Virus record (IMG/VR): IMGVR_UViG_3300029258_003011
Strand: one strand, 5' to 3'
Source: a virus
Length of the DNA: 50,432 nucleotides
Positions 1 through 50,432 of this stretch are shown piece after piece. Within the stretch, counting starts at the first letter, position 1, and every line of letters begins with the position of its first letter. The notes under the pieces were generated by a model. That model searched no databases, was not told the origin of the DNA, and saw only the letters and a list, made by a program, of their open reading frames with translations. The translations under genes and the position numbers were made by a program.

Positions 1-16942: not shown

Positions 16943-17917
16943 TTAGAAATCCAAATCCTCAAATGAAAATGTTGGTTGTGTGGTCTTCTCAGTTGAAGGT
17001 TTTGCTGCGGTTGTATCTGGAGCAGCTGCTGTTCCTTCATTTTGGGGAGTTTTCTCCTCTCCTCCAAATGGTGGTGCATCATCGACCTGCATAAGACCAT
17101 CATTTCCACCCTGTTGTGCTTGGGGAGAATAACCGGCAGATGCTTGATTTGAATTGGTTGTCCAGTTAAATTTTTCATTGAATTTATCCAAGGACTTTTT
17201 TGCCAACTCAAGAATCTTTGCAACTGCTTCATTTGGAATTTGAATCCCTGCCGTTAGTTTAAACACTTTCTTTGGACCATAGTTTGAGGGAACTTCATCA
17301 ATGTTAACGCTGGCCACAAAACGTTTATTATTGACTACTGCTTTTTCAAATCGTTTGCTTTCTTCGGTTTGGGGTTCAAAGAAAGGTTCCAGATCCAACC
17401 CTGCCATCTCGCTGAGATAATCAGCGATTGGTGCGTATTTCATTCCTTTCCCTCTAAGGAATACGAAAGTTGGTTTTCCGTCTTCTTTCTTTACTGGTTG
17501 ACCACTTGCATCACACAATATTCCTGCTACAATCATTTGGGCACGGCATTGTTGACACCACGGATCTGCTGCTCTTTCTGCGGAATTTGTTCCACATTGG
17601 TGGTTTTGGTGAGTTCCATGCCATGGAGGCGGACCCTGCTGAAATGAAAAGCACTTCACAGTTTCTCTTCCACTCTGAGCATCTCTATCTGTTTTCACCA
17701 AAACTTGTTTCGTATGGGTAATAATCATATGGATCATATCCTTATTGTATTCTACCCCACGAATCTGAAGTTTTCCTGCTTCTTCCGAAATGTTTTCTTG
17801 ATTCGTTCTTGTAACTCCAGCTATATATACGCTGTGAAAGAACTCATCTTTCGGATCTGTCGGTTTTCGATCTGCATAACCTGTTGCTCCCAGATCTTGA
17901 TAATCACTGTAATCCAT
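16943..17917 (-). CDS. ssDNA-binding protein, T4 gp32-like (Zn-binding subdomain, acidic C-terminal tail)
   Basis: His/Cys cluster 'WHGTHQNHQCGTNSAERAADPWCQQC' (H...C-x13-C-x2-C) resembles the gp32 Zn site. The extreme C-terminus 'FSFEDLDF' is acidic. Strong SD AAGGAGG upstream. Confidence 0.5.
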   Translation of the reverse strand: MDYSDYQDLGATGYADRKPTDPKDEFFHSVYIAGVTRTNQENISEEAGKLQIRGVEYNKDMIHMIITHTKQVLVKTDRDAQSGRETVKCFSFQQGPPPWHGTHQNHQCGTNSAERAADPWCQQCRAQMIVAGILCDASGQPVKKEDGKPTFVFLRGKGMKYAPIADYLSEMAGLDLEPFFEPQTEESKRFEKAVVNNKRFVASVNIDEVPSNYGPKKVFKLTAGIQIPNEAVAKILELAKKSLDKFNEKFNWTTNSNQASAGYSPQAQQGGNDGLMQVDDAPPFGGEEKTPQNEGTAAAPDTTAAKPSTEKTTQPTFSFEDLDF

Positions 17918-17961
17918 TGTGCTTTTCCTCCTTTGTGATGGTTGATTGAGTATTAATTGTT

Positions 17962-18603
17962 TTACCTATTTGGAATAAGACACCAATTTGAAAAGTTTCT
18001 ATCCTCCGGCAATGTCATTATAGAAAATTCCTTGCTGAACCAACATTTGACATGCTGACTTATCAAATCGTTTGACAATATGTGTACTGAATTATATTTA
18101 GGAAGTTTTGTAAAATCTGGATCTTCAATAGTTATTGGTTTGACTCTCCTAACTTTTTCATCCGTAATGGGTGGGATGATTAAAGTTGGATGGGGACAAT
18201 ATATAATTACCAGTCTTTTACCAACCATTCTAAATATTTCATTCTTATACATATACACATTTGTGTCCAGATCATATAATACTTTATCAGCATTAAGAAC
18301 CCTGTCAATTGAAGTATGCTGTCTACAAAGAACCCCATTTTTTGATTTATCTTTGCAGTCTTTGCAATCTGGCTGGTTAACTTTGTAGTTAAATCCTCGG
18401 AGTTCAAACTTAGAATCCGCTGCTTTATTAAAGTAAAACATGATTCTTCTTTTATTCAGGAGAAATTTTATCAAAGTTATTGCATATACGTCAACTTCTA
18501 ATTTCTCTGTAAATTGCTCAGCTGATATTACTTTCATGATTCCCCCAGATGCCAAAATTGCAAAACAAAAACGACAAAAACGAAAAAATGTTAAAATAAC
18601 CAA
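17962..18603 (-). CDS. Hypothetical protein (true start possibly at internal Met ~18537, 'MKVISAEQ', preceded by GGGGGAA)
   Basis: 213-aa ORF. The N-terminal 22 aa (FRFCRFCF) look like read-through of an A-rich non-coding tandem 9-mer (acaaaaacg x2). No motif recognised. Confidence 0.35.
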   Translation of the reverse strand: MVILTFFRFCRFCFAILASGGIMKVISAEQFTEKLEVDVYAITLIKFLLNKRRIMFYFNKAADSKFELRGFNYKVNQPDCKDCKDKSKNGVLCRQHTSIDRVLNADKVLYDLDTNVYMYKNEIFRMVGKRLVIIYCPHPTLIIPPITDEKVRRVKPITIEDPDFTKLPKYNSVHILSNDLISQHVKCWFSKEFSIMTLPEDRNFSNWCLIPNR

Positions 18604-18612
18604 GTCCGTCGC

Positions 18613-18732
18613 CCAATCTTTCTAGACTGACTTAAACGAAGTTTGTTGACAATACAGATAAATTAGTAAATGAATACTAAATTTAAAAGTATCATGCAAC
18701 AAACCGTGTTTAAATCAATCTAGAAAGATTGG
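18613..18732. repeat. Nested long inverted repeats (14-bp ccaatctttctaga/tctagaaagattgg outer; 8-bp gtttgttg/caacaaac inner)
   Basis: Outer perfect 14-bp arms at 18613-18626 and 18719-18732. Inner 8-bp arms at 18641-18648 and 18697-18704. A TTGACA hexamer lies within the loop. Potential ~120-nt cruciform or structured RNA. Confidence 0.6.
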
Positions 18733-18938
18733 ACAACGGAATGGCTTTCTACTTGAAGCACATAAATTAAATTACCGTAGTATTTTCTTTATGCACATAT
18801 TAAAATATAATAAGATTGAGGAGATTATCTAATCTTCCCTAAACCAATTTCCTCTATTATGACATATCGAAAATTGGCTCTCACTATATTGCTACATAAG
18901 TAGCCAATGGCTATCTTATGTTTTTAACTGCTTGATCC

Positions 18939-18958
18939 AAGAGTCTCTGACTCTTTTT
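18939..18958 (+). terminator. Plus-strand intrinsic-terminator-like hairpin (aagagtc-tct-gactcttttt)
   Basis: 7-bp stem, 3-nt loop, T5 run on the plus strand only. Lies in a region with no plus-strand CDS, which suggests a short plus-strand transcript. Confidence 0.35.
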
Positions 18959-18988
18959 GAGAATATTATAGGCATTCTCGTCACCTCT

Positions 18989-19264
18989 TTAAGTGTTATC
19001 AATAAGAACTTTGGGAACCTTCAATCCAAGAAATTGTGCAACCTTTACTGCAATTTCTCGTTCTGCAGAATATAAAAAAACTTCTACTCTTCGAATCAAT
19101 TTCTTTTTATTTTTACTTCCAACTTCACCGGCAAGATTTTTGGACGCCTTTAGTCCAAGGTGATCTCTTGCTACCTCTACAACTTGCTCAGAATCTTTTT
19201 GATACAAACAATTTATGATTCGACGAACAAGTTTTTTCCAGTTTTGCTCAATATAAGAGCTCAT
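18989..19264 (-). CDS. Hypothetical small basic protein isolated between two long non-coding regions
   Basis: 91 aa, K/R-rich ('SKNKKKLIRR'). Flanked by a 385-nt and a 305-nt non-coding gap. Preceded by a 20-codon uORF. Confidence 0.4.
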   Translation of the reverse strand: MSSYIEQNWKKLVRRIINCLYQKDSEQVVEVARDHLGLKASKNLAGEVGSKNKKKLIRRVEVFLYSAEREIAVKVAQFLGLKVPKVLIDNT

Positions 19265-19267
19265 GGA

Positions 19268-19330
19268 CTATCCAGTTTCCTGACTAAAGTTGATATTTTC
19301 TTCAACCAACCAGACTATAAATTCCCTCAT
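19268..19330 (-). CDS. Candidate 20-aa upstream small ORF / leader peptide (MREFIVWLVEENINFSQETG)
   Basis: Strong SD 'AAGGAGGAAGAAGAC' then ATG. Stop TAG lies 3 nt before the ATG of the 91-aa gene. Too short for the ORF track. Confidence 0.25.
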   Translation of the reverse strand: MREFIVWLVEENINFSQETG

Positions 19331-19391
19331 GTCTTCTTCCTCCTTTACACTAAAAGTTAATTTCCAACATAAAATTATTTTTGCCGACGTA

Positions 19392-19416
19392 GGAAGAAAT
19401 ATACTCCATTTCTTCC
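19392..19416 (-). terminator. 9-bp stem-loop (ggaagaaat-7nt-atttcttcc) in the 305-nt non-coding region
   Basis: Perfect inverted repeat, flanked by A/T-rich sequence on both sides. Strand symmetric. Confidence 0.4.
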
Positions 19417-19505
19417 ATAACAGATAAAAATTTAAGGAACAATTTCTATCTACTGGAAATTAATATATATAGTATATTGGAGTTTTTATGATTTTTACCT
19501 TTTCC

Positions 19506-19570
19506 ATTTGAGTCGTTTTTGAATCTTTTTGTGTTGCTTATTTGAATCTTATTTGAGTCTTTTTGTTTTT
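19506..19570. repeat. Iteron-like direct repeats (tttgaRtc + T-run, 4 copies)
   Basis: 'tttgagtc' at 19508 and 19552. 'tttgaatc' at 19518 and 19541. Each is followed by T-runs, in AT-rich non-coding DNA. Confidence 0.5.
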
Positions 19571-19839
19571 TATTTAACTTTTACTGAAACCGGTGTTTGA
19601 AAGTTTTTGAGATCTATAAGAATGTCTGCATTCTTAAATCGGTCAAATGTTGAGATTATTCTGTCCTTCATATCAGGAGGCATAAAAGAATCTGTGGCAT
19701 AAATATGTAATCCATTCTTTAGATTAAAAACTATACCATCATGACTATGCTTTATTTCAATAATCTCTTCCCTCTGAACTTCAATTTGTGTGCCATTACT
19801 GAAAATGGTTACTTTTTCTGTTTTGGTTTCCTCACTCAT
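19570..19839 (-). CDS. Hypothetical protein
   Basis: 89-aa ORF with SD 'GGGGGAA'. Last gene of the RNAP gene string. No motif. Confidence 0.4.
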   Translation of the reverse strand: MSEETKTEKVTIFSNGTQIEVQREEIIEIKHSHDGIVFNLKNGLHIYATDSFMPPDMKDRIISTFDRFKNADILIDLKNFQTPVSVKVK

Positions 19840-19842
19840 TTC

Positions 19843-20436
19843 TCAAATTCCCCCTTGTAAATTTCGCAAAATAATTTCCATCCTATTGTTAACTGTTCGC
19901 GTAATTATAAACCCTAGTATTCCCTTTTTGTAATATGTTCTAAGAAAAATAGAAACCATCTCATTTATATTTGAGATCTCATCCACCTCTTCTATTTCTG
20001 ATATTACCTTCTTACTGTTACTATAACAGTATTCTTCAATATTAAGATTTTTTAAATCTTCTCCCAAAAATGCCCATAATCGAGCTAAAAAATCAATATG
20101 GTCATATTCTAAAAACTCGAGAAATTCAAGAACCCGATCTACATCTTCTTGACTATCAATATAAATATTCTCTGGAAAAATAAATTCATAAACCTCTTCA
20201 ATTTTCTCAAGAATTGAATTGCATAGCTCCTTCTGAGCTATAATATCTTGTTTCCTTATATCATTTTTTGCTATCAAATAAATAGTTTTAAATTCTTCTG
20301 TACCTATAGAATTTATAATATCGGAAAAGTCGTGGAGGAATGACGCAATATTTTCCTTTCCTTTTTCTTCTTCATCATCTAACTCAAACGTACGAACACT
20401 ATTTCCCGCCAAAACTCTTACCATTTCTTGTTCCAA
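19843..20436 (-). CDS. Hypothetical acidic protein immediately downstream of RNAP beta
   Basis: 197 aa, acidic with 'LEFLEFLEYDHIDFLARL'. Start abuts the beta gene stop with a 1-nt gap. Confidence 0.4.
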   Translation of the reverse strand: MEQEMVRVLAGNSVRTFELDDEEEKGKENIASFLHDFSDIINSIGTEEFKTIYLIAKNDIRKQDIIAQKELCNSILEKIEEVYEFIFPENIYIDSQEDVDRVLEFLEFLEYDHIDFLARLWAFLGEDLKNLNIEEYCYSNSKKVISEIEEVDEISNINEMVSIFLRTYYKKGILGFIITRTVNNRMEIILRNLQGGI

Positions 20437-20437
20437 T

Positions 20438-23400
20438 TTATTTTCCTCCTATCATAAGTGCTGTCATATAAGCATTCAGAAGGTCTTTTCCTGGAGTAAC
20501 TTTTGCTGGTCTATAATTAGCAGAACCAGTTTCTACAATATCTGCTATTATTTCATTTTTAGTTCCTGCATCATCAGATAGTGCTCCAAAGAATTCTGAT
20601 AATACTAATGGACAATTATAAGAAATCAAAGAATAAGTATCCAATTCTCCCATTCTCTGACCACCTTCTTTTCTCTTTCCTGCAGTCGGTTGCATTACTT
20701 TTCCTGTAACAGGTCCGGTTGATCTAGCATGAAGTTTTTCAGCGCCGATATGTTCAAGTTTTACAAAATATGAATAACCAACAGGAACTTTGGTCTTTGT
20801 CTTAGTATTATATTCTGGCAACTTCAGATTGTATCCACTTTTAAGATCCAATACTTTCATTGCAGCAATGATTTCCTTATACGCAGGAGCTTTAAATGGC
20901 GGAATTAGTAAAGTAAATGTATTGCTTTGTTTTATTTGCTCTACAAATATTTTGAATTGCCTTGTTGATAATCCATTAAAATTCTTTATTATTCCATTTG
21001 AAAAATCAGGATTTTTTGAATATAGTTTTGGCAATACTTTTTTCATCATAGCAATAACAGAAGTTTTTGATGGATTTTTCAAAATGACTTTTGCCATTTC
21101 TTTTCCTATGAGACCACTATATAGTTCATAAAATTGCCCCATATTCATTCTGTTTATTACACCAATTGGATTGCATATAATTTCAACTTTATCTCCCCAC
21201 GGAGTTACTGGCATAATCTCATCTTTTTCTACTAATGAAATAATTCCTTTTGCACCATGTCTATTTGTAAGTTTATCACCAACATTGACATGAAGTTCTT
21301 GCTCTATCTTAAATCGAATAAGAACTCCTTTTATTGTAACTCCTCGTTCAGTAAACTTTATTCGGGGTGGTTTTTTATGTCTTTTTGCAGTCCTTGCTGC
21401 CAAATCTTTCAACATAGGAAAGGTTGATTCAGGCACGTTAGAGAACACTTCAATATCAACAATAGTCCCGCCAGGCGATTTTTTAATAAACTGTCCACCA
21501 AAAATTTCCTCCCCTTCTTCATCTTCGCTTACTCCTATTAGTTGCTCAATCTCACCAATGGTCTTTCTTAATATTGGATCTCCTTTTTTGGTTTTATCTC
21601 CAATACTGGCAATATCAAGCAATCTATCTTCTTTTGATAATAAAACATCTTCAACAATACCATGTAAGGATGTAAGCTTTTCTTCATTAAGAACCGATTC
21701 ACTAATTACAATTCCATCCTCAAAATTGTAACCTTTATATGGCATTAGAGCAACACAAAGAGTTCTTCCCAATGAAATAGATCCTTTATCAATTGAGCTA
21801 CCTTCGGATGCTATATGTCCTTGTTTTATAGTTTGTCCTTCTGTCACTTTATTTTTAAATACACTTAGGGTATCTTTACCAGAACCTGATTTTAAATGAA
21901 CAGGTGTTGTGTCTATAGTATGTTTCTTTCCATTTGTGCATGTAATAATAACATTATCATCAGTAACTTTAGTAACCTTTCCAGAGCAAGGTGATTTCTT
22001 TACAAATACATCAGATAATGAATTAGTAAGCATTGATTCATATCCAGTTTGAACGACTGGAGCTTCTGGATTTTTCAATGGAACAGCTTGTCTCATTTGA
22101 TTAGCGCCAAACATTACTCGTGGACCATCATTATTTTCTATGAATGGAATAAGAGAAGTAGTTGTAGATAGAAGTCCAGAATTCTCTCCTTCTTTCATTT
22201 CTTTTTCTAAAAATAATCCTCTTGCTGACGTAATGTATGCGTCTACTGTCAAATGTTGTGCAATTCCAACATTATCACTTTCTGAAGTATCGAGAGGATC
22301 TATATTTCCATACATAGAAGGATGAACGTCTCTGCCTTCCATTGTTATAGCACCTTTATCAGGAATTCCTCCTATTGATTTTCCTATTGGTGAGACTCTA
22401 GTCATTGATGCCATTTCTTCGACAGGGTTTGCAAATTCCATATCAGCAACAATTTCAGAATTTACAAAGTCGCTCATTACTTTCCCTTGAGGTATTGAAA
22501 ATTGAGCTTCTTTGTTTCCAGATAATACTTTCTCTTTATATTCAGTATATGCTGCAAGAATTTGTTTTTGAGCTAAGTGAACAATAATTTCAGAATTTCT
22601 AATTCTTTGATTTGATATATCGTTCCTTTGCTGAGTAAAACCAGTCACAACTTTTGCTGCCATATAGTGCATTATTTGCTCTAATTCATAAGGCAATTGT
22701 TTATTAATCAATACTTGTTTTGCAACTGGGTCAACAATATTTTCAAGATTTGATGAAATCAAAAATGTTGAATTTACTCGACCTGTCATTCCTATAATAA
22801 GATCATTGAAATAATCTTTGGTTCCAAATTCTTTATCAATTGAATAAACTGAAAAGTCATTTCTTACAAAAGATTGACATAATTCTTTTTGAAGTTCAGA
22901 CTCTGCTCCTTCAAATACTATATATTCATCATCTGAAATTTTGGTAGAGAATTCTATATCTTTAGTTGGAGCATCTTTTGTTATTCTATGTTTAATTTTG
23001 AATGCTTTTAGTGTTTTATCAAAACCAAAACTATATGATAATACAACCATTAGAGGGAGCTTATATGACGCCATATAAACCTCTAAATGCGATTCACGCT
23101 TGGTACGCTTACTCTGTATATGGAACGCCGAGTAACTACTTTCAAACTTGGAATCATAAGGTTTAGGAAAGGTTATTGGGCATAAAACAATCTGATTGAT
23201 AAGACATTTTCTTCGTCCATTTATTTCAAACGTACCATCCTTTCCTATCTTAGGAATGTCTATTATAATCTCATGGGTATTTTTGAAATCATCTGTCAAT
23301 ACTACCTTTATAGTGCTAATATCAGATCTATCTATTTCCCCCTCTTTTTGCTTTTTATCTACAATTGAAATGCTTTTTGTTTTTAATGGAACTTCCTTCG

Positions 23401-24529
23401 TAGTGAGCACTTTGAAAGAATTTGTCATGTCAGTCTTTAGATTCTTTTCAAAATCAACCTGTCTTTTCTCAAATAGATGTTCCGGAGATTTATTATCGAC
23501 CGCTTTTTCAATATTGGATGATTGAACTATTATATCTTCAGATGCAGTCTTGGGTTTCTTTCTTTCCAATAATTCATCAGCGAATCTTTTATCAACCTTT
23601 TTAAGAACTGCGGATTTCTTATCTGCTTTTACAGATTTAGCTCCAAGTTTTGCTCTATTTATATTACCACTAGTTTTATGAAGAATTGATGCCGTAGCAA
23701 TCTCTTTTCCATCATTGCTATCGAAATCTCCAGAACTTATTTTTTGAAGTGTTTCTTCATCCTTAGCAAGGTAAGTCTTAACAGCAGAAGCAACTTTGCT
23801 TGTATTCTTTGGTGAAATATCTCCAGATATTTTTTTCATCACCATATTTGCTGCTTTATCTATTTCTTCTTGTTTTTCTTCTTCGGTCGTAGATATCTTT
23901 ATATTCTTAATCATTTGTTTAACACGACCAAAATGAAAAGTTCTGTCTTTAACAAGAAGTCTATATGCTGATGTTTCTTCAGTTTTTACATTTAAAAGCA
24001 TATGGTCAAAATATAGTTGCTCCTCTTTCATTTGAAGAAGTATGGTAAATATCTTCCTATTTATGAAAGTATTTATTTCTTTATTTGAATCAACTGAATA
24101 TATAAGGACCTTTTTGAAGTTATTAGGATAAGAAGAAAATACTTTTTGAAGCATATTTCTTATTAAGAAACCAGCTCGTTGCCTATAATGAGAGGGTTTA
24201 AATGAAGTATCAATTGCTTTAAGAAATGCTGACAAATCATAAATGATATTTTTTCCTTCTGGCACTTTTTGAGTTGATAAATATGCCTGTAGACCACTTG
24301 CTTTATATAGTGCTCTGTCTTCTTGATCAAGTCGAGATCTTGGGATTTTTGTAAATGGGACGACTACATGCCTTGCGTCAGTTCGTCTAATATTTAGTGC
24401 TTTATACCCATCAGTCAATTCCGAGTTTTCGCTAAAAAACACTATTAGGAATGGTTCTTTAGGATCTGGTTTGAATCGCACCCCATCAACAACATGTGTA
24501 TATGGTCTTAGTTTATCAAATTGAATCAT
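20438..24529 (-). CDS. rpoB: DNA-directed RNA polymerase beta subunit homolog (full-length, unsplit)
   Basis: 1363 aa. 'NRHGAKGIISLVEKDEIMPVTPWGDKVEIICNPIGVINRMNMGQFYE' aligns with the bacterial beta 'RHGNKGVISK...DIVLNPLGVPSRMNIGQ' catalytic region. C-terminal 'GGQRMGELD...' beta clamp motif. Confidence 0.9.
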   Translation of the reverse strand: MIQFDKLRPYTHVVDGVRFKPDPKEPFLIVFFSENSELTDGYKALNIRRTDARHVVVPFTKIPRSRLDQEDRALYKASGLQAYLSTQKVPEGKNIIYDLSAFLKAIDTSFKPSHYRQRAGFLIRNMLQKVFSSYPNNFKKVLIYSVDSNKEINTFINRKIFTILLQMKEEQLYFDHMLLNVKTEETSAYRLLVKDRTFHFGRVKQMIKNIKISTTEEEKQEEIDKAANMVMKKISGDISPKNTSKVASAVKTYLAKDEETLQKISSGDFDSNDGKEIATASILHKTSGNINRAKLGAKSVKADKKSAVLKKVDKRFADELLERKKPKTASEDIIVQSSNIEKAVDNKSPEHLFEKRQVDFEKNLKTDMTNSFKVLTTKEVPLKTKSISIVDKKQKEGEIDRSDISTIKVVLTDDFKNTHEIIIDIPKIGKDGTFEINGRRKCLINQIVLCPITFPKPYDSKFESSYSAFHIQSKRTKRESHLEVYMASYKLPLMVVLSYSFGFDKTLKAFKIKHRITKDAPTKDIEFSTKISDDEYIVFEGAESELQKELCQSFVRNDFSVYSIDKEFGTKDYFNDLIIGMTGRVNSTFLISSNLENIVDPVAKQVLINKQLPYELEQIMHYMAAKVVTGFTQQRNDISNQRIRNSEIIVHLAQKQILAAYTEYKEKVLSGNKEAQFSIPQGKVMSDFVNSEIVADMEFANPVEEMASMTRVSPIGKSIGGIPDKGAITMEGRDVHPSMYGNIDPLDTSESDNVGIAQHLTVDAYITSARGLFLEKEMKEGENSGLLSTTTSLIPFIENNDGPRVMFGANQMRQAVPLKNPEAPVVQTGYESMLTNSLSDVFVKKSPCSGKVTKVTDDNVIITCTNGKKHTIDTTPVHLKSGSGKDTLSVFKNKVTEGQTIKQGHIASEGSSIDKGSISLGRTLCVALMPYKGYNFEDGIVISESVLNEEKLTSLHGIVEDVLLSKEDRLLDIASIGDKTKKGDPILRKTIGEIEQLIGVSEDEEGEEIFGGQFIKKSPGGTIVDIEVFSNVPESTFPMLKDLAARTAKRHKKPPRIKFTERGVTIKGVLIRFKIEQELHVNVGDKLTNRHGAKGIISLVEKDEIMPVTPWGDKVEIICNPIGVINRMNMGQFYELYSGLIGKEMAKVILKNPSKTSVIAMMKKVLPKLYSKNPDFSNGIIKNFNGLSTRQFKIFVEQIKQSNTFTLLIPPFKAPAYKEIIAAMKVLDLKSGYNLKLPEYNTKTKTKVPVGYSYFVKLEHIGAEKLHARSTGPVTGKVMQPTAGKRKEGGQRMGELDTYSLISYNCPLVLSEFFGALSDDAGTKNEIIADIVETGSANYRPAKVTPGKDLLNAYMTALMIGGK

Positions 24530-24547
24530 TATATGATCTCCATCATA

Positions 24548-27500
24548 TTATCTCTTCTTGGTTTCAAGAACATCTCCTGTAACAATCTTTTCAATAATTG
24601 AAGGATCTATATCTTCTTCTGATATTAGTCCAGTTCTTATTGCTTCTCCAACATTTTCAAATGCTAATCCTTGAAGGAATCCTCCAGAAAATACCACCTT
24701 TTTTATATTTATAAGTACAGGATCATATGGTTCTACAAGTCGTGCGGGAATATGAATATTATCTTTATTTCTTAAAACCTGTGAGCATAACACCTCAATA
24801 TGTACAGAATCCATATCTGTAAGAGGAGGGGAATATACTCCAAGAACCCTTTTATATAAATGTTGGGCATCCTTTAATATTTCTCTTCCTCCAAGAAGTC
24901 TTTCAACAAATGCGACCTGACCTTTAATTTCTGAAGCTTCTGTTGATACTTCAAGAACTGTACTATTTGGAGGAAATGTCAATTTAATAAATTCTCTAGT
25001 TTTTTCTATTTCATAAACTGAGAATGATACTGAATAATCAAGAACCATATCAAATATTACATCCGCATATTCAACTCTTGCAATAACACTTTTTACCCAT
25101 AATTTATCATCTTCTAGTTTTATACTATCTGTTGTTTTATAATCTGCTAATGATATGGTTACTGAGCATGGACTTTTTGTTACTAGATTGTTTTCCTCCT
25201 GATTTAGATATTTAGATATAGATCCTTTGTCTAAATTTGAAAGAGGATCTCCATCAATGATATCTTGAGTCATATCATGCTTAATTAATTCAACCGCACC
25301 TCCCGTATGAAAGGTTCTCATAATCATCTGAGTTCCGCGTTCTCCAATTGATTGTGCAGCGATTATTCCAATGTACGGACTTCTATGTCTTTTTAATAGT
25401 TCGCCATAACATTTGAAACATATTTTTGATGACTTACAAAACATTGGGGATCTTAGTTTTATCACTTGACCAACTTTATAATCCTTCTCTTTAAAAACTT
25501 TTGATCCTACGTATCTTCCATCCAACCTTTTCATTAAATCGCTTGTAAGTTTTATAGTAAGAGTTTTCTTTGTACCACAGTCCATTAAATATTGGTCTGC
25601 TTCTACTGAATTTAATACAAATGCTAATTTTCTTGACATATATCCAGTATCCGCAGTATTTAAAACCCTATCAATAATACCTTTTCTTGCACCAGAAGAA
25701 GCATTAAAAAATTCTTTATTTGATAGTCCGTCTGAGTAAGAACCAGAAATTGGATCAAGAACATTTCCTTGTGGATCTGCAATAATACCTTTAGCAACCA
25801 GAATCTGCATTGCTTGACCCATCCCTTTTCCTGCTCCAGAATCCATTAAATCTCCAAATCCAGTATCCTTTATATGTTTCTTCACAATTTTCTCTGCTTG
25901 TTTTAATAACACTTCTGCTTCTTCAGGAGACGACGATTCTATTTTCTTTTTAATTGTGTATACTTCAGACGGAAGTTCTAATATATCTAAAGTTATACTT
26001 GGAGACATTATAGTTGCCCATTTGAATGCAACCTTTTCCATTTTACTTACAGAGTCTTTTATAGTCTCCATTTTATATTTCTTAGATAATTCCTTGATTA
26101 TAGAGTTTCCTAATTTTTTAGTTATTACTCCATCTTGAAAAGGAAAAGCTTTTGGAAAACAACTATTGAATATAGCTCTTCCCATTGTGGTAGTCATCCC
26201 TTTATATTTTACAGGAATTGTGGGATCATTTGCATTTTCAAGATCCTCTTCTTTAACTGCAATTGGAGATTGTTTTTTCTTTACTCCTTTAGTTAAAGTA
26301 TATAATCCAACCCACATTTCTTTACTTAATTCAAAATTTAAACTATCCGTACGAGCAGTACCAATTCCAGTCATCATTCTTGTTCTTGCTTCTTCTTGAG
26401 CTTCATCTGTTATTGGGTGATATACCGCCATTGTGTCTCCATCAAAATCTGCATTGTGAGCACCAACTTGCATTGTACACATCTGAATGGTATCACCCGA
26501 GTGTAAGATAGGATAGTATGCTGCATATGATCCAGTATGAAGAACTGGGTCTCTCTTTACTAAAACAACTCTTCCTCTCATAGAAACTTCAGCAGCTTCA
26601 TATATTACTTCATAAAGTCCTTCTGGTATTTTATCTCCACCTCTTATTCCCTTAAGAACTCTTCTTAAATTATCAACTGAAAGGTCTAATCCTGTATAAT
26701 CCTTTATCTCATTTTCTAGTCTTTTGGTAATTATTTTGTTTTTATACATCAGATGATGTATAATAAAGGGTTCAAATAAACTTACTGCCATTCTTAAAGG
26801 CAATCCGACTTCATCAATTTTAAGATCAGGACCTGGTGTAATTACCGCTCTTCCTGAAAAATCAGTTCTTTTGCCAAGCATTTGATTTCTTATTAGTCCG
26901 CTTTTTTTGGCAATTTTAGTTCTGATATATGCATCATGGTCTTTAACAGAATTTTGAAGGGCATAAGTTAGAAGATCAAGTAAAGGTCCACCACCAGAAC
27001 TTTTTACTTGGAATGTTCTTCTGATTATAACTTGATACATATCGTTTAGTTTATCAATTACCCATTCTCCACTACTTTCATCTTTATATGCAGATCTATA
27101 TTCAGGCGGGATAACTGGAAGTTTATTAATAAAAACATTTCCTGATTTATATTCTTTTTTAAGAACATTTACAAACTTCTCTCTAGATGTTGTTCCAGTT
27201 CTAAATTCTATTTTTGGAAACATTTTTACAAATTCGGATATTCCTGTTACTCCATTTTCATCTTCTACTAACATTCCATCTTTATCAAGAGAGAATGATG
27301 ATTCTGTAGATAGAAATTTAGATATTTTTTTATCAAGACGAAGAATTACATCAAGAGCGGTTGGATGAATAATTGTAGCTTGAAGATCAATATAAGCATA
27401 TATTTTTTTTCTTTCTAACGAACCAACCACGCCAAAAATATCTTCTGAAAATACTCCTTCTGGGTGAAACTCATCTGGTCTTGAGAAGTATTCCGCTGAT

Positions 27501-27553
27501 GTTATCGCATCAAGTCCTCTTGCCCATTGGTTGATATCTAAGAGAGAAATCAT
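24548..27553 (-). CDS. rpoC: DNA-directed RNA polymerase beta' subunit homolog (minimal, ~1000 aa)
   Basis: Absolutely conserved Mg-binding motif 'NADFDGDTMAVYHP'. 1001 aa, lacking lineage-specific insertions and an obvious N-terminal Zn ribbon. Located immediately upstream of the beta gene. Confidence 0.9.
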   Translation of the reverse strand: MISLLDINQWARGLDAITSAEYFSRPDEFHPEGVFSEDIFGVVGSLERKKIYAYIDLQATIIHPTALDVILRLDKKISKFLSTESSFSLDKDGMLVEDENGVTGISEFVKMFPKIEFRTGTTSREKFVNVLKKEYKSGNVFINKLPVIPPEYRSAYKDESSGEWVIDKLNDMYQVIIRRTFQVKSSGGGPLLDLLTYALQNSVKDHDAYIRTKIAKKSGLIRNQMLGKRTDFSGRAVITPGPDLKIDEVGLPLRMAVSLFEPFIIHHLMYKNKIITKRLENEIKDYTGLDLSVDNLRRVLKGIRGGDKIPEGLYEVIYEAAEVSMRGRVVLVKRDPVLHTGSYAAYYPILHSGDTIQMCTMQVGAHNADFDGDTMAVYHPITDEAQEEARTRMMTGIGTARTDSLNFELSKEMWVGLYTLTKGVKKKQSPIAVKEEDLENANDPTIPVKYKGMTTTMGRAIFNSCFPKAFPFQDGVITKKLGNSIIKELSKKYKMETIKDSVSKMEKVAFKWATIMSPSITLDILELPSEVYTIKKKIESSSPEEAEVLLKQAEKIVKKHIKDTGFGDLMDSGAGKGMGQAMQILVAKGIIADPQGNVLDPISGSYSDGLSNKEFFNASSGARKGIIDRVLNTADTGYMSRKLAFVLNSVEADQYLMDCGTKKTLTIKLTSDLMKRLDGRYVGSKVFKEKDYKVGQVIKLRSPMFCKSSKICFKCYGELLKRHRSPYIGIIAAQSIGERGTQMIMRTFHTGGAVELIKHDMTQDIIDGDPLSNLDKGSISKYLNQEENNLVTKSPCSVTISLADYKTTDSIKLEDDKLWVKSVIARVEYADVIFDMVLDYSVSFSVYEIEKTREFIKLTFPPNSTVLEVSTEASEIKGQVAFVERLLGGREILKDAQHLYKRVLGVYSPPLTDMDSVHIEVLCSQVLRNKDNIHIPARLVEPYDPVLINIKKVVFSGGFLQGLAFENVGEAIRTGLISEEDIDPSIIEKIVTGDVLETKKR

Positions 27554-27557
27554 ATTT

Positions 27558-27947
27558 TTATCTCATTTTCTTATTAAATTGTCGTGTGGATTGTGCTTTT
27601 TTAACTGCTCCGCTAACTGAAGTAGGAACCTCTTTTTCGTATCTTCCCTTTAATCGTTCCAATTTCTGCATAAGAATAGCAAGAGCTTCCTGATTTACTG
27701 CGTCTGTTCCTACCAGATTCTGTGCCATCTTGAGCGAAAATGCAATCATCTTTGGACATTTTCTAGAATTACTTCCACAAAGAGGAAATAGAACATCTTC
27801 AATTCTCATAAAGCAATTTGGATGCTTTTTATAATATTCTGCCATGCCTTCTTTCGTAAGACCTTTAATTATTTTCTCTGTGCTATCAGGATCTACGACT
27901 GCCTGGACTTTTCTTAATAGTTCATCTAATACTTTGGATTCTGACAT
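27558..27947 (-). CDS. Hypothetical protein, first gene downstream of a strong hairpin and co-oriented with RNAP genes
   Basis: 129 aa. RBS GGAGG 8 nt before ATG. Cys-containing ('CFMRIEDVLFPLCGSNSRKC'). Confidence 0.4.
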   Translation of the reverse strand: MSESKVLDELLRKVQAVVDPDSTEKIIKGLTKEGMAEYYKKHPNCFMRIEDVLFPLCGSNSRKCPKMIAFSLKMAQNLVGTDAVNQEALAILMQKLERLKGRYEKEVPTSVSGAVKKAQSTRQFNKKMR

Positions 27948-27979
27948 TTTTATACCTCCAAAAAAAATTGACGTGCGCT

Positions 27980-28023
27980 GAGGAAATACTCTTTTAATTA
28001 TGTTCTAAAAAGAGTATTTCCTC
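27980..28023 (-). terminator. Strong 16-bp stem-loop upstream of the RNAP gene string
   Basis: 'gaggaaatactctttt'/'aaaagagtatttcctc' perfect inverted repeat with a 12-nt loop in the 86-nt gap. On the minus strand it is followed 15 nt later by T8 and the GGAGG RBS of ORF 27558..27947. Confidence 0.5.
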
Positions 28024-28033
28024 ACGGTTCGTT

Positions 28034-29482
28034 TTAAAAGTCAGAATTAATAAGTCTTCCGATTTGATTAAATTCGTTTTCTAAACCTCCAGAAAACATA
28101 AGACTATAAAATTTAATCATATCTGCTTCTATCTTTGACAATGGAATTCCAGGCAAATTACTTCCATCAAATATATTACAGAAATTTACCCTTGATATTC
28201 TTCCTACCAAAAAGCTAAGAATTTTATGGGGCAATATTTTTGTATTGAAACCATAAAAACTTTGAGTCTTATTTTGAGAATTAACAAAGTCATGAATCAA
28301 TTTTATCTGATAAGTGGTAGTAATTGCTGGAGCATTCAAAGGAAAATAATCAAGCAATGAAAATAGATTTTTATATTCAGTCTTGAATACCTTCTTAAGA
28401 ATCCCATACAGATAGCATGATAAAACTGCAGTATGCTCTGGAGACAAAGTCTTGAAATGTCTATAAGGAATATTAGTAACCTTCGCTAATATTGGGAAGA
28501 CTACACATTCGCTCAATGGAGATACATGCTTAATATCATAACATCTATTTTGAAATTCAACGATTATTTTATCGCTTTTAGGATCTTCAGTCGCTGAAAT
28601 CAAAGCGGTCTTTTCCATCACTTTGAACATCTTGTCATATGCAATCCCTTTGAGTCTTCCTAATGTGTCATTATAACTATAGGTCTTCAAGTTATTTACA
28701 CTCAAAGTGTGGATATTTTCAGTTGATACAGAATCCTCGTAAATAACAGAACTTTTATATACTGATCTCAAGAACCATTTTACAGACTCTTCAACAACAG
28801 ATACAAAATAAGTTATTGGATTTTTATCTTCCTCACACAAAATAAGGATTGAGTTCATAATAAAATTGAAGATCTCAATTACATGAACATCAATGCTTTT
28901 ACATTGAATCATCTTGATATAATCCCACATATATCTATCAGTGAGGTTATATCTAAAAGTTTTCGTTTTTACAATATCAAAAACTTTTCTGATAATCTCT
29001 GTACCGGCAAGATCGGCGGCGATCTCATTATATATTTTCTTATGAAGTCTCTGATCTACACGGAGATTTTGAGTGTTAAAAATTATGGAATATAATTTCA
29101 AATAACCAGAAAGTTTGGTTATTAATTCAATCTCATATGGTTCAAACAAGATGCTTGATTTTTTAACTTTTCCCATATCAACAAAGGTAGAAAAATCAAT
29201 TTCCTGACTATCAATATAAGCATTAACATAATCTTTAAAAGAATCTATGTTTTCAGTTAGCATCAAATATCTTATTTCATCATTTTCGGAATATCTTAAA
29301 AGAAAATCTTCCATCCAATTATCAAAATCTTCACCAAGAGTTTGAGACATTCCTTCTATAAAATTACAGATGATATGAAACTTATTCGTAATTGAAGACG
29401 GGGTTAATTTTAGAGTAGTAATTTCTTTTCCATCACGACTAACCTTATAAATCTTTGCTGTTTCCTTTTTCAGTTCGATCAC
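28034..29482 (-). CDS. Hypothetical protein
   Basis: 482-aa ORF with SD AAGGAG. No recognisable motif. Confidence 0.45.
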   Translation of the reverse strand: MIELKKETAKIYKVSRDGKEITTLKLTPSSITNKFHIICNFIEGMSQTLGEDFDNWMEDFLLRYSENDEIRYLMLTENIDSFKDYVNAYIDSQEIDFSTFVDMGKVKKSSILFEPYEIELITKLSGYLKLYSIIFNTQNLRVDQRLHKKIYNEIAADLAGTEIIRKVFDIVKTKTFRYNLTDRYMWDYIKMIQCKSIDVHVIEIFNFIMNSILILCEEDKNPITYFVSVVEESVKWFLRSVYKSSVIYEDSVSTENIHTLSVNNLKTYSYNDTLGRLKGIAYDKMFKVMEKTALISATEDPKSDKIIVEFQNRCYDIKHVSPLSECVVFPILAKVTNIPYRHFKTLSPEHTAVLSCYLYGILKKVFKTEYKNLFSLLDYFPLNAPAITTTYQIKLIHDFVNSQNKTQSFYGFNTKILPHKILSFLVGRISRVNFCNIFDGSNLPGIPLSKIEADMIKFYSLMFSGGLENEFNQIGRLINSDF

Positions 29483-29640
29483 AATAATTCTCCTTATTTA
29501 GCTTCTTTTACAATATGACGTACCCCACACATATTGAGTTATAAAATAAAAACAAAAATAAAAAAAGGACTTTTTGATACCCTATTCGTAAAATTAATAT
29601 ATATTTTTACGCTGAGGTAAATGGAAGAGAACTGATAAAG

Positions 29641-30156
29641 TTATTTGATTACAAATCTTCGTACCATTGCTTCAACTATCGCTCGATCAACAAAAGTGCC
29701 AGGGCACGACAAATCTTTATCATTTGATACTTCTGAGTGAAGTTTGATTTTAGAAGGATTGATGTGATACATATTCATAAAAGGATTTAATAAACGATAT
29801 GCTAAAACTTCATAACAACGTTTCTCTGGAATTTTAAAATCGTAATTACCCATTAAAGCTACATGAATTGCTCTTTGATTTATATCCGGACTTATGTCAT
29901 CCCATTCACACATATAAACAAAAGGTCGACAACATATCGGAATATAATCATCTTTTACTTTCTCTACAATATAATGATAGTTAATATCTCCTTGTTTCTT
30001 TTCAAGAACTCCTGCAAAAATTCCTGGCATCTGGTATTTTGGGTTATCTATTCTTGCTTCTGGAACATCGTAAAGTTCTGAAGTATGATGAAGTATAATC
30101 CATTTTGGAGTTTTTCTTCGAACTTTAAGCATACTTGGTTTGAAAGGCATCTTCAT
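29641..30156 (-). CDS. N-acetylmuramoyl-L-alanine amidase (Amidase_2/PGRP, T7-lysozyme-like endolysin)
   Basis: Zn-ligand context 'WIILHHT', 'HYIV', 'IHVALMGNY', 'KLHSEVSNDKDLSCPG' match the Amidase_2 His...His...Cys triad. Confidence 0.75.
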   Translation of the reverse strand: MKMPFKPSMLKVRRKTPKWIILHHTSELYDVPEARIDNPKYQMPGIFAGVLEKKQGDINYHYIVEKVKDDYIPICCRPFVYMCEWDDISPDINQRAIHVALMGNYDFKIPEKRCYEVLAYRLLNPFMNMYHINPSKIKLHSEVSNDKDLSCPGTFVDRAIVEAMVRRFVIK

Positions 30157-30170
30157 TGAATTATATCCTC

Positions 30171-31007
30171 TTATGCAAATGGATTTGAAGGAGTTGCAGC
30201 TCCTATCAAATTATCTTTATATTTTTTAACTTCAGCAACCAAAGAATCTCCAGCATTTTGAACCGATTGTTTCAAATCATAATCGTTTGATTCATTTGCT
30301 GTATTTACTGAATTTACATTGGTTTTTTGAGCAGTTGATATCCCAGCATCATTCATGAGACCTTCTGTATCAAGTTTTCCAGTTACAGAATCAAGACCCA
30401 TGTCATCTACAAGATCATTTGCATAATCTATTTTATCACTGACATTTGAGCCACACATTGAGTCTAGACAATTTAAGAATCCATCAAGTCCAGATAATAT
30501 TCCAGATACATCAAGAAAATCCAACTGTTTCCCAAGATCTCTAAACATATCTGATATTCCAAATTCTGGGAAGCTTATTCCATCAAATGCGTCTTTTAAA
30601 GCATTCTCAAAACTTATACTAATGGCATTTGCAAAATCATCATAAATTGCTGATCCTGAGAGTTTTGGCAAATCCTGTTTTAATATTCCACATTTTTGAA
30701 GCATGTCTTCTAGTTGATCCGACCCTACTGGAAATGATGGCATTGCATCACTAGCTGCATTATTTAAATCACTAAGAGCATTGTTCATATCATTTACAGG
30801 AGTTGCCACTTGTCCTACCATATCTGATAAAGAAGACTTTACATCATCCAGTGCCGTATACATAGCATTTCTTGCCTTGCCCATCTCCCCAAGACCTTTA
30901 TCAAGTTCTCTTTCCATCTTCCTGCACATAGTTCCTTGCGGACCATCAGCAGGATTAGGAAGGGATGGTATTGAGGGGATCTCTGGTAAATCCGGTATTA
31001 GTCCCAT
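30171..31007 (-). CDS. Hypothetical D/G/S-rich protein between spike and amidase (possible tail-associated)
   Basis: 278-aa ORF, low-complexity acidic repeats, start overlaps the spike gene stop. Confidence 0.35.
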   Translation of the reverse strand: MGLIPDLPEIPSIPSLPNPADGPQGTMCRKMERELDKGLGEMGKARNAMYTALDDVKSSLSDMVGQVATPVNDMNNALSDLNNAASDAMPSFPVGSDQLEDMLQKCGILKQDLPKLSGSAIYDDFANAISISFENALKDAFDGISFPEFGISDMFRDLGKQLDFLDVSGILSGLDGFLNCLDSMCGSNVSDKIDYANDLVDDMGLDSVTGKLDTEGLMNDAGISTAQKTNVNSVNTANESNDYDLKQSVQNAGDSLVAEVKKYKDNLIGAATPSNPFA

Positions 31008-31960
31008 TATGTATCCCTATTTCCTTCTGGAGGTGTTGGCGTTACAGATTCTGCAGGAGTATCTGCTTGAGCAGAACCACCTTGATCTGAGATAAAAGCG
31101 CCGTCTCTATTTATTTGACCTGTAACTTTGGTATGGTGGTCTGCTCCAGATGTAACAAACATATTAGCTCCAGAATCTTTATGAAACTCAGCTCCGGCAG
31201 TATCTTTTATATCTGTTCCTGCTTTTCTTGTTATATCCAAAGTTGCCTCCACATTTATATTCTTATCGCATTTTACGAGAATGTCTTTTGCAACTTTAAG
31301 ATGAAGATTTCCATCTGTCTTTAAAATCATATCGTTTTTGAAATATGCTTGAAGTTGTTGTTCCTCTATATCAATATGAATATAATCTCCAAGTCTGGTA
31401 CGAATTAATAATTTTTCTCTTCCTGCCATTTCATCAAGAAGAATAACCGTTTGATTTCCATCAATTTCATATACAGATGTTGTATCTCCATGAGGAGGTT
31501 GAGATATATTTCTTTTCTTACCTGTTATCTCAACCCTTTCATCCCCAGAATCATCTGAGACTACAATACATCTTCCGTCGTGACTCTTAAATATGACCCA
31601 TTTATGTGGATAATCTCCAGTTTGACATTCAGGTAGTACTGATGGGGAATCTGTTGGGTGTTCTAGATCTAAAGCTCCAAAATAATATGGTCTATTTACA
31701 TTACCTGCTTCAAAAAATATCCAAACCCACGCACCAATCTTTGGAACAAAAGAAGATCCCATAAAAGTGTGTGCATCATCCTCTTCCGAGTTTCTTCCCC
31801 CTGCAGGATTATTAGCGGGTCTTGCCCACAGTCCTTTTGTTGGTTCTACATGTTCCTCCAACATAATATCAGGAATCCAAACTAATACTCTCCCGCACTT
31901 TTTTGGATCTTTGTTATCCACTACTTTTGCTCTATAATTCCCAAAGTGCTTAGGTTCCAT
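31007..31960 (-). CDS. Baseplate central spike/hub protein (gpV / gp5 N-terminal OB-fold family)
   Basis: N-terminal 'YRAKVVDNKDPKKCGRVLVWIPDIM' matches the gpV/gp5/VgrG OB-fold motif (vVd..DP...GRvrVr.P). C-terminal Thr/Gly/Asp-rich beta-helix-like region. Confidence 0.6.
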   Translation of the reverse strand: MEPKHFGNYRAKVVDNKDPKKCGRVLVWIPDIMLEEHVEPTKGLWARPANNPAGGRNSEEDDAHTFMGSSFVPKIGAWVWIFFEAGNVNRPYYFGALDLEHPTDSPSVLPECQTGDYPHKWVIFKSHDGRCIVVSDDSGDERVEITGKKRNISQPPHGDTTSVYEIDGNQTVILLDEMAGREKLLIRTRLGDYIHIDIEEQQLQAYFKNDMILKTDGNLHLKVAKDILVKCDKNINVEATLDITRKAGTDIKDTAGAEFHKDSGANMFVTSGADHHTKVTGQINRDGAFISDQGGSAQADTPAESVTPTPPEGNRDT

Positions 31961-31983
31961 TATTTGATTTCCTTGTTTGGTCT

Positions 31984-32391
31984 TTATCTAAATCTATAAC
32001 TTTCTACTTTTTTTAAATATCCCTGCATTTTTCTTGCTTTATCTCTATCCCCATTTTTTTGAAACATTGCAATCCATTCTAAAACCTTTTTTCTTTTATC
32101 TTTTATTTTATCTTTTTGGATTTGTATTGAGTGCATATCTTCCCGATTCTTCATCATGTATTGAAGTTTTCCTCTTGCTCTACATAGAGATTGAAGAGAT
32201 TCTGCAGGTCTTTCTCCTCCCGCTATCATCCCAAATGGACCAAGTAAAAATGCTCCAGCAACAGATCCTGCTGTCCATCTAAGTTCACCAATTCCTGGAC
32301 AAATCTTATTACATTGCCGTCCTATTTTCATTGCATCCCCCAATCCTTCTTGGACCCAACAAGTAATAGTTTCTATAATTATTTTTTCCAT
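31984..32391 (-). CDS. Hypothetical protein with glycine-zipper segment
   Basis: 'GSVAGAFLLGPFGMIAGG' Gly-zipper/TM-like segment. 135 aa. Confidence 0.35.
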   Translation of the reverse strand: MEKIIIETITCWVQEGLGDAMKIGRQCNKICPGIGELRWTAGSVAGAFLLGPFGMIAGGERPAESLQSLCRARGKLQYMMKNREDMHSIQIQKDKIKDKRKKVLEWIAMFQKNGDRDKARKMQGYLKKVESYRFR

Positions 32392-32399
32392 TCACCCCC

Positions 32400-33290
32400 C
32401 TATTTAAAAGAAGGTTTTATCATTGATAAAATCTTCTCGTATTCAGACACGTTATATGTATAGATAAATCCAGGAATAATACCACTTCCAGAAATATTTA
32501 TTACAAGCATTGAAGATATAAATCTTGCACAGTCTTCTATTGCAGGCAAGAAATTCAGTGTGAAGTGCCTATAAAATTTGGCGGTAAACATATGTTTATT
32601 TAAACCAGGCATTACTTTTAAATCTGACAAACTATTAATGAAATCATTAATATTTGAGAAGTCGTATTTTTTAAGATCTTTTTCATATTCTTTATAATTA
32701 AATGCAGACACTGCCATAGCTTTGGAATATGTTGAACTTCCTGTTATTCCAAAGAAGGCATTTAAAACATAACATGAAATCAAAAACTTAAGTTTTGGCA
32801 ACTCTGTTGCATATGACCCAAGAAGACCAAATTCCTTTCCAAATATTCTTACAAACATAGTTGTTAAGAACTGAGATATTGGGGAATAATATGCATCCTT
32901 AACTTTTAATTTTCCTGTGACCAGATCTTTAAAACAAATTCCATATGCCAATGCCCCATAAATAGTCTTTGGATCAAGTCTTGATATTTCATTTACTCCA
33001 AAAGCTTTTAGATTAATAACAATTTTTTGAGTTCTTTTATTATATGACACAGGAAGTACATAATTAGGAAGTTTTGCTACATGAATTAAAGATAATGCGT
33101 CAGAATCGGATGATACAGAATTGTATATTCTTTTTGATGTAAAATGAGAGACTCTACTTTGAATTAATCGAATCACACGAATTAAATTTTTTACGTCTTC
33201 TGGATCTGAAAAAGATGACATTGAAGATTCTGACATATCTAGAATGTTTGGCACATCTTTTAAAAGAACAAATTTATCTATTATGCGCAT
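32400..33290 (-). CDS. Hypothetical protein
   Basis: 296-aa ORF, no motif recognised. Confidence 0.4.
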   Translation of the reverse strand: MRIIDKFVLLKDVPNILDMSESSMSSFSDPEDVKNLIRVIRLIQSRVSHFTSKRIYNSVSSDSDALSLIHVAKLPNYVLPVSYNKRTQKIVINLKAFGVNEISRLDPKTIYGALAYGICFKDLVTGKLKVKDAYYSPISQFLTTMFVRIFGKEFGLLGSYATELPKLKFLISCYVLNAFFGITGSSTYSKAMAVSAFNYKEYEKDLKKYDFSNINDFINSLSDLKVMPGLNKHMFTAKFYRHFTLNFLPAIEDCARFISSMLVINISGSGIIPGFIYTYNVSEYEKILSMIKPSFK

Positions 33291-33292
33291 GA

Positions 33293-33646
33293 TTATCGTT
33301 TCCTATATGACTGCTGTATTACATTATCAAGATTTTGTTTCAAAGTATCTATTTTTAAAAGTTGAGAGTCAATTTTCTTTTCTATCTTCTCCTTACATTT
33401 ATCATCTTCACACTTCAACTGAGCTTTTTTCATATTAGCAACTAGCTCTTCAGTTGTTTTAATTTTATAAGTGAGAAGGCACTTTGTTTTATCAGGACCT
33501 TGAAAATTATTACATACAACTTTTGATCTTTTAATCTTCTTTTTATAATGATCCTTATATATCAAAATTCTATGTAATGCAGTCGTGGACGCAACCTGAC
33601 CTGGACTTATTTCCATTAGAACTTTTTGAGCTAAGGTATATTCCAT
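33293..33646 (-). CDS. Hypothetical Cys-containing coiled-coil protein, paralog A
   Basis: Shares 'KTKCLL.YKIK....L...K......CED.KCKEK' with the adjacent ORF 33658..34020 (tandem duplication). Confidence 0.45.
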   Translation of the reverse strand: MEYTLAQKVLMEISPGQVASTTALHRILIYKDHYKKKIKRSKVVCNNFQGPDKTKCLLTYKIKTTEELVANMKKAQLKCEDDKCKEKIEKKIDSQLLKIDTLKQNLDNVIQQSYRKR

Positions 33647-33657
33647 GATAAGATCCT

Positions 33658-34020
33658 TTAATACTTCTGTTGCATTACCATAGTTAATTGCTTTTTCATT
33701 TTATTAAGTCGAAATTCTACATTTTTGTATTTCTTTAATAGTTTTTCTTTGCACTTATAGTCTTCGCATCTACTCATTCCAGATTTCAAATCATTCATCA
33801 ATCTTTGACTAGCTTTAATTTTATATCCAAGCAAGCATTTGGTTTTTTCTTGAGATTTAAAATCAGCGCAATATTTTGATGCTTTGGCAATATTGTCTTT
33901 ATAGAAATTATAAGCGGTTAATGCCAAACTTGCAGCAATTGATGCAGTTACAAGACCCACTTCTTCAATTTTTTCTTTTTGAAGTTCTTGTAAATAATTT
34001 TCAGTAACTGAATTTTTCAT
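33658..34020 (-). CDS. Hypothetical Cys-containing coiled-coil protein, paralog B
   Basis: 'QEKTKCLLGYKIKASQRLMNDLKSGMSRCEDYKCKEKLLKK' is the paralogous block to 33293..33646. Confidence 0.45.
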   Translation of the reverse strand: MKNSVTENYLQELQKEKIEEVGLVTASIAASLALTAYNFYKDNIAKASKYCADFKSQEKTKCLLGYKIKASQRLMNDLKSGMSRCEDYKCKEKLLKKYKNVEFRLNKMKKQLTMVMQQKY

Positions 34021-34033
34021 TTAACAGTCCCCC

Positions 34034-34423
34034 TTACCAATCAACAGATTCTAAATCTTTTGTGGCTTTCTTAGGAAATTTATCTTTTGTTATTTCAACT
34101 ATTGCTTGAAACTCTGGGATTACAACAGTATCTAAATCAAATTCCTCTATGCAAAAAACTCCATTTACATACATCAACAATTGTGCTAATATAACAGTCC
34201 CGTATTCATCATATGATAAGAAGTCTGGTCTCATTTTATATTGTTGTTCAAAAGTCACTTGTTTTGAGTTTCTTAATAAATAGAACAAATGCTTTTCCAT
34301 TACCCATAAACTAGGAGATGTAAACGTATAAATCTCGTTAGTTGTTTTATATCGAGTTCCGTAATTATCAATATTTATTACAGACTTTTTTCTCTGTTTG
34401 CTTTCTTCATCTATTGTAATCAT
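34034..34423 (-). CDS. Hypothetical protein
   Basis: 129-aa ORF in tight operon spacing. Confidence 0.4.
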   Translation of the reverse strand: MITIDEESKQRKKSVINIDNYGTRYKTTNEIYTFTSPSLWVMEKHLFYLLRNSKQVTFEQQYKMRPDFLSYDEYGTVILAQLLMYVNGVFCIEEFDLDTVVIPEFQAIVEITKDKFPKKATKDLESVDW

Positions 34424-34431
34424 AAAAATAC

Positions 34432-35046
34432 CTAAGATTGAGCAGCATCTTGTTGGTCTCGGTAATCGTTTCTAGTCCATCCACAATTACCTTCTGTTAT
34501 AGATAATCTTTGATTTATCTTATCAATATCCTCTTCTTCAAGATATCTCGAGTATTCATTAACAAAATATCTATAATCACCTTTGATTACTTCAGTAGGG
34601 ATTAATAAATGACCATTGTGGAATTTTTCATGCATGCTCTTGATTAAAGTTACATATCCAACTTTATTCATAAAATGAAGTTCAATGGCATTCAAAGCAA
34701 TATCAAAAGTAGAAAATGATTCATTTTTTTCAATCCTCTCATTGACAAGAGCTTTAACCAATGTAAATAAAGATGGAATGTGATGATGAACCTCAACAGT
34801 GCACTCACTCATAACTTCATCAGTAACCATACAAGAAGTTACCCCAAGCACATCAATTATATAATTTCTCCATTCTTTGTATTCAAGACAACCTCGGATT
34901 AATTTTTCACAGTTTTTTACAAACTTATTATAGTCTGTTTCACTTTGAAAATTCTCAATTCTCAAAGATAATCTGAATGGATATTGATCACTGTATAATT
35001 CCAATCCTTCCACATTAGATGATTTAATTTTTATATCTTCCGCCAT
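34432..35046 (-). CDS. Hypothetical protein
   Basis: 204-aa ORF, His-rich patch 'VEVHHHIPS'. Confidence 0.4.
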   Translation of the reverse strand: MAEDIKIKSSNVEGLELYSDQYPFRLSLRIENFQSETDYNKFVKNCEKLIRGCLEYKEWRNYIIDVLGVTSCMVTDEVMSECTVEVHHHIPSLFTLVKALVNERIEKNESFSTFDIALNAIELHFMNKVGYVTLIKSMHEKFHNGHLLIPTEVIKGDYRYFVNEYSRYLEEEDIDKINQRLSITEGNCGWTRNDYRDQQDAAQS

Positions 35047-35055
35047 ATCAATCTC

Positions 35056-37038
35056 CTATAGAAGTTTATCTGGTCCAGAATCTCCTTCCGGTCCCCATCT
35101 AACTGTCCAAATAAGTGCTGTCACTGCTACAAAGAATAAGATTACTCCAGCAAGAACTGGAAACATTCCTGCTAGATTTAATAATCCAACCCCAAGAGCA
35201 GCAGCAGGAACTGCAAATGCAATTAAAGCAGCTGCTGCCAAAATGTATGCAGATACCAATTCCCAATCAGTATCTTTTTTAGTAGAGTGTTTTCTTATTG
35301 AACCAACAACTATTTTCAATGATTCCTGAACTCTTTTCATTGGGTTGTCTTGGTTATGAGCAGTAATTGCACACAAACTTGCCATTATATCAATTGCTGT
35401 ATCTGGATGTTCTTTAGGAAGAGAATTAGATAGAACCCTCTTACTCAACTTGTGATATTTATTAAAATCACTCCCCATTACCTTTTTTCCAAATTTTTCA
35501 ATTACTGTTTGATTTGCAATTGATTTTGGTATGAACTTGGTAACTGCCTTTATTTTACCAATGTCACCTTTCATGGCAGACTTTTTAATGGTGTTTATTT
35601 TATCTTTTACCTGACTTCCTTTCATATTCTTCAAAATATCAGATATGTCTTCATTCAGGGGTTCTATTGACTCTTTTAAAGCAGTGATCACAGGATGTTC
35701 TTCAGTTATATTTGTCTTATATTTATTTATTGCTTGATCTGCCATCCCTTCACCTAGTAGTTTCATAATATTTCCTCTCCTTTTAAAAAGCGGTGCAGCA
35801 GATTTCTTGACATCTTCTAAGGTATCAAATACCTGACCTGCGTCCCTATTAATCCCACTATATAGAAAAGGATATGGAACAACCGAGTATGATCCTCTGA
35901 ATTCCTTAGCGACGAAATAGATTTGTTTATTTACATCGTCAGCGACAATTATAGTGTTCCAACCCATACTAAATAATGAAGAAACCCCTCCAGCACTTTT
36001 GAAAAAATCATCATCTAAATCTGCTCGATTAACAAGTGCAAAGACCCCAGTCCTACTAAATCTAGTTCTATCATATATGATATCTTTCATCGGGTGTTGT
36101 GATAATGTTCCTCTTCCGAACATCCCAAATCCACGCAATTTATCATAAAATATTTTAAATAACCATCTATGAAATTTTCTAGATGTGGATACAATTTTCT
36201 TTTCAAGTTTACTTCTATATCTATCTTTTAATAATAGTTCGGCAAGTGTAGCATCAGACTTTACTGGAAAAGGAACACATTTAATTCCAACCAAAGCAGG
36301 ACCTTCTGGGGTTTCCATTTTTACCCAAGTAGGTTCTAATGATAACGTACCACTTTCTATTCTTCCAAGATCAACTTTAGCAGGACCCGCTCTTTGTCTA
36401 TCTTTTGCCTCATCTCTTGCTCTTTTTATAGTATCCCAAGAAGCTTGCCACATCTTATCTATATAATCTCTTTCTGCTTCATACTCTTTTCGGGCATCTG
36501 CCTGATCTTTTGCGAAGTCTTGTTTTTTATTTTCAATTTCTTCATCTATCTTTCTTTTTTCTTCTGCCGTCGCTGGTTTGATATCTTCTAATCTTTTTAT
36601 TTCTTCTTTATGGGCATCTTCTCTATTTTTTTGTGCCTGTTTTACATCATCCGCTATTTCTTTTTCTCTATTTCTTCTGTCTCTACTGAAATCCGACCAT
36701 ATTTTATCTATTTCTCTTTGTTTCTCTTTTGCATTCAGATCACTTCTTGAATTTACCGCATCCAAAGCTTGTCTTGCTTTATCTTCACGTTGTTGAGCTA
36801 TTACTGCTTCCTTCTTCCTTCTTTCTTCTATTTCTTTCTCGCTCTTTGCTACGCCTCTTATTCCTTCTATTAGATGAACTCTTCCTGCTCTATCAACTTC
36901 ATATTTTTGACGTGTTATCCTCATTACCTGATCTAATCTATTAACCAGAATATATCTCTCAATTGAATGTGCAATACCTGGAAGAATATTTGGATTTACA
37001 GTCTGTGAAGACAAAACTGGATATATAAATACAGTCAT
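35056..37038 (-). CDS. Large coiled-coil protein with C-terminal double transmembrane anchor
   Basis: 660 aa. Long K/E/R/D coiled coil (residues ~60-200). C-terminal 'ILAAAALIAFAVPAAALGVGLLNLAGMFPVLAGVILFFVAVTALIW' forms two TM helices. Confidence 0.45.
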   Translation of the reverse strand: MTVFIYPVLSSQTVNPNILPGIAHSIERYILVNRLDQVMRITRQKYEVDRAGRVHLIEGIRGVAKSEKEIEERRKKEAVIAQQREDKARQALDAVNSRSDLNAKEKQREIDKIWSDFSRDRRNREKEIADDVKQAQKNREDAHKEEIKRLEDIKPATAEEKRKIDEEIENKKQDFAKDQADARKEYEAERDYIDKMWQASWDTIKRARDEAKDRQRAGPAKVDLGRIESGTLSLEPTWVKMETPEGPALVGIKCVPFPVKSDATLAELLLKDRYRSKLEKKIVSTSRKFHRWLFKIFYDKLRGFGMFGRGTLSQHPMKDIIYDRTRFSRTGVFALVNRADLDDDFFKSAGGVSSLFSMGWNTIIVADDVNKQIYFVAKEFRGSYSVVPYPFLYSGINRDAGQVFDTLEDVKKSAAPLFKRRGNIMKLLGEGMADQAINKYKTNITEEHPVITALKESIEPLNEDISDILKNMKGSQVKDKINTIKKSAMKGDIGKIKAVTKFIPKSIANQTVIEKFGKKVMGSDFNKYHKLSKRVLSNSLPKEHPDTAIDIMASLCAITAHNQDNPMKRVQESLKIVVGSIRKHSTKKDTDWELVSAYILAAAALIAFAVPAAALGVGLLNLAGMFPVLAGVILFFVAVTALIWTVRWGPEGDSGPDKLL

Positions 37039-37050
37039 ATCATTTCTCCA

Positions 37051-37995
37051 TTACATAAGAAAAACTGATTTTCTAGGGTCTTTCTTTTTATTAGTTTTAT
37101 CAAAAGGTCTTTTCACTGATTCGATGGGATCCTTCATGCAGAATTCATTTTTATAAAGGCAATATTTACATTGCTCATTATCTGCATTTATAGGATCGGG
37201 AGCTTTTTTCGCGGAGATCGCAAGAAGGAGTTGTGGTCCGTAATTCAAAAATTTATTTGCTAACGCTTGATCGTACGGAATATCAAACGGGATAATCTTC
37301 TTAAGATGTCTTATAATATAAACAACAGTTATTGTATCAATCGAATACTCATATTCTGTGTTTAAAATATAAGCATAAACTAATCCCTGATGATAATGAG
37401 CTTTGATATATTGATTTTTAAATTTCTTATCGTCGATGCTTTTTAATTCTACAACACAATTATCTTTTATTGCATCGACTCTACCTTTAACCTTAAACTT
37501 TTCACTTACAATAGTTTTTTCGGTATCGGTAAAATCATAGAGTCCTTGAATCGCATCGTGGATTCGATCCCCCACCTTATTTATTAAATAGAGATAAGAG
37601 AAATTGTACATTTTGTTTATATCAACGGGAAATTTCATTCTGACATAATATGCCCGTCTAAGGCATCCAAGCAACTCAGTTACTGAGATAAATGGGCGCT
37701 CATATGATTGAATCTTTTTGTGCTCATCTACTAATTTCATTCTCATTAAAGATTCAAACCTTGAAACATCAAATCCTTTTGAGAATGGAGTATCATGATA
37801 AAGAGGGTTGTCAACAGGAATATCTTTATATCTTTTTTTAAGAGCTGTAATGCTGTCAATCTGGTCGACTGTACAGTCTTCGATAATATTTTTTACATTC
37901 TTTGTAGCAACCCTTTTATCTTTTTGTTTAGTGGGGCGCTGATTTTCTAAGTAATCAACTAATCCTGAATACTCTTTAGTCAGAGATGACATCAT
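37051..37995 (-). CDS. PD-(D/E)xK nuclease, Cas4/RecB-like exonuclease with C-terminal Cys cluster
   Basis: 'GRVDAIKDNCVVELKS' (D...ExK core), 'HYHQGLVYAY' (QxxxY motif), C-terminal 'CKYCLYKNEFC' Fe-S-type Cys cluster. Confidence 0.65.
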   Translation of the reverse strand: MMSSLTKEYSGLVDYLENQRPTKQKDKRVATKNVKNIIEDCTVDQIDSITALKKRYKDIPVDNPLYHDTPFSKGFDVSRFESLMRMKLVDEHKKIQSYERPFISVTELLGCLRRAYYVRMKFPVDINKMYNFSYLYLINKVGDRIHDAIQGLYDFTDTEKTIVSEKFKVKGRVDAIKDNCVVELKSIDDKKFKNQYIKAHYHQGLVYAYILNTEYEYSIDTITVVYIIRHLKKIIPFDIPYDQALANKFLNYGPQLLLAISAKKAPDPINADNEQCKYCLYKNEFCMKDPIESVKRPFDKTNKKKDPRKSVFLM

Positions 37996-38554
37996 TGATA
38001 TTTAGAATGTCGATTGCTGAATCAACAAGATTTTCTCTCAGAATTTTGTAAGCATCTTCGACAATCTGACCTTCCCACTCATTCATTTTTGCGGTTTGCT
38101 CAGATGTACTTTCAGCAAGAGTTCTTGCGATCAAAAGATTGTCAATTGCCAAACTGAATGCTTTTGTTCTGATTTGCTCTTTTACGACCTCTTCCATTAC
38201 ACCTTCTGGGTTATTTGAGAGCTCTTCTTTGACTACACTCTTGATGTCTTTTCGACCTTTTTCAGTAACAACTAACTTCTTACAATTTTCTCTAGCAATT
38301 TTAGCACTAGATTTTGCCATCTCATTTAGCTGTTTGCTATCTACTGAATCGAATATTGGTGCAGGAGTGTGATCAATCAATTTATACATCTCAACCATGA
38401 TTGACATTAGTGCCCCTTTGGTATTCATATAATCCTCTATTAAGGCGGGGCAGCAACCTTTCATTTTAGTTACTGACTTACCGAATAGAACGTAGTCCAT
38501 GGCATAAAAGTTTTCAAGTACTCTTATTTTTCCATCTTTACTTAACATTGTCAT
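37976..38554 (-). CDS. Hypothetical protein
   Basis: 192-aa ORF overlapping the upstream gene by 20 nt. No motif. Confidence 0.4.
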   Translation of the reverse strand: MTMLSKDGKIRVLENFYAMDYVLFGKSVTKMKGCCPALIEDYMNTKGALMSIMVEMYKLIDHTPAPIFDSVDSKQLNEMAKSSAKIARENCKKLVVTEKGRKDIKSVVKEELSNNPEGVMEEVVKEQIRTKAFSLAIDNLLIARTLAESTSEQTAKMNEWEGQIVEDAYKILRENLVDSAIDILNINDVISD

Positions 38555-38560
38555 TTCCTC

Positions 38561-38851
38561 CTAATAAGAAAAATTACTTTCCTCGTCTTCGAGAATTTCA
38601 AGAGATATTCTTTTATTATCTCCAGAAAAATTTGTGTTCTTTATTGCTAACACCAAAACTTTAAGCGATTCTATGCTACGCCCTCTCTTCCCGATTACTT
38701 TTCCGCAATCAGATTTCGCAACCTTCACTTGAATTATTACCGATTTTGTAGATACTGATGAAAATACCTGTACTTCATCTGGATTATCTACAAGCTTCTT
38801 TACTGTGTATTCTACATATTCTCTTAAAAATTCAGCTATGCTAATGCTCAT
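38561..38851 (-). CDS. KH-domain RNA-binding protein (KhpA/YlqC-like)
   Basis: GxxG loop 'VIGKRGRSIESLKVLV' in a 96-aa protein. SD AGGAGGG. Confidence 0.6.
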   Translation of the reverse strand: MSISIAEFLREYVEYTVKKLVDNPDEVQVFSSVSTKSVIIQVKVAKSDCGKVIGKRGRSIESLKVLVLAIKNTNFSGDNKRISLEILEDEESNFSY

Positions 38852-38950
38852 CTTTTCCCTCCTATAACATAATCAGACTCACTTTTTCAGTTTAAGTGCA
38901 TATAAATTTATAGTATGTTCTTAATTGAGCATTACTTTAGCATCCAACTT

Positions 38951-40159
38951 TTATTCAATTACAGGATTATATTTTTGAATAATCTCAACGTCGATTGCTT
39001 CTTTTACTGCTTTATCCCATTCTTCTTTGAACTTAGCATCTTCGTTATAGAGATTTTCAGCATCCTTAGTTCTGAATTTTTTATCAGGATAAGATTTCAA
39101 ATAATTCCAAGCTCCTGATTGAAGTCTTTTATTCTTTACTAAGAAGTTATAGTTAGTTCTAAAATTATTGAATCCTGTAACAAAAGAACCAACTAGTTCT
39201 ATTTCAACATTTGGAGGAAATAACTTATTCTTTACTGTTCTAACTGAAGTCATTATTCCTTCAAATCCTATTTTTTCTGGATCCAATGCACCCTTTGCTT
39301 TCATTTCCAAAAGTGTAAAAGCATTAAATTTTAATACATTTCCTCCTGGCATTGATTTTCCAGTTGACATAAAACGAAGTTCTTTGGGTGGGGCAAATTG
39401 ACCAATATTTAATTGATCCCTTAGTTGGTTTACAGCAATCCATGCAATATTATGAGTTGCACATTTTGCCACATACTTCGGAACAAGAATAGAAAGAAGT
39501 CTTGCTTTATATCCAATTACAGAATTGATATCTTCTGCTTCTCTTTCTTTTAAAGATAGAGTATTTGCAATTGAATCCCATACTACTGCAGATGGTTGTG
39601 TCATCCCTTTTTCTGCTTTAAATACACACATAGTCTCTAAAAATTTAAAGACCTTTTCAACAGTAACATCTGTAATTGGTTTTATTTTTGGATTTCTCAC
39701 TCCAAGATTTGATAACCTAAGGGATGTTGTAGCTTCTTCGGAATCCAAAAATGCTGCTAACATTTGAGGATATTGTTTTTGACCAGCACCAATTGATTGC
39801 ATTGCTATCATTGATTTTCCGCTTCCTGGTTGTCCTACAATAATACTCAGACCACCAACTACAAATCCTCCGCCCATTATAGCATCGAGTAAATCAATAC
39901 CTGTTGATACTGTAAGCTTTTCTCCAATATCTTCTATAATGTCTGCTTTTTGGACAAGAAATTCTCCGAACTCTTTATAAAGAGCCATAGTTTCTTTGTC
40001 GACTCCGTCAGAATCTTCAACAACTAATGGTTTTTCTTCTGGAGTTAGACTTTCAATATCTTTTGTTGGTCCATCATTCAATTTAATGCTGTCCATTATT
40101 TCTTTAGCATCAGGCACTTCGGCGGTTTCCAACAATTCTTCTTTCTTCTCTTCGTTCAT
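38951..40159 (-). CDS. RecA/UvsX-family recombinase
   Basis: Walker A 'GQPGSGKS'. 'IAWIAVNQLRDQLNIGQFAPPKE...GGNVLKFNAFTLLEMK' parallels RecA '[35 protein letters not shown]'. 402 aa. Confidence 0.7.
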   Translation of the reverse strand: MNEEKKEELLETAEVPDAKEIMDSIKLNDGPTKDIESLTPEEKPLVVEDSDGVDKETMALYKEFGEFLVQKADIIEDIGEKLTVSTGIDLLDAIMGGGFVVGGLSIIVGQPGSGKSMIAMQSIGAGQKQYPQMLAAFLDSEEATTSLRLSNLGVRNPKIKPITDVTVEKVFKFLETMCVFKAEKGMTQPSAVVWDSIANTLSLKEREAEDINSVIGYKARLLSILVPKYVAKCATHNIAWIAVNQLRDQLNIGQFAPPKELRFMSTGKSMPGGNVLKFNAFTLLEMKAKGALDPEKIGFEGIMTSVRTVKNKLFPPNVEIELVGSFVTGFNNFRTNYNFLVKNKRLQSGAWNYLKSYPDKKFRTKDAENLYNEDAKFKEEWDKAVKEAIDVEIIQKYNPVIE

Positions 40160-40178
40160 TTTACTCTCCCAATATTCG

Positions 40179-40559
40179 TTAATGTTGCACTGATTCTTTT
40201 ATATCGTCGCTTTTCTTTTGAAACCCTTCTATCTTTTTCGCAAGATCTCTTACATTAATTATTCCTTCTATGCCGTCGTCTCCATCATCTTTCTCAAGTT
40301 TTCTTCTTATTTCAATCTCATCTTTAAGAGTCTTGCTTATTTCTTTTCTCATATCAAGAAGAGCTTTAAACAGTTCGGTAGTTGATTTAACTTTTTCTTC
40401 AAAAAATCTCATGTATCTTTTATCAAGATTTTCTGGGAACAACGAGTCGATTTTTACCTTGATTTTTTCAAGATCTTCAATCATTGATTTGATTGCTTTT
40501 CTGTGTTCGCTAAATTCATCAAGAAGATCTGAGACTATTTGTGCGTTTTCAAGATCCAT
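40179..40559 (-). CDS. Hypothetical coiled-coil protein
   Basis: 126 aa, E/K-rich. Confidence 0.4.
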   Translation of the reverse strand: MDLENAQIVSDLLDEFSEHRKAIKSMIEDLEKIKVKIDSLFPENLDKRYMRFFEEKVKSTTELFKALLDMRKEISKTLKDEIEIRRKLEKDDGDDGIEGIINVRDLAKKIEGFQKKSDDIKESVQH

Positions 40560-40564
40560 TTTAT

Positions 40565-40771
40565 TTATGTTCCTTCAGTAAGAACTTGCATCTTACCTGT
40601 TTTATCCAAAGGACTTCTTACATGACCTGTTTCATATACAGTAGTTCTGTCAGCAAATTCACAGGTAAACTTTCCGGGTCTTGATGTCATTGCGCCATGA
40701 CATGAATCATTTGGATTGAATTTACAATTTCTTGCATGAGGACATTGTTCATTTGTTTCTAAAATTAACAT
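40565..40771 (-). CDS. Hypothetical small Cys/His-containing protein
   Basis: 68 aa, 'CPHARNC...CHG...C' possible Zn-binding. Confidence 0.3.
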   Translation of the reverse strand: MLILETNEQCPHARNCKFNPNDSCHGAMTSRPGKFTCEFADRTTVYETGHVRSPLDKTGKMQVLTEGT

Positions 40772-41269
40772 TTATTTTATCTCCTCTCCTTCTGCATTAA
40801 AGAATTCAATTTTATCAAACACTTCGTTGAAAACCGTATCTACTAATAATGTTTCCAATTGTTCATGCATCCTATCTATAACATGTTCTGGAAACTTCCC
40901 TTTAGATGTTTCTCTTCTCCTTTTACATTCTTCAAGAGAAGTGGTCATGACCATAGCTCTGATGTTATATCCATATTCTTGAGCTATAGATGACCACATT
41001 TTTACTGTATTGATATTAGTATTTGTTTCATCAACGACAATGTTTAATCCTCGTATCATATGTGCTCTAACCATAGTTCTTGCTATAGCGCCTATATGAG
41101 GTTCAACAAGATGATTAAAATCTGATCCAAATGCCAATCGAATATCATCTCTGCTTATAATATGATACCCATAAACACCTTCATTAAAACCTTTGCCAAT
41201 AATATAATCATCGACAAATGTTGATTTACCGCTTCCTGGCAGACCTACCATTATTATGAGTTCGGTCAT
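40772..41269 (-). CDS. Polynucleotide 5'-kinase domain protein (T4 Pnk kinase-domain-like, no phosphatase domain)
   Basis: 'IIMVGLPGSGKSTFVDDYI' and 'ISRDDIRLAF' align with T4 Pnk 'ILTIGCPGSGKSTWAREFI' and 'INRDDYRQSI'. 'NIVVDETNTNINTVKMWSSIAQEYGYNIRAMVM' aligns with '[33 protein letters not shown]'. Confidence 0.7.
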   Translation of the reverse strand: MTELIIMVGLPGSGKSTFVDDYIIGKGFNEGVYGYHIISRDDIRLAFGSDFNHLVEPHIGAIARTMVRAHMIRGLNIVVDETNTNINTVKMWSSIAQEYGYNIRAMVMTTSLEECKRRRETSKGKFPEHVIDRMHEQLETLLVDTVFNEVFDKIEFFNAEGEEIK

Positions 41270-43002
41270 ATTTCACAGCTCCCCGATGCACATTGTACAT
41301 CTTCACTTGATAAAAAATTAGTTGTTTCGTTTTCTTTTAAATATTCCCTTACTTCTTCTTCTGTTGCTTGATTTAGAGGTTGCCCTTCTCTACAACCATC
41401 TCTATATACTGTAACTCCCTTTAGATCATAGATATATTCAAGCAAAAGTTTGCTCAAGTCATCTGTGGTAGACTCTCTTGGCATATTTATAGTTTTAGAT
41501 ACACTTCCATCAACATACTTTTGAACGGCACATTGAATTTCAAAGTGGTCTTTTGTTTGTAAATCAAAACTATCTACTAACCAATCAGGAACTTCATCTC
41601 CAGATCTCAAGCATTTTTCATATACAGGATGTACATACATTCGATCACTAACTCTATCTCTTCTCATATATGCTTTAGAGAATAATGGTTCAAGTCCACT
41701 GCAACAATCAGCAACCAAAGATATAGTTCCTGTGGGAGCAATTGCCATCAATGTAGTATTTCTAATTCCATGCCTCTTAATATCCATTCTTAAAGAAGCA
41801 GGAAGTTTTCTTATAAATGATGCCTTAGAATAAGGAATTGGATCGAATGCCGGGAATGCACCCTTTTCCATTGCTATTTCAATAGATGCTGAATATGCAA
41901 CATCTCTTATAAATCTCATTAACTTTTCAAGTTCTTGAACAGATTTTTCTGAACCATATCTGAGACCTTTGGCAAAGAAATAATCAGCAACACCAAGAAC
42001 TCCAATCCCTACTCTTCTTGATCTGTGAGCATTGATATCTATTTGCTTTATGCTATATTTATTAGACTCAATAATATTGTCCAAAAATCTAACTGCAAGT
42101 CTTACTGAGTTTTCTAGTTTTTTCCAGTTGGTATTAACACTTCCTGTGATAAAATTCGGTAGTACAAACGAACCGAGATTACAAACACCATACGGTTCAA
42201 GAGTTGTTTCTCCACAAGGATTTGTGCCAGTTACTGGAGCAAAGTAATATGAATTATTCTTTTGAAAGTTATTCCAATTCAATAATCCAGGTTCTGCATG
42301 GTTAATCATATTTTCAACAATTTTATCCCATATGATTCTTGCAGGAACTTTTCCACAACTCTTTTCTCTAAATTTGAATTCCCATTCGGAATCTCTTTCT
42401 ACTGCCATTAAAAAATCTTCATTTATAGCAACAGAAATATTAAAACATGATAACTTCCCATGGATAATTTTAGCATCAATAAAATCCATTATCTCTGGAT
42501 GGGATACTTCAACTGTTGCTATTGCTGCCGCCCTTCTTCCTCCCCCACTTTCAATAGTTCTTGCAGCACCATCAGTCGCTTCTATAAAACTTACCAGTCC
42601 GGAAGATTTTCCACCTTTTCCAAGGATGTCAGCATTCTTTGGTCGGAGTGGACTAAAGTTTACTCCAACTCCTCCGCCATCAGACCATAAAATTAAACTG
42701 TCCTTAATTAGTTGACCGATTTCTTCAATTGAATCTCCTACTGGTAAATGATAACAATTGAATAACGATCCTCTTGATTTTCCACTGTTTCTTAAAATTC
42801 TTCCACCAGGCATAAAATCTTGATTATAAATAAGCTCATGAAATGCATCTCTATATTTTGCCTGGTGTGTGGTTTCTGGCGATGAACCTGCAATTGCTGA
42901 TCTCAATGTACAGTCGTACCATCCTTCTTCAGGATGTAGAAAATATCTATCAGTTGCAATTTCTTCAGAGCTCTTTGATAACGCTTTCTTTTTGTTTGTC
43001 AT
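41266..43002 (-). CDS. Ribonucleotide reductase catalytic subunit (NxCxE active site; likely class II NrdJ-like, no nrdB nearby)
   Basis: Active-site 'TGTNPCGETTLEPYGVCNLGS' and C-terminal redox cysteines. 578 aa without an adjacent beta subunit gene. Confidence 0.8.
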   Translation of the reverse strand: MTNKKKALSKSSEEIATDRYFLHPEEGWYDCTLRSAIAGSSPETTHQAKYRDAFHELIYNQDFMPGGRILRNSGKSRGSLFNCYHLPVGDSIEEIGQLIKDSLILWSDGGGVGVNFSPLRPKNADILGKGGKSSGLVSFIEATDGAARTIESGGGRRAAAIATVEVSHPEIMDFIDAKIIHGKLSCFNISVAINEDFLMAVERDSEWEFKFREKSCGKVPARIIWDKIVENMINHAEPGLLNWNNFQKNNSYYFAPVTGTNPCGETTLEPYGVCNLGSFVLPNFITGSVNTNWKKLENSVRLAVRFLDNIIESNKYSIKQIDINAHRSRRVGIGVLGVADYFFAKGLRYGSEKSVQELEKLMRFIRDVAYSASIEIAMEKGAFPAFDPIPYSKASFIRKLPASLRMDIKRHGIRNTTLMAIAPTGTISLVADCCSGLEPLFSKAYMRRDRVSDRMYVHPVYEKCLRSGDEVPDWLVDSFDLQTKDHFEIQCAVQKYVDGSVSKTINMPRESTTDDLSKLLLEYIYDLKGVTVYRDGCREGQPLNQATEEEVREYLKENETTNFLSSEDVQCASGSCEI

Positions 43003-43031
43003 AACCTACCCTCCAAGATTCATAATTCAAT

Positions 43032-43439
43032 CTATTGCACTTTCCCTTTGAATAGAAAATATTCTGTGATCTTAGTGCCTTTCATTTTAGTCACTTTAGT
43101 GGATACAAAGTGATACAATCCTTTTATCTTTCTGCCGTTGAAACGTACCACCATATGTGCTGTTGAATATTTTTCAATGGTACATGCTCCATCGTCAAAT
43201 TTAACCAATTTTCCAGCACCATAACCTGTATTTATCACTCCTATAAATAATGCTTCCTCTTCTGAATGATCATGGGTTTTTACTGCCAGTACTTTTGGTC
43301 CTGCCTCAAGTGGTACTCCTTTACGAACTGCAAAGGAATCCCATATTTTACTATTTGGTTTTCTAAATCTTATATCTTGATGCTTCCCTGCTCTTTTAGC
43401 ATAATGGTCAACAACTATGAATTTTGATTTGCTTTGCAT
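43032..43439 (-). CDS. LigD-type 3'-phosphoesterase (PE) domain protein
   Basis: 'FIVVDHYAKRAGKHQDIRFRKP...WDSFAVRKGVP' and 'VLAVKTHDHSEE' / 'YGAGKLVKFDDG' match the LigD PE consensus (FVVQKHDATRLHYDFRLE...WAVPKGPS...VEDHPLEY...YGAGTV). Confidence 0.6.
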   Translation of the reverse strand: MQSKSKFIVVDHYAKRAGKHQDIRFRKPNSKIWDSFAVRKGVPLEAGPKVLAVKTHDHSEEEALFIGVINTGYGAGKLVKFDDGACTIEKYSTAHMVVRFNGRKIKGLYHFVSTKVTKMKGTKITEYFLFKGKVQ

Positions 43440-43920
43440 TTTGAAAATCCTCTAACGCCCATCGTGCCAAACAATAAGCGTCACATATATTATCATCGTC
43501 AAAGTCAAGATCCCATTTACATTTAGCAACTTTCATCATTAATTTTTTATCCGCAAAACCATCTGTTGTATGCCATTTTTTAAGTGCGGTGGGAGCTTTA
43601 ACTTCAAAAGGAACGTCGTTTTTGAACAAATGTGTCCTTAACATATATAACAACCCAACTCTTTCCCATAATGAAGTGCTTTTTGCCATATGAGATAAAT
43701 CTTCAATATACATTAAATCCATATTGAAAATATTAGCAATATACTTTGATTGGTCATAAATATCAAGAAGTCGTTGTTCAATATTTATATAACATTCTGC
43801 GTGAGTTGATAAAAGATTTTGTTCAACTATTTTACCAGTTTGATTTATTATTACTATTCCAAATCCTGTTAATGACGGATCCACCCCAACATAAAATCTC
43901 TCTTCTTCATAATCAAACAT
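43408..43920 (-). CDS. RuvC-like Holliday junction resolvase
   Basis: 'YVGVDPSLTGFGIVII' (RuvC motif I with catalytic Asp) and C-terminal 'DAYCLARWAL' (catalytic Asp motif). Confidence 0.7.
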   Translation of the reverse strand: MFDYEEERFYVGVDPSLTGFGIVIINQTGKIVEQNLLSTHAECYINIEQRLLDIYDQSKYIANIFNMDLMYIEDLSHMAKSTSLWERVGLLYMLRTHLFKNDVPFEVKAPTALKKWHTTDGFADKKLMMKVAKCKWDLDFDDDNICDAYCLARWALEDFQNAKQIKIHSC

Positions 43921-43936
43921 GTAAATTCCTTTTCGC

Positions 43937-44656
43937 CTAACCGTGATCTATAATAATATTCGGATATGTTCCTTGTGTAAGTTTTTCTATTATTTCTCTC
44001 TTCTTCTCTTTTCCTTCTTCAAGAATTTCTGCACTGAGAGGAATTTCTCCAAATGGAGTTCTTAATGTCCCATCTCCATATTTCTTTCTTATTCTTCCTA
44101 GTACAATCATCATATCAGCGAGTGCCATTTCACAGAAAAATACTTGAAATTCATTTGGGATTCCTCTGAAATCCGGCGGTTGTTGTCTTTCATACTCAAC
44201 AGTACAACCTTGAACATCGGATGGAACTGGAGAGATTCTTACAATATTTGGATGTTTAAATTCAAAAGTTTGGTCAAATGATGAAAACATCATTTGGTCT
44301 GCTGCCATTGATTGAGCAAGTGCCCAGTTTTTTAACTCTCCATGTGACCAAACACCATAAGGTTGATGACCATGAAACATCCATTTAGAGTGATCAAAAT
44401 ATATTTCTACTACAGTAAGAATTTCTAAATTTTGAGGATCTTGGATATAATATTCATTTTGTCTTCCAGGAACCTTGTAAATAGAATTATTAAAATCCAA
44501 ATGAATCTTCTTTTTTTCAGGGATAAACTGAGAAAACTCACGAAGCGTAAAATCTTTAATATGCTCCATAATTTCAGTATCTTCCAATTCAAGTTGTTGA
44601 AATGGAAATCCTAAATGGCTCTTAACATATTTAAGAACTCTTGTGGCATTTAACAT
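43937..44656 (-). CDS. Hypothetical protein
   Basis: 239-aa ORF, no motif recognised. Confidence 0.4.
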   Translation of the reverse strand: MLNATRVLKYVKSHLGFPFQQLELEDTEIMEHIKDFTLREFSQFIPEKKKIHLDFNNSIYKVPGRQNEYYIQDPQNLEILTVVEIYFDHSKWMFHGHQPYGVWSHGELKNWALAQSMAADQMMFSSFDQTFEFKHPNIVRISPVPSDVQGCTVEYERQQPPDFRGIPNEFQVFFCEMALADMMIVLGRIRKKYGDGTLRTPFGEIPLSAEILEEGKEKKREIIEKLTQGTYPNIIIDHG

Positions 44657-44670
44657 ACTTTCCTCCTATG

Positions 44671-50432: not shown

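Follow-up and report, generated by a model that had tools for sequence, protein, structure and literature searches.

Why does a phage whose genes lie almost end to end leave several hundred nucleotides free of genes at one point, and what do these nucleotides do? The window (the whole stretch of viral DNA analysed, 50,432 nucleotides) carries all of its genes on the minus strand, the intergenic gaps are mostly 25 nt or shorter, as the original prediction had stated, and the region studied here is one of three large gaps. The genes encoded in the window include those for RNA-polymerase beta' and beta subunits, located just upstream of the region, a baseplate protein, a cell-wall amidase, a type II topoisomerase, a ribonucleotide reductase, a RecA/UvsX-like protein and RtcB; the amidase and the baseplate protein point to a large tailed phage that infects bacteria as the source of the DNA. 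The nearest reference phages are ~28% identical in the beta subunit, and a nucleotide search of the gene-free region against 50,697 phage records gave no match. The region encodes a hairpin of unusual length which, together with a U-run motif, is conserved across the whole family of loci collected here and matches no catalogued RNA family: a cis-acting RNA element that is well supported as a structure.

The gene-free gap and its long hairpin

The gap had been described as a gene-free region of 385 nt; it is real and larger than that, since the start codon of the downstream gene is the ATG at 18537 and not the TTG at 18603, which extends the gap to positions 18538-18988 (451 nt). The ATG is taken as the true start because the 372 metagenome homologues of the protein encoded by this gene, all ~191 aa long, align from residue 1. 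The inverted repeats described inside the gap are all present: the 14-bp repeat (ccaatctttctaga at 18613-18626 and tctagaaagattgg at 18719-18732, 92 nt apart), the 8-bp repeat (gtttgttg at 18642-18649, caacaaac at 18697-18704), the apical atact/agtat palindrome, and agatta-tc-taatct and tagcca-a-tggcta. The nested repeats had been read as a hairpin or cruciform; they are all segments of one imperfect hairpin, and the cruciform half of that reading found no support. At the DNA level, the nested repeats make up one imperfect inverted repeat, the 51-nt arms of which are 80% complementary. As RNA of the minus strand, it is predicted to form a long hairpin at 18592-18751 with 69 pairs, nine of them G·U, composed of a core helix (18605-18740), an apical loop (18669-18674) and an outer, weaker stem reaching 18592/18751. 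Predicted pairs number 62-69, 33 of them in one uninterrupted stretch (the longest) that gives way to small 2x2 and 3x3 loops; 42 of the 69 pairs are A-U. The hairpin outscores all others in the 50-kb window (70 vs 34 for the runner-up).

The folding energy differs between the strands by 25 kcal/mol (-81.8 kcal/mol on the minus strand vs -56.1 on the plus strand), and the minus-strand fold has a z of -14.5 compared with dinucleotide shuffles. The minus-strand fold is the more stable because nearly all the mismatches of the DNA palindrome are G·U on this strand and A·C on the plus strand (nine G·U pairs in the minus-strand fold vs one in the plus-strand fold). The proposal of a candidate non-coding or structured RNA locus was therefore right about the structured RNA and wrong about the strand, which is the minus (coding) strand instead of the plus strand it had emphasised. 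A local palindrome is nested in the 5' arm (18716-18731, minus strand; CAAUCU-UUCU-AGAUUG) and mirrored by another in the 3' arm (18614-18629, minus strand; CAGUCU-AGAA-AGAUUG); the nested palindrome may fold into a local hairpin as an alternative, or serve as a binding site for a protein.

In the other 240 nt of the gap, five small hairpins are predicted, and here too the fold is more stable on the minus strand (z = -5.6 vs -1.6 on the plus strand). Of these, H1 (GAGAAUG...UAUUCUC, 18959-18979, minus strand) is conserved in sequence in L124 and L003, the loci of the two nearest relatives of the window. H2 (18939-18955, minus strand) has five A residues ahead of it on the coding strand, and it is what had been reported as a plus-strand stem with a T5 terminator: the pattern agagtc-tct-gactct followed by T5 is found at 18939-18958, but a terminator is absent there from the list produced by a consensus terminator scan, and the arrangement of an A-run before a hairpin on the coding strand is common to two relatives. 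H3 (ACAUAAG-AUAGCC-AUU-GGCUAC-CUUAUGU, 18894-18921, minus strand) shows compensatory changes in the relatives (ACGUAAG/CUUACGU in L124, ACGCAAG/CUUGCGU in L003). H4 (~18804-18890) and H5 (~18757-18794), which fill 18757-18890 on the minus strand, for the most part have no counterpart, or a different one, in L124 and L003; they are clade-specific structured filler between the upstream ORF and the long hairpin.

Conservation of the hairpin and of its pairing on the coding strand

Relatives were collected through the 191-aa protein: from its 372 metagenome homologues, sets of 2, 80, 40 and 3 loci were fetched, and nearly every one of them has a very stable structure directly upstream of the 191-aa gene. 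A strand-neutral hairpin search covered 109 distinct loci, in 101 of which the hairpin ends no more than 100 nt, and in most cases 45-70 nt, ahead of the ATG. These 101 hairpins have medians of 95 nt in length and 37 pairs (21-71), and 68 of 78 loci contain no better hairpin anywhere in their ~5.5 kb. The stems of the nearest relatives are as long as that of the window (71 pairs and -101.8 kcal/mol in L124, 64 pairs in L003), with 83% and 72% protein identity to the window, respectively. Stem sequences diverge widely between clades, and the flanking protein is 50-83% identical across the loci that keep the hairpin. These ~100 loci come from sediment, soil and hypersaline metagenomes and from IMG/VR contigs of up to 277 kb. 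A contig scan for the host of the relatives returned small contigs only, in archaeal and bacterial MAG bins of conflicting taxonomy (Thermoplasmata, Heimdallarchaeia, ANME-2, Izimaplasma), which suggests that they are mis-binned viral contigs.

The mismatches identify the strand on which pairing matters. An alignment that scores G·T and A·C equally found in the 109 distinct loci 3342 Watson-Crick, 394 G·T and 67 A·C pairs, as read on the coding strand, a G·T to A·C ratio of 5.9:1; the best chance hairpins in neighbouring coding DNA, used as a control, had 113 G·T and 97 A·C (Fisher test, P = 9e-18). Likewise, the coding-strand fold is the more stable in 95 of the 101 loci. MAFFT and RNAalifold recovered only 10 pairs in a 22-sequence clade, in which indels broke the register, and covariation was consequently measured on the closest sequences, a set of three formed by the window, L124 and L003. 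In this sample, limited to three sequences and compared with slid controls that preserve their relatedness, 92.6% of the cells are paired, vs 30-46% when the partners are slid by 1-3 columns; 22 of the 64 pairs changed on both sides with pairing kept, and none of 500 shuffles reached these values. The comparison with related phages envisaged by the original prediction thus did reveal compensatory changes.

Selection maintains the base pairing of the hairpin, and does so on the coding strand alone. Very probably, this reflects a functional RNA structure on that strand; a single-stranded-DNA hairpin of the same strand may also be compatible with the data, as G·T is tolerated there too. The wobble asymmetry argues against a function in duplex or cruciform DNA, which predicts symmetric mismatches.

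At 8-15 nt from the base of the 5' arm there is a recurrent local palindrome or small hairpin, whose sequence differs by clade (CGAUC-AUUUUA-GAUCG in L124; GUCAC-AUA-GUGAC and CCAU-UUCG-AUGG in other clades), and a few of these local hairpins are capped by UUCG or UACG. In one large clade the 5' arm is far better conserved than the 3' arm. The recurrent palindrome is a lead and not a result, since the isolated arms, both alike, fold barely better than shuffles (mean z about -0.8 to -1.0). The apical loops showed no enrichment in UNCG or GNRA and no special loop motifs.

The two conserved genes and the U-run

Upstream, the gap is bounded by a small ORF of 91 aa (18989-19264, minus strand), a tandem duplication of a ~50-aa module with the motif KLRRRIEDFLR..P..LIKIA..IKVP. 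A first single-sequence scan for this ORF found nothing; a ~50-aa ORF with the motif precedes the hairpin in most relatives, its stop codon at a median of 40 nt from the hairpin (68 loci), so that the "next gene" of the original prediction is real and conserved. The small ORF resembles the N-terminal part of winged helix-turn-helix domains (E 0.014), a likeness that is weak and generic.

Downstream, the hairpin always precedes the gene of the 191-aa protein, which is conserved and Cys/His-rich (17962-18537, minus strand), with a ribosome-binding site GGGGGA (18541-18546) and its ATG (18535-18537) on the minus strand at 18535-18546. Between the hairpin and this gene lies the U-run motif, in three tandem copies in the window (UUUUUUCG, UUUUUGUCG and UUUUUGUUUUG; 18561-18588, minus strand) and as a single copy in most relatives. 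The A-rich 9-mer noticed earlier (ACAAAAACG, two copies at 18565-18582) does exist; it is the reverse complement of this coding-strand U-run rather than an iteron. The motif (TTTTTGT) commonly reads (G/C)(G/C)UUUUUUGUUC or CUUUUUGUCGUUUUU. TTTTTG is found in 82% of the loci vs 13% of background segments, and 159 of the 212 occurrences of the coding-strand motif in all loci fall within 100 nt ahead of the ATG. The median distance from the hairpin to the first run of at least five U residues is 16 nt, with 15-19 nt as the mode (0-4 nt from the stem in only 11 of 89 loci; 10 nt or less from the extended stem in 21 of 89), and the U-run sits ~25-35 nt ahead of the ATG. A sigma-70-type promoter scan of the gap gave nothing beyond shuffle expectation.

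Another of the gaps, at 28033-27948, contains a 17-bp stem, a 10-nt spacer, U8 and then a ribosome-binding site, which is the layout of the hairpin region in miniature and suggests a general punctuation module of this phage. A canonical terminator is present elsewhere in the window, at 50318-50355. The vault-protein gene located two genes downstream of the hairpin was considered as its partner and rejected, as most hairpin-bearing relatives do not have that gene.

Possible functions and comparison with known systems

Searches for known identities covered several classes of RNA. The Rfam check proposed in the original prediction was negative: the Rfam 15 covariance models, at the gathering threshold, had no matches in the whole window, and nothing matched at the element in 20 relatives. 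In a permissive Rfam scan of the region, the only models to come up were those of plant microRNA precursors, with scores far under the threshold, which amounts to the recognition of a long hairpin as such. A tRNA and tmRNA search of the DNA found none. The hairpin is not a canonical intrinsic terminator, in which the U tract is due 0-2 nt after a short, G+C-rich stem: here, the U-run is displaced by ~16 nt, and the stems have 21-71 pairs and are AU-rich. Two other candidates were rejected, a 6S RNA, as the predicted structures have no large central bubble and match no Rfam 6S model, and a guide or target RNA, as the arms have no match of 13 nt or longer elsewhere in the window.

Most likely, the hairpin marks a point at which the message is cut or ended and not a replication origin, and it is more likely to act in cis, within the phage mRNA, than to be a gene in its own right. 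The reading that we prefer, tentatively and short of an even chance, is that of an RNA element acting in cis between two cistrons, most probably as a processing or stability site specific for double strands (RNase III type); the RNase III step in itself is put forward with the same reserve. Bacteria usually have RNase III. According to this model, a polycistronic message would include the hairpin, whose double-stranded RNA of at least 22 bp would be cut by an endonuclease specific for double strands (host RNase III), the cut would separate the upstream from the downstream message, whose stabilities could then be set independently, and the U-rich single-stranded leader would keep the ribosome-binding site of the 191-aa gene accessible. 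Conservation concerns only the pairing of the hairpin, which lies in message orientation between genes. Read-through transcription is plausible, as the genes on either side are co-directional and no U tract adjoins the hairpin. In 98 of the 101 loci the hairpin has at least 22 pairs, at or above the length of the idealised E. coli RNase III substrate (22 bp; PMC3867540), so that cleavage would be the default expectation if it is transcribed in a bacterium. Against the model, ~22 bp suffices, and stems of 40-75 bp are not explained by cutting alone; the helices are mostly regular, without the cleavage-restricting internal loop of T7-type sites; the conserved U-run, its fixed spacing and the nested palindromes are given no role; and no RNase III domain or gene was found in the scanned ORFs of the 50-kb window.

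The length, the U-run spacing and the palindrome, which the RNase III model does not explain, keep two other RNA readings serious. It is possible, although rather doubtful, that the hairpin is a non-canonical terminator or attenuator that ends the RNA-polymerase gene block, its extreme stem halting a polymerase (perhaps that of the phage) that is highly processive or antiterminated; the sequence from the U-run onwards would then be the leader or promoter of the next unit. The position at a module boundary, shortly after the stop codon of the small ORF, agrees with this, as do the hairpins in other gaps of the window (e.g. at 28033-27948) and the minority of loci with a U-run close to the extended stem, and long stems resist processive antitermination (PMC10325885), a resistance also discussed for the jumbo phage 201phi2-1 (PMC11512511). 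However, in most loci the U-run is not adjacent; AU-rich stems of 21-71 pairs differ from the 7-9 bp of ordinary terminators and even from the 15 bp of the "extraordinary" long terminator TerR (PMC10325885); the phage has a canonical terminator of its own; and the ~57 nt from hairpin to ATG leave little room for a separate promoter. Less likely still is a regulatory or stand-alone RNA that would act by binding a partner and not by being cut, for example a small RNA derived from the 5'UTR, a double-stranded RNA decoy, or a switch between nested hairpin and long helix whose controller might be the neighbouring helix-turn-helix-like protein or the 191-aa Cys/His protein. The recurrent palindrome of the 5' arm with its few UUCG/UACG caps, the better conservation of this arm in one clade and the tight linkage of the hairpin to two conserved genes point in this direction, and jumbo phages have position-conserved small RNAs derived from 5'UTRs (PMC11512511). 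Beyond these clade-level motifs, however, the stems vary freely, as expected of a structure-only role, the isolated arms fold weakly and similarly, the apical loops have no special motifs, no target complementary to the arms exists elsewhere in the window, and the protein resemblances are weak. We give a low probability to a more specific form of this proposal, a phage double-stranded-RNA device that needs its length: either a switch read by a protein (the small winged-helix-like or the 191-aa zinc-type protein), in which the choice between nested local hairpin and full helix would time expression after the phage polymerase genes, or a decoy, whose long helix would occupy host enzymes or sensors of double-stranded RNA.

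An element acting at the DNA level is very improbable, whether an origin or cruciform, a single-stranded-DNA hairpin for priming or loading, or paired palindromic operators for the helix-turn-helix-like protein. Such an element would fit the large inverted repeat with palindromes nested twice ~100 bp apart, the G·T wobble, which is tolerated in single-stranded DNA, and the adjoining small helix-turn-helix-like ORF, and the coding strand would serve as template for the lagging strand in the case of replication co-oriented with transcription. Nevertheless, the cumulative GC skew, one of the checks proposed in the original prediction, is straight and falls monotonically across the whole window without any inflection, there are no iterons or initiator boxes (the sole direct repeat is the coding-strand U-run), and the palindrome is strand-asymmetric, with 5.9 G·T for each A·C where a duplex or cruciform predicts symmetric mismatches; the origin and cruciform proposed for this region thus find no support. 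Moreover, operators need no flanking complementarity of 30-70 bp, and outside the long hairpin, too, the gap has structure on the coding strand alone. There is next to no chance that the region is meaningless spacer or the palindromic relic of a replication error: the "just spacer" alternative is already contradicted by the comparative data, namely the unchanged position of the element in 101 distinct loci with no more than 50-83% identity in the flanking protein, the compensatory changes and the wobble bias.

If confirmed, the element would be a new and widespread structured-RNA motif, with ~100 distinct loci in a poorly known group of large phages, and a simple positional marker for annotating the phages of this group. 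It adjoins the RNA-polymerase genes and would show how phages punctuate or process long transcripts of one strand; it would also exemplify a hairpin of extreme length that is stable as RNA while its wobble pairs break up the DNA palindrome. Two conserved proteins would gain a testable RNA partner and, were the device reading true, a new RNA-protein module would be present in a widespread group of large phages.

Hairpins that function in single-stranded DNA on one strand only are known from plasmid sso origins, Frpo-type promoters and integron attC sites. Like the hairpin described here, they are long and imperfect and keep their structure while the sequence varies; unlike it, they act on the single-stranded DNA of rolling-circle or conjugative elements, whereas the present hairpin belongs to a large tailed double-stranded-DNA phage and lies in message orientation between translated genes. 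TerR of pLS20 shares a stem that is unusually long for its genome, the unimportance of the stem sequence and the location at the end of an operon, but it has a 15-bp stem with an adjacent U tract (PMC10325885), in contrast to the 21-71 AU-rich pairs and the U-run displaced by ~16 nt found here. The position-conserved, 5'UTR-derived small RNAs of jumbo phages (sRNAgp182 of phiKZ, sRNA005 of 201phi2-1) are also structured RNAs upstream of a conserved gene in large phages with their own RNA polymerase, conserved in location and fold over sequence (PMC11512511). The position upstream of a conserved gene is found here as well; the phage group and the neighbouring gene are different, and the two are likened by description only (PMC11512511). 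Resemblance to 6S RNA is limited to a long, mostly double-stranded rod with poor sequence conservation, in a phage that brings its own polymerase; the large central bubble that defines 6S RNA is missing from this hairpin, which has no Rfam 6S match.

RNase III sites are known in several polycistronic phage mRNAs: the R sites of T7, the N-leader and sib of lambda, and the early RNA of SP82. T7-type sites have internal loops that restrict cleavage. The hairpins described here are 2-3 times longer (median 37, up to 71 pairs) and mostly regular helices, with a conserved U-run ~16 nt downstream. Despite these differences, by analogy the element seems to work most like the RNase III sites of the T7, lambda and SP82 messages, with which it shares a hairpin in an intercistronic or leader position, on the message strand and among co-directional phage genes, in which the double helix matters over the sequence and is at least two helical turns long.

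Start of the 191-aa gene and conservation of the hairpin arms

The mechanical ORF call at 17962-18603 (minus strand), corresponding to the conserved Cys/His-rich protein gene downstream of the main hairpin, opens at a TTG codon and gives a product of 213 aa. The homologues place the true start at the ATG at 18537, giving 191 aa. The gene-free region, given as 18604-18988 in the original prediction, is therefore 66 nt longer than was stated there. In one large clade of related phage loci (alignment A4, 22 loci; e.g. L016, L045, L005), conservation of the hairpin was much stronger in its 5' arm, ACCGUCCUGUCACAUAGUGGCUGUUGAUAAAGCUUUUAUUUCC, than in its 3' arm, whose drift consisted of G·U-compatible changes. 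Either wobble pairing mechanically constrains the G/U-rich 5' arm of this clade, or this arm has a second, sequence-specific role.

The neighbouring 305-nt gap

The gap next to that of the main hairpin (19265-19569, minus strand; 305 nt) includes several features: the sequence GAYTCAAAW, which occurs four times in a 54-nt stretch (19506-19559); a TATATATATTAATTT motif (approximately 19452-19468), found again at approximately 29590-29605 of the window and in the relatives L001 and L098; a 9-bp hairpin (approximately 19392-19416); and an ORF of 20 aa (ATG at 19329) that has a strong AAGGAGG site. Such features may be promoter or regulator sites.

Gene content and relatives

The 849-aa protein encoded at 14304-16853 (minus strand) harbours the shoulder and repeat domains of the Major Vault Protein (E 5e-20). 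The G+C content of the block containing this gene (13000-18000) is around 0.41, compared to around 0.32 in the remaining window, suggesting that the block is a recently acquired island. The vault-protein gene also comes after the 191-aa gene in the relative L123, and is missing from the relative L001. The gaps within the island contain short GC-rich hairpins, differing from the hairpins found elsewhere. Five further genes of note lie at 557-1042, 5274-5687, 2712-3842, 40772-41269 and 43032-43439. Among their products, an enzyme of QueD/PTPS type and a phosphoribosyltransferase hint at modified bases in the DNA, and the others make up an RNA-repair set composed of an RtcB ligase, a P-loop kinase-like protein and a LigD-type 3'-phosphoesterase.

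Several contigs from the phage group (L051/L085, on a 223-kb contig; L126-L130; proteins P0065 and P0114) were deposited in MAG bins that carry the labels Thermoplasmata, Heimdallarchaeaceae, ANME-2, Promethearchaeota and Izimaplasma; they look like mis-binned viral DNA, and host assignments from those bins are therefore untrustworthy. One relative showed an above-threshold match to the Rfam motif DUF3800-VI (L089:1422-1464; 42.3 bits, gathering score 35). This match is unrelated to the hairpin, which lies about 1 kb further downstream.

Other hairpins and terminators in the window

A bidirectional intrinsic terminator of textbook form (50318-50355, minus strand; A-run, stem of about 13 bp, U6), placed after the gene ending near 50400, shows that ordinary terminators are in use in this phage genome. 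Directly upstream of the polymerase operon there is a second module of hairpin, spacer and U-run (27948-28033, minus strand), in which a perfect 17-bp AU-rich hairpin is followed by 10 nt, U8, GGAGG and the start codon of a 129-aa gene preceding the polymerase beta' gene. The layout of this module is identical to that of the main element, at a smaller scale.

What the first reader, a model, noticed from the sequence alone, without database searches (positions are those of the whole stretch)
19265..19569. Second long non-coding region: iteron-like tttgaRtc repeats, 9-bp hairpin, and a 20-codon uORF with a perfect SD
There are four direct repeats (tttgagtc/tttgaatc, each with T-runs) at 19508-19559. 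They resemble iterons or phased A/T tracts, as in an origin or a packaging/regulatory site. A perfect 9-bp stem-loop lies at 19392-19416. A 20-aa ORF (MREFIVWLVEENINFSQETG) with SD AAGGAGG ends 3 nt before the ATG of the isolated 91-aa basic protein gene, which suggests translational coupling or leader-peptide control. Together with the 18604-18988 region, this brackets the small basic protein gene as a possible regulatory or origin hub.
Basis: seen in the sequence. Interest (0 to 1): 0.5.

Follow-up and report, generated by a model that had tools for sequence, protein, structure and literature searches.

The report
Phage promoter, structured leader, coupled mini-ORF
This 305-base gap after the RNA polymerase genes of an uncultured large phage is a conserved control region: a family-wide promoter-like motif, two RNA hairpins, an 11-base repeat tract and a tiny upstream reading frame that probably hands ribosomes on to a small basic protein gene.

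Summary
All three observations are real and conserved. Everything lies on the minus strand, as do all genes in the window. The repeats form an 11-nt tandem array (19507-19564) with core ACTCA. That core persists at 11-12 nt phase in relatives whose flanking proteins are only 31-41% identical, while the sequence between cores is not conserved. The 9-bp hairpin (19392-19416) keeps its structure in 11 lineages despite different stem sequences. It is always followed by CCTAYGTCG. The 20-codon ORF has one of the strongest ribosome-binding sites in the window. It is kept open in 7 lineages and always ends within -14 to +3 nt of the start of a small 'MSS...' gene with at most a weak, badly placed ribosome-binding site. 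In 265 kb of family DNA, all 22 intergenic matches to this motif are in the sense orientation, at three or more loci, which indicates a phage promoter. The hairpins are more stable as sense RNA than as antisense RNA, which points to function as RNA. Best reading: a promoter, a structured leader and a translationally coupled leader ORF at the end of the RNA polymerase gene cluster. The repeats are a protein-binding platform, slightly more likely as unstructured RNA than as a DNA operator. An origin or packaging role is not supported. There is no Rfam match.

The parts
19570..19839 (-). 89-aa gene, last gene of the cluster 129aa / RNAP beta' / RNAP beta / 197aa / 89aa. The region studied starts at its stop codon.
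   Evidence: ORF list. Pfam RNAP domains on 20438-24529 and 24548-27553. Homologues at 31-41% identity were used to fetch relatives.
19507..19564 (-). Tandem array of 11-nt units with core GA(C/T)TCAAA (ACTCA family core). Four good units plus one decayed middle unit. Predicted unstructured as RNA. A-rich and G-poor.
   Evidence: Phase of 11-12 nt (or multiples) in the lineages that keep two or more cores; L288 has none in this gap. Fold energy -1 kcal/mol over 70 nt. A 61%, C 16%, G 10%, against strand-wide G 20%, C 14%. Column identity to close relatives is only 55-58% although the core persists.
19474..19506 (-). Conserved block GAAAAGGTAAAAATCATAAAAACTCCAATATAC just upstream of the promoter-like motif. 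It holds one more ACTC(C/A)A unit.
   Evidence: 95-100% identical in L002, L003 and L006. 'ATCATAnnAACTCMA' is kept in L266 and L269.
19457..19473 (-). Motif 1, ACTATATATATTAATTT: family-wide, sense-oriented, intergenic, promoter-like signal (putative promoter; transcription start inferred within or a few nt after its 3' end).
   Evidence: An exact 14-mer (ATATATATTAATTT) occurs only twice in the window, both intergenic and both in sense. The motif is kept after the 89-aa homologue in nearly all relatives. It also lies upstream of the 482-aa homologue in many relatives. In 265 kb of family DNA there are 22 intergenic sense hits and 0 intergenic antisense hits, with 5.8% of the DNA non-ORF.
19421..19452 (-). 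Hairpin 2 (12 bp), starting 4 nt after motif 1.
   Evidence: -9.7 kcal/mol, z = -4.9. The stem is kept with a wholly different sequence in L269, and compensatory pairs are present. Sense RNA is 4-9 kcal/mol more stable than antisense in 6 of 10 lineages.
19392..19416 (-).
   Evidence: The structure is kept in 11 lineages with stems GGAAGAAAU, AGGAAAAAAU, GGAAAUUUUA, GGAAAAGA and ACUAUAAAAA. One compensatory G-C to A-U change. Sense RNA is at least as stable as antisense in 8 of 9 lineages and within 0.2 kcal/mol in the ninth. With its tail it is found only in this gap in about 230 kb of relatives.
19382..19393 (-). Invariant 12-mer CCTACGTCGGCA, overlapping the last two stem bases and running 3' of hairpin 3. 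Role unknown.
   Evidence: Invariant in the window, L003, L006, L266 and L269. CCTAYGTCG is kept in L012-L014. Unique in the window with no complementary partner.
19347..19366 (-). Conserved pre-SD block TGGAAATTAACTTTTAGTGT.
   Evidence: Together with the SD it is 89-100% identical in close lineages. Its pairing with the motif 1 region is not kept in L266 or L269.
19339..19346 (-). Shine-Dalgarno sequence AAAGGAGG of the upstream ORF.
   Evidence: Conserved in all lineages that carry the cassette.
19268..19330 (-). Upstream ORF of 20 codons (MREFIVWLVEENINFSQETG). Its stop is 3 nt before the next ATG.
   Evidence: Open in W, L002, L003, L006, L266, L269 and L288 at 16-25 codons. The stop-to-ATG distance ranges from +3 nt to a 14-nt overlap. 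pN/pS is 0.2-0.7.
18989..19264 (-). 91-aa basic protein gene (MSS...), an internal duplication of a ~40-aa helical unit, with only a weak and badly placed SD of its own.
   Evidence: Homologues P0001-P0004. AlphaFold2 all-helical model, pLDDT 88, with no fold match. Single-unit relatives at the same place, with weak similarity.
29591..29607 (-). Second copy of motif 1 (AAAATATATATTAATTT), upstream of the 482-aa gene that precedes the RNAP genes.
   Evidence: The position is conserved in relatives.

Best explanation
The gap 19265-19569 (minus strand) is a transcribed control junction at the downstream end of the RNA polymerase gene cluster of an uncultured large phage.

- Promoter: ACTATATATATTAATTT (19457-19473) is one copy of the family's promoter. 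Transcription most likely starts within or just after its 3' end (inferred).
- Leader: the new transcript begins with two conserved RNA hairpins (19421-19452 and 19392-19416) and an invariant 12-mer, CCUACGUCGGCA. These probably protect or mark the 5' end and may be bound by a factor (inferred).
- Translation: a very strong ribosome-binding site drives a 20-codon leader ORF. Its stop abuts the start codon of the 91-aa basic protein gene, which lacks a usable ribosome-binding site. That gene is therefore translated mainly by ribosomes that finish the leader ORF, by termination-reinitiation coupling. The arrangement is shown; the mechanism is inferred.
- Repeats: the 11-nt ACUCAA array just after the 89-aa stop codon is a conserved binding platform for an unknown oligomeric factor. 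I favour, about 5:3, that it acts as unstructured, G-poor single-stranded RNA in transcripts reading through from the polymerase genes. It would then work like a Rho-loading (rut) tract or a ribosome or protein standby tract that sets read-through or stability. The alternative is a DNA operator.
For: - Motif 1 is the best-conserved non-coding element. The exact or near-exact 15-17-mer sits at the same place in relatives with 31-41% identical flanking proteins. It also lies upstream of the 482-aa gene in the window (29591-29607) and in many relatives.
- All 22 intergenic hits in 265 kb are in the sense orientation.
- In some relatives motif 1 lies only 22-33 nt from a start codon, which leaves no room for another promoter.
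- This matches the published rule that phages encoding multisubunit RNAPs carry a highly conserved AT-rich motif of about 10 nt centred near -10 of early promoters (PMC7598289).
- Hairpins 2 and 3 are significant. They are kept with different stem sequences and with compensatory changes. Their G.U pairs make the sense RNA more stable than the antisense in many lineages. The same holds, by 10-26 kcal/mol, for the giant hairpin in the next gap, so the region is read as sense RNA.
- The leader ORF has an 8-nt SD. It is open in 7 lineages although its peptide sequence diverges. Its stop is always at or over the next ATG, and the downstream gene lacks a good SD.
- Array: the ACTCA core sits at 11-12 nt phase in nearly all lineages, although flanks and spacers are not conserved. 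It is found almost only in this gap and only on the sense strand.
- The array is unstructured. Its C>G composition reverses the strand-wide G>C bias.
- Two units sit directly before an SD in a 35-nt intercistronic spacer in L288, where a DNA promoter role is unlikely.
Against: - There are no transcript data: no mapped 5' ends, no ribosome profiling, no cultured host. Motif 1 could instead be a conserved RNA processing signal.
- In the window's clade the array lies upstream of motif 1, whereas in most other clades it lies downstream. It would therefore be absent from transcripts that start at motif 1 here. That fits a DNA site or a role confined to read-through RNA.
- An 11-bp phase is also one turn of B-DNA, as expected for proteins bound on one face.
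- One clade (L016, L020, L024, L025) uses ACTT(T/A)A units without a pyrimidine-C dinucleotide, which argues against a simple Rho-type tract.
- C content is only 16%.
- The leader peptide shows some purifying selection (pN/pS 0.2-0.7 on 20 codons), so it may itself be functional and not a mere coupling device.
- The long-range helix predicted in the window is not conserved.
Confidence: 0.5

Rival explanations
1. The repeats are a DNA operator. A sequence-specific, probably phage-encoded, protein binds the ACTCA cores head-to-tail on one face of the helix, one turn apart. It represses or activates the adjacent promoter, or blocks polymerases arriving from the RNAP genes. Promoter, leader and coupled ORF stay as in the best explanation.
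For: - The period is strictly 11 (sometimes 12) bp or multiples across lineages.
- The 5-6-nt core is conserved with variable 5-6-nt spacers, as for direct-repeat operators.
- One extra unit sits 6 nt upstream of motif 1 in the window, L266 and L269.
- In the window's clade the array is upstream of the promoter, so it is absent from transcripts that start there.
- The core differs between clades (ACTCAA versus ACTTWA), as expected if a protein and its site co-evolve.
- Known parallel: three tandem 11-bp direct repeats bound by RepB in pMV158 (PMC1851628).
Against: - No DNA-binding protein was identified. The neighbouring 89-, 91-, 191- and 197-aa proteins have no significant Pfam or PHROG hit. 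The 91-aa and 191-aa models have no fold match.
- In most clades the array lies downstream of motif 1, which is unusual for an activator.
- The strongly strand-asymmetric A/C-rich, G-poor composition and the flanking RNA-level hairpins suggest RNA.
- Two units sit in a 35-nt intercistronic spacer right before an SD in L288.
- Predicted curvature is unremarkable.
Confidence: 0.27
2. The gap is a unique DNA-transaction site: a replication origin, a rolling-circle-type nick site, a partition site or a packaging site. The 11-bp repeats would be iterons, and hairpin 3 plus CCTACGTCGGCA would be the site that is melted or cut.
For: - The array, the hairpin and the 12-mer occur once per 50-kb window and only in this gap in 230-270 kb of relatives.
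- The window is a replication and nucleotide-metabolism module: topoisomerase II subunits, helicase, RecA-like protein, ribonucleotide reductase and a 5'-3' exonuclease.
- The architecture recalls the pMV158 origin, which has 11-bp direct repeats and a hairpin-associated nick sequence TACTACG/AC.
Against: - Hairpins 2 and 3 and the giant hairpin nearby have sense-only G.U pairs, which points to RNA function.
- The conserved 12-mer is 3' of the stem, not in the loop as in pMV158.
- No Rep/HUH nuclease, initiator or terminase was found among the 19 proteins scanned.
- Cumulative GC skew runs straight through the locus.
- In the L009 clade the hairpin is vestigial.
- The array is absent from this gap in L288.
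Confidence: 0.08
3. Motif 1 is not a promoter. It is a conserved signal in the RNA, such as a cleavage site for a sequence-specific endoribonuclease or a terminator-associated element. The gap would then be an mRNA processing junction between the polymerase genes and the downstream genes.
For: - The motif is strictly sense-oriented and intergenic, which is equally expected for an RNA signal.
- In the L009, L018 and L021 clade it sits in the loop of a stem whose sense RNA is more stable than the antisense in L009 and L021.
- Stable hairpins flank it, as at many processing sites.
Against: - A 15-17-nt near-invariant AT-rich sequence across very distant relatives is typical of phage RNAP promoters and unusual for RNase sites.
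- It often lies 22-60 nt upstream of the first gene after a long gap, with no other promoter candidate.
- The sigma-70 scan found nothing convincing in the gap.
Confidence: 0.1
4. The features have no function. They would be low-complexity, AT-rich spacer with slippage-generated repeats, a chance hairpin and a chance short ORF.
For: - The genome is AT-rich at about 33% GC.
- Short ORFs and small hairpins are common in such sequence.
- The array's column identity between close relatives is low, 55-58%.
Against: - Every feature recurs at the syntenic site in many lineages.
- The core blocks are more conserved (88-100%) than the neighbouring protein gene (84-89%).
- Shuffle z-scores for the hairpins are significant.
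- The ORF stays open in 7 lineages, always with a strong SD.
Confidence: 0.03

Closest known systems
Early promoters of jumbo phages that encode multisubunit RNA polymerases (phiKZ, AR9 and relatives)
   Same: A highly conserved AT-rich motif of 10-17 nt. It can be found by comparing intergenic regions, is sense-oriented, lies upstream of gene blocks, and occurs in a phage that encodes beta and beta' homologues.
   Different: The sequence ACTATATATATTAATTT is specific to this family. Beta and beta' are unsplit here (1363 and 1001 aa). No transcription start has been mapped, and which polymerase reads the motif is unknown. The window shows only one polymerase set.
Translationally coupled upstream ORFs and leader peptides (termination-reinitiation coupling in phage and bacterial operons)
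   Same: A short ORF with a strong SD whose stop codon abuts or overlaps the start codon of a downstream gene that lacks its own SD. The arrangement is conserved while the peptide sequence drifts.
   Different: No attenuator or anti-SD hairpin lies between the leader and the gene, unlike the erm and cat leaders or amino-acid operon attenuators. The peptide is hydrophobic in all lineages and shows some purifying selection, so it may have a function of its own.
Promoter-proximal leader RNA elements of lambdoid phages (lambda nut: single-stranded boxA plus boxB hairpin; HK022 put: two stem-loops)
   Same: A single-stranded sequence motif and stable hairpins placed shortly after an early-type promoter. 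Structure is conserved more than sequence. This is a comparison from general knowledge, not a test.
   Different: There is no sequence similarity and no Rfam hit. In the window's clade the repeat tract lies upstream of the promoter. The polymerase is phage-encoded. No antitermination protein was identified.
Rho utilisation (rut) tracts
   Same: About 60-70 nt of unstructured, G-poor RNA with C>G just after a stop codon, with UC dinucleotides regularly spaced at 11-12 nt. The spacing rule is recalled from the literature and was not checked here.
   Different: C is only 16% and A is 61%. One clade uses ACUUUA units without a pyrimidine-C dinucleotide. The host and its Rho are unknown. It is also unknown whether Rho would act on a phage polymerase.
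Arrays of 11-bp direct repeats bound by plasmid proteins (pMV158 RepB bind locus; R1 parC/ParR from memory)
   Same: Three to five tandem 11-bp direct repeats next to a promoter or hairpin region. In pMV158 a hairpin-associated conserved sequence, TACTACG/AC, resembles CCTACGTCG.
   Different: No Rep or ParR-like gene was found nearby. The conserved 12-mer is outside the loop. The hairpins behave as RNA. The genome is a large phage, not a small plasmid.

Membership tests
Jumbo-phage-type promoter for a phage multisubunit RNAP | Highly conserved AT-rich motif of about 10 nt or more, shared by several intergenic regions of the phage and its relatives | tested here: met
   There are two copies in the window (19457-19473 and 29591-29607). 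The motif is kept at both loci, and at a third, in relatives.
Jumbo-phage-type promoter for a phage multisubunit RNAP | Sense orientation upstream of genes, in non-coding DNA | tested here: met
   22 intergenic sense hits and 0 intergenic antisense hits in 265 kb, with 5.8% of the DNA non-ORF.
Jumbo-phage-type promoter for a phage multisubunit RNAP | Motif centred near -10 of a mapped transcription start and recognised by the phage polymerase | not testable with these tools
   No transcript data and no cultured phage. A distance of only 22-33 nt to start codons in some relatives is compatible with this.
Translationally coupled upstream ORF | Own strong SD and start codon | tested here: met
   AAAGGAGG lies 8 nt before the ATG. 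Only 5 of 55 genes in the window have an 8-nt core.
Translationally coupled upstream ORF | Stop codon within a few nt of, or overlapping, the downstream start; downstream gene without a good SD | tested here: met
   Stop-to-ATG distance: +3 nt (W, L002), +2 nt (L003), ATGA overlap (L006), 14-nt overlap (L266, L269), TAATG overlap (L288). The downstream gene has only AGGA, 14 nt away.
Translationally coupled upstream ORF | Ribosome occupancy, and dependence of downstream translation on the upstream ORF | not testable with these tools
   Needs ribosome profiling or reporter fusions.
Replication-origin iterons | Tandem direct repeats, phased, unique in the genome | tested here: met
   Uniqueness was checked only over the 50-kb window and 5-13-kb pieces of relatives.
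Replication-origin iterons | Initiator gene next to the repeats, or a strand-bias switch at the site | tested here: not met
   No initiator family on the neighbouring proteins (19 of about 55 proteins scanned). Cumulative GC skew is monotonic through 19.4 kb.
Rolling-circle double-strand origin (pMV158 type) | Nick sequence exposed in the loop of a DNA hairpin, with a Rep (HUH) gene adjacent | tested here: not met
   The conserved 12-mer lies 3' of the stem and the loops vary. The stems use sense-only G.U pairs. No Rep gene was found among the scanned neighbours.
Intrinsic (Rho-independent) terminator | GC-rich hairpin directly followed by a U-run | tested here: not met
   The consensus scan found none on the minus strand inside the gap. 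Hairpin 3 is followed by UACGUCGGCAAAAA.
Intrinsically bent DNA from phased A-tracts | Predicted curvature well above the genome background | tested here: not met
   The wedge-model bend of the array is at the 87th-93rd percentile of the window. The model is rough and uses parameters recalled from the literature.
Rho utilisation (rut) tract | At least 60 nt of unstructured, C>G RNA with regularly spaced pyrimidine-C dinucleotides in an untranslated stretch | tested here: inconclusive
   The tract is unstructured, has C 16% > G 10% against the strand bias, and has UC every 11-12 nt. But C content is low, and the ACTTWA clade lacks pyrimidine-C dinucleotides. Dependence on Rho cannot be tested.
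Any curated RNA family (Rfam 15) | Covariance-model match at or near the gathering score | tested here: not met
   No match in the window at gathering thresholds. In 18400-19700 only weak matches far below the gathering scores, most on the giant hairpin of the next gap and only one (Lnt, 21.6 vs 55 bits) inside this one.

The most novel reading that the evidence does not exclude
The ACUCA repeat tract, hairpin 3 and the invariant CCUACGUCGGCA together form a previously undescribed cis-acting RNA element. It would sit at the end of the phage's own RNA polymerase operon and control termination or read-through, in the manner of nut/put or rut elements. The transcribing enzyme would be a phage-encoded multisubunit polymerase, so the phage would tune expression downstream of its polymerase genes through an RNA signal read by that polymerase or a partner protein.
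Probability: 0.15. Interest if true: 0.75.

Novelty: new variant of a known kind. Interest (0 to 1): 0.45.

Why it matters
This phage family is large and widespread. The neighbouring 191-aa protein alone has 372 protein clusters in public metagenomes, on contigs of up to 223 kb. It has no cultured member and no close GenBank relative.

- Promoter: a promoter consensus found by comparison alone gives a handle on the transcription programme of a phage lineage with unsplit beta and beta' polymerase subunits. It could be tested directly in vitro.
- Coupled cassette: the leader ORF plus small basic protein is a clean, deeply conserved example of coupling-dependent expression.
- New element: the array, hairpin and 12-mer are a conserved, locus-specific element with no entry in Rfam. 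If it controls elongation by a phage polymerase, it would be a new kind of regulatory RNA.
- Limits of the claim: the individual ingredients (promoter, 5' hairpins, coupled upstream ORF, direct repeats) are all familiar. As it stands this is a well-documented regulatory region and not a new principle.

Tried and rejected
**Searches that found no close relative**
- Near-identity search of 3 kb against GenBank phages: no match.
- tblastn of the 91-aa protein against phages: no match.
- IMG/VR scans with the 91-aa and 89-aa proteins: nothing.

**RNA and signal scans with no useful result**
- tRNA/tmRNA scan: none.
- Rfam at gathering and permissive thresholds: no family in the gap.
- Sigma-70 promoter and intrinsic-terminator scan: fewer promoter-like sites than in shuffles, and none convincing in the gap.
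- Search for a complementary partner of the 12-mer: none.

**Ideas tested and dropped**
- The long-range helix that closes the leader (TTAATTTCCA with TGGAAATTAA), predicted for the window, is not kept in L266 or L269. Rejected as a conserved feature.
- An ORF running through hairpin 3 is not conserved. It is 30 aa in the window, a 49-aa gene call in L003, and shifts frame with loop indels.
- Readthrough of the leader ORF into the 91-aa gene. They share a frame in the window, but the frame relation differs in L003, L006, L266, L269 and L288.
- Phased A-tract bending: predicted curvature is unremarkable.
- The GKTQI-coding GACTCAAA pair near position 1000 is coding sequence, not another array.

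**Searches that could not answer the question**
They could not give copy numbers per genome.
- Structure prediction and fold search of the 91-aa protein and the 191-aa protein gave no significant match, so no candidate binder of the repeats emerged.
- A literature check of a newly described large-phage lineage (moraphages) showed it lacks RNAP genes, so it is not this family.
Full report
**Context.** The window is AT-rich at about 33% GC. Every credible gene is on the minus strand. The finding lies between an 89-aa gene (19570-19839) and a 91-aa gene (18989-19264). Upstream on the same strand are a 197-aa gene, RNA polymerase beta (20438-24529), beta' (24548-27553) and a 129-aa gene. Downstream are a 191-aa gene, a 324-aa gene and an 849-aa protein with major-vault-protein domains. 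The 191-aa gene's real start is the ATG at 18537, not the TTG at 18603. The rest of the window encodes topoisomerase II subunits, a helicase, a RecA-like protein, ribonucleotide reductase, an exonuclease and RtcB. There is no near match in GenBank phages, and the best RNAP-beta hits are about 28% identical. This is therefore an uncultured phage lineage that encodes its own multisubunit polymerase. Related contigs reach 150-277 kb.

**Observation.**
- On the coding strand the repeats read GA(C/T)TCAAA at 19552-19559, 19541-19548, 19518-19525 and 19507-19514.
- Tandem Repeats Finder reports one array at 19507-19564, period 11, 5.2 copies.
- The stem-loop at 19392-19416 folds at -11.5 kcal/mol, z = -3.5.
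- The 20-codon ORF at 19268-19330 has the SD AAAGGAGG. Its stop lies 3 nt before the ATG of the 91-aa gene.
- A second hairpin at 19421-19452 (-9.7 kcal/mol, z = -4.9) had not been listed.

**Relatives.**
- Exact and near-exact look-ups of the 91-aa protein gave close lineages: L002, L003-L005 and L006, at 87-100% protein identity.
- A full HMMER search gave two distant homologues at 51% and 41%. Their contigs (L266-L268 and L269) show the same gene order.
- A metagenome scan with an alignment of the 89-aa family gave 15 more loci at 31-41% identity.
- IMG/VR gave four long contigs through RNAP beta and 17 through the 482-aa gene.
- One more lineage, L288, came from the 191-aa family.

**What is conserved.** In the close lineages the conservation profile is uneven.

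| Segment | Identity to close relatives |
|---|---|
| Repeat array | 55-58% |
| Block with motif 1 | 95% |
| Hairpin 2 | 88-98% |
| Hairpin 3 and tail | 97% |
| Pre-SD block and SD | 89-100% |
| 91-aa gene | 84-89% |
| Leader ORF | 49-72% |

Several non-coding blocks are thus better conserved than the protein gene next to them.

**Motif 1.**
It is the most widely conserved element.
- It recurs, exactly or with 1-3 changes, about 23 nt after the 89-aa homologue's stop in nearly all distant relatives.
- A second copy lies in the window at 29591-29607, upstream of the 482-aa gene that precedes the polymerase genes. Many relatives carry it in that place too, sometimes only 22-33 nt from the start codon.
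- Over 265 kb of family DNA, of which 5.8% is non-ORF, there are 22 intergenic sense hits and no intergenic antisense hit. The ten hits inside ORFs are mostly chance matches with three mismatches.
- This fits the published generalisation that phages with their own multisubunit polymerases have a highly conserved AT-rich motif of about 10 nt centred near -10 of early promoters (PMC7598289).
- I therefore read motif 1 as a promoter, with the start site inferred within or just after its 3' end. The main alternative is a conserved RNA signal. I cannot exclude it without transcript ends.

**Hairpins.**
- Hairpin 2 follows motif 1 within a few nucleotides in most lineages. Its stem sequence can be completely different: TAGATAGAAATT/AATTTTTATCTG in the window, AATAAACAAAA/TTTTGTTTATT in L269. 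RNAalifold finds compensatory changes.
- Hairpin 3 keeps a 9-12-bp stem in 11 lineages with five different stem sequences. It is always followed at once by CCTAYGTCG or a close variant. In the window's clade, L266 and L269, the 12-mer CCTACGTCGGCA is invariant.
- Hairpin 3 with its tail occurs only in this gap in about 230 kb of relatives. The 12-mer is unique in the window and has no complementary partner.
- Folding each hairpin on both strands shows that the sense RNA is more stable in many lineages. For hairpin 2 the margin is 4-9 kcal/mol in 6 of 10 lineages. For hairpin 3 it reaches 9.6 kcal/mol in L014.
- This means the imperfections are G.U pairs, which exist only in the sense transcript. 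That is evidence for selection on RNA, not on DNA cruciforms.
- The same test is far clearer for the 65-70-bp hairpin in the next gap (18598-18747): -80 against -56 kcal/mol in the window, with differences of 10-26 kcal/mol in three relatives whose sequences differ.

**Leader ORF.** Seven lineages carry a short ORF with a strong SD that ends at or over the next ATG.

| Lineage | Peptide | Relation of stop to downstream ATG |
|---|---|---|
| Window | MREFIVWLVEENINFSQETG | 3 nt before |
| L002 | MREFIVWCVEETINFSQETG | 3 nt before |
| L003 | MKEFGILLVEDNIDFCQESG | 2 nt before |
| L006 | MELLVILSIDNINDTRNSG | ATGA overlap |
| L266 | MTNVLLTVVMSVVNIKSTYYSNELI | 14-nt overlap |
| L269 | MKKKSFLVLVFINEFL | 14-nt overlap |
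| L288 | (V)AYGFSVVNFFNTWGG | TAATG overlap |

- The downstream gene always starts MSS... and has no usable SD. In the window there is only an AGGA 14 nt away, and in L266 and L269 nothing at all.
- The frame relation between the two ORFs differs among lineages, so readthrough or frameshifting is not the link.
- The peptide diverges fast. There are 6 differences in 60 nt between the window and L002, against 1 in 273 nt of the gene. Yet pN/pS is 0.2-0.7, and all versions have a hydrophobic core.
- The arrangement is what translational coupling requires.
- The 91-aa protein is an internal duplication of a ~40-aa helical unit (KKLIRR...VVEVA..LGLKVPK.L). Single-unit proteins with weak similarity sit at the same place in L288 and in the L009 clade.
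- Its AlphaFold2 model is confident and all-helical but matches no solved fold.

**The repeats.**
- The core ACTCA recurs at 11-nt spacing, sometimes 12 or multiples, in L003, L006, L269, L010, L012-L015 and the L009, L018 and L021-L023 group. A variant, ACTT(T/A)A, occurs in L016, L020, L024 and L025.
- Phased pairs or triplets of the core are almost confined to this gap and to the sense strand.
- Position relative to hairpin 3 is constant, always 5' of it. Position relative to motif 1 is not. In most clades the order is motif 1, hairpin 2, array, hairpin 3. In the window's clade, L266 and L269 it is array, motif 1, hairpin 2, hairpin 3.
- The array is kept where the gap has no 91-aa-type gene (L007, L010, L012-L014). 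It is absent from this gap in L288, which has such a gene. The 91-aa protein is therefore not its obligatory partner.

Two readings of the array remain.

*RNA reading.*
- The tract is predicted to be unstructured.
- It is 61% A, with C (16%) above G (10%), although this strand has G (20%) above C (14%) overall.
- Its neighbours are RNA-level hairpins.
- In L288 two units lie in a 35-nt spacer directly in front of an SD. The window's own 44-nt spacer before the 324-aa gene likewise holds one ACTCAA unit in a G-free A/C-rich run.

*DNA reading.*
- The period equals one helical turn.
- A 5-6-nt core with variable spacers is typical of direct-repeat operators.
- An extra unit sits 6 nt upstream of motif 1.
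- In the window's clade the array is not part of transcripts that start at motif 1.

I favour RNA by a small margin.

**Origin, nick-site or packaging reading.** It gains a little from uniqueness, from the replication-gene context and from the resemblance to the pMV158 origin. It loses on four counts:
- the RNA-type pairs in the hairpins;
- the position of the 12-mer outside the loop;
- the lack of any initiator, HUH nuclease or terminase among the 19 proteins scanned;
- the straight GC-skew line through the locus.

Intrinsic bending by phased A-tracts is not supported either, at the 87th-93rd percentile of the window.

**Verdict.**
- It is a promoter-leader junction with a coupled leader ORF, plus a conserved repeat tract whose binding partner is unknown.
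- It belongs to known kinds of regulatory element, but its specific parts are not in any curated family.
- What is shown: presence, significance, conservation, orientation bias, sense-strand pairing, and the ORF arrangement.
- What is inferred: promoter activity, the start site, coupling as the mechanism, and the level (RNA or DNA) at which the repeats act.

Noticed in passing
window 18598-18747 (minus strand); L266 4488-4632; L269 1548-1695; L009 9140-9262; L288 2408-2456: The next gap, upstream of the 191-aa gene, holds a giant near-perfect hairpin of about 65-70 bp (-80 kcal/mol, z = -15). Distant relatives have an equally long hairpin at the same place with a different sequence. In the four long versions tested on both strands the sense RNA is 10-26 kcal/mol more stable than the antisense (G.U pairs), so it is selected as double-stranded RNA. 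It may be an RNase III-type processing or regulatory element in the 5' leader of the 191-aa gene.
   Followed up: partly
L021 2931-2979; L018 2926-2978; L009 8227-8269: In one clade of relatives the homologous gap contains a match above threshold to the Rfam candidate cis-regulatory motif DUF3800-VI (RF02915, 42-52 bits), just upstream of the ACTCA repeats. The window has no such match.
   Followed up: no
window 29483-29640 (minus strand): The gap in front of the 482-aa gene repeats the layout in miniature: motif 1 (29591-29607), a T-rich stretch, one AACTCAA unit, TACGTCA (29516-29522), then the SD and start.
   Followed up: partly
window 27948-28033 (minus strand): A 16-bp hairpin (GAGGAAATACTCTTTT / AAAAGAGTATTTCCTC) is followed by AGCGCACGTCA and a run of eight T, just before the 129-aa gene that precedes beta'. 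The 'hairpin then ACGTC' pattern resembles hairpin 3 and its tail.
   Followed up: no
window 19268-19330 compared with L002 799-861: The window and L002 are identical over nearly 600 nt, except for 6 substitutions packed into the 60-nt leader ORF (2 amino-acid changes of two bases each, plus 2 silent changes) and 1 in the 91-aa gene. This is a local hot spot or a small recombination patch.
   Followed up: partly
L012, L013, L014, about 20-90 nt after hairpin 3: Lineages without the 91-aa gene still have a short hydrophobic ORF of 19-23 codons (MSVVRRTSFLFYYLFISQD, MSAVCRSELFLLFYLLYSRLKTY, MGMVCRKIIFIYHLLWLKTY). It follows CCTATGTCG and ends inside the 5' arm of the giant hairpin. These were read by eye and not verified further.
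   Followed up: no
window 17962-18603 (minus strand): The 213-aa ORF from the TTG at 18603 is probably a 191-aa gene that starts at the ATG at 18537 (MKVISAEQF...). All homologues are 189-193 aa, and gene calls in relatives agree. The second non-coding gap therefore spans 18538-18988.
   Followed up: yes
window 9828-17917 (minus strand): The phage carries a conserved module: a major-vault-protein-like 849-aa protein (MVP shoulder domain, E = 5e-20), a 324-aa protein with a weak, sub-threshold zinc-ribbon-like match, a coiled-coil 344-aa protein, and two further proteins of 410 and 437 aa whose sequences look like an AAA+ ATPase and a von Willebrand A protein (by eye; not scanned). Homologues of the adjacent 191-aa protein are labelled in NCBI as Thermoplasmata and Heimdallarchaeaceae MAG proteins, probably through mis-binning of phage contigs.
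   Followed up: no
window 13124-13179, 14215-14303, 16854-16942 (minus strand): Short gaps between the downstream genes each hold a GC-rich hairpin (for example GGGAGGACTTTTATAGTCCTCCC) with no U-run after it, followed by an AT-rich stretch and the SD. These are a different class of intergenic signal from the one studied, possibly terminators or stabilisers for the phage polymerase.
   Followed up: no
L288 3076-3112; window 17918-17961: The short spacer between the 191-aa gene and the next gene carries one or two ACTCA units in a G-free A/C-rich run immediately before the SD. The unit may therefore be a general leader building block in this module.
   Followed up: partly

Follow-up and report, generated by a model that had tools for sequence, protein, structure and literature searches.

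Does a pair of adjacent, apparently unsplit genes for bacterial-type RNA polymerase (RNAP) subunits on an uncultured phage contig amount to a complete phage enzyme, and if so, to which of the jumbo-phage RNAPs does it correspond and what would direct it to promoters? The pair lies in a window that is an entire 50.4-kb metagenomic contig (50,432 nt). By gene content and sequence similarity, the window is best read as part of a large, uncultured, T4-like phage belonging to the published mReC lineage, which comprises uncultured Caudovirales encoding multisubunit RNAP (Weinheimer & Aylward 2020, PMC7481178). The entire contig is phage-like and its genes are co-linear on one strand; they include phage-type genes for topoisomerase II, UvsX, a clamp loader, RNR and an SbcD-like protein, an amidase gene, and a Phage_base_V match corresponding to a gp5-like baseplate hub, and no tRNA genes were found. 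A megablast search with the 7.1-kb RNAP region against 50,697 phage records gave 0 matches. From high to low coordinates, the features discussed here are:

29593..29605, minus strand: P1, promoter-like motif AATATATATTAAT (PWM score 17.7)
28034..29482, minus strand: gene for a 482-aa all-alpha protein, predicted fold as AR9 gp226 and phiKZ gp68
27948..28033, minus strand: spacer with a 17-bp hairpin and a U8 run 12 nt further on (RNA fold)
27558..27947, minus strand: gene for a 129-aa basic protein (conserved position)
24548..27553, minus strand: beta', 1001 aa, class A (Pfam and alignments)
20438..24529, minus strand: beta, 1363 aa, class A (Pfam and alignments)
23480..24529, minus strand: beta N-terminal extension (about residues 1-350)
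19843..20436, minus strand: gene for a 197-aa acidic protein (conserved position)
19570..19839, minus strand: gene for an 89-aa protein, the last of the block (conserved)
19459..19471, minus strand: P2, promoter-like motif TATATATATTAAT (PWM score 23.9)

The beta' and beta subunits

Judged by domains, motifs and alignments, 24548..27553 and 20438..24529 are full-length, unsplit phage beta' and beta genes. Both ORFs are intact, with an ATG start and a stop codon at the end, and beta' lies upstream of beta across an 18-nt gap. Pfam recognizes Rpb1 domain 2 (E-value 2e-27), domain 5 (2e-27) and, weakly, domain 3 in the 1001-aa ORF, and Rpb2 domain 6 (1e-39), domain 3 (9e-8) and, weakly, domain 7 in the 1363-aa ORF; the motif NADFDGDTM is found in beta' and NRHGAKGI...NPIGVINRMNMGQ in beta. 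The first-pass annotation of this DNA had described two complete single-ORF subunits in the order beta' then beta, and both points hold on the minus strand. It had also named what would speak against it, namely a split enzyme with missing regions encoded elsewhere, or pseudogenization; the enzyme is unsplit in the window, with neither a second RNAP set nor an extra RNAP fragment elsewhere in it, although close relatives do show splits (see below). The gene order, in contrast, is not the peculiarity it had been taken for: whereas bacteria have rpoB then rpoC, all unfused loci of the lineage examined, for both RNAP sets described below, have beta' then beta, as does the cultured phage YerA41.

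In alignment to E. coli RpoC, beta' keeps the active site, the bridge helix GARKGIIDRVLNTADTGYMSRKL and trigger helix 1 IGERGTQMIMRTFHTGGA, but lacks the N-terminal Zn ribbon (Ec C70-C88); its residues 1-140 contain zero Cys, and its clamp helices and rudder are shorter. A second Zn site is kept (C659, C706, C712 and C715, invariant in 29 homologs), and the catalytic residues are invariant among homologs; catalytic elements, bridge helix, trigger loop and second Zn site are common to the bacterial RNAP core and the window. A GDP motif stands 15 residues past HTGG, the position of trigger-loop helix 2 in SI3-less enzymes, so there is no SI3-sized insertion. The earlier description of a beta' without Zn ribbon and SI3-type insertion is borne out by this alignment. 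The 131 residues between HTGGA and VERLLGGRE were considered as an SI3-like or TLID-like trigger-loop insertion, a candidate that the RpoC alignment and the GDP motif rejected, as the stretch begins with trigger-loop helix 2 and continues into a jaw-like segment. In alignment to E. coli RpoB, beta is canonical from residue ~350 through the C-terminus, with alignable fork and DPBB regions and without SI1 and SI2. Unlike in the bacterial subunit, this core is preceded by an additional N-terminal extension (about 340 aa), in which residues 1-210 form an alpha/beta domain, 216-320 a helical domain, and 324-358 a disordered linker. Pfam domains of alpha (RpoA), omega (RpoZ) and sigma-70, the remaining components of the bacterial enzyme, were found in none of the window ORFs scanned. 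Beta' and beta would form a working two-subunit catalytic core that dispenses with alpha, omega and the beta' Zn ribbon.

Because unsplit phage beta' and beta were already published in 2020, an unsplit pair as such leaves the existing picture unchanged, and the novelty that the first reading had implied falls away: the same size class is mReC (PMC7481178). Inclusion there requires beta and beta' on one contig in a viral (tailed-phage) context, each complete and at least 800 aa long, with NADxDGD in beta'; the window has subunits of 1363 and 1001 aa, NADFDGD and a tailed-phage context, as assessed with Pfam Rpb1/Rpb2 domains where the authors used COG0085/COG0086 HMMs. The likeness extends to full-length, adjacent genes on uncultured tailed-phage contigs with T4-like hallmark genes, mReC samples being largely sediment and subsurface metagenomes. 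Supplementary Data 2 of that study holds many adjacent pairs with beta of 1358-1386 aa and beta' of 1000-1017 aa (PMC7481178). The mReC-listed contig Ga0180432_10000070 carries the same gene module (L084), and the same stretch, as L090, scores 1690 and 2030 bits to our class A HMMs, while the window's identity to bacterial subunits is just about 27%; by length, neither the window contig nor its 76%-identical relative was found in the mReC table. In the portions of the PMC7481178 text searched, two RNAP sets in one genome are not mentioned, and no discussion of gene order, accessory factor or promoters was seen.

Two RNAP sets and their probable jumbo-phage counterparts

The lineage holds two RNAP sets, a larger class A, which is the one in the window, and a smaller class B, located 20-40 kb from class A on related contigs. 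Both sets occur together on five IMG/VR contigs (L090+L012, L111+L020, L121+L010, L127+L019 and L106+L031), and the mReC table flags 'a' and 'b' sets (PMC7481178). For the window, class B would be expected just past the low-coordinate end.

In profile comparison, class A lies closer to the virion RNAP (vRNAP) paralog that AR9/phiKZ-type phages carry, and class B to their non-virion paralog. The class A beta' HMM scores 151 bits with AR9 virion beta'N gp145 versus 86 with non-virion gp270, whereas the class B HMM scores 44 versus 123. Likewise, the class A beta HMM matches virion gp189 at 199 bits but has no match to non-virion gp105, whereas the class B HMM gives gp105 and gp089 together 288 bits versus 100 for gp189. 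Against PHROG, the N-terminal portion of the window's beta' reaches 148 bits with the virion beta'N family and 86 with the non-virion one, and beta reaches 171 bits with the virion betaN family and does not match the non-virion betaN family. The C-terminal half of beta' does not clearly discriminate between the paralogs, as PHROG ranks the non-virion family above the virion family (117 versus 86 bits) whereas the AR9 genes rank virion gp264 above non-virion gp154 (98 versus 86 bits). A first guess that class A is the non-virion enzyme, prompted by its gp226-like neighbor, was contradicted by this reciprocal HMM and PHROG scoring.

AR9/phiKZ vRNAP is the best jumbo-phage match for the N-terminal half of beta' and for the N-terminal and middle part of beta. 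Both vRNAP and the window's beta have a long region ahead of the core, alignable from window residue 277 (hhalign probability 98% for the beta N-terminus against gp189), and the phages of each also carry a second RNAP set. The class A core, including the beta extension, would accordingly be read as the unsplit counterpart of the virion paralog: the AR9 and phiKZ vRNAPs are assembled from four to five polypeptides, whose genes often contain introns, and jumbo-phage beta and beta' are each made of at least two polypeptides, whereas the window has one ORF per subunit. The similarity pattern and the neighboring structural genes suggest that class A may be packaged in virions; a PHROG scan of the genes around one class B pair was uninformative.

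Among cultured phages, YerA41 (Yersinia), RHph_Y65 (Rhizobium), vB_Yru_GN1 and Carin-5 (Cobetia) have a single bacterial-type RNAP set, whose beta and beta' homologs share only 24-29% identity with the window. YerA41 is annotated with beta' then beta, its beta' being in two ORFs, and the places where vB_Yru_GN1 and Carin-5 match agree with this order; for RHph_Y65, an 18-kb region was examined and no beta gene was located in it. No member of the 482-aa family was found near the RNAP genes of these cultured phages, and the two that were scored, YerA41 and RHph_Y65, resemble class B more closely than class A.

A candidate specificity factor and a promoter-like motif

The predicted all-alpha fold of the 482-aa protein matches AR9 gp226 and phiKZ gp68; model confidence is moderate (pTM 0.47), with the most conserved part at low pLDDT. 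On the gp226 domain map (PMC9209446), the invariant segment of the family aligns with the sigma-2-like domain and the 2.1bis helix, and V206 of gp226, which selects uracil over thymine, aligns with a Tyr in the window protein. At the level of sequence, the family has no significant match to gp226 (hhalign E-value 0.016, probability 2.8%), a profile search of the PDB returned no match, tblastn against the 50,697 phage records found none, and sigma-70 regions 2 and 4 are not recognizable in the protein. By fold, then, a gp68/gp226-type accessory subunit gene is predicted in the window, which supports the first-pass annotation in having named this ORF among its candidates for promoter-specificity or assembly factors; its statement that no alpha, omega or sigma is visible stands for the Pfam domains, but for sigma holds at the sequence level only. 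As with sigma in bacteria, specificity would reside in a separate helical factor, which would read promoters through an invariant D-x-x-M-W-x-Y-I-K helix. We consider that the gene probably encodes the promoter-recognition partner of class A RNAP.

A conserved, strand-specific 13-nt motif, TATATATATTAAT in its P2 copy, brackets the six-gene block; the lineage consensus is cTATATATATTAAT, then 3-4 nt, then TG. P2 has the top PWM score of the window and P1, 110 nt upstream of the 482-aa gene, the second best, the next site scoring 10.4 and lying inside a gene; held-out sites score 15.7 and 20.8. Of 11 class A loci, 8 have the motif upstream of the 482-aa homolog; in a second locus set, 21 of 40 have it at most 700 nt upstream. 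Syntenic copies of P2 come after the beta / 197-aa / 89-aa genes in L002-L008, as well as in about 20 of the loci L090-L129. Matches are both sense-strand and intergenic in 26 of 53 cases, where intergenic sequence makes up 5.7% of the total, and the second set has about 60 sense versus 2 antisense matches. The 13-nt AT-rich motif is probably a promoter of a phage RNAP, and P2, promoter-like in its sequence, may open the next transcription unit.

Jumbo-phage early promoters have been described as ~10-nt AT-rich conserved motifs (PMC7598289). Annotated early promoters of AR9 read AAATATATATTAT and have a 10-nt low-complexity core in common with the window motif; one lies 38 nt upstream of the gp226 gene, so that gp226 and the 482-aa gene are both preceded by a 13-nt AT-rich promoter-type motif. 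Because the annotated AR9 promoters are absent from the best 40 matches of our PWM on AR9, the two consensus sequences resemble each other without being interchangeable.

The 482-aa, 129-aa, beta', beta, 197-aa and 89-aa genes probably form one promoter-to-promoter unit. The 129-aa protein (pI 9.6; sole Pfam match DCB, 28.6 bits), encoded between the 482-aa gene and beta', and the 197-aa protein (pI 4.4; 0 Pfam and 0 PHROG matches), encoded immediately after beta, each have positionally conserved homologs in 7 class A loci; the 89-aa gene is also conserved in 7 class A loci, its product having no significant family match.

The spacer 27948..28033 folds into a hairpin of -25.8 kcal/mol, with z -5.1 and a stability that none of 200 shuffles reached. 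Together with its U8 run it is not a canonical intrinsic terminator, and it is missing in relatives with overlapping genes (L084, L103). Such a strong hairpin between the 482-aa gene and the downstream genes counts against the single-unit reading in the window.

Reading of the block and its alternatives

We consider it likely that the window carries an intact class A core of the mReC lineage, a 482-aa factor that docks on this core, and a promoter-bounded unit of six genes. The 482-aa protein would belong to the gp226/gp68 family of sigma-like specificity subunits and most likely bind class A. Such a pairing crosses the known assignment, because gp226 and gp68 are subunits of non-virion RNAPs (PMC9209446, PMC7598289) and the core here is virion-like; of the two paralogs, it is the virion-like one that the 482-aa gene adjoins. 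In the literature searched we found no paper linking mReC to gp68/gp226, an absence that is not proof.

The same conflict feeds a serious but doubtful alternative, in which the 482-aa protein serves class B, the non-virion-like paralog, and adjoins class A through conserved gene order, while a virion-packaged class A reads the early-type motif in some other way and turns the 482-aa gene on early. Several observations speak for it: in L009, where the 482-aa homolog is inverted, the motif is inverted along with it; AR9 gp226 has its own early promoter; a hairpin and U-run follow the gene in the window; and in 4 loci it lies away from any RNAP gene of either set. Class A genes, moreover, lie amid baseplate-hub, PAAR and amidase genes. 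However, the 482-aa family is found beside class A only and at no class B locus, the gene adjoining class A in the same orientation in about 30 of 34 loci, and its ORF overlaps beta' itself in L103 and the next gene in L084. No locus has a motif between the 482-aa gene and beta', and class B genes are mostly without one in the 3 kb upstream. On this evidence we favor docking on class A.

It is improbable that the 13-mer is instead a -10-like element of the host sigma-70 type or some other signal, for regulation or packaging. Low complexity and TATAAT-like hexamers give it that appearance, and sigma-70 promoters are annotated in cultured relatives such as YerA41; yet 13 positions stay near-invariant among phages with only about 50% protein identity, with no conserved -35 region, and a generic scan for sigma-70 promoters and terminators gave no enrichment over shuffled sequence. 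The intergenic, sense-strand bias of the sites and the AT-rich early promoters described for jumbo phages (PMC7598289) likewise argue for a phage-RNAP promoter. That the genes are cellular rpoC and rpoB, from a mis-binned bacterial contig or recent host capture, or decaying pseudogenes, has negligible probability: by sequence, the best matches among solved structures are bacterial beta' and beta, but identity to bacterial subunits is just about 25-30% over parts of the proteins, whereas more than 2600 same-length homologs lie on phage contigs, catalytic and Zn-site residues are invariant in intact ORFs on a contig that is phage-like throughout, and this size class forms a clade separate from cellular RNAPs in the published phylogeny (PMC7481178).

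A more specific form of the class A reading, which we put forward tentatively, is that the block represents an unsplit, slowly evolving virion RNAP with its own gp226/gp68-type sigma-like subunit. To our knowledge, no sigma-like subunit is known for vRNAPs; if this form is correct, virion RNAPs may use a specificity factor of the 482-aa family, and the virion/non-virion duplication and the sigma-like factor would both be older than gene fragmentation. This abundant uncultured lineage would keep both AR9/phiKZ-type paralogs in near-bacterial, alignable form, along with a gp226/gp68-like factor and a promoter-like motif of sharp definition, possibly a route to placing the fast-evolving jumbo-phage enzymes in RNAP phylogeny. 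We envision that a two-subunit core plus one factor could be offered for reconstitution, and that it would give a way to ask what sets the promoter specificity of virion-type RNAPs.

The multi-piece AR9/phiKZ architecture would, on the same tentative reading, have arisen via splits like those in the window's relatives. Relatives at about 50-56% identity show single splits, either in beta' past the trigger loop or in beta; an Rfam scan of the window and the split-gene loci found no group I intron and no other family, and the split of one relative contains a homing-endonuclease gene.

Two single-ORF RNAP subunits and their relatives

The window is phage DNA, since it encodes, among others, topoisomerase II, UvsX, a clamp loader, a gp5-like baseplate hub and an amidase; ribonucleotide reductase, an SbcD-like nuclease and RtcB are also present. 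Its G+C content is 33%, and practically all of its long ORFs are encoded by the minus strand. The RNAP genes, whose identification is confident overall, are:

24548..27553, minus strand: beta' gene, 1001 aa; Pfam Rpb1 domains 2, 5 and, weakly, 3
20438..24529, minus strand: beta gene, 1363 aa; Pfam Rpb2 domains 6, 3 and, weakly, 7

The genes are 18 nt apart with beta' upstream, and the motifs quoted by the first-pass annotation are found in the respective ORFs; its observation of two complete, unsplit subunits is confirmed, and its interpretation is supported in part. The enzyme is not split elsewhere in the window, where a search found no further RNAP fragment. As had also been claimed, no alpha or omega is visible: neither domain, nor a sigma-70 domain, was detected by Pfam in any window ORF scanned. 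Beta' and beta would most likely form a catalytic core that, like those of AR9 and phiKZ, needs neither alpha nor omega.

Checking the trigger loop, bridge helix and Zn-binding elements, as the first-pass annotation had suggested, in a beta' family alignment (29 sequences, aligned to E. coli RpoC), we found that the N-terminal Zn ribbon is absent and the clamp helices and rudder are shortened, while the NADFDGD site, bridge helix, trigger helix 1 (with M745, R746 and H749), second Zn site (four cysteines, invariant in the family) and C-terminal conserved region are retained. An SI3-sized insertion was first suspected, then ruled out, because a GDP motif (D769 and P770 at least 90% conserved) lies 15 residues after HTGG, where trigger-loop helix 2 is in SI3-less enzymes; there GGLPRV of that helix occupies the same place, as in the Thermus sequence. 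Lacking both Zn ribbon and SI3-sized insertion, the beta' is minimal, as proposed.

The implied novelty of unsplit genes does not hold. Such phage genes are already known, since the mReC lineage, described from 97 phage contigs on which beta and beta' are both full-length (Weinheimer & Aylward, Nat Commun 2020, PMC7481178), includes many adjacent pairs of the same sizes (beta 1358-1386 aa, beta' 1000-1017 aa; Supplementary Data 2), and the window adds one more member to it. The protein database holds >2600 homologs of its beta', the best 120 of which span 777-1389 aa (most about 1000) at 51-100% identity. No close cultured phage was found, the best tblastn identities being 24-29%.

In the 80 IMG/VR loci and two additional contigs examined, beta' precedes beta in every locus of the larger RNAP set (class A, the window's own type) and of the smaller one (class B). 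YerA41 is annotated in the order beta'N, beta'C, beta, and the places where vB_Yru_GN1 and Carin-5 match are consistent with beta' then beta. The reversed order is thus real in the window but not special to it, being the norm in class A, class B and YerA41.

Split genes do occur in class A relatives that are about 50-56% identical: ten loci have beta' broken past the trigger loop (window residue ~777), one has it broken near residue 528, and three have a split beta. These loci are L006-L008, L096, L097, L112, L118, L120, L121 and L124-L128. In L007, a 333-aa HNH-like ORF (12331..13332) separates the two beta' halves; the search tied to the split-gene loci detected no intron family. About 40 further IMG/VR loci (within L033-L081) have a single fused ORF of 1800-2490 aa, beta N-terminal and beta' C-terminal, which makes a third architecture for RNAP genes in phages, one where the domain order is reversed.

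Two RNAP sets and the virion-type paralog

Supplementary Data 2 of the mReC study also contains a second size class (beta about 1000-1050 aa, beta' about 900-975 aa) and marks several large contigs with both 'a' and 'b' sets; text searches of that paper found no mention of two RNAP sets per genome (PMC7481178). Both sets, a class A module plus a class B pair 20-40 kb away, are present on five IMG/VR contigs, including mReC contig Ga0180432_10000070. On that pattern, a class B pair belonging to the window would be expected shortly beyond its low-coordinate end. HMMs of the subunits of both classes were scored against the annotated AR9 RNAP genes.

HMM scores (bits) against AR9 virion and non-virion RNAP genes
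Class A beta', N-terminal half: virion gp145 151; non-virion gp270 86
Class B beta', N-terminal half: virion gp145 44; non-virion gp270 123
Class A beta: virion gp189 199; non-virion gp105 0, gp089 136
Class B beta: virion gp189 100; non-virion gp105 + gp089 288

The pattern is reciprocal, and PHROG families mapped via AR9 proteins give the same paralog answer across many jumbo phages; the C-terminal half of beta' is not decisive. The class A beta N-terminus aligns from residue 277 with AR9 virion betaN gp189 (hhalign, probability 98%, E 2e-14), which likewise has about 340 residues before the alignment start, whereas non-virion betaN (496 aa) lacks such an extension. Because of the reciprocal HMM scores, the PHROG result and the gp189 alignment, we interpret the window's enzyme, at the level of sequence, as the unsplit counterpart of the virion-type paralog. 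Its genes are located among baseplate-hub and lysis genes, which fits a virion-type paralog that may be packaged. The two cultured single-RNAP phages scored, YerA41 and RHph_Y65, are closer to class B than to class A.

A sigma-like neighbour and a promoter-like motif

The RNAP genes belong to a six-gene block, with these further features:

28034..29482, minus strand: 482-aa protein gene
27558..27947, minus strand: 129-aa basic protein gene
19843..20436, minus strand: 197-aa acidic protein gene
19570..19839, minus strand: 89-aa protein gene
29593-29605, minus strand: promoter-like motif P1
19459-19471, minus strand: promoter-like motif P2

The 482-aa protein has 559 homologs of near-constant length (identity 52-89%), a level of conservation equal to that of beta'. 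Pfam recognises no domain in it, and sequence searches returned no significant match. Its AF2 model is all-helical (pLDDT 73), and Foldseek against viral models gave five full-length matches, phage proteins of 464-559 aa, two of them named (uncultured Myoviridae, Serratia phage Yaphecito). In the single hhalign match, residues 162-242, which form the invariant core of the family, fall on residues 184-263 of gp226, the sigma-like subunit of the AR9 non-virion RNAP. This region of gp226 is a sigma-2-like domain whose 2.1bis helix reads the AR9 promoter (PMC9209446); TDRYMWDYIK of the family lies opposite that helix, SDVVIWTYLK. The earlier statement that no sigma is visible stands at the level of sequence domains only.

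Every locus matched by the family HMM has class A genes. Of 40 loci in a second set, 34 include sufficient flanking sequence, and in about 30 of these the 482-aa gene is followed by class A beta' and beta; class B never follows it. Its predicted fold, which matches AR9 gp226 and phiKZ gp68, supports this ORF as the specificity-factor candidate it had been proposed to be. The likeliest reading, at roughly even odds, is that it is the specificity subunit of the class A core, to which it would confer promoter specificity; in favour of this, the gene adjoins class A genes and overlaps beta' itself in L103 and the next gene in L084. The main rival, less likely, is that the protein works with the class B enzyme and that only the position of its gene ties it to class A; in favour of that, gp226 and gp68 are subunits of the non-virion enzyme. 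In four genomes (L093, L095, L115, L122) the gene lies >7-10 kb from any RNAP gene; in L115, the distance to the class A genes on that contig (L006) is about 55 kb.

Two exact copies of TATATATTAATTT are intergenic and on the coding strand; P1 and P2, the only high-scoring motif sites in the window, bracket the six-gene block, whose transcription the AT-rich motif would drive. The consensus across related loci is cTATATATATTAAT, 3-4 nt, then TG. Sense, intergenic sites make up 26 of 53 matches (<=1 mismatch), although intergenic DNA is only 5.7% of the sequence, and a second locus set gave about 60 sense vs 2 antisense matches. Related loci have the motif in two recurrent places, one upstream of the 482-aa gene and one shortly behind the beta, 197-aa and 89-aa genes; in L009 gene and motif are inverted together. 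Most class B pairs have no motif within 3 kb upstream.

Early promoters of jumbo phages are described as conserved AT-rich motifs of ~10 nt that the virion RNAP reads (PMC7598289). Those annotated in AR9 read AAATATATATTAT, then TG a few bases on, one of them 38 nt upstream of the gp226 gene, and share a 10-nt core with the window motif. Because the window-lineage PWM does not retrieve the AR9 sites, the likeness may be convergence on easily melted sequence. Literature searches did not find the gp226/gp68-like neighbour, the virion-like assignment, the promoter-like motif or the splitting in relatives, which this analysis adds.

Immediately upstream of P2, four GAYTCAAA direct repeats (~19504-19569, minus strand) could be bound by a regulator. 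In this window the 482-aa gene is separated from its downstream neighbour by a stable hairpin (-25.8 kcal/mol, z -5.1), which is not conserved in relatives where the two genes overlap. The 129-aa protein and its L003 homolog match the eukaryotic Pfam DCB family (Mon2/Sec7/BIG1; 28.6 bits for the window protein, above the gathering score), probably a helical-composition artefact.

Other genes of the window

14304..16853, minus strand: 849-aa protein, Pfam major-vault-protein shoulder (E 5e-20) and Vault_3 repeat (E 5e-7)
5697..6008, minus strand: 103-aa protein, type IV pilin-like N-terminal methylation motif (Pfam N_methyl, E 3e-9)
5274..5687, minus strand: 6-pyruvoyl-tetrahydropterin synthase (QueD-like, E 1e-30)
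557..1042, minus strand: phosphoribosyltransferase
2712..3842, minus strand: RtcB ligase
40772..41269, minus strand: AAA_33 / zeta-toxin-like kinase
43032..43439, minus strand: LigD-type 3'-phosphoesterase
12671..13123, minus strand: NADAR domain protein

The vault-like protein, unusual for a phage, has a homolog at the same position in L003. The QueD-like and phosphoribosyltransferase genes may serve base or nucleotide modification, and the last four genes form a nucleic-acid end-repair/reversal set. G+C-rich hairpins follow the 150-, 344- and 849-aa genes (13124-13179, 14215-14303 and 16854-16942); the 12-18 kb stretch that holds them, with G+C of 0.39-0.42 vs 0.30-0.36 elsewhere in the window, may represent a module with high expression or a different origin.

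What the first reader, a model, noticed from the sequence alone, without database searches (positions are those of the whole stretch)
40772..43439. Stand-alone T4-Pnk-like 5'-kinase and LigD-type 3'-phosphoesterase flanking the RNR gene
ORF 40772..41269 aligns motif for motif with the kinase domain of T4 polynucleotide kinase (GxPGSGKST, RDDxR, Walker B region) but lacks the phosphatase domain. ORF 43032..43439 carries LigD-PE-like motifs (3'-phosphate/2',3'-cyclic-phosphodiesterase end healing), though this call is weaker. Together the two small proteins would split the Pnk kinase and phosphatase functions over two unrelated folds. This is an unusual end-healing combination with no ATP-dependent ligase visible in the window.
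Basis: partly seen in the sequence, partly recalled or inferred. Interest (0 to 1): 0.55.

Follow-up and report, generated by a model that had tools for sequence, protein, structure and literature searches.

The report
Jumbo-phage LigD-type phosphoesterase beside RNR
This fragment of an uncultured jumbo phage really does encode a T4-Pnk-like kinase and a LigD-type 3'-phosphoesterase on either side of its ribonucleotide reductase, but the phosphoesterase is an ancient core gene of a whole phage clade (with one catalytic residue changed and sometimes fused to the reductase) while the kinase is a recent add-on, so the two are not a dedicated 'split Pnk' pair.

Summary
Both ORFs exist as described (minus strand) and both homology calls hold. 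ORF 40772-41269 is a kinase-only, Pnk-type P-loop kinase: its acceptor-site Asp/Arg are conserved and its fold is closest to PSTK, PNKP and T4 Pnk. ORF 43032-43439 is a LigD-PE-fold protein (Pfam above threshold; Foldseek matches only PE structures).

The 'split Pnk' reading is only partly supported.
- The window is a jumbo-phage contig.
- PE is a near-universal core gene of an uncultured clade: 28 of 30 loci sampled independently of PE carry it, in the order FEN-gp13-RuvC-PE-RNR-RecA.
- The kinase occurs in only about five close lineages and in 0 of those 30 loci.
- PE keeps five of its six essential residues. The tyrosine most needed for 3'-phosphatase chemistry is replaced family-wide by Glu/Asp.
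- PE is never linked to a ligase here. It abuts RNR, stays upstream of it even where class II was swapped for class III, and in two lineages is fused to RNR.
RtcB needs the opposite end chemistry (3'-P and 5'-OH).

PE-type proteins were not found in 50,697 GenBank phage records or in PHROGs. Verdict: a new phage variant of a known enzyme kind, mechanism unresolved (3'-end healing versus RNR-coupled nucleotide processing).

The parts
43032..43439 (-). Stand-alone LigD-PE-fold phosphoesterase, 135 aa. Putative Mn ligands H12, H20, D22; phosphate ligands R24, H58; E62 sits at the position of P. aeruginosa Tyr88. Its start overlaps the RuvC 3' end by 32 nt.
   Evidence: Pfam LigD_N 53.8 bits; PDB hits 3p43/3p4h/3n9b; AF2 pLDDT 92 and Foldseek matches to PE structures only; family alignments
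40772..41269 (-). Kinase-only Pnk-type P-loop kinase, 165 aa. P-loop at residues 9-16; D41/R44 correspond to T4 Asp35/Arg38; D80; lid R118/R119. Its start overlaps the RNR stop by 4 nt (ATGA).
41266..43002 (-). Class II (adenosylcobalamin, NrdJ-type) ribonucleotide reductase, 578 aa, lying between PE and the kinase.
   Evidence: PF02867 343 bits; TIGR02504 487 bits, above its cut-off
43408..43920 (-). RuvC-like Holliday junction resolvase, the conserved upstream neighbour of PE.
   Evidence: PHROG 159 3e-28, Pfam RuvC; synteny
43937..44656 (-). gp13-like virion protein, used as a PE-independent anchor to sample the clade.
   Evidence: PHROG 18911
44671..45819 (-). FEN / 5'-3' exonuclease family protein, part of the conserved block.
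   Evidence: Pfam 5_3_exonuc_N, weak; synteny
40565..40771 (-). Conserved 68-aa Cys/His-rich protein. It starts immediately after the kinase stop codon and is present across the clade whether or not the kinase is there.
40179..40559 (-). Conserved 126-aa protein of unknown function between orf68 and RecA.
38951..40159 (-). RecA/UvsX-like recombinase, at the downstream end of the conserved block.
   Evidence: PHROG 97 5e-43, Pfam RecA
2712..3842 (-). RtcB RNA ligase (joins 3'-P or 2',3'>P to 5'-OH). It is the only ligase in the window, about 37 kb from the kinase, and is not linked to PE or the kinase in relatives.
   Evidence: PHROG 1075 8e-99; PF01139 272 bits

Best explanation
The window is a contig of an uncultured jumbo phage with split multisubunit RNAP, topoisomerase II, SbcD, a UvsX-like recombinase and RuvC.

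ORF 43032-43439 is a stand-alone, probably Mn2+-dependent phosphoesterase of the LigD-PE superfamily. It is a core gene of that phage clade and sits in the replication/recombination/dNTP-supply block FEN-gp13-RuvC-PE-RNR-orf68-orf126-RecA.

Most likely it acts as characterised PEs do, on the 3' end of a nucleic-acid strand. It would resect a 3'-terminal ribonucleoside and/or remove a 3'-phosphate, leaving a 3'-OH that the phage polymerase, recombination-dependent replication or a ligase can use. The family-wide Glu in place of the catalytic Tyr would take over positioning or activation of the water nucleophile, or shift the balance between diesterase and monoesterase chemistry.

ORF 40772-41269 is a Pnk-type 5'-OH kinase (Asp general base, Arg for the 3'-phosphate of the acceptor nucleotide). 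A small sub-lineage acquired it and inserted it directly behind RNR. In these few phages the two enzymes could together produce 5'-P/3'-OH ends for a ligase that is not in the window (host LigA or a phage ligase elsewhere). They are not an obligate pair, and they do not feed RtcB.

Shown: the family and fold identities, residue conservation, core versus accessory status, and the gene contexts. Inferred: substrates, metal dependence, and the DNA-directed role.
For: Identity of the two proteins.

Active sites:
- PE residues H12, H20, D22, R24 and H58 are invariant across the phage family and the solved PEs. The HHDRH core is intact in 248 of 264 aligned sequences.
- Kinase P-loop, D41, R44, D80, N83 and R118 are invariant.

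Clade and core status:
- There are 113 close stand-alone homologues, all from metagenomes, some on contigs up to 304 kb.
- Synteny is conserved in about 25 PE-anchored loci.
- 28 of 30 gp13-anchored loci carry PE.
- PE is retained even where no RNR is adjacent: in L019 a family B polymerase follows, and in L168 PE runs directly into orf126-RecA.

Kinase is accessory:
- It is found only in the window phage, L009/L010, L048, L049 and L056.
- It has only 15 homologues at E<=1e-5.
- No kinase-bearing IMG/VR contig coincides with a PE-bearing contig.

[quoted passage not shown] Outside the phage family, PE is fused to ATP-dependent DNA ligase domains.

RtcB uses the opposite ends (PMC7824862) and is unlinked and positionally variable.
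Against: - No ligase, Ku or NHEJ polymerase lies within +-10 kb of PE in any relative (gene tables; tblastn). The classical end-healing partners are therefore missing.
- P. aeruginosa Tyr88, whose mutation is crippling and which is most stringently needed for 3'-phosphate removal, is Glu or Asp in 139 of the 150 best family members. Other residues linked to monoesterase activity also differ (Gln40 to Val, Glu82 to His, N-terminal module absent).
- PE's most persistent neighbour is RNR. It abuts RNR in 12 of 29 loci, is fused to RNR in P0265 and P0260, and stays upstream when NrdJ is replaced by NrdG/NrdD.
- The kinase's nearest relatives sit beside NrdD/NrdG/MazG or a dCMP deaminase, not beside RNA ligases.
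- All of this fits a nucleotide-metabolism role at least as well as an end-healing role.
Confidence: 0.45

Rival explanations
1. RNR-coupled nucleotide processing. PE, and where present the Pnk-type kinase, would act on mono- or oligonucleotide breakdown products rather than on strand ends. The kinase would phosphorylate the 5'-OH of 3'-NMPs or short 3'-phosphorylated oligonucleotides. PE would remove the 3'-phosphate or release 3'-terminal nucleosides. The resulting 5'-nucleotides would be channelled to the adjacent RNR for dNTP synthesis.
For: - PE directly abuts RNR in 12 of 29 distinct loci.
- A single-ORF PE-RNR fusion is verified on DNA (P0265). A relative whose PE domain is ~68% identical (P0260) has the same junction with a different linker, so the fusion has been maintained.
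- PE stays upstream when class II RNR is replaced by class III NrdG/NrdD (L027).
- PE is also fused to, or adjacent to, the rubrerythrin-like and DUF5661 genes that recur between PE and RNR.
- In the window the kinase start overlaps the RNR stop.
- The nearest kinase homologues lie beside MazG-NrdD-NrdG in phage ProddE and in L059-L063, and beside a dCMP deaminase in L057.
- None of the kinase homologues that are >=36% identical has an RNA ligase nearby, whereas 29 of 84 family loci do, all of them <=33% identical.
- From general knowledge, not tested here: T4 Pnk accepts 3'-NMPs as minimal substrates.
Against: - All characterised PEs act on polynucleotide 3' ends. No mononucleotide activity is documented in the papers read.
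- Synteny in phages is largely inherited, and the whole 15-kb block is conserved, not only the PE-RNR pair.
- The PE-RNR interval is an insertion hotspot, with up to 3.4 kb inserted.
- PE persists where no RNR is adjacent (L019, L168).
- PE is fused to whatever lies downstream (RNR, rubrerythrin, DUF5661, M48 peptidase), which suggests opportunistic read-through fusions.
- Control: the genuine T4 pseT also lies among nrdA/nrdB and cd, so adjacency to nucleotide-metabolism genes does not exclude a true Pnk.
- The two assemblies carrying the fusion are identical over 11 kb and may derive from one sample.
Confidence: 0.25
2. One reading: a dedicated two-protein replacement of bifunctional Pnkp, in which kinase and PE co-evolved to heal 5'-OH/3'-P (or 2',3'>P) breaks, for example in tRNAs cut by host anticodon nucleases, ahead of an ATP-dependent ligase encoded elsewhere.
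For: - Both enzyme types are present and catalytically plausible.
- In five related phages both sit in one tightly packed co-directional gene string around RNR.
- Distant members of the kinase family (~30% identity) are classical RNA-repair kinases beside RNA ligases and tRNA genes.
- Jumbo phages commonly pair polynucleotide kinases with 3'-phosphoesterases of other folds (PMC7824862).
Against: - PE occurs without the kinase in 28 of 30 independently sampled clade loci, and in contigs of 200-312 kb that show no kinase of this lineage.
- The kinase family occurs without PE in 84 of 84 loci outside the sub-clade.
- No tRNA genes are in the window.
- No Rnl-type or DNA ligase was found in the window or in ~1.2 Mb of clade loci.
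- The RNA ligase that is present, RtcB, would be blocked by both activities.
- The Tyr-to-Glu change affects precisely the 3'-phosphatase step.
Confidence: 0.12
3. PE is a diverged family member with a changed or lost classical activity. It could be a pure 3'-phosphodiesterase (ribonucleoside-resecting 'ribo-proofreader'), an enzyme for a non-nucleic-acid phosphoester, or a non-catalytic binding module attached to the RNR/rubrerythrin genes.
For: - Tyr88 is replaced by Glu/Asp family-wide.
- Tyr-to-Ala mutants of three PEs keep diesterase activity but stall at the 3'-phosphate product.
- Gln40, Glu82 and Arg76 equivalents are also changed.
- The score is below the NCBIfam LigD_PE_dom cut-off (64.5 against 144).
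- The position is variable elsewhere in the family: deep-branching clade members and other viral PEs carry Trp, and a tandem paralogue in L027 has Ser and lacks the GYGAG loop.
Against: - The five residues whose mutation abolishes both activities are invariant, which argues for retained catalysis.
- The replacement is a conserved Glu/Asp rather than random residues, which implies a selected catalytic role.
Confidence: 0.15

Closest known systems
Stand-alone archaeal LigD-type 3'-phosphoesterases (Candidatus Korarchaeum CkoPE, PDB 3P4H; Methanosarcina barkeri MbaPE, PDB 3P43)
   Same: They share the minimal single-domain size (117-151 aa against 135 aa) and the same beta-barrel fold (TM 0.80-0.91, rmsd ~2 A). 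The His-His-Asp metal site and the Arg/His phosphate site are also the same. They are the best sequence matches in the PDB (1e-12).
   Different: The catalytic Tyr (Cko Tyr55, Mba Tyr82) is Glu62 here. The Gln and Glu that flank the site are Val and His. There is a 2-residue insertion between the two metal histidines and a conserved C-terminal YxLFKGK extension. The gene is viral and sits in a replication/RNR block rather than in an NHEJ context.
PE domain of bacterial DNA ligase D (P. aeruginosa LigD, PDB 3N9B/2LJ6)
   Same: Fold and five of the six essential residues.
   Different: It is not fused to ligase or polymerase domains, and no Ku or ligase lies nearby in any of ~30 loci. The N-terminal Arg14/Asp15/Glu21 module is absent, Tyr88 is Glu, and Arg76 is Val. 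It scores below the TIGR02777 equivalog cut-off.
Bacteriophage T4 polynucleotide kinase-phosphatase (PseT)
   Same: The kinase ORF aligns to T4 residues 2-155, with the P-loop, Asp35/Arg38, Asp85 and the lid Arg conserved. The predicted fold gives TM 0.71-0.72 and rmsd ~3 A. Both genes lie among nucleotide-metabolism genes.
   Different: There is no HAD phosphatase domain, no adjacent Rnl1, and identity is only ~25%.
Bacterial Pnkp/Hen1 and Pnkp1-Rnl-Hen1 RNA repair systems (Clostridium thermocellum Pnkp kinase 4GP6; Capnocytophaga Pnkp1 4XRP)
   Same: The kinase module is of the same family.
   Different: Those systems use a calcineurin-type or HAD phosphoesterase, a ligase domain and Hen1. 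None of these is present here.
Jumbo-phage RNA-repair gene sets (polynucleotide kinase plus 2H, cRec or HAD phosphoesterase plus ATP-grasp RNA ligase; RtcB as an alternative), as surveyed in PMC7824862
   Same: A kinase, a 3'-phosphoesterase and an RtcB all occur in one jumbo-phage genome fragment.
   Different: The phosphoesterase fold (LigD-PE) is not among those listed in that survey ('LigD' occurs 0 times). The kinase and PE are not congruent in distribution, and no ATP-grasp ligase was found.

Membership tests
LigD 3'-phosphoesterase (PE) superfamily, Pfam PF13298 | Sequence match above the curated Pfam gathering score | tested here: met
   53.8 bits against 31.1
LigD 3'-phosphoesterase (PE) superfamily, Pfam PF13298 | Eight-stranded beta-barrel PE fold | tested here: met
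   AF2 pLDDT 92. The only significant Foldseek PDB hits are 3p43, 3p4h, 3n9b/3n9d, 5dmp and 2lj6, with TM 0.68-0.91.
LigD 3'-phosphoesterase (PE) superfamily, Pfam PF13298 | Mn2+-binding His-His-Asp triad (P. aeruginosa His42, His48, Asp50) | tested here: met
   H12, H20 and D22 are invariant in the 42-sequence family and in solved PEs
LigD 3'-phosphoesterase (PE) superfamily, Pfam PF13298 | Phosphate-binding Arg52 and His84 | tested here: met
   R24 and H58 are invariant
LigD 3'-phosphoesterase (PE) superfamily, Pfam PF13298 | Essential active-site tyrosine (P. aeruginosa Tyr88 / Cko Tyr55 / Mba Tyr82) | tested here: not met
   The aligned residue is E62, in an ungapped alignment anchored by H58, A63, F65 and G67. 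Among the 150 best family members the residue is E in 126 and D in 13. The role of the Tyr is described in PMC3082917 and PMC8656161.
LigD 3'-phosphoesterase (PE) superfamily, Pfam PF13298 | Mn2+-dependent 3'-ribonucleoside resection and 3'-phosphatase activity | not testable with these tools
   Requires enzymology
LigD PE domain proper (NCBIfam TIGR02777 equivalog; NHEJ context) | Score above the equivalog cut-off, and fusion or linkage to ligase, polymerase or Ku | tested here: not met
   64.5 bits against a cut-off of 144. No ligase or Ku appears in the gene tables, and there are no tblastn ligase hits in 1.2 Mb of clade loci.
T4 Pnk-type polynucleotide 5'-kinase (AAA_33 / PHROG 505) | P-loop GxxGxGK(S/T) | tested here: met
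   G9-LPGSGKS-T17, invariant in the family
T4 Pnk-type polynucleotide 5'-kinase (AAA_33 / PHROG 505) | Acceptor-site Asp general base and Arg that binds the 3'-phosphate of the acceptor nucleotide (T4 Asp35, Arg38) | tested here: met
   D41 and R44 are invariant across the family, T4 Pnk and Pnkp1. The assignment of roles to these residues is from general knowledge of T4 Pnk.
T4 Pnk-type polynucleotide 5'-kinase (AAA_33 / PHROG 505) | Fold closer to polynucleotide kinases than to NMP kinases | tested here: met
   PSTK TM 0.79, CthPnkp 0.74-0.76, T4 Pnk 0.71-0.72, all at rmsd ~3 A. UMP-CMP and adenylate kinases give TM 0.58-0.61 at rmsd above 5 A.
T4 Pnk-type polynucleotide 5'-kinase (AAA_33 / PHROG 505) | Curated equivalog thresholds (bacterial Pnkp TIGR04075, PNK-3'Pase TIGR01663) | tested here: not met
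   39 bits against cut-offs of 750 and 503. Only the kinase module matches.
Bifunctional Pnkp / RNA-repair cassette | Fused or adjacent 3'-phosphatase of HAD or calcineurin type, and an adjacent ATP-dependent RNA ligase | tested here: not met
   The window has no match to the T4 or actinophage phosphatase domains or to Rnl ligases. Close kinase homologues (>=36% identity) never have an RNA ligase nearby.
T4 Pnk-type polynucleotide 5'-kinase (AAA_33 / PHROG 505) | 5'-OH polynucleotide kinase activity | not testable with these tools
   Requires enzymology

The most novel reading that the evidence does not exclude
The LigD-PE-fold enzyme of this jumbo-phage clade is not a DNA-repair end healer. 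It would be a component of the phage's dNTP-supply machinery, physically coupled to ribonucleotide reductase and literally fused to it in some lineages. With its Tyr-to-Glu active site it would strip 3'-phosphates or 3'-nucleosides from RNA/DNA breakdown products. In a sub-lineage it would work with a Pnk-type kinase that phosphorylates their 5'-OH, giving a route that converts 3'-phosphorylated degradation products into RNR substrates.
Probability: 0.2. Interest if true: 0.8.

Novelty: new variant of a known kind. Interest (0 to 1): 0.55.

Why it matters
- LigD-type phosphoesterases are known as NHEJ end healers of bacteria and archaea. Here the fold turns up as a core gene of a large clade of uncultured jumbo phages (contigs up to 312 kb).
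- The fold was not found in 50,697 GenBank phage records or in PHROGs, and a 224-genome jumbo-phage survey does not mention LigD.
- The phage family has systematically replaced the tyrosine that positions the water nucleophile with Glu/Asp.
- It has lost all linkage to ligases and instead travels with, and is sometimes fused to, ribonucleotide reductase.
- Either outcome is informative. One is a new viral 3'-end-processing enzyme with altered chemistry, of potential use as a reagent for 3'-phosphate or 3'-ribonucleotide removal. The other is an unexpected recruitment of a repair fold into nucleotide metabolism.
- The case also shows that 'polynucleotide kinase' annotations of stand-alone AAA_33 kinases cover at least two context classes, one linked to RNA ligases and one linked to RNR.

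Tried and rejected
- Megablast of 38-46 kb against GenBank phages found no match, so no annotated relative could be used.
- PHROGs gave no family for PE.
- tblastn of the window PE and of the P. aeruginosa PE core against 50,697 phage records found no match.
- Single-sequence IMG/VR scans with the kinase and with RtcB found almost nothing. Alignment-based scans were needed.
- The promoter/terminator scan was uninformative: fewer sites than in shuffles, and the phage encodes its own RNAP subunits.
- Ligase search: Pfam, PHROG or NCBIfam scans of the large window ORFs (most of those of at least ~200 aa), and tblastn with T4 Rnl1, T4 DNA ligase and two actinophage RNA ligases against the window plus 1.2 Mb of clade loci, found none. 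This covers only +-10 kb around PE in relatives, so a ligase elsewhere in these 200-300 kb genomes is not excluded.
- I considered that adjacency to RNR argues against a true Pnk, and rejected it as decisive after the T4 control: pseT lies among td-nrdA-nrdB-denA-rnlA and cd.
- I considered that RtcB is the partner ligase, and rejected it. RtcB has the wrong end chemistry. It is not on any of ~32 clade IMG/VR contigs (one search compared). In a related 307-kb contig it sits beside RNAP genes.
- I considered that the PE-RNR fusion is a gene-calling artefact. The ORF is continuous under the standard code, and a diverged second sequence shares the junction. However, the two assemblies carrying P0265 are identical and may not be independent.
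- Literature searches for PF13298/LigD in phages returned nothing relevant.

Full report
**1. Observation**

All long ORFs in the window are on the minus strand, and GC is about 33%.

The kinase ORF (40772-41269, 165 aa):
- It has GLPGSGKST (residues 9-17), SRDDIR (39-44) and VVDETN (78-83).
- It matches Pfam AAA_33 (2e-19) and PHROG 505 'polynucleotide kinase' (1e-22).
- Its best PDB sequence matches are the T4 Pnk kinase domain (1ly1, 2e-7) and Pnkp1 (4xrp, 3e-7), followed by PSTK, mammalian PNKP and Clostridium Pnkp. No adenylate or thymidylate kinase appears at E<=1.
- In a family alignment the P-loop, D41 (T4 Asp35), R44 (T4 Arg38), D80, N83 and R118 are invariant.
- An AF2 model (pLDDT 83) is closest to PSTK, PNKP, CthPnkp and T4 Pnk (TM 0.71-0.79, rmsd ~3 A). 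NMP kinases rank lower (TM ~0.6, rmsd above 5 A).
- There is no phosphatase domain.

The PE ORF (43032-43439, 135 aa):
- It passes the Pfam LigD_N threshold (53.8 against 31.1 bits).
- It matches the stand-alone archaeal PEs 3p43/3p4h (about 1e-12) and P. aeruginosa LigD PE (2e-8).
- Its model (pLDDT 92) matches only PE structures in the PDB (TM 0.8-0.9, rmsd ~2 A; the next hit has E 0.27).

The gene between the two is a class II NrdJ-type RNR.

**2. What the window is**

PHROG and Pfam scans identify the following:
- SbcD, RtcB, a helicase and topoisomerase II subunits;
- an HNH/AAA pair;
- split multisubunit RNAP beta-type subunits;
- baseplate proteins and a Cas4-like exonuclease;
- a KH protein, a UvsX/RecA recombinase, RuvC, a FEN-type nuclease and a clamp loader.

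This is a jumbo-phage fragment. It has no megablast match in GenBank phages. The window length equals the longest contig that carries the PE protein (50,432 bp). The same phage is seen in four other assemblies.

**3. PE is a core gene and the kinase is accessory**

The PE protein has 113 close homologues (50-81% identity). All are stand-alone (102-237 aa) and come only from metagenomes; some sit on contigs up to 304 kb.

Gene tables and tblastn across about 25 distinct loci show a conserved order: clamp loader ... FEN - gp13-like - RuvC - PE - (variable inserts) - RNR - orf68 - orf126 - RecA - KH - Cas4-like exonuclease.

To avoid ascertainment bias I fetched loci through the neighbouring gp13-like gene instead of through PE.
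- 28 of 30 loci carry a PE homologue just downstream, even where gp13 identity falls to 32-40%.
- None of the 30 carries the kinase.

The kinase is found only in these places:
- the window phage;
- three relatives with at least 72% PE identity (L009/L010, L048, L049), always immediately after RNR;
- one further relative, L056, with the order RNR - 74 aa - kinase - orf68.

The kinase has only 15 homologues at E<=1e-5. An alignment-based IMG/VR scan returned 80 kinase loci, none of them on a PE-bearing contig.

**4. Context of the kinase family**

| Kinase homologues | Identity to the window kinase | Neighbouring genes |
|---|---|---|
| Desulfovibrio phage ProddE (T7-like), closest cultured-phage homologue | 38% | MazG-like NTP-PPase upstream, NrdD/NrdG downstream |
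| Five IMG/VR loci, L059-L063 | ~40% | NrdD in all five; NrdG in four and MazG in three |
| L057 | 41% | overlaps a dCMP deaminase gene |
| 29 of 84 family loci | all <=33% | Rnl-type RNA ligase within 5 kb |
| 16 of 84 family loci | all <=33% | T4-type HAD phosphatase |
| Streptomyces phages | ~30% | RNA ligase, inside tRNA arrays |

None of the 84 loci has a PE or an RtcB nearby.

As a control, the genuine T4 pseT gene lies in the string td-nrdA-nrdB-denA-rnlA-alc-pseT-cd. Adjacency to RNR or a deaminase therefore cannot by itself reassign the kinase to nucleotide metabolism.

**5. The PE active site**

Using P. aeruginosa numbering recovered from the 3n9b alignment:

| P. aeruginosa residue | Window PE residue | Status |
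|---|---|---|
| His42 | H12 | conserved |
| His48 | H20 | conserved |
| Asp50 | D22 | conserved |
| Arg52 | R24 | conserved |
| His84 | H58 | conserved |
| Lys66 | K40 | conserved |
| Tyr88 | E62 | changed |
| Gln40 | V10 | changed |
| Glu82 | H56 | changed |
| Arg76 | V50 | changed |

The N-terminal Arg14/Asp15/Glu21 module is absent.

The alignment around position 62 has no gaps and is anchored on both sides: H58-S-E-E-E62-A-L-F against H84-P-L-D-Y88-A-D-F.

What the literature says about these residues:
- His42, His48 and Asp50 bind Mn2+. Arg52, His84 and Tyr88 hold the sulfate or phosphate (PMC8656161; PMC3300020).
- In PaePE, CkoPE and MbaPE the Tyr-to-Ala mutant retains 18-23% phosphodiesterase activity but stalls at the 3'-phosphate product.
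- The Tyr hydroxyl holds the water proposed as the nucleophile of the monoesterase step (PMC3082917).

An exhaustive profile search found 5,121 PE clusters, of which 39 (E<=1e-30) form the phage-type family. The residue at the Tyr88 column varies with similarity to the phage family:

| Hits by score | Residue at the Tyr88 column |
|---|---|
| 150 best (>=120 bits) | Glu 126, Asp 13 |
| below 90 bits | Tyr 52, Trp 15 |

The HHDRH core is intact in 248 of 264 aligned sequences. Deep-branching clade members and other viral PEs carry Trp or Tyr at this position.

**6. What PE is linked to**

- No ligase, Ku or NHEJ polymerase occurs within +-10 kb of PE in any gene table.
- tblastn with four ligases found none in the window plus 1.2 Mb of clade loci.
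- Outside the phage family, PE is fused to ATP-dependent DNA ligase domains. Inside the family it is fused to other partners:
  - a complete NrdJ RNR (P0265, 713 aa; P0260 has the same junction);
  - rubrerythrin-like domains (P0257, P0261);
  - DUF5661 (P0259);
  - an M48 peptidase (P0271).
- The P0265 fusion sits in the normal synteny and is one uninterrupted ORF under the standard genetic code. Its junction reads ...YLFFKG-ASS-MSEK.... P0260 has linker AER, and its PE domain is ~68% identical to that of P0265.
- PE directly abuts RNR in 12 of 29 distinct loci. Elsewhere 0.5-3.4 kb is inserted, carrying rubrerythrin, DUF5661, HNH, Q_salvage or SET genes.
- In a 312-kb contig (L027) NrdJ is replaced by NrdG/NrdD (class III) in the same slot. 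It lies downstream of two tandem PE paralogues, DUF5661 and a rubrerythrin-like gene.
- In L019 and L168 PE is retained with no RNR in the slot.

**7. RtcB**

- RtcB joins 3'-P or 2',3'>P ends to 5'-OH ends. ATP-grasp ligases need 5'-P and 3'-OH (PMC7824862). A 5'-kinase plus a 3'-phosphatase would therefore antagonise RtcB rather than feed it.
- RtcB was not found on any of ~32 clade IMG/VR contigs (one search compared).
- In a related 307-kb contig it lies beside RNAP genes.
- It is thus another accessory gene.

**8. Interpretation**

Secure conclusions:
- The two family assignments hold.
- PE is a clade-wide core gene and the kinase is a lineage-specific insertion.
- The PE family is a distinct variant (Tyr replaced by Glu/Asp) with a non-NHEJ context.

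Not secure: the substrate.

| Reading | Estimate | Main basis |
|---|---|---|
| 3'-end processing of nucleic-acid strands within the replication/recombination block (preferred) | 0.45 | Every characterised PE does this, and the catalytic core is intact |
| RNR-coupled nucleotide processing | 0.25 | The RNR fusion, persistence of PE upstream across an RNR class swap, and the RNR/deaminase context of the nearest kinase relatives |
| Altered or lost classical activity (for example a pure diesterase) | 0.15 | The changed Tyr88 position and neighbouring residues |

**9. Novelty**

- PE-type proteins were not detected in 50,697 GenBank phage records with two different queries.
- They have no PHROG family.
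- The 224-genome jumbo-phage survey never mentions LigD and lists 2H, cRec and HAD enzymes as the 3'-end healers.
- This is a new, virus-specific variant of a known enzyme kind. Interest is moderate to high for specialists in nucleic-acid repair and phage biology.

Noticed in passing
window 2712-3842 (-): RtcB RNA ligase (PF01139, 272 bits) between SbcD and a helicase. It is the only ligase in the window, is absent from the clade's IMG/VR contigs, and lies next to RNAP genes in a related 307-kb contig (L249).
   Followed up: partly
window 14304-16853 (-): An 849-aa ORF with Major Vault Protein shoulder (72 bits) and Vault_3 repeat domains (SPFH/MVP-like). It lies in a GC-richer island (0.39-0.42 against ~0.33) spanning about 12-18 kb. 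It has no PHROG match.
   Followed up: no
window 9828-12354 (-): Overlapping pair of a 437-aa HNH endonuclease (PHROG 1314) and a 410-aa AAA_5-type ATPase (PHROG 1297). It could be a McrBC-like or other conflict module.
   Followed up: no
L250 6001-8142; P0265, P0260: Natural single-ORF fusion of the phage-type PE to a full-length class II RNR through a 3-residue linker, conserved in two diverged sequences.
   Followed up: partly
L027 9998-14087: In a 312-kb contig: two tandem PE paralogues (the second lacks the GYGAG loop and has Ser at the Tyr88 position), then DUF5661, a rubrerythrin/EncFtn-like gene, an NrdG-like activase and a class III NrdD. These occupy the slot held by NrdJ in other clade members.
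   Followed up: partly
PE homologues P0007, P0009, P0016, P0038, P0075 and others (alignment A1): About 44% of family members carry C-terminal tails. Seventeen of 113 end in an acidic stretch followed by a conserved KKLPWS-like motif, reminiscent of an SSB-type acidic tail with a hydrophobic-Pro-aromatic tip. This may be a docking motif. The window protein lacks it.
   Followed up: partly
L005 9301-11806; L007 10573-10965; P0257, P0261: Rubrerythrin-like and desulfoferrodoxin-N-domain genes recur next to PE or fused to it, suggesting an oxidative-stress or metal-related theme around the PE-RNR locus in phages from anoxic samples.
   Followed up: no
L049 8272-11686: A SET-domain gene is inserted between PE and RNR, and the RNR itself carries an intein (984 aa). 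Separately, a PE homologue (P0332) is interrupted by a LAGLIDADG intein.
   Followed up: no
window 40565-40771 (-): A 68-aa Cys/His-rich protein (C10, H12, C16, C24, H25, C37) conserved across the clade between RNR (or the kinase) and RecA. It has no family match.
   Followed up: no
L019 12704-15985: A 1093-aa protein that fuses a uracil-DNA-glycosylase-superfamily domain to a family B DNA polymerase, 2.3 kb downstream of PE in a clade member that has no RNR at this locus.
   Followed up: no
L051 (Desulfovibrio phage ProddE, record 19100-22514): The closest cultured-phage homologue of the kinase is annotated 'polynucleotide kinase' but sits in a MazG - kinase - NrdD - NrdG string in a T7-like podovirus. 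The same arrangement occurs in five IMG/VR contigs (L059-L063).
   Followed up: partly
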